Below, one piece after another: positions 1-26,546 of a stretch of DNA of 26,546 bases (positions are counted from its first letter, which is position 1; each line of letters starts with the position of its first letter). A program made the position numbers and the translations under genes. This stretch comes from Pseudomonadota bacterium. Its GTDB lineage: Bacteria; Bdellovibrionota; FAC87; UBA2466. The notes beneath the pieces were generated by a model. The model ran no database searches. It was not told the origin of the DNA and saw only the letters and a program-made list of their open reading frames with translations. The stretch is taken from the NCBI GenBank assembly GCA_043718025.1, contig JAYSWN010000130.1, forward strand, positions 1 through 26,546, given 5' to 3'.

Positions 1-840
1 AAGACGATAAGTCCAGCCAATGTACGACAATCCCCGCACAATCCATTTGGTGGGATCCCAGTGGTACCACTTAATGCCGTTACGGTAGTCACTGGCAAAA
101 TGATGGTGAAAGTTGTGGTAGCCTTCGCCGTAAGCCAAAAGCGACATCACAAAACTGTCTCGCGCCGAGACGCGGTCGCTGTAAGGTTGAGTGCCTACCA
201 TGTGGCAAAGCGAGTTGATAAAGAAAGTGCAATGGTGAATGAGCACCACGCGCACAAATCCGCCAAACGCTAAACCAGTTACCCACGATCCGAGCAGCCA
301 GCCAATGAACGTGGGCAAGCCAAATCCCATTAGCACCGTCAGCAAAGTGATATTGCGATTCTGCCAAGCCACCAAAGGGTCCTGCGCCAAATCGTTATAA
401 TAGGTTGAGGCGTACTTCGGGTTTTCTTTAAGGAAGACCCAGCCCATGTGGGCAAAGAAAAAGCCTCGTTTAATATTGTATGGATCGTCTTCGGTATCCA
501 CTTCGCGGTGATGGCGACGGTGATCCGAACACCATTTCAAAGCCGATCCTTGCACCGAGGCGGCGCCAAAAAGGAGAAAAAACAGTTTCACCCACGGTTT
601 ACTATCGTAACTGCGGTGAGCGAAGAGCCGGTGGTAGCCACCCGTAATGCTCATGCTCGAAGCGATCAGTAACAAGAAGGCGGACAGCAAAATGCGCCAA
701 TCCCACCCATGTTGATGAACCGCCAGCGGTGCCAACACAAAGGCGGCAATCGGACTGGCGATGAGGAACACCGAGTTTACCCATTTAATCTTTTTATATA
801 GGGGAAGGTCATTGAATTCGGGCGTTGAGAATTCAGTCAT
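1..840 (-). CDS. Acyl-CoA (delta-9-type) fatty acid desaturase, 3' end beyond the left window edge
   Basis: Absent from the ORF track because it has no stop in the window. Manual translation from ATG 840 gives MTEFSTPEFNDLPLYKKIKWVNSVFLIASP..., with hydrophobic segments and the three His boxes GYHRLFAHRSY, DHRRHHREVD and GEGYHNFHH, then DYRNGIKWYHWDPTKW. Confidence 0.95.
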   Translation of the reverse strand, partial: MTEFSTPEFNDLPLYKKIKWVNSVFLIASPIAAFVLAPLAVHQHGWDWRILLSAFLLLIASSMSITGGYHRLFAHRSYDSKPWVKLFFLLFGAASVQGSALKWCSDHRRHHREVDTEDDPYNIKRGFFFAHMGWVFLKENPKYASTYYNDLAQDPLVAWQNRNITLLTVLMGFGLPTFIGWLLGSWVTGLAFGGFVRVVLIHHCTFFINSLCHMVGTQPYSDRVSARDSFVMSLLAYGEGYHNFHHHFASDYRNGIKWYHWDPTKWIVRGLSYIGWTYRL

Positions 841-992
841 ACAAAATCCATGTTAGAGGCTGGAAGCCTCGTTTTTAAGAATGATTCAGCGGGCCAGAAA
901 TGATCCCAGGCTCCGGGCAAATTTCAACATTGCTCTCTCTAATGTACCCCTACCGCGCTTGGATTCAACCCCGGTTTTTTAAGAAAATCGGA

Positions 993-1607
993 TCATTCGG
1001 CTTCTAACGAGTAATTGAAGCTAAGGCTAATTCGCGGGGTGAGGCTTTGATTGGGCGGCACTTCGTGACGCAGCCAACTCTCAAACAGCACAAAACTTCC
1101 TGCTTCTGCTTCAACCTGGTGATACAGCTCGCTATTTTTGCCTTCGCGCACCGGGGCATTCATGTAGAACCCCATACGAGGATCCTCAAGCTTTAGTGAC
1201 ACGCTTTCTTTAGGGGCCCGCACATAATACGCACCGCTGATCACAGAATGGGGATGGAGATGCAGCGTGTGATAGGTGTGCCGTGGCATTACGTTCATCC
1301 ATAGGCTGTTCATCTCAAGCTGATTGCCCGCCAATGACCAGCCCTGCGCCCGGGCAAATCTTTCGGCAAGGGGCTGCATCAGCTCGGCGAAACGGGCAAA
1401 GGTGGGGGTGCGGTACTGCAAATCATTTAGCGAGGCGTAAGACGTGTACCCGCCCTTATAGTTTTCTTTACTCCACCCCTGCCCCACTTTGTCTTGCTTT
1501 TGAAATTCAAAAATCTCTTTTTCTAGCGTGCGGTTGAGGGCGGAAGCCTGAGACAAGGTGCCTCGGGCGATGGTGGTGGGAAAAAGCTTCGTAAATTGAA
1601 TAGACAT
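993..1607 (-). CDS. TIGR02466-type putative 2OG-Fe(II) oxygenase
   Basis: Motifs LFPTTI, GYTSYASLNDL, HTLHLHPHSVISGAYYV, LFESWLRHEVPPN and RISLSFNY. Start moved to ATG 1607, which has an AAGGGGA RBS; the 1694 start would overlap the divergent gene. Confidence 0.9.
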   Translation of the reverse strand: MSIQFTKLFPTTIARGTLSQASALNRTLEKEIFEFQKQDKVGQGWSKENYKGGYTSYASLNDLQYRTPTFARFAELMQPLAERFARAQGWSLAGNQLEMNSLWMNVMPRHTYHTLHLHPHSVISGAYYVRAPKESVSLKLEDPRMGFYMNAPVREGKNSELYHQVEAEAGSFVLFESWLRHEVPPNQSLTPRISLSFNYSLEAE

Positions 1608-1650
1608 ATTCCCCTTATAACCAACCCTGGTTTGTTGTAGAACCCCCAAA

Positions 1651-2067
1651 GTGAAAACCGTAAAACCACGGGTGACCGTAGCCAATCCGCGCACGTGGGT
1701 GAAGTACCGCTCCGCTCTTTGTCACGGCTGTCGCGCTGGCTGCTGCACCATGCCCGTGCAAGTGACGCCCGAAGAGCTCTTTCACATGGGTTTTTTAGAG
1801 TACGGCCAGGTGAATGGTCCGTTGAAACGAATAGCCCAAGGGCTCATGAAGCGGGGGATCATCGCCTCGTTCAATGCTCGTACCCGCAATTTCCTTATCA
1901 AACAGCACGCCAACGATGATTGCGTTTTCTTGGATGAAAACCGGCTTTGTAAAATCTACGATCGCCGCCCTTTCATCTGCCGCGAGTTCCCCCGCAATGC
2001 CGTACGTCCTGGCTTTTGCCCTAGCCAGAGAAAAGCGGTAGCGTCGGCGAATGAAAAACAACACTAA
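1651..2067 (+). CDS. YkgJ-family cysteine-cluster (Zn/Fe-chelating) protein
   Basis: CHGCRAGCC followed by CVFLDENRLCKIYDRRPFICREFP, the family pattern. GTG start, overlaps the next gene by 17 bp. Confidence 0.9.
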   Translation: MKTVKPRVTVANPRTWVKYRSALCHGCRAGCCTMPVQVTPEELFHMGFLEYGQVNGPLKRIAQGLMKRGIIASFNARTRNFLIKQHANDDCVFLDENRLCKIYDRRPFICREFPRNAVRPGFCPSQRKAVASANEKQH

Positions 2068-3127
2068 AGGCGAATGGCTGATCTACGGGGCAAATGGGTA
2101 TACGGGAAATCTGATTGCCCGTCGTTGTAAGGAAATTGGCATTACGCCGGTATTGGGCGGCCGCAACGCCGAAACCGTAAAAAAACTCGCCGACGAACTT
2201 GGTTTCAAGAGTCACATTTTTTCTTGCACTAAAGCTGACGACGTCGCCCGCGAATTAAAAAACTATGCGTTAGTTCTTCACTGCGCCGGCCCCTTTATTT
2301 ACACCAGCCCAATCATGACCGACGCCTGCGCCCAATCGGGCTGCAGCTATTTGGATATCACCGGCGAAATTGCCGTTTTAGATTCTCTGCTGCAACAAAA
2401 CGAACGCTTCAAGAAAGCGGGCATTGTCGTAATACCCGGCGTAGGCTTCGACGTCGTGCCCACCGATTGCGTGGCCGCTAAGCTAAAAACGATGCTGCCC
2501 TCCGCCACGCATCTAGTTTTGGGCTTCCAGGCCACCGGCCGGCCGAGCCGCGGCACAATGACCACGATGGTCGATAAGATGGATGCCGGCAGCTGTCGTC
2601 GGGTAGGCGGCAAACTGCAAAAGACAAGCTTAGGTAGCAGAGTAAAGAACGTACGCTTTTTGGAGAAAGAAAAACTGTGCGTAGGCATTCCCTGGGGCGA
2701 CGTCGCCTCGGCTTACTACACCACGGGGATCGGCAATATCGAAGTGTTCAGCACCAGCACTCCGACCATGTTGGGGGTGGTTCGCGTGATGGGCCGCATG
2801 CGCCCGCTGCTCGCCTTTCCCCCACTAAAGGCAGTAATTAAAAAGTTTTTGGGTGCCTCCGGCGTCGGCCCCTCGCCCGAAGTGCGCGCCACCACCTTTT
2901 GCCGTATTTGGGGAGAGGTTAGCGACGGCGTCGGAAACAAAAAAGAGATGCGTCTGCAGACTCCTAACGGCTACGATCTCACCGTTGAATCTTCTCTCTA
3001 CGCCGTGAAAGCCGTGTTAAGCGGCAAGGTGGAGCCCGGGGCGTGGACCCCGTCGAAAGCGTTCGGTGCAGAGTTCGTGATGGGCTTGCCCGGAGTCAAA
3101 GAGTTAGCGGCACCCCAAAACCATTGA
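2051..3127 (+). CDS. Saccharopine dehydrogenase-family NAD(P)-binding oxidoreductase
   Basis: IYGANGYTG Rossmann motif, [42 protein letters not shown]. Confidence 0.92.
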
Positions 3128-3173
3128 CCCAGAATTAATTTACTTTCGCGGGGTGGCCGGGGTTAATACCGCC

Positions 3174-3524
3174 ATGGCTGAACCACTCTGTCCCCAATGT
3201 TCCTGCGAACACACTTACGTCGACGGAAATTTTTGGGTATGCCCCGAATGCGCCCACGAGTGGAGCCTCGAGGCCACTTTGACCACCGCGAACAAGGCGG
3301 ATGACACTTCAATTAAAGATGCGTTTGGCACTGTGCTTGAGAGCGGAGACGCCGTCGTGGTGATCAAAGATCTAAAGGTGAAGGGCTCGTCGTCGGTGGT
3401 AAAAGGCGGGACTAAAGTAAAAAACATTCGCCTGGTCGAGGGGGTCGACGGCCACAACATCGCCTGTAAGATTGATGGCATTGGCGCCATGAACCTTAAA
3501 TCTGAGTTCGTAAAAAAAGCTTAA
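3174..3524 (+). CDS. yjdM: Zinc-ribbon protein YjdM (PhnA-type domains)
   Basis: [12 protein letters not shown] zinc ribbon, then [24 protein letters not shown] and [22 protein letters not shown]. Start set at ATG 3174. Confidence 0.93.
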
Positions 3525-3531
3525 ATCACAG

Positions 3532-5493
3532 TTACGAAGACCGCCGCGATGCGTTTTTTTTAGGTCGCAGTGGCAGGCTGGCGGCTACGGCGGGGGTGCC
3601 ACGAATCGCGGTTCGTATCAAACTACGCGGCACCGAGGTAGTCGGCACCGAAAAACCAAACCAACTGCGCACGTCGGCCTCAAGCCCCATGCCGTGCATG
3701 TAATTATACAAAGCCTTGCGTAGCCCGGGAGTGAGCGCCTCGTGATCCACGCCGGTAGTATCCACGAACGCCACGTCGTTTTTTGCAAAGGTGGTGGGCA
3801 CCGGATGCAATTCAATTCCGTAACGATTTGGATCTTTGCCAATCGGGCTGTGCACGGTGCAGGCAAAGCGGTGCCAGTAAGCCGACTGAATGCAGCCCTC
3901 GGCAAATAACTGCCGAACGCGTTCGAGGGCATCCACCGTTTCAGAAATGGTTTGGGTCGGAAACCCGTACATCAAATAAGCGTGCACCATAATGCCGCTT
4001 TGGGTGAAGGCATGGGTCACCCGCGCCACTTGCTCAACGGTAACCCCTTTTTCCATGAGCTTTAAAAGCCGATCCGAAGCCACTTCAAGCCCCCCGCTCA
4101 TCGCCACACAACCGGAGGCCGCCAAAAGTGTGGCGAGCTCGGGGGTAAAACTTTTTTCAAAACGAATATTGCCCCACCAGGTCACGCTCAAACCGCGTTC
4201 GATAATTTTATTCGCCATCGCCGCCAGGGTTTTAGGCGGCGCGGCCTCATCTACAAAATGGAACCCGGTTTGCCCGGTCTCGGCGATGAGTTCTTGCATG
4301 CGATCCACGATGAGATCTGCGCCTTGATCTTCGTACCGCCCGATGTAATCTAAACTTACATCGCAAAAGGTGCACTTTTTCCAGTAACAGCCGTGGGCCA
4401 GGGTGAGTTTGTTCCAGCGCCCATCCGACCACAACCGGTGCATGGGGTTTAACAGTTCACACAGAGATAAATATTGATTGAGCGGCAAGCCATCATAGGT
4501 TGGCGTGCCGCAGTCTTTCAGCGGTATATCGTGCAAGCCCGGTGAACTTTTTAAAACCACTTTGCCGTTTTCACGTAGCATCGTGCGCAGCAATTTTTGC
4601 GGCTCGGCGGGGTGACTAAGCGATTGGAGCAGGTGAAGAAAAGGCGCCTCTCCATCGTCGAAGGTCAGGTAATCCACAAAATCAAAAACGCGGGGGTCAG
4701 AAAGCTCGCGCAACTCGGTATTCACATAACCGCCACCAAAAATAATTTTAACGTGGGGGGCGTTTTGGCGTACGACCTGCGCCATGCGAAAAGCACCGTA
4801 TACATTTCCTGGAAACGGAATCGTGAGGCCGAGGCAATCGGGCTGATGCTTGGCAAGAAGTTCGCGAGTGATCTGGTCTAGATACCGATCCACCAGCGTG
4901 GGCTCAGCCTGCAATGAATCGAGCAGCGGACTAAAGCTCGGCGCACTGGCGGCCAGCCGTTCGGCGTAGCGGGCCAAGCCAAAACGGGCATCGATGCCAT
5001 CGCGAATCACGTCCGCTAAATCGTCCACGTAGAGACTGGCCAAGTGCTGGGCTCGGTCTTGAAGGCCCAAAGAGCCAAAGGCACGATCCAGCCCGTCGCC
5101 ACCCGCGCTTTCGTTCAATACGTTAAGCGAATCAAAGCGGGGGCCACGCGGTAAGAAGGCATCGGCGACCAGTCGGTGAGCCGCCGTGGAGTCTCTGCCC
5201 TGTAAAAAGCGCACTACGCTGTCCACCGTGGTGAGGTACTGCCGCTCGTGCTTTAAGAAAAAACGCACCGATTTCGAAGCGAGATTCTTGTCCTTTAACT
5301 CATCGACCATGTCGCTTACGCCTTGTCGGCTCAATAGGCGGAGCAGAAGTAACAGCGCGGGGTCGGCTTGTTCGCACGTGATTGAGCGTGAACGTAAAAA
5401 ACCGGTTAAATACGCCGTAGCAGGGTATGGCGTGTTTACCTGAGTCATCGGGGGGGTCACTAAAAGTACTCGCACGGGGGCACGAGATAACAT
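3532..5493 (-). CDS. B12-binding-domain radical SAM protein
   Basis: N-terminal TPPMTQVNTPYPATAYL, cobalamin-binding-like IFGGGY region, GCYWKKCTFCD cluster motif, FHFVDEAAPP, WWGNIRFE, GGLEVAS, HAYLMYGFP. Confidence 0.9.
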   Translation of the reverse strand: MLSRAPVRVLLVTPPMTQVNTPYPATAYLTGFLRSRSITCEQADPALLLLLRLLSRQGVSDMVDELKDKNLASKSVRFFLKHERQYLTTVDSVVRFLQGRDSTAAHRLVADAFLPRGPRFDSLNVLNESAGGDGLDRAFGSLGLQDRAQHLASLYVDDLADVIRDGIDARFGLARYAERLAASAPSFSPLLDSLQAEPTLVDRYLDQITRELLAKHQPDCLGLTIPFPGNVYGAFRMAQVVRQNAPHVKIIFGGGYVNTELRELSDPRVFDFVDYLTFDDGEAPFLHLLQSLSHPAEPQKLLRTMLRENGKVVLKSSPGLHDIPLKDCGTPTYDGLPLNQYLSLCELLNPMHRLWSDGRWNKLTLAHGCYWKKCTFCDVSLDYIGRYEDQGADLIVDRMQELIAETGQTGFHFVDEAAPPKTLAAMANKIIERGLSVTWWGNIRFEKSFTPELATLLAASGCVAMSGGLEVASDRLLKLMEKGVTVEQVARVTHAFTQSGIMVHAYLMYGFPTQTISETVDALERVRQLFAEGCIQSAYWHRFACTVHSPIGKDPNRYGIELHPVPTTFAKNDVAFVDTTGVDHEALTPGLRKALYNYMHGMGLEADVRSWFGFSVPTTSVPRSLIRTAIRGTPAVAASLPLRPKKNASRRSS

Positions 5494-5750
5494 TTATTGC
5501 CCGCGGAGTCCAATCGGGCCATCCGGAGAAATCAACGTAAACAGCTAGAATCTAAAGAATTAACCACCTTAAAGTCAGCGTAAGATAAATCTTCATGCTA
5601 ATTTTCAAGCGCTACGATGAGCCTTTTTGCCACTCTCCCCGCGTATAGGCATAGAGGAGGGTCACAACGAAGCACCCTTTTTCGAAAAAAGAAAAAGCCG
5701 CCTTTTAGAAATGACATCCTAGCCAAACATCAACAAAGGCAAGCTTTCGC

Positions 5751-5791
5751 CCGGCCCTCCCGAATAGACTACGGGGAGGGCCGGCGTTTTT
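5751..5791 (+). terminator. Probable intrinsic terminator
   Basis: Perfect 11-bp stem CCGGCCCTCCC (5751-5761) / GGGAGGGCCGG (5774-5784), followed by CG and T5. Confidence 0.6.
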
Positions 5792-5913
5792 GCCCAACGC
5801 TTTGGTTTAAGACAGTTGTAAACGGTTCCTCTTCAAGCCGCTGACTCCTCATGTCATTGCTTGGCCTTCCCCGCTAGCGTGATTCTCGACCAGGCAAATC
5901 GGGGGGAACAATC

Positions 5914-7194
5914 ATGGGAGTTTCGAAACTCGTTGGCGGACTAATGGCGACGCTGGCCGTGACTTTAAGTTCGCTAGTGTCGGCCGGTGAAACCTACGAC
6001 TACCCAGCGAGTGAACCCCTAAGGCCCGATCGCTTGCGGGTCGCCGACTTAGTGCGCTGGACCCAAGAGAACCGGATCGAAGATCTCGATAGCCTTTTGC
6101 AACTCATCAATAAAAAAGGGTACGCAAAGAACCTACAATCGTTTGCGCTGATGCACGCTAGCCGAAGCCTGCACCGTAAGCACATTTCTCCCCTGTTCCC
6201 GCGCGTGATCTTTAGCCACCAAGGGCTTACCGGCGCAGTTACGGGTGACCCCTCTGATCCCGAGAGCTACCAATCTTTGGAACTCGTAGAATTTGACGAC
6301 AAGAAAAATGATTTTGTTTTTAGCCTGATCGAATTCTCTGCAAAAAAAGGCGAAACGGGCAAAGCCACGCCGTCTCCATCAACTTGCACCGAATGCCACG
6401 GCAAAAATCCACGGCCAATTTGGGCGGCTTATCCGGTGTGGCCCGGATCGTACGGAAGTGACAACGATAAGCTGACCGTCGAAGAGCAGAAATTATTCAA
6501 AACTTTTTTAACTTCGTTTAACGACGGCAACCACGACCGTTACAAACTATTTCAGAGCCCCAACAATTTGAATTACCTCGATCCTAAGTCAAATTTAAAG
6601 TTGGGGTTAGAACTCAATTTTCAAAATTATCGCAAAACCAATGCCCAGTTAGTAAACAGCGGAGTGGCAAATCACTACGGCTTTGCCCTGCTCGCGGCAA
6701 GTAAGGGGTGTAAGAATATTTCTGAATTTCTGCCCGACCAACTTGCCCTAGCTCACGAACAACGCCTGGGGATGACCTACGAGCAGCTAAAACAAGCAAC
6801 CCGCGACGCCATTTCCCGCGAAGCCAAAGCCAGGGTAACCCGCTACAACAATTTAATCAGCCCCGAAGATAAAACTCTGGATTACGAGGACGCTGGCCAG
6901 TTTGATTTCACCCGCGCCCACATCACCGCCAAATTGCGTTACCTCATTGAGGGGCAGTCGATGACTCCCGATCTAGAGATGTCGACCTGGGCCTTAAGCT
7001 ACGCTCCCACCGGACGATCGTACTCTTTCTCAAATGGCCATTTCGGCATTGAAGATCTTTACCAACGCGAACTCAAAAACATTGCTACCGCCTCAAAACT
7101 AGGAACCTTTTCCGATGAACAACTAACTGATTGCGATTGGCTCAAAGACGCAAGCGTAGCCCTGTTGAAAACCAATCCACCGATAAAGCAATAA
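5914..7194 (+). CDS. Secreted hypothetical protein with one CxxCH heme-c motif
   Basis: GGGGGG RBS, signal peptide ending ..SLVSA, CTECH followed by PRPIWAAYPVWPGSYGS. 426 aa. Confidence 0.75.
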   Translation: MGVSKLVGGLMATLAVTLSSLVSAGETYDYPASEPLRPDRLRVADLVRWTQENRIEDLDSLLQLINKKGYAKNLQSFALMHASRSLHRKHISPLFPRVIFSHQGLTGAVTGDPSDPESYQSLELVEFDDKKNDFVFSLIEFSAKKGETGKATPSPSTCTECHGKNPRPIWAAYPVWPGSYGSDNDKLTVEEQKLFKTFLTSFNDGNHDRYKLFQSPNNLNYLDPKSNLKLGLELNFQNYRKTNAQLVNSGVANHYGFALLAASKGCKNISEFLPDQLALAHEQRLGMTYEQLKQATRDAISREAKARVTRYNNLISPEDKTLDYEDAGQFDFTRAHITAKLRYLIEGQSMTPDLEMSTWALSYAPTGRSYSFSNGHFGIEDLYQRELKNIATASKLGTFSDEQLTDCDWLKDASVALLKTNPPIKQ

Positions 7195-7374
7195 GTAGCA
7201 GTCCCCCATTAAGCCAGCAACCGCCTGAAAGCTGGGCGGTATTCTGCCAAAGGCGACAAAACTACCACTTCTTTGCAAGAACGAGCGGCTACCTGCCACG
7301 ACCGGACTTTCACCATGACCGAAGCTCGGAATGTCCCCCCAAGCGCAGTGGTTTATGCTATTTCACCACTCCTC

Positions 7375-8772
<1,398 letters not shown>

Positions 8773-8781
8773 GAATCTGGC

Positions 8782-9585
8782 TTAGAATTGATAGCCAACG
8801 AAGAACTGCGCGAAGGGAAGAAAACCGTGGAAGTCGTAATCAATTAGAGTCGAGTCTTGTTTAAAAACCCACTGAAAGCCTACCCCCACGCCAAAGTCCA
8901 TGCTGAATGCTGCCTTGGCGGTGCCGCGCCAAAATATTTGCGTCTTGGCGGCAAACAACCCCAGCGACTCTTTGAGTCCAAAGTAGGTGAGCCCCAAATT
9001 GTAGTAGCCGGGACCAAACTGAATGCCCCAACCTTTAAATACCGAAGACTCGAGGTAGTAAGTAAAATTTAAAAAACCGCCGAGCACGGTGGCCGTGGTG
9101 TCGGCGCTAGCGTACCGGTTGAAATCGAATTCTAGTCCCAGCGTAAAACGCTCGTTGAGTTTTACGTTAGAGGTGATTACGGGGTAAAAATAGCTAGGGC
9201 TCAGGTGCCCGCCTAAGGCCACATCAAAATTATTTTCTCCGCGGTCAACGCGTCGACTGCTGGCGCGAGAGGCGGCAATGGATGAGATGCCACGTTCGGG
9301 GCGCGAGACGCTTACCATCGACCCTTTCATCACGAATCGGGTTTTGTCGCCCATTCCGACCCAAAGTCGATCGGCCGTGGCCATCAACGCTCGCCCGCAA
9401 CCCACGCGTTGGGTGCCACGGTTTAAGCAAATGGCTTCGCCGTTTTTCCACCCTTGCAGCTCGTAGCTTTTTCTAAGCGCTACTCTCTGCCCGACCGCGT
9501 CAACCTCCAACACGGCGGTGTCGGGGAAGGCGAGCAGCGGAAACAGAAAGGCAAGCAGACTGAGAATGAGAATTGGCATGTTCAA
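8782..9585 (-). CDS. Hypothetical outer-membrane beta-barrel protein
   Basis: Signal peptide, small N-terminal domain with a Cys pair, amphipathic aromatic-rich strands, C-terminal FFVGYQF (BAM-type terminal Phe). Start is TTG 9585 or ATG 9579. Confidence 0.7.
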   Translation of the reverse strand: MNMPILILSLLAFLFPLLAFPDTAVLEVDAVGQRVALRKSYELQGWKNGEAICLNRGTQRVGCGRALMATADRLWVGMGDKTRFVMKGSMVSVSRPERGISSIAASRASSRRVDRGENNFDVALGGHLSPSYFYPVITSNVKLNERFTLGLEFDFNRYASADTTATVLGGFLNFTYYLESSVFKGWGIQFGPGYYNLGLTYFGLKESLGLFAAKTQIFWRGTAKAAFSMDFGVGVGFQWVFKQDSTLIDYDFHGFLPFAQFFVGYQF

Positions 9586-9591
9586 TTTCTT

Positions 9592-9600
9592 ATTTTACCA
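9592..9600 (-). promoter_or_regulatory. Putative extended -10 promoter element
   Basis: The minus strand reads TGGTAAAAT (TGn + TAAAAT), 6 nt before the TTG at 9585. Confidence 0.35.
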
Positions 9601-9697
9601 GCTATGAAACTTTCGATGTTGAATTCCATTTTTTACGAGCCCCCGTTGATTGCTTCTTTACCTGCGCGCTAGCCAAGCGCGGCGGAACTGACCATTC

Positions 9698-12088
9698 TCA
9701 AGCGGGAGTGGGTTCAAGCGTTACCATATCGGTCGGCACAGGCGTCGGCGAACCGATCGGCGCTGGCGTCGACGAACCGGTCGGCGCTGGCGTCATCGTA
9801 AACGTCGGTTCTACAATCGGAGTGATCGTCGGGTCCACCGAGATAGTTCCGGTAGGCGTAGGCGTTGGAGTCGGCGGCGGATCAACGATGCCATCATCGC
9901 TAAGGTACAAAATTTGCTTTAACACTGCTTCTGAAAAAAGCGGCAAGATCGGCATCGTCTCTTCGTGAAATCGATTGTCGTAAATGAAAGCGAACTTTTC
10001 CAATACAAAAAGAGCCACTTCACAAATCACCACGCCCTTGAATAGACCGGGGTAGCGACTCTCTACGTAAGGGGCATTTACTAGCAGTCCGCTATAATTA
10101 ACTGGATCACCGTCTTTACCACCCCCATCAACCAAATCAGAAATCAATGCGGCCTCGGCGATGATGCGATCATTTTTCTCCGCCGTGGTAAGACCAGGTT
10201 CAACCGTGTGAAAACTATCCCGACCAATGGTGCCGGGGGCGGGGCCGTGCCGAGAGACCATGGTGTCCTGGCTTAAACCTAAAAACACGCCGGTGGCGCT
10301 GGTGATCTGAATATTCTGGCGAGCAATGGGTTCGTCCGACGGCACGTTACTTCCTTTGGCAAAGTAAGTGAATTTCTTCTGCACGAAAGCCGACCCCGTC
10401 ACATAAAACCGACAACCGTTGTCGTCGGTTCGAATTGCCAAGTCTTTTAGAAAAAGCACCCCTTTAATGATCACGTCGCCGTAACACTCTACAATGCCAC
10501 TATTACGAAAATACTTACCGGTCAGATCGAGCACGATGCCCGAGAGAGATCCCCCGAAGGGCGAAATGTATTTCAAGTTAGGCGTGGCCGGAGGAAACTC
10601 ACGGGCCACCTCAAGAATTTGGGCAGTAGTTGGAGCCCCAATTTGCACGACAGTTTTTTCAATGACGGCCGGAGCCGCAATTCCCACTTCGGGTTCCGTA
10701 AGCACCGAGCGCAGGTAAGCCGCCAAACTTTCGTAACCTAGCGCCGCCGCTGGAGTGCGGGGAACGTACACTTTGCCTTGTTGTTTAATGCCGGCCGAAG
10801 ATAACGTGGTTAATTTTGCCGTAGCCCAGTTATCGGCGTGGTTGCCGTAAATTTGCAGAGAAAACGGACTTGGTGAGCCGAAAGCGTAGGGCATTCCGTG
10901 CCCAAAATCAATGACAAACGCGCCTTGCACATCGGCATGGCACGCCACGCAACCGCTGCCGCGAACCGCCACGGCGGGCTCCAGTTGTCTAAAAAGGTTG
11001 TTAAGGCTTGAGCCGCCGTCGCCATTGTCATCGGCAGACTTGAGCACTTTTGCACTACCCATCAAGATGGCCGTCGCCGCGGTCTTGGATTGATCAATAT
11101 TCCAACCGCTGAACTCAACGTACAGTCCGTCCATCGGATCCTTCACGGTTCTCGTACGCAAAGTTTCCGAATTAGCGCTAAACGCGATTAAAAACCGATC
11201 GCTTCCTTGAACGTAGGGGATTGAAGAATCTGCCAAACCAGACGCCTGACGAGTGGCTCCCAACGCCATTAATTTTTGACCTACGGTAGTCTTAGTGACG
11301 CTATCCGCTAGCGAGCTTAGAACTAGACGCCCTTCGTTAAACGAATTTTTTGTGACCTTGCCGACGGTCGAAGTGAGGGCCCCTTCGATAAGTCCGGCGG
11401 CCGATTTTGCCAGCACTAACTTTGCATTCGGCTGCTCACCTTTCAAGTGACCCTGATTCAAATCTCGCAGGGTATCAATCGAGTGAAAATTGGCCACGTT
11501 TGAAGCAAAGGCGCCGACGGTGCCCGAGGGCTTAATGATGAACCTCATCGTAGCGTCGGTGATTCGTCCGTACCCCGATTTGGGGATAGCCGTTACCGTA
11601 TACTCTTGAGTTGATTTCCCATTCGTTTCCATGACGACATTGATCGTGATCGCGGTAACCATCGTGGGGTCGATGCTTTGCCCGTTGATAAAGCTCACCG
11701 CCAATTTTTCCGCCCCGACAAGGGGCGTAACCGCGATTCCAAATTTGCCAAAAGTCTCTGCGCTCGAAGCCCGCACGCCTGAAACCATTGTCGAGGTTTT
11801 AGGCCCGGTCACCATAAAGTCGAGTTTCGCCACATCGTCTATTGCGTTCTTTTTAGCGCGCGCTCGCTGCTCATCGGTAGCATCGGGGTCGCCCACCAAA
11901 TAGAAAGTAACATTGGCGCTAACAAATTCAGTTTGCCCATTCACATTGAAGGTTAGAACGGACGGAACCACGGCCACCAAGGCGTTGCCACGGAACATTT
12001 TGTTGCAGCCCGAGAAAAAAATGGCCAAAAACAGTAAGGCGAATACCTTTTTTGAGAAACGCCCGCGGTAAATGTTTGTCTGGTTCAA
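9698..12088 (-). CDS. Large lipoprotein with one CxxCH motif and a Pro/Thr-rich C-terminal tail
   Basis: GGAGG RBS before a TTG start, basic N-region, hydrophobic stretch ending FSGC (lipobox-like), CVACH mid-protein, tail PPPTPTPTPT...TPAPTGSSTPAPIGSPTPVPT. Confidence 0.75.
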   Translation of the reverse strand: MNQTNIYRGRFSKKVFALLFLAIFFSGCNKMFRGNALVAVVPSVLTFNVNGQTEFVSANVTFYLVGDPDATDEQRARAKKNAIDDVAKLDFMVTGPKTSTMVSGVRASSAETFGKFGIAVTPLVGAEKLAVSFINGQSIDPTMVTAITINVVMETNGKSTQEYTVTAIPKSGYGRITDATMRFIIKPSGTVGAFASNVANFHSIDTLRDLNQGHLKGEQPNAKLVLAKSAAGLIEGALTSTVGKVTKNSFNEGRLVLSSLADSVTKTTVGQKLMALGATRQASGLADSSIPYVQGSDRFLIAFSANSETLRTRTVKDPMDGLYVEFSGWNIDQSKTAATAILMGSAKVLKSADDNGDGGSSLNNLFRQLEPAVAVRGSGCVACHADVQGAFVIDFGHGMPYAFGSPSPFSLQIYGNHADNWATAKLTTLSSAGIKQQGKVYVPRTPAAALGYESLAAYLRSVLTEPEVGIAAPAVIEKTVVQIGAPTTAQILEVAREFPPATPNLKYISPFGGSLSGIVLDLTGKYFRNSGIVECYGDVIIKGVLFLKDLAIRTDDNGCRFYVTGSAFVQKKFTYFAKGSNVPSDEPIARQNIQITSATGVFLGLSQDTMVSRHGPAPGTIGRDSFHTVEPGLTTAEKNDRIIAEAALISDLVDGGGKDGDPVNYSGLLVNAPYVESRYPGLFKGVVICEVALFVLEKFAFIYDNRFHEETMPILPLFSEAVLKQILYLSDDGIVDPPPTPTPTPTGTISVDPTITPIVEPTFTMTPAPTGSSTPAPIGSPTPVPTDMVTLEPTPA
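9731..9794. repeat. Coding tandem repeat, 24-nt period, about 3 copies
   Basis: GGTCGGCACAGGCGTCGGCGAACC / GATCGGCGCTGGCGTCGACGAACC / GGTCGGCGCTGGCGTC, encoding the TPAP(T/I)GS units. Confidence 0.85.
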
Positions 12089-12491
12089 AAATCCTCCGAA
12101 CGGATTTGCGAATTTGCTTATTAACGAAAGAAGAGACCACGGCTGCTTAATGAACGGGAGAGAGTGAGAATCAAGATTGATGAGGCAGTAGGTGTTACGT
12201 CTAAAAGTAGGCTGCTGAAGTTAGATCTATTCTGCCCGAATACGAATTGTGTGTCAATTTTCACGATCGATTAACCTATTGAATTTTAACAGTTATTTAA
12301 GACGCATTATGTGGAAAATACAATACTGCATAATGGAGCCCGGCTACCGCTCAGGAAACTATTGGGCAATTCGAATAATTTTAGCCGGCGCCGATCGCTC
12401 AGAGTTTGGTCATTATTAAGAATGAAAACTAAATTTCCTCAGCAGTATTGAATCGTTCGTCGGAGGGCCAATTCACTGCAAGGCTTCACAA

Positions 12492-13607
12492 TCAAGGCCG
12501 GTGGCTTATCTGCACCATCGAAAAGAAGTATTCAAGGGGGGTGTTCACGGGGGGAAAGCCGTGATTTTTAAGAAACAGATTCGCCGGCTCCATGTCGACA
12601 CGGTGGTAGGTGATCAATTTGCCGGTCAAACGGTCGAAAATGGCCATTTCATTCGTAAGGGTATCGAAGCGGAAGGACAAAAGCTGAGTGGTGCTCTGAC
12701 CATCGCTTTCTCTCTTTTCGGCCCGCGTAAACGTGAGCGCGGTGGGCCGGTCACTCTGCATAAAATCTTCGGCGGCCTTAAGGTAATTTTGCTTCAGTTT
12801 GGCGTACGCCCGTTGCTCGGCGGACGCATCGCCCTTACTCGCCTCCACATCATGAAGGTAATCTTGGCGAAGCCGGATAAACTCTGGGCTGTGGGCGCCA
12901 GCATTTCGTTTTGCCGCCGCCGCTTTATCGGCGGGAGACATCGACGCACCCCGCTCAGGGAAAATACCCAAAACATGTTTGTCGACGTGAGAAACCGCTT
13001 GATTCTCACTCGAAAAACCCACGAAGCCAATTTTTTCGCCGGCCGTAAGCTGGGCAAAACGTTGTGGAGCCTGCCCATATTTTTGCGGTGCCGTTACCAT
13101 TTTGGTGAAGTTGGTAAAAAACTGGCCGGTGGTGGCTAGAGTACCAATGGCCCGGGTGTCGATCGGAAGTTTGATAAACGCCGCCAACTCCCCTTTGCCG
13201 TTGGTGATGAGAAGTTCACCGGTGACCAGGTGCAGTTTAATTCGGGTGCCGTCTGGCAGAGGAGAAGCGTAGGTGAGTGACCGCTCGTCGACCGCATCCG
13301 AAGCAAACTGCCTAAGGCGCTGCTCATAGTCCTTCGGGCCAAAACCTACGGGTAGCGAGCCATCATTGCGCGCATTTTTAGGTGGAAAGAATCTTTTGGC
13401 AAAGTCTACGGGCCAATGGTCATCCCCCCAGGGAGACTCGGCCAAATGAATTTCCCGCACGGGAAATCTAACGCGCAGATGTTCTGGATCATGCAGCGGC
13501 GCAATTGCCGAGAATAGGCAAAGTGCGGCAGTTGCTTTAGTTAATTCAGAACCGAAACCAGAAGCAGAACAAACGACCAGCAAAAGGATAACGAAAACCC
13601 TTTGCAT
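12492..13607 (-). CDS. Secreted protein with tandem RNase-toxin-like domains (paralogue A)
   Basis: GAGGG RBS and signal peptide. C-terminal half reads GFSSENQAVSHVDKH...NYLKAAEDF...FRFDTLTNEMAIFDRLTGKLITYHR. Colinear with 16187..17266. The CDS is secure; the function is inferred. Confidence 0.6.
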   Translation of the reverse strand: MQRVFVILLLVVCSASGFGSELTKATAALCLFSAIAPLHDPEHLRVRFPVREIHLAESPWGDDHWPVDFAKRFFPPKNARNDGSLPVGFGPKDYEQRLRQFASDAVDERSLTYASPLPDGTRIKLHLVTGELLITNGKGELAAFIKLPIDTRAIGTLATTGQFFTNFTKMVTAPQKYGQAPQRFAQLTAGEKIGFVGFSSENQAVSHVDKHVLGIFPERGASMSPADKAAAAKRNAGAHSPEFIRLRQDYLHDVEASKGDASAEQRAYAKLKQNYLKAAEDFMQSDRPTALTFTRAEKRESDGQSTTQLLSFRFDTLTNEMAIFDRLTGKLITYHRVDMEPANLFLKNHGFPPVNTPLEYFFSMVQISHRP

Positions 13608-13648
13608 AGAACCCTCGCTGCCTCAATTGTAGCTGTATTCAATGGGGT

Positions 13649-14200
13649 TCAGTTAGCATTCCACTCAACGCACTCATTCACCAGCTGGGTGAAGGGTAAA
13701 CCGGGCTCAAGACCAACGGCCTTTACTGTAGACCAGTAGAATTCAATCTTTTGCGCAATCACCGGAGGAGTTCTCGGATCGGCTAGTAGCCCCTTTACGG
13801 CGACCTCGGTGCTCTTGATTCGCGCCCGTTCGGTGGGATCGGTGCTGGGCAGCAGGGCAAACTCATTAGAAAACGGTTGAATGGTCGTTTCAAGAACTTG
13901 CGGCGTTATCCCACCCGGAGGTAAGGCCCGCTGAAACTCAATTAGGCTCTTATTGATTTCGCTTAACCGGAGCAAAATACCCGCAGTTTGGGCTACCTGT
14001 TTCAGACTCACGCCGGAATGCATAGTGAGGGTTTCTCTTCTCACTTTGTCGGGAAGGTCAGCCACCCCCTTACTTTCGTCAGCCAAAACAACCAGTAGCG
14101 CATTGCAGACCAACCTCTCTTTGGTGGCCAAGGCGTGCGGGCCCGCAGCAATCAAAAAGGCACCTAAAAGCACACGTATCCCAGCGTTCACAACAGGCAT
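13649..14200 (-). CDS. Secreted hypothetical helical protein
   Basis: 183 aa, signal peptide ending HALA, co-oriented 41 bp upstream of paralogue A. No recognisable domain. Confidence 0.65.
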   Translation of the reverse strand: MPVVNAGIRVLLGAFLIAAGPHALATKERLVCNALLVVLADESKGVADLPDKVRRETLTMHSGVSLKQVAQTAGILLRLSEINKSLIEFQRALPPGGITPQVLETTIQPFSNEFALLPSTDPTERARIKSTEVAVKGLLADPRTPPVIAQKIEFYWSTVKAVGLEPGLPFTQLVNECVEWNAN

Positions 14201-14528
14201 ACCGGTGCAAGCCGGGCCAGGTTCAATTCAGGCGTAAAACGAGGTGCCACGAGCCCTTTTTTGTCAGTCACCTGGATTCTCTATGATGATTAGTGGAAGG
14301 GGGGGACGTGGCGTCTTTGCTCTCGCCTTGCTCGTGGGGGTTGGGCGGCGCTTCCACCCGGGCGTGATTCGGGCGGGCAGTGCAAGGCCGGGCGTTGGCG
14401 GTGTTTCAAGTCGTGACTTCACCCGCTTTGCCTTTTTGTCTTTGGCGCGCCAACCTCACTTCGGGGCTAGTGCTATTTAGGAGGGGCTCAACAACCGAAC
14501 TAAATCAAAAGCGTTCCACCCGTTTTCG

Positions 14529-14575
14529 GATTTTTTTTTAATTTTTCTTTTCGGAAAAAGAAGATAAAAAAAATC
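14529..14575. repeat. AT-rich imperfect inverted repeat
   Basis: GATTTTTTTTTAATTTTTCTTTT-CGG-AAAAAGAAGATAAAAAAAATC. Confidence 0.55.
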
Positions 14576-14606
14576 AGAGCCATTTCAAAGCCAGGAAATT
14601 TCCTCA

Positions 14607-14784
14607 GAGCATGTCTCAAAACCTTATTGGGCAGCACTCTCCCGTCATTGCGTCTGCCTTGGCAGGCGCGGCAACCCGTGGCAGCCTTGGTTTCTCGGTA
14701 ATCCGTGTTCACTCAACGTGACAAGTTTGCTTCAGCCGCACTGCGTGCGCAATGACGGCAAGATGCGACTTTTGAGACATGCTC
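14607..14784. mobile_element. 178-bp MITE-like element with IS5/IS1031-style ends
   Basis: Perfect 15-bp terminal inverted repeats GAGCATGTCTCAAAA (14607-14621) / TTTTGAGACATGCTC (14770-14784), flanked by TCA and TAA (TNA-type target). No transposase. Confidence 0.7.
14642..14758. repeat. Nested GTCATTGCG...CGCAATGAC palindromic element
   Basis: Perfect 11-bp inverted repeat CCGTCATTGCG (14642-14652) / CGCAATGACGG (14748-14758), with internal GCGGCAAC and TTGCTTC sub-motifs. Confidence 0.7.
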
Positions 14785-15125
14785 TAAGGAAACCGCCCAC
14801 CCGACTCGAAGCCTCACGCAAAAAAGAACCTCGGGCGATGACTATAAGACAAGTAAGGGGAACCAAGTGAAATGGGTCGTGGCAAAGTAAGTGGCCCCTC
14901 CACGGTACAGCACCACTCGGCAGCACCAGGATGAAAAGCTAAAATCTTCCCTTAAGTGAAACGCCAAGGCAAAACCCCACGCTCCCCACACATCGCCATT
15001 TCCACCAAATACTATTTGACGCCTTTTTCTATAAAATTGAATGCCGAACTCTGCTCCGAGACGTGGCGGTTTTAACCACCAGAGCAGACGTTAAAGCGCC
15101 CTCCAGGTCACGGATTGATTATTCT

Positions 15126-15152
15126 TCGAGGCGCGGTGAGGGCTGCCGATAG
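15126..15152 (+). promoter_or_regulatory. Putative sigma-28 (FliA)-type promoter of the HNH gene
   Basis: TCGA-N15-GCCGATAG against the consensus TAAA-N15-GCCGATAA, 67 nt before ATG 15220. Confidence 0.45.
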
Positions 15153-15219
15153 GCAAGGGCTTATCGCGGAATGTGGACGTGAAAAAGGCTCTCAAAAAAC
15201 TCATGATACTAATTTGTTC

Positions 15220-16158
15220 ATGACGACCACCGCTCAAATCCTAGACGCAAAAGTAAAACAGTTGGCAAAAACTCTTCTCCACACTGAAGGGTTGGTGCTC
15301 ACCACTCTCATGGAGATGAGCCGAGTCAGGGTCTTTGCGGAGCTAAATTACTCAGGGGTATTTGATTACTGCCTTCGCGCATTGGGCATGAGCAAAGAAC
15401 AGTCTTACTATTTTAAGAAAGTGGCCGCGGTTTCAGTACAGGTACCAGAGCTAAAAACTGCCATCGTTCACGGTGAACTATCGCTTTCATCGGCCCGCCG
15501 CATCGCCCCTATTCTCAATGCGGCAAACCAGGCGGAGTGGATTACCAAAGCCAAGGAGCTGAAGCAGAGTGAGCTTGAAAAGGCGGTGAGTGAAGTCAAT
15601 CCGCAAGCTCATCCTAGAGAGCGGATAAAGCCTGTCGCCAAAAACGTATCGGAGCTTCGTGTAGTCATTGACGATGTCACCGATGGCAACCTCACCATGC
15701 TCAAAGACCTGCTCTCTTCTAAATTAAGACGCCCGGCAACGTTGGCCGAAGTAATTGCTTGGGCAGTTCAAGAGACCAGGGAACGGCATGACCCCGAGGC
15801 TAAGGCCAAGCGGGCGAGAAGAGTTTCCCCAGGAAAACCCGAAAAACAAAATTTGCTTGGCGCTAATCCGGCAATCAACGCTGTGACTACAGCCGGCGTT
15901 ATAGAAGCCGCGCCAAGGCAAAGGGAATCGAACCGGCTGCCAATCCCCGCCGCCATTCGCCACGCCGTTGTGCAACGCCAAGGAGCGCAGTGTTCGTTTG
16001 TTTCGCAAGACTACCGGCGTTGTGAGCAGAAACGTTGGCTCGATTTGCATCATCGCTTAGCGGTGGCACACGGCGGGATGAACCAAATCGAGAATTTAGT
16101 GTTTCTTTGTCACCGGCACCACCGCGCGCTGCATGGAGCGAATCATTCGCCGTCATAA
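15220..16158 (+). CDS. HNH endonuclease with DUF222-like N-terminal region
   Basis: C-terminal RHAVVQRQGAQCSF..RC..LDLHH..AHGGMNQIENLVFLCHRHHRALH. N-terminal LNYSGVFDYC..LGMS..VPEL..AIVHGELSLSSARRIAP helical region. Start set at ATG 15220. Confidence 0.88.
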   Translation: MTTTAQILDAKVKQLAKTLLHTEGLVLTTLMEMSRVRVFAELNYSGVFDYCLRALGMSKEQSYYFKKVAAVSVQVPELKTAIVHGELSLSSARRIAPILNAANQAEWITKAKELKQSELEKAVSEVNPQAHPRERIKPVAKNVSELRVVIDDVTDGNLTMLKDLLSSKLRRPATLAEVIAWAVQETRERHDPEAKAKRARRVSPGKPEKQNLLGANPAINAVTTAGVIEAAPRQRESNRLPIPAAIRHAVVQRQGAQCSFVSQDYRRCEQKRWLDLHHRLAVAHGGMNQIENLVFLCHRHHRALHGANHSPS

Positions 16159-16186
16159 AGAATCATTCGTCTGCCTAATGCCAAGC

Positions 16187-17266
16187 CTATTTGTTAGTTG
16201 GGGTCAACTGAGGCAGGGCGAGAAAGTACTCAAACGGCGAATGCGCTGGCGGGAATTGATGATCCGCCAGCGAGCGGTTCGCAATATCCATGTTCAGACG
16301 AAAATACGTGGTTACCTTACCCGATCCGCGATCGATAACGGCCAGTTCGCGAGTGAGCACATCAAAGCGATAGGCCATGACATGTTCGGCCCCGTCGAAT
16401 TGCCGGATCTCTTTACGGGTGTAGGTCAAACTCGTAGCCCGTTCGCTTTTTAGAAATTTTTCGGCCGCTTGCATGTAACTCATTTTTAGTGCGGTATAGG
16501 CTCGCTCTGCACAACCTCTATCTTCTGCACAGTTTTTTATAGCGAGGGCAAAATTTGTTCGTAGAGCCTCGAACTCAGGCGGTCGATTAACGCTCGCGCC
16601 CATGGCAAAGTTGGCCTTGTAGGCGAGCGGCATTTGCCGCACTTCCGGCGCTAAGCCAAGCACATGCTTATCGACATGCACGGCCAAACTGTTCCCGCTG
16701 ATGAAACCTCCAAATTCCATACTTTCTCCCGCACTCAGCCTGGCCACTTTTTCTCCACGGCTAGGCAGCGAAACCGTTTCAACCAGGTGGGAAAACAGAT
16801 GGGCCGTAGAAACATAGGCGGCCACCGATCGCTGGTCCACCGGCAGCCTCAAATACAGCCCCACATGCCCCTGCTTATTGAGAATCAGCATCTCGCCAGT
16901 GGCCAAATGCATTTTGAGCGAAGTGGAGTCAGGCAGTTGTGAAAAGTGGGTAACCGATCGCGCATCGAGGCCGTCTCTGGCAAACGCTCGAAGACTCGCC
17001 TCAAATTCTTTCACGCCAAAACTGATTGGCTGATAGCCATCATTCGAGGGCTTGGGAGAGGGAAAATGATACCTTGCCAGCTCTATCGGACGCTCGCACG
17101 AACCCCAGAGCGTTTGACTCAAAGAAACGGCGCGCGCCGGGAACAAGAGGTGAACCGATTTTGGATCCTGCACTGAGGCGATGGCGGGAAGTTCAAACTG
17201 GCAGGCCAATGCCCCCGAGCAAAATAGAAAGAAGCCCGCAAAAAACGCAAACGCCACCCGTGACAA
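16187..17266 (-). CDS. Secreted protein with tandem RNase-toxin-like domains (paralogue B)
   Basis: GGAGG RBS, TTG start, signal peptide ending ALA|C. C-terminal half reads GFISGNSLAVHVDKHVLG...SYMQAAEKF...YRFDVLTRELAVIDRGSGKVTTYFRL. A 54-aa ungapped block (NDG...LI) shares 30 identities with paralogue A by hand count. Confidence 0.6.
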   Translation of the reverse strand: MSRVAFAFFAGFFLFCSGALACQFELPAIASVQDPKSVHLLFPARAVSLSQTLWGSCERPIELARYHFPSPKPSNDGYQPISFGVKEFEASLRAFARDGLDARSVTHFSQLPDSTSLKMHLATGEMLILNKQGHVGLYLRLPVDQRSVAAYVSTAHLFSHLVETVSLPSRGEKVARLSAGESMEFGGFISGNSLAVHVDKHVLGLAPEVRQMPLAYKANFAMGASVNRPPEFEALRTNFALAIKNCAEDRGCAERAYTALKMSYMQAAEKFLKSERATSLTYTRKEIRQFDGAEHVMAYRFDVLTRELAVIDRGSGKVTTYFRLNMDIANRSLADHQFPPAHSPFEYFLALPQLTPTNK

Positions 17267-17532
17267 ACAACCTCCAAAATCGTCGCTGAAGATCCAAATT
17301 TGTAAGGAAAACCTGTTGGCTTAGTCCTAACAAGTTTCGAGCTTCTTTGACAAGCTGCGCAACAACAAATCTGGATCGGCATCCGTTAACAGCCTGGGCA
17401 AATTTTGGATTTTGCTAGAGCCAACCAACCAAAATAATGGTCATTTCAAACATTCGCGGGTGAAGACAGAAATTAATCATGACGCCCTTAACGCACCATG
17501 CTACCAATTTTTAGGCAACGGGAAAAAGGGGA

Positions 17533-19884
17533 GTGTTGGTGGGGAAAACTATCTGTCTCGTCTTGGGGTTTCTCTTTTTGGTCAGTTCATCATTCGGTGG
17601 TGAAAAAAGGAACGGTTATTCCAGCGGCTATGGAAACCGCAACGGCAATGGCAACGGAAGAGCCAGACCTCCTTTCCCCGCTATGGCTGAAGCAAGGCCA
17701 GTCAATTCAAATCCAGCCTCGACCCACTTGGTCCATCGCTATTTAGTAGAAAAGCTCAAAATAGAAAAGCCTGAGCTATTCGACATGTCTTACAACTTTT
17801 TTGAACTCACGCGCTCACTCGGCGATGACCGAATGAGAAACGCCGAAGCGCTTAAAGAAATGGCCGAAACTTTTTTCGCGCCAGAGTCTGCAGAAAGCCT
17901 GCGCCAAATATTAGAAGCGGCGATGAAGACCGATTACAACAACGCCCTAATTCTCGCCGAAGCGGGCGTCGGCAAAAGCTTTTTGGTAGACCAGATCGCT
18001 GGTCTTTTTTCGTTCGGCATTTTGCCCGACTATCTCGCCAAAGAGATCGCCTATCCCGCCGATCAAAAGTCACCCTATGCAAATATTTTAAGGCAGTTCA
18101 TCAACAACACGCAGGTGGTGAAGATAAATACGGCGCTGCTCATGAAGCACGACGACAAGCCCGGCGAGGCTTGGTCGTCTGAAGAGGTGCGCATGCGTGC
18201 GACGTTAGAAGCGCTGTTTGCTGAAGCGCGCAAAGAGTTTAACCTTGCCGACAAAAGCGGAAAACGCGTTGGACGCCGCACGTTCTTTATGTTCGATGAG
18301 TTCGCCACCCTTCCCCCGTTCGTCAAAGAGTTGCTTAAGACCATTTTGGACGAAACCGGTTTTCAAAATCCTGACGTCGCGCTGGTCAAAAAGCCAGACC
18401 CTGGCTTCTCGGTACTCTGTTTCACCACCCCCGCAGAGTACCGGCGCATATCGGCCGGCGATTCAGCAATCGACCGGCGCTTTAAGCTAATTAAAATTGC
18501 GGAGCCGAATGAAAATTTGGCTTTTCGCATTGTTCGCGCCAAAAGCACCAATGAGTGGGAACCCCTCTACGGCGTCGCTATCAGCGACGAAGCAATATGG
18601 CATCTAATCCACAGCCGCCGTTTCTTAACCACGCCGCCTCTCGCCATGCCCGGCTCGATTCTAGCGGCGGTGAATACCTTAATGACGTGGAAGTTAACCA
18701 ACCCCGGAGAGAGCTCGAACGAAATTACCGTGAAAGACGCGCAACTTTATCTGACCCGGGCGGCCGGGCTGACCGATTTATGGCTTGAGGGGCCCAACGG
18801 CGAACCGCCATTGAGCGGGCTTGAAGAGCGAGCGCTTCAGCACGTAGTGGTTAAAGACCCTTCCCTTCATAAAATTGCCGAACGCTGGAAAGCATTTTCA
18901 CGGTTGGAGCACAACGGGGCGATTCCCGTATTCATCGTTATGGGGCCCACCGGTTCGGGAAAAGACACCCGTTTTGAGGCCTTAAATATGGCGCTATTTG
19001 GCCACCGAGGAAAGCAGTTCAATTTTAGTCTGGCGGGCACCAAGGGCTTCGGCATTGATGCCCTTATATCGGGTCCCCCGCTTGGCAATCATAGTGACGG
19101 AGAGCAGGGTTTGTTAGTACGGGCGTTAGACTCTGGATTGGGCAATAGCGCCGTTGCCTTCAACGAAGTGGCCGACACGCCAAGTGAAGAGCTAGAAAAG
19201 CTAAAGGTACTGGTTGAAAGCGGTGAAGTGCGTCCGAGCGGAATGGATTCGCGGCCGCGCCCCTTACGTTACCCCATCTTCTTAATGGGTCAGTGGGGCG
19301 AAGAGATCTTTGACGGCATGACCGATGCCGAAAAGATGGAGCGCTACCAATCTCTTACTCAAGATGAGATCGAAGGGTTCTTACTCAAGGGAAAAGGCGA
19401 TGGAACCATCGGCGCCGTTCCCCCGGCCCTAATCGAACGCGCAAAGAAATCCGGCGGCATCTATTTCGTACCCCCGATGGTGGTGGCAGATTTTCCGGCC
19501 GTAATCGGCACTTGGCTCCCGGGACTTATCGAAGACCTAAATAAAAATAACGCCATCGAAGTGGTGGTTTCTCCGCAACTGATCAAATTCATCGCCAACA
19601 CGGCGGCCTCAATGGCGCACGGAACGCGCGGGCTGAGTGCGGTCACTTCTGATTTCACAAAGGGCGCTATCTCTCGTTCGATGGACAAAGGTCTACCCAC
19701 AACTCACCTTTCACTCATCCTTGATCACATACGCAGAATCGATGGCCAAGACTTCATCGTGGTGCAGCACGTAGAGAGTGGGTTGTCTTATCAATTCACT
19801 CCCCAAGAGCTCTATCGGCATAAGTTTTCGTGCGGCGGACAGCTCGGTGAAATGGGCCAACCCGCGGCACTGGCTGCCAAATAA
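17533..19884 (+). CDS. ClpA/ClpB-like double AAA+ ATPase with an N-terminal signal peptide
   Basis: NBD1: AEAGVGKS, FMFDEF, TTPAEYRR, DSAIDRRF, EP. NBD2: MGPTGSGKD, LISGPP, AFNEV, PALIER, HGTRGL. N-terminus KTICLVLGFLFLVSSSFG. Exact start among 17533/17536/17539 is uncertain. Confidence 0.82.
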   Translation: MLVGKTICLVLGFLFLVSSSFGGEKRNGYSSGYGNRNGNGNGRARPPFPAMAEARPVNSNPASTHLVHRYLVEKLKIEKPELFDMSYNFFELTRSLGDDRMRNAEALKEMAETFFAPESAESLRQILEAAMKTDYNNALILAEAGVGKSFLVDQIAGLFSFGILPDYLAKEIAYPADQKSPYANILRQFINNTQVVKINTALLMKHDDKPGEAWSSEEVRMRATLEALFAEARKEFNLADKSGKRVGRRTFFMFDEFATLPPFVKELLKTILDETGFQNPDVALVKKPDPGFSVLCFTTPAEYRRISAGDSAIDRRFKLIKIAEPNENLAFRIVRAKSTNEWEPLYGVAISDEAIWHLIHSRRFLTTPPLAMPGSILAAVNTLMTWKLTNPGESSNEITVKDAQLYLTRAAGLTDLWLEGPNGEPPLSGLEERALQHVVVKDPSLHKIAERWKAFSRLEHNGAIPVFIVMGPTGSGKDTRFEALNMALFGHRGKQFNFSLAGTKGFGIDALISGPPLGNHSDGEQGLLVRALDSGLGNSAVAFNEVADTPSEELEKLKVLVESGEVRPSGMDSRPRPLRYPIFLMGQWGEEIFDGMTDAEKMERYQSLTQDEIEGFLLKGKGDGTIGAVPPALIERAKKSGGIYFVPPMVVADFPAVIGTWLPGLIEDLNKNNAIEVVVSPQLIKFIANTAASMAHGTRGLSAVTSDFTKGAISRSMDKGLPTTHLSLILDHIRRIDGQDFIVVQHVESGLSYQFTPQELYRHKFSCGGQLGEMGQPAALAAK

Positions 19885-19905
19885 AGGATAAAGATTCTAG
19901 GCAGT

Positions 19906-19932
19906 TCCAGCTAATCGTTGATCCGCCGAAGC
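19906..19932 (+). promoter_or_regulatory. Putative sigma-28 (FliA)-type promoter
   Basis: TCCA-N15-GCCGAAGC, 25 nt before ATG 19958. Confidence 0.35.
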
Positions 19933-19957
19933 CAATAATGTTAGCTACGGCCAGCTC

Positions 19958-21661
19958 ATGAAATTGGCCTTTGTCTTATTTTTATCCGTAGCCCTCGCTA
20001 TTTTCGGGGCCCCTTACGCTGTTGCCGCCCCCCTTCGTTTGGTGGTGCAGTCGCGACAAATTCAACCCGACGAAGAGCAACTAAAACAGTGGTTAGAAAA
20101 TTTTTGGGTCTCCACACCCGAGGGGCAAGAGATCTGGGCATTTCGTAATGAATCTGATGCCGAAGACATCTTTCGTAGTTCGGAGATTCCGTTCTTACTC
20201 CAACAGCAATTGTTAGCCTCGCACCGAAGCCTAACCGAAGAACAGATCATGCGCTTTGGCTGGCAGCACACCTACCGTGCACGCCACCTTTTGATCCTGA
20301 CGCCGTGGCTTCGCGATCAAATTCCCCAAACTCTCAGTCAGCGTTATTTTAACTACGAGCGCAGCGAGGTGAAATCGAATAACTACGCCACCGTTGAAGT
20401 GGCGAGTGACGAAGGGCCCGCAGCCTTTTTGCAAAGAGAAAAACTTCATCTCTCGCCGCAAGAATTTACACGGTTAAACAATTCTCTGATGACACTTGCA
20501 AATAAAACTTTTGCCGTCATCACACCTTACTCTTGGAAAAGTCTTCCGGCCAAGATTCGTTCAGACTTTTTGGCGGCTAAACTACGGCCTTCGTCACTTT
20601 TGCGGATAGGCTTGGAAGTCAGCCTAGTCGTTAGCGCCAATGACAGACCTAATGAAATAGCGGCCCAGCTCAGCCCTTCGGGCACCTACGCGGCGGCCCT
20701 CGAAGCTGACATCAAGCGCCACCAGCGGCCCGAACACGAAGTGCAAATTCCCCTGCAAGAGCTCTTACCCGAGGTGGTTCGCCGTTGGGTAAGTCGTTAC
20801 TTCGATGGTTACGGCCCCAACTGTTTTGGTTTAACCAAGGCCTTTTCGTTACTTACCCCCGAAGTAGAAGTGGTTGCCGATGTGGAGAGCTTAACCGGCG
20901 CCCTGAAAGAAGAGGGATTTGTCGGGGTTGAAAAAGAGTCCCCCCCGGAATGGGGCGATGTACTGATTTATGAAAGTAGCAGCGGAACCGGAATTCACTC
21001 CGCGATCTATTTAACGCAGAACATTTTACTTAGCCGAAATGGATTTTCAAAAACTTATCCCACGGTGATGCAGGAACAAAAAGTGGTCGAAGCCGGATAC
21101 TTCGGATCCGAAAAATTTCGCATGCGCGTTTACCGCAGAGACTCAGCGCTAAAGGCAAAGCCGTACGACCCCCTTTATTTCACCGAGCCGGCCCATGAGT
21201 TCATTCAATTGGGAATTCATCCGCACTCTTTTTTAGTGACCCAGCGCCGTATTCTACGAAGCTTCTTTACAAAACCGCTGTCCCGCTTGGCCGAAGACGA
21301 ATTAAGACGATACGCCGCTGATCCTCGTTTCGAAGCAAATTCGGCGCTGGCCCACACCGTACTGCGCTTTCAAGCCGACGTTGGGCGCTTTCGAGGCGTT
21401 TGCCAGTCCATCGGCTTTTTTCCTCTCTATGGCTCTATGCGGGGAAATAGGGACGCCTTAGGACGACTCAATCAAAAAGCACAGCTTGATCCAATCGAGA
21501 AAGAGTTTGTCGAATGGGTTAGTGCAACCTGGCCGTACGCTTACCTTGGTCCAGTGGGGGAACTTCGACGACGGCACTACCCATTGGCGCCGGCGCCAAA
21601 TTTTTGTTTCAAGACCCTACAGTCTGCCTGGGTCTGGATGTCGCTGCACGCACCGCTTTAA
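19958..21661 (+). CDS. Secreted protein with a central NlpC/P60-like (papain-fold) domain
   Basis: Signal peptide ending AVA. GPNCF...WGDVLIY...IHSAIYL..LLSRNG gives the Cys / GD-hydrophobic / His order of this fold. Confidence 0.65.
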   Translation: MKLAFVLFLSVALAIFGAPYAVAAPLRLVVQSRQIQPDEEQLKQWLENFWVSTPEGQEIWAFRNESDAEDIFRSSEIPFLLQQQLLASHRSLTEEQIMRFGWQHTYRARHLLILTPWLRDQIPQTLSQRYFNYERSEVKSNNYATVEVASDEGPAAFLQREKLHLSPQEFTRLNNSLMTLANKTFAVITPYSWKSLPAKIRSDFLAAKLRPSSLLRIGLEVSLVVSANDRPNEIAAQLSPSGTYAAALEADIKRHQRPEHEVQIPLQELLPEVVRRWVSRYFDGYGPNCFGLTKAFSLLTPEVEVVADVESLTGALKEEGFVGVEKESPPEWGDVLIYESSSGTGIHSAIYLTQNILLSRNGFSKTYPTVMQEQKVVEAGYFGSEKFRMRVYRRDSALKAKPYDPLYFTEPAHEFIQLGIHPHSFLVTQRRILRSFFTKPLSRLAEDELRRYAADPRFEANSALAHTVLRFQADVGRFRGVCQSIGFFPLYGSMRGNRDALGRLNQKAQLDPIEKEFVEWVSATWPYAYLGPVGELRRRHYPLAPAPNFCFKTLQSAWVWMSLHAPL

Positions 21662-21730
21662 CTATTTGATTGAAACCCCTTAATTTTACGATTAACTCTC
21701 TCTGCAATTTTATAATTGAGGGATCTTTCA

Positions 21731-22897
21731 ATGCCTATTCGACCACAGCACTTTTTTCTAAGCCTAGCGTTGCTGACCTCTTCGGTTTTTGCCGCAGATA
21801 GCAGTTCAAGTTCGGCCGAACGTAAAACAAACGCTCTACCGGCCGTTCGCACCACTAAAATTTTCGATGCCGGCTTTACGCCTGAACCCGCAAAAAACCC
21901 GGCGATCAGTGTTCACACCCTTTTATTGGGCCGCGTTGGCCGTGCCGGAACTCGTTTAGATACCGGCGCCGCAATCACTAACGGCGCTAGCGTTCAAGAC
22001 TTGGCCGTGCAGATGTCGGGCGAGCTCGACGGAACCTTCGCGGGCACCGTGACGTTGGGTAATTTTGCCAACACCACGAGCAGTCAGGATTTTGGCTTAA
22101 CGACAACGAGCCTCATTCGCGAAGCGTTCGCTAAAACCATTTCGTTGCCGGTAGTCAGTTTTAAAGCTGGCCAGTTTTTGGCCAACTTTGGCAAAAACAA
22201 TCGTATCTACCCGCATGCTCAGCCCATGATCGATCAGCCTTTGATCGTGAATGAGCTGTTCGGCGCCAACGGATTTCGATCGGCGGGCGTGTCGATGGAA
22301 CTGTTAATTCCCACCACCTGGTTCTTTGATATCGACGTGGCGCTGCTAAGCGGCAACATTGCCGGCCCTTACTCAGCCCCCTCGGATAGCGACGTGGTTG
22401 GTGTCTTCCGAATGGAACATGAATTTTCTCTGAGCCAAGAGACCAACTTTGGCTTTGGCGTTTCCGGATCTTTGGGGCGTAATTCGACCACCCGGGATAG
22501 TGCGTACCTTGGAGTTGATATGAGCCTTAAATACGCGTTGCCCGGCGGCTTTGGGTTCGCCTGGTTTAACGAAATGATTCACACGACCGCTGGCCGCACG
22601 ACTGGCACAGGGTTCGGGGGGGGACTTAATTCCGGAACTACCGGTTTTTACTCCAACCCCATGTTCCGCTTTGCTCCTAAGTTCTGGGCGGGATTGCGGT
22701 TTGACTTCATTACGCGCGATACCGGAGCCGTTACCTCAACCCTCGCCGAAAACGTGATGGTAGCTTGGGTCGTGGGGCCAAGTTCCACCCTCCGCTTTCA
22801 AGGCGGCTTTCAGCAGCCTGGTTCTGGTCCTGGACTTTGGACATTTATGGCGCAGTACAACATGACGATCGGATCTCATCCGGCCCACGCGTTGTAA
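21731..22897 (+). CDS. Outer-membrane beta-barrel, metal (Zn)-uptake-associated type
   Basis: Signal peptide, NPAISV, IREAFAKT, KAGQFLANFGKNN..YPH..PMIDQPL...FG and C-terminal IGSHPAHAL. Start at ATG 21731 with a GAGGG RBS. Confidence 0.65.
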   Translation: MPIRPQHFFLSLALLTSSVFAADSSSSSAERKTNALPAVRTTKIFDAGFTPEPAKNPAISVHTLLLGRVGRAGTRLDTGAAITNGASVQDLAVQMSGELDGTFAGTVTLGNFANTTSSQDFGLTTTSLIREAFAKTISLPVVSFKAGQFLANFGKNNRIYPHAQPMIDQPLIVNELFGANGFRSAGVSMELLIPTTWFFDIDVALLSGNIAGPYSAPSDSDVVGVFRMEHEFSLSQETNFGFGVSGSLGRNSTTRDSAYLGVDMSLKYALPGGFGFAWFNEMIHTTAGRTTGTGFGGGLNSGTTGFYSNPMFRFAPKFWAGLRFDFITRDTGAVTSTLAENVMVAWVVGPSSTLRFQGGFQQPGSGPGLWTFMAQYNMTIGSHPAHAL

Positions 22898-22923
22898 AAA
22901 GTTAGAAATTTAGTCGTTTAAGG

Positions 22924-22960
22924 GCCCCCGGGTTGATTTGAACCCGGGGGCTTTTTTTTT
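22924..22960 (+). terminator. Intrinsic terminator
   Basis: GCCCCCGGGTT-GATTTG-AACCCGGGGGC followed by T9, 26 nt after the stop codon. Confidence 0.93.
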
Positions 22961-22968
22961 GGCAACGA

Positions 22969-22977
22969 TGATACAAT
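22969..22977 (+). promoter_or_regulatory. Putative extended -10 promoter of the glycosyltransferase cluster
   Basis: TGATACAAT (TGn + TACAAT) between the terminator and the GGGGG RBS of ATG 22996. Confidence 0.5.
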
Positions 22978-22995
22978 TTAAGGGCTTGGGGGTTT

Positions 22996-23979
22996 ATGCC
23001 CGGTCCTCGTATTTCAGTCGTCATTCCAACTCATAACGGTTCAAAACGGTTGGGCAATTGCCTCGACGCGATCCGTCGTGCCCTTGGCCCCGGTGATGAA
23101 ATCATTGTGGTGGATGATGCGTCGCAAGATGGCTCGGCCGAAGTGGCTCGCTCTTTTGGCGCCTCCGTCTTTTCGCTAGAAAAAAATGGCGGTGCGGCCA
23201 AGGCGCGGAACTTTGGAGCCGGGCAGGCGACGGGAGAAATTATTTTCTTCACCGATGATGACGTCGTGATTCCCAAAAACGCCATTTCTCAACTGAGATC
23301 GCATTTCACGGAAGAACAAGTGGCCGGGGTGGTTGGCGTACTCGACGAACAGATTCCTTACTCCGATTTTGCCAGCAACCTAAAAAATCTTTGGATGCGC
23401 TTTTCGTACTTAAAATGCCCACCTGAACGAGTGGGCCTCTTTTACACCAGCGTGGCGGCGATTCGCAAAAGCGTCTTCGTCGAGGTGGGTGGATTTAATG
23501 AAAACTACCTAGGGGCTAGCGTTGAAGACACCGACTTTGGTCAGCAGGTCTGGCAAAAAGGCTTTTTGATTCGCATCGACCCGACCCTAACGGTGAGTCA
23601 CCATAAGCACTATTCGCTGGGCGGAGTGCTGCGCACCGATTTTCAACGGGCCCAGGCGCTCACCCTTTTGCGTTTCCGCAAGTCTGGTCAAAAATTCTTC
23701 ACCAGCGTGCCCTTTGCCTTTCAGATCTCGGTACCGATCTTGGCGCTTGCCGCTGTTTTTCTGCTCTCGGCCACTTTCTACGTTGAAATGCTTTACGGCT
23801 CGGCACTGCTGTCGCTTCTCTACTATCTATTGATCGCGCCCTGGCTGCTCTTTTTATTTCAGACGCGGGGCCTAGGTTTTGGCTTGGTGGCGACAGTGTT
23901 TCAGCCGCTCGACACGCTCGTGGTAGGCCTTGGCATGACCTGGGCGTGCCTTAGACACTTTACCGGAAAACGGTTTTAA
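22996..23979 (+). CDS. Family 2 glycosyltransferase with C-terminal membrane helices
   Basis: ISVVIPTHN, IIVVDDASQD, GAAKARNFG, FFTDDD, GGFNE..EDTDF. Confidence 0.93.
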   Translation: MPGPRISVVIPTHNGSKRLGNCLDAIRRALGPGDEIIVVDDASQDGSAEVARSFGASVFSLEKNGGAAKARNFGAGQATGEIIFFTDDDVVIPKNAISQLRSHFTEEQVAGVVGVLDEQIPYSDFASNLKNLWMRFSYLKCPPERVGLFYTSVAAIRKSVFVEVGGFNENYLGASVEDTDFGQQVWQKGFLIRIDPTLTVSHHKHYSLGGVLRTDFQRAQALTLLRFRKSGQKFFTSVPFAFQISVPILALAAVFLLSATFYVEMLYGSALLSLLYYLLIAPWLLFLFQTRGLGFGLVATVFQPLDTLVVGLGMTWACLRHFTGKRF

Positions 23980-23999
23980 AAAAAGAAACGGTTAGACCC

Positions 24000-25211
24000 A
24001 TGCGACAACACCAAAATGCAGTCCCCCATTCTCAAACCAGTGAACTAGAACTTTCGATCGTGATGCCTTGTTTGAACGAAGCCGAAACGCTTGTCGTCTG
24101 CGTGAACAAAGCTAACCACTTTTTAAGGACGAACGGCGTCAGTGGCGAAGTGATCGTTGCCGACAATGGCAGTACCGATGGATCGCAATCTTTGGCCCAG
24201 GGAGCCGGCGCGAGAGTGGTGAACATTTCTCAGCGTGGATACGGAAGCGCCATCTTGGGTGGCATTCAAGCCGCCCGCGGAAAATTTGTGGTGATCGGCG
24301 ATGCCGACGACAGCTACGATTTTTCGCACCTTGAACTTTTTTTAGAAAAGTTAAGATCGGGTGACGACTTGGTAATGGGCAATCGATTTCGCGGCGGCAT
24401 TAAGCCGGGGGCCATGCCCTTTCTCCACCGTTACCTGGGCAACCCTGTTCTGACCTGGGTGGGGCGTCTTTTCTTTAAAAGCCCCTGCGGCGATTTTCAT
24501 TGCGGCCTGCGCGGCCTTAAAAAGGAATCGGCGCTGCGCATGGGGCTTCGCACCACCGGCATGGAGTTCGCAAGTGAAATGGTGGTAAAAGCTTCGCTGC
24601 TCAACATGCGCACGGGCGAAGTGCCTACCGTGCTCTCGCCCGATGGCCGCAGCCGGCCGCCCCATCTGCGCACCTGGCGCGATGGCTGGCGTCACTTGCG
24701 TTTTCTATTATTGTACAGCCCGCGCTGGCTCTTTCTCTATCCCGGCGTAGCCCTGGCCTCCGTCAGCGCGGCCATCATGGCGTGGCTATTGCCCGGCGCC
24801 CAAGCTATTTGGGGAGTGAATCTAGATGTTCACACTCTGCTCTACGCCGCCGGCGGCATCCTCGTTGGCATGCAAGTGGCAAGTCTGGCGCTTTTCAGCG
24901 AAACCTTTGCGGTGACCGAAGGGTTGCTGCCCACCACCAAGCTGGCCTCTTGGTTAAGGGAGACTAAGTTAGAAAAGGGGATGCTGCTTGGATTGTTCAT
25001 ACTTGGAGCAGGTTTATTGGGATCAATCTCCACGGTACTCACTTGGCGCGCGGCAGCCTACGGCGCGCTTGCAGATTCTTCGGTTTTACGCGCCGTAATT
25101 CCTTCGGTGCTTTGTTTGGCGTTGGGGTGCCAAATTATTTCGTCGAGCTTCTTTCTGGGGCTGATTCAGCTCGGTCGAACGCCAAATTCGTTTTCTGAAA
25201 CCGAAGCGTAG
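24000..25211 (+). CDS. DPM1-like family 2 glycosyltransferase (polyprenol-phosphate sugar synthase)
   Basis: LSIVMPCLNE, VADNGSTDG, GYGSA, GDADDSYD, VMGNRF, DFHCGLR, MEFASEM, LRTWRDGWRHL, then four TM segments. Confidence 0.92.
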   Translation: MRQHQNAVPHSQTSELELSIVMPCLNEAETLVVCVNKANHFLRTNGVSGEVIVADNGSTDGSQSLAQGAGARVVNISQRGYGSAILGGIQAARGKFVVIGDADDSYDFSHLELFLEKLRSGDDLVMGNRFRGGIKPGAMPFLHRYLGNPVLTWVGRLFFKSPCGDFHCGLRGLKKESALRMGLRTTGMEFASEMVVKASLLNMRTGEVPTVLSPDGRSRPPHLRTWRDGWRHLRFLLLYSPRWLFLYPGVALASVSAAIMAWLLPGAQAIWGVNLDVHTLLYAAGGILVGMQVASLALFSETFAVTEGLLPTTKLASWLRETKLEKGMLLGLFILGAGLLGSISTVLTWRAAAYGALADSSVLRAVIPSVLCLALGCQIISSSFFLGLIQLGRTPNSFSETEA

Positions 25212-25241
25212 TTCTATCCGCATAAATCATCCGAAAAATTA

Positions 25242-26546
25242 ATGATCACCTTGTCCAAACCCTCGATGAAAACCGGCCTCATCTTTTTCATGGCCGCTAT
25301 TTTCTACGGCCTGTTTATCTGGCGAAATCATTTCTATATTGAGGGAGGGCTAACGTTTTCATTGTTCGACGATGCCATGATCTCCCTACGCTACGCTAAG
25401 AACTTTGCCGAGGGCCAAGGGCTTCGTTGGAATGCGGGCGAACCCGCCGTTGAGGGTTACACCAACTTTCTGTGGACGGTTTGGATGGCGTGCCTGCACG
25501 GCTTAGGCCTGACTCCAAATTTGGTTTCGCTGTTCGTGCTTACCTCGAGCGCCGGCGCGCTCCTGCTAAACGGGTACTTTATCCTGAAAGCGGCTCAACT
25601 TCTTTTCCCTTTCAATTCTGCCCAAGACCAAATGGCTAGAGCCGCCGCGGTGGGCATGACCCTTTTCTACTATCCATTGGTTTATTGGTCTTTGCGGGGC
25701 ATGGAAGTGGGAATGGTAACGATGCTGATGTCGTTGGCCCTGTGGCAGTCTTTACGGGTGACCTCATTAAAAACGGTTACCTTAAGCGCTCTGAAATGGC
25801 TGGTCTTGAGTTTGGCGCTTCTTCCCTTAGTGCGCGACGACGCAACCATTGCTTGCGCGATCATTGCCAGTTTCACTTCATTTTTAGCTCCCGAGCGCAA
25901 ACGAGCTTGGACCCTTGCCGTTCTGACTCTGAGTTTGGCGCTACCGGCGATTCTCCATCTGCTAATGAGAAAAGCCTATTACGGCGAATGGCTACCCAAC
26001 ACCTATTTTTTAAAGATGCAGGGGCTCTCGCTTGTCGACCGGCTGGCGACTGGCGGCTATGCCTTCTACTCACTCTTTTCATTTCACTGGTGGCCGTTGC
26101 TGCTTCCCGCAATTTTTTCTCTGCGGCACTGGCGCAAGGCTGCTTTGCCCCTGGCCTTACTATCGGGACAAAGCCTCTACAGTATTTATGTGGGCGGCGA
26201 CGCTTGGGAGTGGATGAGGTACTCAAACCGCTATCTGGCGGTAGCCAGCCCCGCATTGATATTGCTGGTGATAGCGGGGGCAAAAAACTTCGCCGGCTTG
26301 GCCGGCGAGAAAATAACCGCGCCTAGTTTTCTGGGGGTGGGATTTTTTGGCGCTCTATTTTTAATCATCGTCAAAAGCACGTTCGCACCGATTGGCCCTT
26401 TTCTGATCTGGTTTTTTCTCGGCCTCTTCGCCTTTGGGGTTGTTCTGTGGCTGATTCAAAAACTTCGACCGAACGCCGCGGTGACCGAACGCGCCACCAT
26501 CGCGTTCGCAGTGGGGCTATTTGCTCTGAGCCAAGCGGATCCTTTT
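25242..26546 (+). CDS. Polytopic membrane glycosyltransferase (GT-C fold, AftB-like), truncated by the right window edge
   Basis: Absent from the ORF track. The frame from ATG 25242 (or 25266) runs off the edge and reads [70 protein letters not shown]. Confidence 0.88.

Follow-up and report, generated by a model that had tools for sequence, protein, structure and literature searches.

A putatively exported tandem of colicin D-like folds, one with and one without its predicted catalytic residues, in a small protein family of Bdellovibrionota

Ribonucleases of the BECR fold include a Colicin-like group, which one report describes as a pre-alpha element followed by an alpha-beta1-4 core, with an active site made up of a histidine of the pre-alpha element, a nearby lysine or arginine and beta4 (Pham et al., 10.64898/2026.08.28.747851). 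According to the same report, EndoU-like BECR RNases feature an N-terminal duplication of the BECR core, in which the N-module is the more variable one and the active site is formed by both modules. CdiA-CT O32:H37 cleaves RNA non-specifically with a catalytic centre like that of colicin D, and its active site depends on support by EF-Tu (PMC12585627), which is echoed in a further report (10.64898/2026.09.18.752725). Nucleases with signal peptides are also described for the predator Bdellovibrio bacteriovorus, where the DNases Bd0934 and Bd3507 are secreted into the bdelloplast (PMC7925074).

Here, we analysed a gene of an uncultured member of the Bdellovibrionota (contig JAYSWN010000130.1 of assembly GCA_043718025.1), which is located in a stretch of 26,546 nucleotides referred to as the window. 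This gene A encodes a protein of 371 aa, starts with ATG and is preceded by GAGG; its parts are listed together with those of its paralogue, gene B, in Table 1. We give about even odds to the reading that its product is a Sec-exported pair of colicin D-like RNase folds, of which the C-terminal copy would cut the RNA of prey or neighbouring cells, while the dead N-terminal copy would serve as a structural buttress. An earlier note on this DNA had listed a set of motifs for the C-terminal half, all of which are present on the translated ORF (G197-F198, H207-V-D-K210-H211, Y275-x3-A279-x2-F282, R313-F-D-x2-T-N-E320 and T333-Y334). A plus-strand ORF overlapping gene A (12501-13139) was set aside, as the homologues conserve the minus-strand protein.

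Table 1. Genes A and B and the parts of the gene A product. Positions refer to the window.
Feature	Position	Strand	Description
Gene A (P0001)	12492..13607	-	Signal peptide, degenerate BECR module, linker and intact colicin-like BECR module (predicted)
Sec-type signal peptide, residues 1 to ~19	13551..13607	-	Basic start, hydrophobic core VFVILLLVV; hydrophobicity heuristic
Cys30, near the mature N-terminus	13518..13520	-	Cysteine in 22/22 family members
N-module, residues ~48-173	13089..13466	-	Pre-alpha helix, core helix, four-stranded meander and tail helix; devoid of the catalytic residues
FAKRF (69-73), degenerate HxxKH counterpart	13389..13403	-	Profile alignment
Linker, residues 174-189	13041..13088	-	Short strands between the modules; structure model
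C-module, residues ~190-366	12510..13040	-	Colicin D / CdiA-CT O32:H37-like RNase fold (predicted)
H207-V-D-K210-H211, predicted catalytic motif	12975..12989	-	K and second H in 22/22, first H in 19/22
Helical insertion between motif and core helix	12786..12974	-	63 residues in gene A; structure model and alignment
Gene B (P0002), paralogue	16187..17266	-	Same architecture, 359 aa; 39.8% identical to gene A over 344 columns

Tblastn and module profiles detected no copies other than genes A and B in the source genome, and both belong to a small unnamed family. Of 3739 candidates from a word-indexed search with gene A, five proteins were retained, one of them the query, and a six-sequence profile run against 1.84 billion representatives gave 20 matches at E 0.001 without a length limit, namely 18 proteins of 284-394 aa, a 90-aa fragment and a repetitive 547-aa chance match. 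The latter two were left out of the family alignment, which comprises 23 rows. For all counts, P0007 was dropped as the same protein as P0002, which leaves 22 C-modules, and P0023 and P0026 were dropped for want of an N core, which leaves 20 N-modules. These 22 members are 20-53% identical to the gene A product, and no family in Pfam, NCBIfam, PHROG or PADLOC names any of the 23 aligned proteins. Word-indexed profile searches with capped candidates yielded at least four and at least five proteins; a long stalked form was not among the matches listed, which is weak evidence against such forms. A separate listing showed no RNA holder. Metagenome and viral contigs were also scanned with patterns that reach close relatives only, which raised 99 and 28 candidates, none of which was confirmed.

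Within the phylum, matches were found in 13 of 401 genomes, i.e., the source genome, five of the 33 others of its family and seven in three other families. The spread in the source family (6/34 genomes) is patchy and the same-genus genomes have no match (0/3); the gene is therefore no core predation gene. Tandems with an intact C-terminal site were seen in four of the 34 family genomes (twice in the source genome, G000, and in G008, G019 and G146; a 354-aa homologue stands at the same-family locus L002/L008, and the same protein at L007). Further forms in this family are two proteins without an N core in G021, a single domain in G004 and a second gene in G008 with both modules devoid of the histidines, while in the other families the matching proteins have one domain and a hydrophobic N-terminus.

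The earlier note had proposed that the N-terminal half of the protein repeats the skeleton of the C-terminal one. From single sequences this is not apparent: aligning the two halves of gene A alone gave a local score of 36, which was matched by 157 of 2000 shuffles and is not significant, and the score for gene B alone was matched by 85 of 2000. Between the family profiles, though, the repeat is clear, with an hhalign probability of 97.4% (E 1.3e-11) over 57 columns, pairing residues ~91-148 with ~272-338, and a score of 66.9, whereas 40 column shuffles averaged 11.1 and did not exceed 19.5, and the reversed profile scored 14.4. Global profile alignments, mastered on insertion-free members, extend the repeat to include both the pre-alpha and the tail helix and place both FAKRF and LARYH, its counterpart in the paralogue, on HxxKH, in agreement with the proposed loss of the histidine pair, with low confidence in those columns. 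Since all 20 N-modules fall on one side of a branch with an SH-aLRT of 100 in a quick tree of 48 modules, the simplest reading of the sequences is that one old duplication gave rise to the N- and C-modules.

A model of the full protein (pLDDT 88.8, pTM 0.84) features a helix plus four-stranded meander twice, the elements of the C-module being H201-212, H261-283, E290-301, E304-315, E320-325 and E330-336. In this model, the C-module has the Colicin-like topology of a pre-alpha element followed by alpha-beta1-beta2-beta3-beta4. Among 48,161 chains, the full model matched best to 8EY4_A, the structure of CdiA-CT O32:H37 (Z 6.4, rmsd 1.9, 87/88 residues, 28% identity, residues 198-364), the only chain counted at a Z of 5 or more in the whole-model pass, with colicin D second at Z 5.0. 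The N-module folded alone from five sequences gave a weak model (pLDDT 54), for which 8EY4_A again came first (Z 6.4, rmsd 2.7, 71 aligned) and colicin D filled the remaining two of the first three ranks (Z 5.6 and 5.5). A Z of 6.4 lies below 8, the level above which a match counts as more than a common arrangement. The BECR/RNase fold proposed earlier for both halves is supported by this ranking, which 8EY4 and colicin D led by Z. Foldseek gave no match at E 0.001 for either the full model or the N-module. Its chain order was similar, with 8EY4 and colicin D first for the N-module (E 0.03-0.05) and near the top for the full model (E 0.2-0.4). No EndoU entry appeared among the best 50 rows of either structural search.

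Because the structural Z values sit below the caution level of 8, a sequence bridge provided by the single-domain relative at locus L012 matters: it matches the family profile at E 7e-12 and 8EY4 by sequence at E 2e-4, HxxKH on HxxKH. A PDB sequence search with the gene A protein alone gave no match, and a six-row profile reached 8EY4 at E 1.1. Matches of the 23-row profile to AcrIIC3 and PriB (E 0.6-1.2) were rejected as chance. A chi-conotoxin match (E 0.32) covers the hydrophobic signal region only.

The residues of the two copies differ markedly. In the C-modules, F198, K210, H211, Y275, A279 and E359 are found in 22/22, T333 in 21/22 and Y334 in 20/22, and the conserved histidine with its nearby lysine lies on the pre-alpha element, in register with the HxxKH of 8EY4 through L012. 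The stretch between H211 and Y275, which includes the helical insertion, counts 50-64 residues in 18/22 members and 11-16 in the other four. In the N-modules, KH is missing in 20/20 and a lysine before the last motif position occurs in 0/20; the positions matching HxxKH hold mostly F/L, R/T/other and F/Y, a histidine matches H211 in three of the 20, including gene B, and a threonine matches T333 in only two, vs. 21/22 C-modules. The claim that an intact HxxKH is confined to the C-terminal half therefore stands, with K210/H211 in every C-module and the motif in none of the N-modules. Judged by sequence and model, the N-module is a colicin-like fold without an active site, and the C-module fits the Colicin-like group. 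By analogy to colicin D and CdiA-CT O32:H37, RNA would be cleaved independently of metal by H211 together with K210 and H207, and the substrate may be either bulk RNA, which O32:H37 degrades, or tRNA, the target of colicin D.

A very improbable alternative is that the RNase-like fold has another job, e.g., binding RNA without cutting it. The middling Z-scores would suit this, as would the relatives at L017, L019 and L022, which lack catalytic histidines (in L017 and L019 the second one). Against it stand K210 and H211, which are invariant in 22 members sharing 20-53% identity with the query and correspond to the HxxKH of 8EY4. The same three relatives also count against the RNase-and-buttress reading, and so do the three N-modules with a histidine at the H211-matching position.

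Two observations on such divergent relatives deserve mention on their own. A sub-family comprising L017 1441-2403(-), L019 1411-2403(-), P0036, P0038 and P0039 has a helical N-domain, and KH of its C-module is replaced by KR (HFxKR/YFNKR). Moreover, the 283-aa relative at L022 1390-2241(-) in G008 has the HxxKH histidines in neither of its two modules and represents a fully dead tandem.

How the two copies are arranged was predicted by folding N (40-176) and C (190-368) as two chains, with residues 177-189 left out. The N/C interface scored 0.87, the best of three controls 0.00, and the runs agreed in at least 86% of contacts with a partner pLDDT of at least 84. Of the solved complexes, 116 of 157 attain the mark, compared to 2 of 215 mismatched pairs. 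Since two halves of a single gene are prone to pass such a test, the geometry rather than the score is the useful part. The predicted interface sets N 61-83, 134-148 and 152-173 against C 288-295, 312-319, 337-346 and 351-366. The first two N segments are the pre-alpha region and beta4, which make up the former pocket, and the third is the tail. In the model, the former pocket of the dead copy is predicted to be buried against the back of the live copy, which would fit an N-module that lost its site since the site became an interface. P0023 and P0026 have lost the N core and kept the tail helix, the part that packs on the C-module.

The earlier note had considered that the inactive copy could auto-inhibit the active one. 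In a pro-toxin of this kind, the dead copy would act as built-in immunity that is removed or displaced on delivery. This could explain why there is no separate immunity gene, the modules are predicted to bind tightly, and N contacts reach residues 337-340, just after beta4. However, H207, K210, H211, T333 and Y334 are all missing from the listed interface, although unlisted residues may still touch, and the predicted absence of catalytic residues argues against occlusion and for a buttress. In addition, the single-domain proteins with signal peptides at L012, L016 and L018 lack both an N-module and a shared immunity neighbour, and in-cis inhibition is therefore not required. We consider auto-inhibition improbable, and this part of the earlier proposal is not upheld by the predicted contacts.

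Not every feature of the N-module suits the buttress equally well. Its interface positions are no better conserved than its others (0.39 vs. 0.45), its core is about as conserved as that of the C-module (0.53 vs. 0.46), and the best-kept charged residues R97, D107 and K124 lie, like T129-G130-E131 and L133, outside the predicted interface, this whole set being kept in 75-100% of the 20 N-modules. By alignment and model, R97, D107 and K124 would be easier to reconcile with an additional binding surface than with a pure buttress role. The dead module could be a binding arm for RNA, EF-Tu or a partner in entry or delivery, with the C-module as the RNase, and the use of EF-Tu by related CDI RNases would be in favour of this. 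We regard it as a less likely option: several of the conserved N positions are fold positions common to the C-module, the net charge of the N-module is inconsistent (-7 to +5), and what P0023 and P0026 retain without an N core is the helix packing on the C-module. Further points against the RNase-and-buttress reading itself are the nearest solved relative, which needs EF-Tu, a factor that would be absent outside a cytoplasm, the patchy spread of the gene, the Z of 6.4 and the N-only pLDDT mentioned above.

The N-terminus of gene A is hydrophobic, the signal peptide being called by a hydrophobicity heuristic with the cleavage site placed by eye, and a simple heuristic finds no further membrane helix behind it. 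In the source genome, which is 92% complete, GspD, the type II secretin, was found above cut-off, and Hcp and the Rhs core gave no match. As stated earlier for this protein, there is no Rhs/CDI stalk: the 371 aa contain no Pfam stalk domain, and 18 of the 20 matches of the length-unlimited search measure only 284-394 aa. The note's remark that an immunity gene is not obvious also agrees with our data. The 403 bp between the stop of gene A and the next gene hold no free-standing ORF of at least 60 aa, a very short or unlinked immunity gene being possible, and no immunity-like neighbour is shared among the 868 reading frames of 12 loci (flanks of ~5 kb for eight and ~1.5 kb for four). An upstream gene of 183 aa was set aside as immunity candidate on account of its export-like N-terminus, its single copy in the genome and the lack of a match in other loci. 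The only strong shared neighbours in the 12 loci are what we take to be a helicase, at a distance of ~5 kb in two loci, and a presumed DNA-repair gene in two others.

With these features, the RNase-and-buttress protein would be exported by Sec, fold in the periplasm and leave the cell by type II secretion. The chain would leave the cytoplasm unfolded and, because of this proposed export in unfolded form, would need no immunity protein. Released onto other bacteria, it could cut the RNA of prey, by analogy to the Bdellovibrio DNases released into the bdelloplast. A non-toxic scavenging RNase of the periplasm or the surroundings, which would supply nutrients from released RNA and stay outside living cells, would likewise have a signal peptide and no entry domain, immunity gene or conserved context, and the nearest solved relative is indeed non-specific. 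We nevertheless hold this to be rather unlikely. The fold relatives are antibacterial toxins, the patchy spread, the 40%-identical paralogues and an insertion of variable length next to the active site are more suggestive of conflict genes, and no nucleoside-uptake genes are shared beside the gene in the 12 loci.

Apart from the signal peptide, the N-termini gave hints for a further feature. An early cysteine is found in 22/22 family members, most of which do not fit the strict pattern C-x-x-hydrophobic-hydrophobic. By a crude heuristic applied genome-wide, this motif directly follows the signal peptide in 28 of 597 signal-peptide-like ORFs without a lipobox, compared to 4-12 in three deeper windows of the proteins and 18 in the last 30 residues; the observation also concerns 13649-14200(-) of the window and the family N-termini. 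The motif is possibly a lineage-wide sorting tag.

Several other ORFs of the window are worth recording. Between genes A and B, an ORF of 347 aa (15115-16158(+)) shows a weak C-terminal HNH match (E 0.002); tblastn found it in 12 pieces on 11 contigs, including two further full copies of ~85% identity, one of them frameshifted, and it looks like a mobile, repeated element. A double AAA+ protein of 783 aa (17533-19884(+)), with several sub-threshold Pfam AAA matches, a signal-peptide-like start and a C-terminal cysteine, appears as an exported version of an enzyme that is usually cytoplasmic. The ORF at 9698-12088(-) encodes a lipoprotein-like protein of 796 aa with a CxxCH motif, a Pro/Thr-rich tail and no Pfam match.

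Neighbours of the homologues are diverse as well. At L002 3-836(-), 2645-3820(+) and L004 2381-3631(+), they include DnaJ-domain and caspase-domain proteins with signal-peptide-like starts, as well as an ORF without a Pfam match that we presume by motif to be nucleotidyltransferase-like. Directly downstream of the G019 homologue (L003 353-1444(-)), an HTH-like gene and a DUF6036 nucleotidyltransferase resemble a toxin-antitoxin-like pair, which was not seen at the other loci. In L012-L014, the three loci listed for one genus, a helical exported protein of 365 aa (L012 107-1204(+)) overlaps the start of the single-domain RNase gene; it was not found in the 34 family genomes when used as query, and a relation to the N-part of L018 was rejected, the match being not significant (E 1.4).

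Taken further, a CDI-type RNase toxin could have become an exported predation effector of the Bdellovibrionota, free of stalk and immunity gene. In one family, the dead copy would replace EF-Tu in cis and prop the active site, the RNase thereby needing no host factor, and the mature N-terminal cysteine, common to many unrelated exported proteins of the genome, would mark proteins for entry into prey by a route not yet described. As a whole, this scenario is doubtful, and the dead copy standing in for EF-Tu is speculation. Gene A represents a small and directly testable candidate for the destruction of prey RNA by Bdellovibrionota and a natural test of whether a pseudo-enzyme in cis is able to take over from a host activator like EF-Tu.

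A search in print for BECR, tRNase or colicin D-like RNases of Bdellovibrio or Bdellovibrionota, carried out mostly outside subscription journals, gave no description of the gene A family. The main text of Pham et al. (10.64898/2026.08.28.747851) does not contain the terms "Bdellovibrio," "tandem," "signal peptide" or "predator"; its supplement and website may list the family.

Compared to the known systems, Bd0934 and Bd3507 are alike in being signal-peptide nucleases of the same phylum and may serve as a model for the action of gene A. They are, however, DNases, to which gene A is likened without a claim of homology, and predation by its uncultured host lineage is itself only inferred. In CDI and Rhs systems, the toxin resides at the C-terminus of a long stalk and is followed by a downstream immunity gene. 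The Colicin-like RNases described belong to toxin systems that combine a stalk for delivery with an immunity protein, and the gene A family has neither. CdiA-CT O32:H37 is the closest in fold, as the top match of both halves, with the HxxKH pre-alpha helix, the core helix, the four-stranded meander and the sequence link through L012. It differs as a single domain at the tip of the CdiA stalk that comes with the immunity protein CdiI and requires EF-Tu, whereas gene A encodes a dead and a live copy in tandem, a Sec-type signal peptide and a helical insertion of ~50 residues, without a stalk or an immunity gene. The tRNase domain of colicin D (5ZNM, 1TFK, 1V74) is the second match of both halves (Z 5.0-5.6) and likewise has a histidine preceded by a lysine on the pre-alpha helix; its receptor and translocation domains and ImmD are absent from gene A, and it cuts tRNA-Arg. 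On sequence and model, the C-module of gene A would therefore be classed as a colicin-like BECR RNase, and the protein as neither a member of the CDI/Rhs systems nor an EndoU. With the EndoU-like RNases, the family shares the N-terminal duplication of a BECR core. There, the site is formed by both modules, whereas the invariant His/Lys of the gene A family reside in the C-module only, each module has a predicted pre-alpha helix and colicin-like fold, and the N-module lies away from the site in the interface prediction. The duplication of gene A is likely independent of that of EndoU, and a stalk-free, immunity-free family with a dead twin in one lineage would mean that the BECR core was duplicated independently a second time, with a different outcome.

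Follow-up and report, generated by a model that had tools for sequence, protein, structure and literature searches.

A lone-cysteine tag at either end of predicted exported proteins in a Bdellovibrionota genome: a candidate address for onward delivery

In the analysed stretch of Bdellovibrionota DNA (the window; 26,546 nt, contig JAYSWN010000130.1 of assembly GCA_043718025.1) and in the genome it belongs to, predicted exported proteins were found to carry, at either end, a lone Cys followed by a predicted amphipathic helix. At the level of sequence, the analysis established that the tag exists, is enriched and conserved, does not depend on position and goes together with signal peptides. The Cys tag is very likely functional, and it probably serves as an address for onward delivery. 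It extends across the genome and the phylum and is not peculiar to the locus at 12492–21661.

Signal peptides and the exported set were called with our own heuristic classifier. As the earlier note had stated, five of the six genes at 12492–21661 encode hydrophobic N-termini scored as signal peptides, the sixth being an HNH gene (15220–16158), and translation confirmed the five motifs it had listed. Paralogue A (12492–13607, minus strand, 371 aa) combines a predicted signal peptide and two predicted BECR/tRNase-like domains with the N-terminal tag CLFSAI (13503–13520, minus strand). Its Cys30 (13518–13520) is the sole Cys in the predicted mature chain, the hydrophobic residue stands at +5 and not at +4, and the closest relative, P0048, has CLVLF at the tag. 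A 183-aa predicted exported protein whose fold received no assignment (13649–14200, minus strand) bears the N-terminal tag CNALL (14093–14107, minus strand; Cys32 at 14105–14107). Paralogue B (16187–17266, minus strand, 359 aa), with a predicted signal peptide and two tRNase-like domains, has CQFEL in the N-terminal position (17189–17203, minus strand; Cys22 at 17201–17203). On the plus strand, a predicted exported double AAA+ protein of the Hsp100/Clp fold (17533–19884, 781–783 aa) and a 567-aa predicted exported protein with an NlpC/P60-like Cys-His domain (19958–21661, GPNC at Cys289) are tagged C-terminally with CGGQL (19831–19845) and CFKTL (21605–21619), respectively. Both strands are used and the genes do not form a single operon. 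A multicopy mobile element (14274–16165, ends approximate, plus strand), consisting of a leader of ~1 kb and the HNH gene, is an insertion between tagged genes and lies outside the tag system.

The motif had originally been described as CxxxL. In this form it was enriched at the N-terminus (55/765 predicted exported vs 51/1589 cytoplasmic proteins, p=2.8e-5), whereas the plain C-terminal count was not significant (32/765 vs 57/1589, p=0.49); with a lone Cys the C-terminal figures were 22/569 vs 23/1156 (p=0.025). The control spacings CxL, CxxL and CxxxxL were not enriched against cytoplasmic proteins. In a consensus of 98 tags picked by homology, the homologues not being independent of each other, position +4 was hydrophobic in 89 and never charged, but it was Leu in only 37; a Leu-specific motif was therefore rejected and C-x-x-x-Φ-x-x-Φ adopted, with a hydrophobic residue at +7 in 52% of the tags and at +6 in 5%. 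The terminal Cys of the original proposal thus proved real, whereas Leu was too narrow for a position that accepts any hydrophobic residue. The comparison with cytoplasmic controls gave, for a lone terminal Cys with hydrophobic +4, 40/569 predicted exported vs 13/1156 cytoplasmic proteins (p=1.5e-10). Lone terminal CxxxΦ occurred in 112 of 708 exported proteins, two of them with a Tat signal, against ~3% expected from mid-chain windows. Chance should account for roughly one fifth of the broad matches that the genome contains. A profile trained on N-terminal tags, with C and L omitted, scored the C-terminal tags above mid-chain CxxxL (p=6e-5). The genome holds 86 tagged genes, 55 with an N-terminal and 31 with a C-terminal tag. 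In random samples of 200–600 kb from six relatives the broad motif showed no significant enrichment; the Leu motif was significant in one of the sampled relatives (G108, 5/35 vs 1/72). No convincing upstream DNA motif was common to the tagged genes (best 6-mer p=2e-4 before correction), the Rfam search gave no match, and no model for the tag was present in Pfam/NCBIfam among the proteins scanned.

Five unrelated families keep the Cys, at 30–45% identity and with varying flanks. In the Hsp100 family the Cys and hydrophobic +4 were present in 10/10 full-length members and in 11/11 other genomes with a match; CP-ATP-grasp proteins had the tag in 27/27 loci with a signal-like start and a closed 3' end, SF2 helicases in 24/24 (2–26 residues downstream of the predicted cleavage site) and the RNase-like family in 18/19, and at least 90% of 20 family members have a Cys in the column of Cys22 of paralogue B. 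Searches of 301 genomes with queries from families f3, f6, f8 and f27 gave no match. Homologue conservation thus strongly backs the C-terminal tag too, and the tag appears independent of position as had been suggested: among 14 loci of NlpC/P60-domain homologues it was C-terminal in six and N-terminal in seven. In five of these six C-terminal tags the hydrophobic residue stands at +5, and the motif is degenerate. Coupling to export was seen in ATP-grasp homologues, tagged in 13/13 signal-bearing but 0/4 signal-less members, the latter at 42–43% identity. The tags lie outside the folded core, in a low-confidence tail of Hsp100 and in a region of paralogue B with pLDDT<50.

That such tags are chance matches or ordinary intramolecular disulfides is hardly credible, despite the shortness of the motif, a plain C-terminal count without significance and a share of roughly one fifth of the broad matches attributable to chance. 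The enrichment and the retention of the Cys amid changing flanks speak against it, and the partner Cys is usually absent from the same chain: the tag Cys is the sole Cys of the mature chain in 6/10 Hsp100 members and in most ATP-grasp members. Of the five tagged proteins described above, four contradict this reading. The exception is the 183-aa protein, for which no homologue was found in 100 other genomes searched and in which an ordinary disulfide is possible because a second Cys near the C-terminus (13670–13672) could pair with Cys32. For the tag as a class, none of the outcomes named in advance as fatal (no terminal enrichment, an unconserved Cys, an ordinary disulfide) was observed.

The idea of a special effector locus did not survive. 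The 86 tagged genes are scattered genome-wide, and permutations placed three tagged genes among six consecutive ones in 46% of cases and four in 2.5%. A locus-specific system was rejected, with clustering at p=0.09 and neighbours not conserved; no recurring neighbour was found among 431 ORFs around homologues.

The cargo domains are unrelated, as had been noted, and their labels fared differently. Hsp100 was confirmed: the protein has two AAA+ modules of Clp fold (Foldseek E 6e-27 to ClpC, TM 0.5–0.57) and scores beneath all NCBIfam cut-offs. Ring 1 keeps Walker A/B (GVGKS/FDE) and an arginine finger, whereas ring 2 is degenerate (GSGKD/FNE). It shares its fold with class I Clp/Hsp100 (ClpC/ClpB; PDB 7abr, 6qs4) but differs in the tag, the degenerate second ring and the signal peptide, which is conserved in the family. 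A related-locus search with this protein as the only query found none. The NlpC/P60-like label of the 567-aa protein is supported through homologues: Cys and His are invariant in 11 sequences, and 2/10 homologues passed the PF00877 cut-off, the window protein itself giving no match; compared with NlpC/P60 (PF00877), the domain here comes with a signal peptide and a tag. For paralogues A and B, the predicted fold alone suggests an RNase-like nature. The two domains of paralogue B, which has a conserved HxxKH motif, resemble CdiA-CT and colicin D tRNase folds (8ey4, 5znm). The matches have middling Z scores and were obtained with a model from a six-sequence alignment with mean pLDDT 72.5 (8ey4: Z 8.8, rmsd 3.3, 86 aligned; 5znm: Z 6.8, rmsd 3.5, 97 aligned). 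The best seven fold matches were all BECR-type tRNase toxins. PDB sequence searches gave no match and the ESM Atlas, searched with paralogue B, nothing above 0.78. The domain prediction for paralogue A is based on its 40% identity to B. Colicin D and CdiA-CT share the fold, but the window proteins have a signal peptide, a tag and two such domains, and no cytoplasmic immunity gene adjoins them in the window.

Tagged cargo often belongs to cytosol-type families and includes Hsp100, SF2 helicases, ATP-grasp ligases, acetyltransferases and tRNase-like folds. Families that depend on ATP, SAM or acetyl-CoA accounted for 9/83 tagged proteins but for 0/85 of the untagged exported neighbours (p=0.0014), and a relative (G007) has an exported NAD synthetase with a C-terminal tag. 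Periplasm-type cargo is also present (S41 and trypsin proteases, vWA, NlpC/P60), and 59/83 tagged proteins had no Pfam match. Exported ATPases are not all tagged, as an exported Clp (C232:17703-20306) lacks a terminal Cys. Tagged and untagged proteins did not differ in how often they resembled cytoplasmic proteins of the same genome (3/79 vs 36/611).

These observations raised the hypothesis of a second transport step toward the contents of prey cells, the predatory lifestyle of the source organism being one that we infer from its phylum. The enzymes would leave via Sec unfolded and, by established cell biology, be kept from the predator's own cytosol; many require ATP, SAM or acetyl-CoA or cleave tRNA, and would therefore be useless in the periplasm and have to go further. 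In the oxidising periplasm the helix may dock on a putative shared carrier or secretion component, with which the tag Cys would form a mixed disulfide, and reduction in the prey cytosol would free the cargo, much as enzymatic subunits are freed in AB-type toxins. The genome encodes DsbB and VKOR, and Cys counts are even in 285/465 untagged exported, 612/1270 cytoplasmic and 25/71 tagged proteins, the last figure being partly so by definition; we count DsbB/VKOR and the even counts as support for a periplasm that oxidises thiols. As the best explanation, a Cys-helix address label on Sec-exported enzymes for this second step stands just short of an even chance, and the odds that the tag works chemically through a disulfide to a common partner are, overall, even or slightly lower. 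Against this explanation, 6–7 ATP-grasp members are also predicted lipoproteins, which would remain on the membrane and not be released.

Alternatively, the Cys might be lipidated (S-acyl or diacylglyceryl) and the helix rest against the bilayer, which would place the enzymes on the predator surface, vesicles or prey membranes. Acylated anchors usually consist of a Cys and an amphipathic helix at a flexible end, and the genome has two Lgt genes. Lgt, however, works on lipoboxes of uncleaved signal peptides, and tag-poor G032 and G034 have two Lgt genes as well. Family members with their own lipobox still keep the tag, and downstream of the 31 C-terminal tags there is neither a transmembrane helix nor a basic tail, so we consider such an anchor unlikely, even though the Cys residues of MYXO-CTERM are predicted to be lipidated (PMC11980579). 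A tag serving only outer-membrane crossing by the predator (e.g., through a type II system) or surface retention, with enzymes using cofactors leaking from damaged prey and no covalent carrier, seems quite unlikely, as it leaves unexplained a reactive Cys that is the sole invariant residue among varying flanks, and most exported hydrolases are untagged. The Cys-helix could also staple identical or neighbouring subunits (homo-oligomers or cargo–cargo disulfides), keeping them stable or inactive until reduced, with no shared receptor. Hsp100 proteins are oligomers, where the periplasm is oxidising a lone Cys can pair with its twin, and conservation is limited to the Cys and one hydrophobic face. 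Nevertheless, the motif occurs on five unrelated folds at either end, for which one recognition element is simpler, and it tracks export and not fold; stapling is thus distinctly improbable.

The search for machinery behind the favoured delivery step yielded no carrier, receptor or modifying enzyme candidate from neighbours, secretin loci, Lgt neighbourhoods or paralogue families of exported proteins. Counts of Lgt, DsbA-like/thioredoxin-like and CPBP proteins in five genomes did not separate tag-rich from tag-poor ones; the CPBP protease family PF02517, to which a cognate myxosortase would belong, had one match in G000 and 0–3 in four relatives.

How the enzymes of Bdellovibrio-like predators reach the prey cytoplasm, from which the predators stay separated, is described as an open question in the literature (PMC2797640, PMC12428579). 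We tentatively propose, with somewhat less than even confidence, an undescribed general effector route in Bdellovibrionota, in which about one tenth of this genome's secretome would be Sec-exported, clipped to a shared carrier by the position-independent Cys-helix tag and freed in the prey cytoplasm; the predator would then rewire its prey and not merely digest it. If so, the cargo would comprise Hsp100 unfoldases, helicases, ligases, acetyl- and methyltransferases and tRNases; the ATP-grasp ligases, NAD synthetase, helicases and Hsp100 suggest active re-programming of prey metabolism. The tag offers a sequence handle: with it a list of effectors can be predicted from orphan genes, a single residue stands out for mutation, and the tag itself could be the bait for pulling down the putative carrier.

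MYXO-CTERM/myxosortase and related Cys-containing C-terminal sorting signals (PMC11980579; bioRxiv 10.1101/2023.06.07.544157) are likewise short tags with an invariant Cys in a signature motif, borne by dozens of unrelated exported proteins in a genome, and both systems occur in predatory former Deltaproteobacteria. The present tag differs in lacking a transmembrane helix (the 31 C-terminal tails have 7–30 aa, with a best 12-residue hydropathy of 1.8 in one and <=1.1 in the rest) and an Arg-rich tail (most tails are not basic), in standing at either end and in marking cytosol-type enzymes, not surface proteins; no NCBIfam sorting-domain match was found in 10 + 51 proteins. The lipoprotein lipobox (Lgt/Lsp/Lnt) also places one Cys close to the N-terminus of an exported protein, and CQFEL of paralogue B, right behind ALA, occupies a possible +1. 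The +1 Cys after L-A/S-G/A fits by pattern in paralogue B only, whereas homologues have linkers, with the tag Cys 2–26 residues past the predicted cleavage site or C-terminal, and the tag may coexist with a true lipobox. With AB toxins (CdtB-PltA, typhoid toxin; PMC6469816) only the proposed principle is shared, a Sec-exported enzyme held on a single disulfide until reduction in the target frees it; here the dozens of unrelated cargoes are encoded by unlinked genes, the presumed target is bacterial, and no B subunit or partner was found, none recurring as a linked gene in the 431 ORFs, while an unlinked partner is possible. In full-text literature, subscription papers and preprint supplements aside, no published description of the tag was found, and none of the known signals tested matches a sorting signal that acts at either end and lacks a membrane anchor. 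The Plasmodium PEXEL likewise pairs a signal peptide with a short second motif for effector export into the host cell, but it is eukaryotic, N-terminal only, not Cys-based and cleaved by a protease. Oomycete RxLR proteins, too, combine a signal peptide with a short second motif that marks effectors for export into the host cell, again eukaryotic, confined to the N-terminus and not Cys-based.

Translation confirmed all five Cys motifs (CNALL, CQFEL, CGGQL, CFKTL and CLFSAI) where the earlier note had placed them in a supposed effector locus at 12492..21661. The six genes of the region lie on both strands: paralogues A (12492-13607, minus) and B (16187-17266, minus), 40% identical and both of the RNase-like family, the 183-aa gene (13649-14200, minus), the HNH gene (15220-16158, plus), the Hsp100-like gene (17533-19884, plus) and the 567-aa gene (19958-21661, plus). 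The special locus itself was not borne out: clustering of tagged genes, encoding predicted exported proteins with a lone terminal Cys and an amphipathic helix, was not significant (15 with a tagged neighbour versus 9.1 expected, p = 0.09), permutations placed three within six genes in 46% and four in 2.5%, and no neighbour recurred among 431 ORFs flanking homologues. These genes form a dispersed class, of which the window offers a local sample. Ten of ten loci of Hsp100-like relatives belonged to Bdellovibrionota or Deltaproteobacteria, suggesting a predatory lifestyle of the host.

The HNH gene is part of a multicopy mobile element (14274-16165), preceded by a non-coding leader of about 1 kb with a 23-nt inverted repeat (14599-14621/14770-14792). 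The leader, without a match in Rfam, may be a structured RNA; a weak match to the IscB model was confined to the HNH part. Two more near-complete copies in the genome are 85-88% identical to it, and some 50 contigs carry fragments. Two further genes encode CxxCH proteins without Pfam or NCBIfam matches, a 796-aa predicted lipoprotein with a Pro/Thr-rich tail (9698-12088, minus) and a 426-aa exported protein (5914-7194, plus).

The Cys was kept in homologues. Among 12 Hsp100-like members, two of them truncated, the C-terminal Cys with a hydrophobic residue at +4 occurred in 10/10 with an intact C-terminus, in six as the sole Cys of the mature chain, and in 11/11 other genomes with a match (301 searched). 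The AlphaFold model predicts a ClpC/ClpB fold, the tag lying in a tail of pLDDT <50 (762-781) with a short helix. A Gly/Asn-rich low-complexity linker, variable among homologues, follows the signal peptide (17593-17680). Three more predicted exported Clp/AAA+ proteins are encoded elsewhere in the genome (contig positions C29:21538-23646, C36:1451-6118 and C232:17703-20306): one is N-tagged and shares 40% identity with the genome's cytoplasmic ClpB, one fused to an M41 peptidase is C-tagged, and that on C232 has no tag.

In the RNase-like family (21 profile matches minus one fragment and two low-complexity sequences, plus the member P0019), 18/19 had the Cys shortly after the signal region, in an alignment column at least 90% conserved; one start was unclear. 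Linkers in these homologues show that CQFEL is no lipobox of the family, though paralogue B could, on its own, be lipidated. Two separate domains of the RNase-like model match CdiA-CT (Z 8.8) and the colicin D tRNase (Z 6.8), which is suggestive of a tRNase but no proof. Among 14 loci homologous to the 567-aa gene, the Cys-helix was C-terminal in six (hydrophobic at +5 in 5/6) and N-terminal in seven, one being stop-interrupted; the N-tagged proteins, one of them Cys-rich, had only the NlpC/P60-like domain in common. The tag is independent of position, as had been suggested. The 183-aa protein is the weakest case because no homologue was found in 100 other genomes searched and a second Cys lies close to its end.

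Two families outside the window behaved likewise. Of 30 CP-ATP-grasp ligase loci, 27 had a signal-like start and a closed 3' end, and every one of these bore a terminal Cys, which lay 41 residues from the end in one and no more than 18 in the other 26. The remainder were one 3'-open, one 5'-open but tagged, and one cytoplasmic homologue without the Cys; six or seven members of the family are also predicted lipoproteins. An independent protein search found the tag in 13/13 signal-bearing homologues and one with an unclear start, and in none of four signal-less ones (42-43% identity). Among 28 SF2 helicase loci, after removal of one duplicate and two 5'-open, 24 had a Cys 2-26 residues after the predicted cleavage site, three of them slightly below the signal cut-off; the sole signal-less protein lacked it. 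In 98 distinct tags chosen by homology, NlpC/P60 left out, position +4 was hydrophobic in 89 (background 28%), Leu in 37 and charged in none, and hydrophobic residues stood at +7 in 52% and at +6 in 5%; these conservation and consensus counts come from related sequences and are not independent trials. The consensus is, as predicted from sequence, an amphipathic helix, C-x-x-x-Φ-x-x-Φ (Φ, hydrophobic).

Genome-wide, genes were predicted with our own caller and sorted by a hydropathy heuristic into 765 exported proteins, 136 lipoproteins and 1589 cytoplasmic proteins. The expected terminal enrichment of CxxxL over cytoplasmic controls held at the N-terminus, no further than 25 residues from the predicted cleavage site (55/765 exported versus 51/1589, p = 2.8e-5; per Cys, 56/250 there versus 75/1064 mid-chain in exported proteins), with no enrichment of other spacings over cytoplasmic proteins. 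At the C-terminus the plain count failed (32/765 versus 57/1589, p = 0.49), and significance appeared for a lone Cys (22/569 versus 23/1156, p = 0.025; N-terminal, 42/569 versus 17/1156, p = 1e-9). A profile trained on N-tags, with C and L omitted, ranked 29 C-terminal matches above mid-chain ones (p = 6e-5). When +4 could be any hydrophobic residue, the motif was present in 112/708 exported proteins, where mid-chain windows predict about 3%; with the tag Cys as the sole Cys, it was present in 40/569 versus 13/1156 cytoplasmic proteins (p = 1.5e-10). A dozen or more families of Bdellovibrionota contain members of the tagged protein families, at variable density; in 200-600 kb samples of six relatives the broad motif was not significantly enriched, and the Leu motif only in one (G108). 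The tag is real and phylum-wide.

Of 83 lone-CxxxL proteins scanned (86 in total), 24 had a Pfam match, 13 of them cytosol-type in the wider sense. Nine fell in families requiring ATP, SAM or acetyl-CoA; in a comparison set of 85 exported neighbours lacking the Leu motif, 28 had a Pfam match and none fell in such families (9/83 versus 0/85, p = 0.0014). The 18 candidates from relatives included a Ppx/GppA, a NIF phosphatase and an exported NAD synthetase, together with ordinary envelope proteins such as BamA. The glutamine-dependent NAD synthetase of one relative (G007, L094:8228-10174) has a predicted signal peptide and a C-tag.

What the tag does we infer from cargo and compartment. The periplasm is thiol-oxidising (DsbB, VKOR; even-Cys bias 61% versus 48%); given how Dsb systems work, the lone, exposed, conserved tag Cys is therefore probably bonded or modified. 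Enzymes dependent on cytosolic cofactors or tRNA would be useless while still inside the predator's periplasm. The prey cytoplasm remains apart from the predator (PMC2797640), although the pools partly equilibrate (PMC10482364). The tag is therefore read as a label that would send its cargo further on; in the simplest case its helix would dock on a shared partner and a reducible disulfide would hold it. Lipidation of the tag Cys, plain outer-membrane export and homo-stapling via the tag are live rivals. No candidate partner came from secretin loci, homologue neighbours, Lgt, thioredoxin-like and CPBP counts in five genomes, Lgt neighbourhoods or exported paralogue families. The genome has two full-length Lgt genes (C196:1031-1840 and C199:124328-125137, the second adjoining an lnt-like gene), and three of four relatives also gave two or three Lgt matches. 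Besides a complete T2SS on C41, a reduced type II/IV-like cluster (C175:6929-12511; secretin, ATPase, platform protein) may offer a route for tagged cargo.

The tag is apparently new: full-text literature searches gave no description of it, and it goes unmentioned in Bdellovibrio-related passages from two reviews and two domain surveys (PMC12428579, PMC10482364, PMC3239186, PMC12419801). It lacks three MYXO-CTERM features (PMC11980579), the transmembrane helix, the basic tail and the strictly C-terminal position, and differs from the lipobox, whose Cys is at +1. The proposed tag-partner bond would have its model in CdtB, held to PltA by a reducible disulfide (PMC6469816).

Follow-up and report, generated by a model that had tools for sequence, protein, structure and literature searches.

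Bacterial Hsp100 motors are, to our knowledge, cytoplasmic machines, and the periplasm is regarded as devoid of ATP. ClpV is a cytoplasmic protein that has an N-domain and sits in type VI clusters, HSP101 of Plasmodium bears a signal peptide, and the Torsins and CLPB/SKD3 have a single AAA+ module. The literature that we searched, mostly papers outside subscription and their main texts rather than supplements, held no description of a signal-peptide-bearing bacterial Clp, of the family reported here or of its cysteine tag. In the window, i.e., the whole 26,546-nucleotide stretch of Bdellovibrionota DNA that was analyzed, we found a gene for a diverged class I Clp/Hsp100-fold double AAA+ protein of 781 aa (17539..19884, + strand, as are all features below), in which a predicted export leader stands in the place of the Clp N-domain.

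By its sequence, the gene is real. The open frame extends over 17533-19884, and the start is most likely, as judged from sequence, the GTG at 17539, which gives a product of 781 aa and from which residues are numbered here. A Shine-Dalgarno-like GGGGAG (17528..17533) lies 5 nt upstream of this GTG, and the collection protein P0002 (781 aa) likewise begins at 17539. The downstream ATG at 17683 was rejected as a start, its upstream region being pyrimidine-rich without a purine-rich site and its Met not being conserved in the family. The leader is kept across the family, and in 18 of the 24 scored members no Met lies between it and the core, so that the objection raised in the preliminary description, that the true start is a downstream Met, fails.

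The predicted Sec/SPI-type signal peptide (17539..17598; heuristic, with the cleavage site placed by eye) has a basic n-region, an h-region of about 11 residues and an S-F-G c-region. It is followed by a low-complexity Asn/Gly linker (17599..17721) that is predicted to be disordered, occupies the place of the Clp N-domain and is conserved in neither sequence nor length, so that the N-terminus reads as first described, namely Lys, a hydrophobic core and SFG and then the linker. A signal-peptide-like hydrophobic N-terminus (a 10-residue window with mean hydropathy >=2.2 within the first 40 residues) was found in 23 of 26 family sequences and in 0 of 114 canonical Clp/ClpV matches. The Sec/SPI features, i.e., a basic n-region, a short h-region and small residues at -3/-1, were likewise recognized heuristically, with six starts and all cleavage sites placed by eye. 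The entries P0009 and P0011 begin inside the leader yet retain A-L-A motifs, which fits start calls that are probably too short. Basic early mature regions are known to hamper Sec export in E. coli. Across 24 members, mature residues 1-18 carry a mean net charge of +1.1; the charge is >=+2 in 11 of the 24, compared to 46 of 260 other AxA leaders in the genome, and <=+1 in the other 13, and the basic early mature residues would count as one point against easy Sec export. The family is small and patchy, being found in Bdellovibrionota in 12 of 301 genomes, 5 of 34 in its own taxonomic family, with 25-59% identity among its members; this range fits an accessory gene. The earlier proposal that the protein is exported is supported by the conservation of the predicted leader across the family, and we consider export with cleavage of the leader highly probable.

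The protein is built from a tandem pair of AAA+ modules of the class I Clp kind. It matched ClpB 1qvr by phmmer (E 9.5e-10) and canonical Clps by profile-profile comparison (probability 99.9 across 533 columns, ~20% identity), and Foldseek gave ClpC/ClpB/ClpA matches from E 8.7e-27 at 15-17% identity. Atlas matches were to generic AAA clusters. No Clp_N family matched at E<=0.1 where a Clp-repeat N-domain was looked for, and residues 1-60 have pLDDT <50 and are predicted to be disordered. The coiled-coil M-domain corresponds to a gap in the profile alignment with canonical Clps, and D2 sensor 1 is followed by GQWGE (19288-19302) and then short helices, with no IGF/L ClpP-docking loop. The Clp_N search, the alignments and the structure model thus agree with the preliminary description that the N-domain, M-domain and IGF loop are all absent. 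The best NCBIfam match was ClpV TIGR03345, at 62.6 bits against a cut-off of 885 bits, and the scores for TIGR02639 (42.8 vs 993 bits) and TIGR03346 (31.3 vs 1232 bits) are also far too low; ClpV prevails among the weak matches of the 781-aa protein. In a quick tree of 14 family rows and 30 others, in which long branches meet, the family formed its own long-branch clade and was not placed with ClpV. A phage origin was rejected, as the best viral fold matches were phage ClpA-like proteins that, at 15-17% identity, are no closer than cellular proteins. Among 7980 candidates for longer fused forms, one unrelated ClpC fusion was the only one found, which is weak evidence.

The first module, D1 (17722..18774), has intact machinery and no M-domain after it. 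It contains a Walker A motif (17956-17979), a pore loop with an aromatic residue (18163-18174), a Walker B motif (18286-18300), the TT of sensor 1 (18424-18429) and the RR of the arginine finger (18475-18480). All 25 of 25 rows share the D1 Lys, catalytic Glu, TT and RR, with Ser/Thr as the residue after the Lys (K+1) in each, and W/F/Y/H (22 of 25 rows) or Ala (three rows) stands at approximately the equivalent pore position; nucleotide handling is therefore under selection. The first Walker B acid is Asp in 14 of 25 rows, Glu in 10 and Asn in one, and the second D1 pore loop is deleted in the profile alignment.

The second module, D2 (18796..19818), is non-canonical. Its Walker A motif reads GK-D (18943-18969) and its Walker B motif N-E (19153-19167), the Asp after the Lys and the Asn-Glu each being found in 22 of 25 rows. 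The two positions co-vary exactly (22 rows D/N, two N/D and one S/D), and the canonical Ser/Thr-Asp pair is missing in 24 of 25 rows. The GYVG pore loop is missing in all 25 rows, none of which has its Tyr; a GPP[LVI]GNH-type loop (GPPLGNH, 19072-19092) is found instead, which several members lack in part or entirely. Arg634 (19438-19440) is invariant, as are the sensor-2 Arg (Arg697, 19627-19629) and, in both rings, the catalytic Glu and arginine fingers. Thus, of the earlier statement that both modules match ClpA/ClpB motif by motif, the part on D1 stands, whereas the D2 Walker motifs are altered and its GYVG is absent. Between the close relatives L007 and L011, pN/pS was ~0.02 for D2 and ~0.05 for the N-terminus and D1; D2 is, on this comparison of sequences, under strong purifying selection despite its altered motifs. 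In other P-loop NTPases, according to the available part of PMC9599734, loss of the Ser/Thr-Asp pair abolishes hydrolysis, and changing the Walker B Asp to Asn keeps binding and stops hydrolysis. In HSP101, D2 is described as the threading ring in the accessible portion of PMC7355975. With the Ser/Thr-Asp pair lost from the family D2, and the pore tyrosine as well, a strong threading motor of the ClpA type seems doubtful, and motor activity may be weak given the loss of that pair, the threading role of HSP101 D2 and a D1 Walker B Asp in only 14 of 25 rows.

The genomic context was compared across homologue loci, with L013 and L014 left out as short P-loop matches. Among the 14 loci listed (L007-L008 partly left out), no conserved neighbouring gene family was found except in two close-relative pairs. 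The suggestion in the preliminary description that the protein is an unfoldase/translocase for the neighbouring secreted proteins is therefore unsupported, although a membrane-channel partner encoded elsewhere in the genome is conceivable. The source genome (G000, 92% complete) retains ordinary ClpB-like, ClpA-like and ClpP proteins for housekeeping, and has 5 secretins. An exported ClpP partner was rejected, since its only ClpP adjoins a clpX-like gene and has no leader. A link to nucleotide carriers was rejected as well: the TLC-family carrier is not co-distributed with the Clp-like family, matching in 2 of the 12 family-holding genomes and 34 of 301 overall, and not in G000. Single-genome TLC searches carry no weight, as their controls matched nowhere.

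The protein ends in a Cys-x-x-x-hydrophobic motif (CGGQL, 19831..19845), and the tail that holds it is modelled, at low confidence, as a short helix. Of 25 rows, 24 have the C-terminal Cys and the other is truncated at a contig end; position +4 is hydrophobic in 24 of 24, and no other Cys is conserved family-wide. A first loose count of the motif in the genome showed hardly any signal, since the leader heuristic took in too many genes (1422 of 3719), and stricter leader sets, with canonical lipoboxes removed, were used for the counts reported here. Among 373 predicted exported proteins of the source genome, 36 had the tag near the mature N-terminus, compared to 5.5 expected from internal windows, and 25 had it at the C-terminus, compared to 7.6 expected; the corresponding numbers for 41 such proteins in 400 kb of G090 were 6 vs 1.1 and 8 vs 1.2. 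Leaderless proteins showed no clear enrichment. A lipoprotein reading of the tag was rejected for the Clp-like family, in which the Cys is C-terminal. Tagged exported proteins include helicase, ATP-grasp, GNAT and further Clp proteins, and trypsin, patatin and alpha/beta-hydrolase proteins share the leader and tag architecture. In a rule-defined set, 7 of 61 tagged proteins have domains dependent on ATP or acetyl-CoA, compared to 0 of 40 untagged exported proteins taken at random (Fisher p 0.04), a contrast that hangs on 7 proteins. In a hand-picked set, 12 of 60 were cofactor-needing, among which were a pyruvate-kinase-like protein, a methyltransferase and a NUDIX protein, and 42 of 60 had no Pfam match. 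Taken jointly, the cofactor needs of the tagged proteins would point to a whole cytoplasm and not to ATP alone.

Because the predicted leader and the ATP-handling residues are both kept across 25-59% identity, the family would have to reach ATP outside its own cytoplasm. We tentatively favor, at somewhat under an even chance, an exported ATP-dependent ring that works in a prey-derived compartment, which presumes a predatory life style of this uncultured lineage. Sec would export the ATPase and the leader would be cleaved; the terminal Cys motif would then likely hand the protein on into an ATP-containing compartment, be it the prey cytoplasm or the contents of breached prey, e.g., via a type II or Tad-type secretin. 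Given export, passage beyond the predator's own periplasm is slightly favored; no path across the prey membrane was found in this analysis. A hexamer is likely, in which D1 would hydrolyze ATP and D2 would mainly bind nucleotide or hydrolyze it via the swapped Asp/Asn pair. The intact first ring may grip and remodel prey proteins without ClpP, and, once delivery is granted, the chances are about equal for and against unfolding or dismantling of prey proteins being its job. Consistent with such delivery, Sec secretion of enzymes into the prey cytoplasm was proposed for B. bacteriovorus, and B. exovorus was modelled as reaching the prey cytoplasm, in the available parts of PMC2797640 and PMC12428579, respectively.

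The protein could instead be a chaperone or remodeller in the predator's own periplasm, using ATP that passes through from prey or via a nucleotide carrier. This is unlikely in our estimate: a plain Sec leader leads to the periplasm and the source genome encodes a pyruvate-kinase-like protein with leader and tag, but that protein is found in 1 of 301 genomes (E<=1e-60), TLC carriers are in 2 of 12 family genomes with none in G000, no carrier gene recurs alongside, and the tagged helicases, GNATs and methyltransferase would also require DNA, acetyl-CoA or SAM. An ATP transport system of B. bacteriovorus 109J, reportedly described by Ruby and McCabe in 1986, was counted for the periplasmic role. 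The ATP problem would vanish if the leader were an uncleaved or inverted anchor, or unused, leaving the ATPase FtsH-like on the cytoplasmic side of the inner membrane. About half of the members (11 of 24 at >=+2) have basic residues behind the leader, and the entries P0009 and P0011 begin inside it, both of which would agree with that topology; against it are the short h-regions, with a basic n-region before them and small-residue cleavage motifs at their end, the early mature charge of <=+1 in 13 of 24, the A-L-A motifs of P0009 and P0011 that fit short start calls, and the sharing of leader and tag with trypsin, patatin and alpha/beta-hydrolase proteins, which together make an anchor improbable.

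What the exported protein does is weighed in the same way. It may be largely non-motor, i.e., a nucleotide-binding scaffold, a sensor, an ATP sink or a poison subunit that joins prey Clp rings, given a D2 without GYVG in 25 of 25 rows and, in 24 of them, without the Ser/Thr-Asp pair, with its replacement loop deleted in several members, a deleted second D1 pore loop, and the lack of a substrate-binding N-domain and a ClpP loop; binding without hydrolysis after the Walker B Asp-to-Asn change has a precedent in other enzymes (PMC9599734, available part). The invariant catalytic Glu, arginine fingers and sensor-2 Arg in both rings and the exact co-variation of K+1 with Walker B suggest, however, a working coupled site, and the assembly of mixed rings with prey Clps seems unlikely for a protein ~20% identical to the canonical ones, so that we regard a non-motor role as rather unlikely. 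It is highly improbable that the protein is dedicated, as ClpV is to type VI secretion or HSP101 to PTEX, to translocation or recycling for a secretion machine or for the secreted proteins encoded nearby. Although ClpV is the best NCBIfam match and dominant among the weak ones, four of the genes nearby have leader-bearing products and nothing terminator-like was flagged between the Clp-like gene and the next gene, 62.6 bits is far under the 885-bit cut-off, the VipB type VI sheath gene was not found in G000 (92% complete), an N-domain and a conserved neighbour are both lacking, and the quick tree does not group the family with ClpV.

If proteins of this family do reach a prey-derived compartment, they may belong to an undescribed two-step Bdellovibrionota effector route, in which a Sec leader and a Cys-x-x-x-Leu tag would bring cytoplasm-type enzymes into the prey cytoplasm, possibly on a carrier that binds the single Cys through a disulfide and lets it go upon reduction, and the family would act as an injected Hsp100 motor whose second ATPase site has Asp and Asn swapped; as a whole this is conceivable rather than probable. 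The cargo of such a route would be a large lineage-specific set that includes Clp ATPases, helicases, ATP-grasp ligases and acetyltransferases. Enzyme delivery to the prey cytoplasm by Bdellovibrionota is treated as an open question in the available parts of two reviews (PMC12428579, PMC12622784), and the cysteine tag, a motif that is new in this analysis, offers a one-residue handle on delivery and a rule for choosing candidate cargo. The co-varying Walker A Asp and Walker B Asn provide a natural test of the Ser/Thr-Asp pair that is proposed, in the accessible part of PMC9599734, to be universal in P-loop NTPases, and, should the injected-motor reading be true, the swapped second site would be a new variant of P-loop chemistry.

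Compared to known systems, the family shares with ClpA, ClpC and ClpB/Hsp104 (PDB 9gi1, 7abr, 6qs4, 1qvr; TIGR02639, TIGR03346) the tandem AAA+ fold, the D1 Walker A/B, sensor 1 and arginine finger, and the D2 Lys, Glu, arginine finger and sensor 2. It differs from them in being 15-20% identical and far under every equivalog cut-off, in having a leader for the N-domain, no M-domain or IGF/L loop and an invariant terminal Cys, and in its D2, with GK-D and N-E instead of GK-T and D-E and GPPLGNH instead of GYVG. ClpV/TssH (TIGR03345) has the same class I Clp scaffold without a ClpP loop, whereas the family has neither N-domain nor conserved gene context and the genome has no VipB match. HSP101/ClpB2 of the Plasmodium PTEX is likewise a class I Hsp100 outside its maker's cytoplasm, at the parasite-host interface, but retains, as given in the available part of PMC7355975, the N-domain, M-domain, canonical NBDs and pore tyrosines and docks on PTEX150/EXP2, none of which is seen in the family. 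The Torsins and mitochondrial CLPB/SKD3, Clp-related AAA+ proteins that sources available in part describe as targeted outside the cytosol, are in contrast eukaryotic and reside in compartments known to contain ATP. Similar in architecture are C29, C36 and C232 of the source genome, in which an export leader also replaces the N-domain, and of which C29 and C36 are also tagged. They represent, however, lineages of their own: the near-canonical C29 falls among ClpC-like proteins, C36 carries an M41 peptidase fusion and C232 lies in an operon with a trypsin and a VWA-like gene, whereas the Clp-like family stands alone with its D2 Asp/Asn swap.

The open frame at 17533-19884 (+) carries, in translation, the N-terminus that the preliminary description gave it. 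Of three near-adjacent start codons at its 5' end, GTG 17539 is preceded at 5 nt by GGGGAG (17528-17533), and the protein collection entry P0002 (781 aa) also begins there; residues are numbered from this start. The downstream start ATG 17683, which had been named as an outcome that would count against export, was rejected, as it has no purine-rich site upstream and no Met separates leader (i.e., the signal-peptide-like hydrophobic N-terminus) and core in 18 of 24 members scored, one of which had a mis-set core boundary. The closest PDB sequence match of this Clp-like ATPase was ClpB (E 9.5e-10), and its AlphaFold2 model (mean pLDDT 82.4; residues 1-60 and 763-781 below 50) matched ClpC, ClpB and ClpA in Foldseek, from E 8.7e-27 at 15-17% identity. 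Profile-profile comparison of the family with canonical Clps gave a probability of 99.9 across 533 columns; the protein scored far under every Clp equivalog cut-off. By sequence and predicted model, it is a remote class I Clp. As previously claimed, the Clp N-domain is missing (no Clp_N match in the domain search), and aligned family rows or the profile alignment likewise lack the M-domain and IGF/L loop, together with the second D1 pore loop.

The first homologue search yielded 201 matches out of 7996 candidates, including 15 besides the query at E ≤ 4e-133 and 37-59% identity, while the following match reached only 6e-12. A profile search added two members and cluster look-up a few near-copies; the genome collection search returned 14 loci, 12 of them strong. 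Member records are labeled Bdellovibrionota, Bacteriovoracaceae, Pseudobdellovibrionaceae, Deltaproteobacteria or Proteobacteria. Locus L004 (genome G303, 5.1 Mb) is labeled candidate division WWE3; either this label is probably wrong or the record is mixed. A single copy occurs in 12 of 301 genomes of the window's phylum, spread over five families (one genome has its copy as two N-interrupted parts), and in 5 of 34 genomes of the window's own taxonomic family. A quick tree sets the family apart on a long branch with full support, but does not settle its placement within the Clp subfamilies. Of 26 sequences of the family (among them the query and two near-duplicate pairs; six starts set by eye), 23 have a 10-residue window with mean hydropathy ≥2.2 within the first 40 residues, compared to 0 of 114 canonical Clp/ClpV. 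Of the three misses, one is a 5'-partial entry with a full-length cluster mate that does pass, and the others begin just upstream of an A-L-A motif. The linker after the leader varies freely in both length and sequence. The leader is conserved and the family taxonomically restricted, the two points on which a homologue search had been proposed. Export itself is a prediction from heuristic leader scoring.

The proposal that both AAA+ modules match ClpA/ClpB motif by motif stood for the first (D1) and failed for the second (D2). In all 25 aligned family rows, D1 keeps G-x-G-K, Ser/Thr, the catalytic Glu, TT and RR; the first acid of its Walker B varies (Asp in 14, Glu in 10 and Asn in one), and W/F/Y/H occupies the pore position in 22. 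D2 keeps Lys475, Glu543, Arg634 and Arg697 in 25/25 rows. Asp follows the Lys in 22, and in exactly these 22 the Walker B Asp is exchanged for Asn. N/D, N/D and S/D (K+1/Walker B) are found in the remaining three rows, such that this pair holds one acid always and never two; because the rows are related by descent, the Fisher value for this pairing is an overestimate of its significance. Where D2 would have GYVG, there is GPP[LVI]GNH or a deletion. According to the available text of PMC9599734, the Ser/Thr-Asp pair of P-loop sites is strictly conserved, and losing it halts hydrolysis but not binding. In a rough count for one pair (L007 vs. L011), pN/pS was ~0.02 in D2 (364 codons) and 0.05 in the N-terminal part (406 codons), which argues that D2 is not decaying. 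Given the altered D2 pair and pore loop and the kept D1 motifs, the motor is more likely D1, whereas D2 would be a nucleotide-binding or non-canonical site. The divergent members L025:688-3717 (P0141), L010 and L024 have GKN/DE or GKS/DE in D2, possibly intermediates on the way to GKD/NE. P0141 also has a charged N-terminal extension of ~270 aa.

Only one Cys is conserved throughout the family. It is present in 24 of 25 rows, at 5-19 residues from the C-terminus or, in a member that has a low-complexity extension, at 68; the row without it is truncated at a contig end. The residue at +4 is hydrophobic in 24/24 and Leu in 17, and C-x-x-x-[LF] occurs in the last 70 residues of 9 of 114 canonical Clp/ClpV. 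Among 373 predicted exported proteins of the genome, this Cys tag is found just past the leader in 36 (5.5 expected) and at the C-terminus in 25 (7.6 expected), and a looser protein set gave the same enrichment on exported proteins; it is not enriched in 1397 leaderless proteins. In 400 kb of G090, a genome of another family, 6 and 8 of 41 exported proteins carried it after the leader and C-terminally (1.1 and 1.2 expected), compared to 8 and 5 of 129 leaderless ones (4.6 and 6.4 expected). A hand-picked set of 60 proteins with both a leader and a terminal Cys motif included 42 without a Pfam match and 12 with domains needing cytoplasmic cofactors or nucleotides (two SF2 helicases, two Clp, three ATP-grasp, two GNAT, pyruvate kinase, methyltransferase and NUDIX). 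In a rule-defined comparison, such domains were found in 7 of 61 tagged exported proteins and in none of 40 untagged ones drawn at random (p 0.04), the latter being ordinary envelope types (transglycosylases, secretins, binding proteins).

The genome has at least three more leader-bearing Clp-like proteins (on C29, C36 and C232:17703), and a trypsin fusion of uncertain start. The C29 protein (C29:21523-23643 (+), L034) has the Cys tag just after its leader, two near-canonical rings (TIGR03346 687 bits, under cut-off) and, in its IGF region, an RLG loop. Its grouping with ClpC-like proteins suggests that Clp export arose more than once. The 1555-aa leader-bearing protein at C36:1451-6115 (+) (L051) combines several Clp-type AAA+ modules with an M41 (FtsH-type) peptidase domain and the Cys tag, both C-terminal, and is possibly an exported one-chain ATP-dependent protease. 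Six co-directional genes at C232:13151-24494 (+) encode a trypsin fused to a P-loop region, a VWA-like protein, a leader-bearing Clp-like ATPase and three more leader-bearing proteins. Leader and Cys tag are also found in two SF2 (ResIII-like) helicases of ~1200 aa (C216:5245-8889 (+) and C38:3610-7206 (+)) and a pyruvate-kinase-like protein (C225:12104-13720 (-), L039), for which 300 other genomes searched at E ≤ 1e-60 gave no close relative. The genome also retains ClpB-like and ClpA-like proteins whose N-termini are normal; its one ClpP is leaderless and adjoins a clpX-like gene, five secretins are encoded, and VipB gave no match.

In the window, the next gene (19958-21661 (+)) encodes a 567-aa protein with a leader, a C-terminal CFKTL and a Cys and His motif near residues 290-350. 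By eye it looks papain/NlpC-P60-like; its Atlas neighbors are unnamed Bdellovibrionota and Verrucomicrobiota clusters, with a weak NlpC/P60 lead. It is followed by a leader-bearing protein with an outer-membrane beta-barrel look by eye (21716-22897 (+)) and a strong terminator-like hairpin (22920-22955). Two leader-bearing paralogues (16187-17266 (-) and 12492-13607 (-); 40% identity across 344 aa) lie on either side of an HNH-domain gene (15115-16158 (+)); both have a Cys close to the start of the mature protein, and neither matched Pfam or NCBIfam. A 183-aa protein (13649-14200 (-)) with a leader, then CNALL, and no credible Pfam match is likely another tagged protein.

The conserved leader, nucleotide-handling residues, terminal Cys and stand-alone gene are consistent with a model in which the Clp-like ATPase would be exported by Sec with leader cleavage, a second step would recognize the Cys tag, and the protein would reach the cytoplasm of the prey or, where the prey cell has been breached, its contents, assemble into a ring and remodel prey proteins by D1 without ClpP. 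That this lineage is predatory is an assumption drawn from its phylum. Secretion of degradative enzymes through Sec into the cytoplasm of prey has been proposed (PMC2797640, available text), and the portions available describe access by T4P, Tad and junctions, by mechanisms still unresolved (PMC12428579), and secretion in B. bacteriovorus as largely unexplored (PMC12622784).

Action in the bacterium's own periplasm, with ATP there, is unlikely, yet the leading alternative; the prey is preferred because tagged enzymes need DNA, acetyl-CoA and SAM besides ATP, and because carriers do not track the family (TLC-type nucleotide-carrier matches in 2 of 12 genomes with it, compared to 34 of 301 overall). 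Slightly less probable is a non-motor nucleotide binder, which the D2 changes would suit and the catalytic residues kept in both rings would not. A leader acting as an anchor, with the ATPase facing the cytoplasm, is improbable. Net charge over the first 18 mature residues averages +1.1 in the family and -0.15 in other AxA leaders of the genome (≥+2 in 11/24 vs. 46/260), and so basic an early mature region would count against easy export; the tag shared with exported proteins points to export. A dedicated translocase is very improbable. The protein had been suggested as an unfoldase/translocase for neighboring secreted proteins, and leader-bearing proteins do lie beside it in the window, but among the neighbors listed no family recurs in 14 homologue loci, two close-relative pairs aside.

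Class I Clps are the most similar in working to the family, whose own D2 is non-canonical. Because it failed all the defining tests of ClpA/C, ClpB and ClpV, and given its D2, we file it as a separate Clp-derived family. Neither exported Clps nor the Cys tag were described in the literature searched, including the available text of PMC12419801, PMC13689555 and bioRxiv 10.1101/2023.11.21.568195; should the tag really direct delivery, that route would be of a categorically new type. In function, the closest precedent is Plasmodium HSP101, which, according to the available text of PMC7355975, itself retains all canonical parts.
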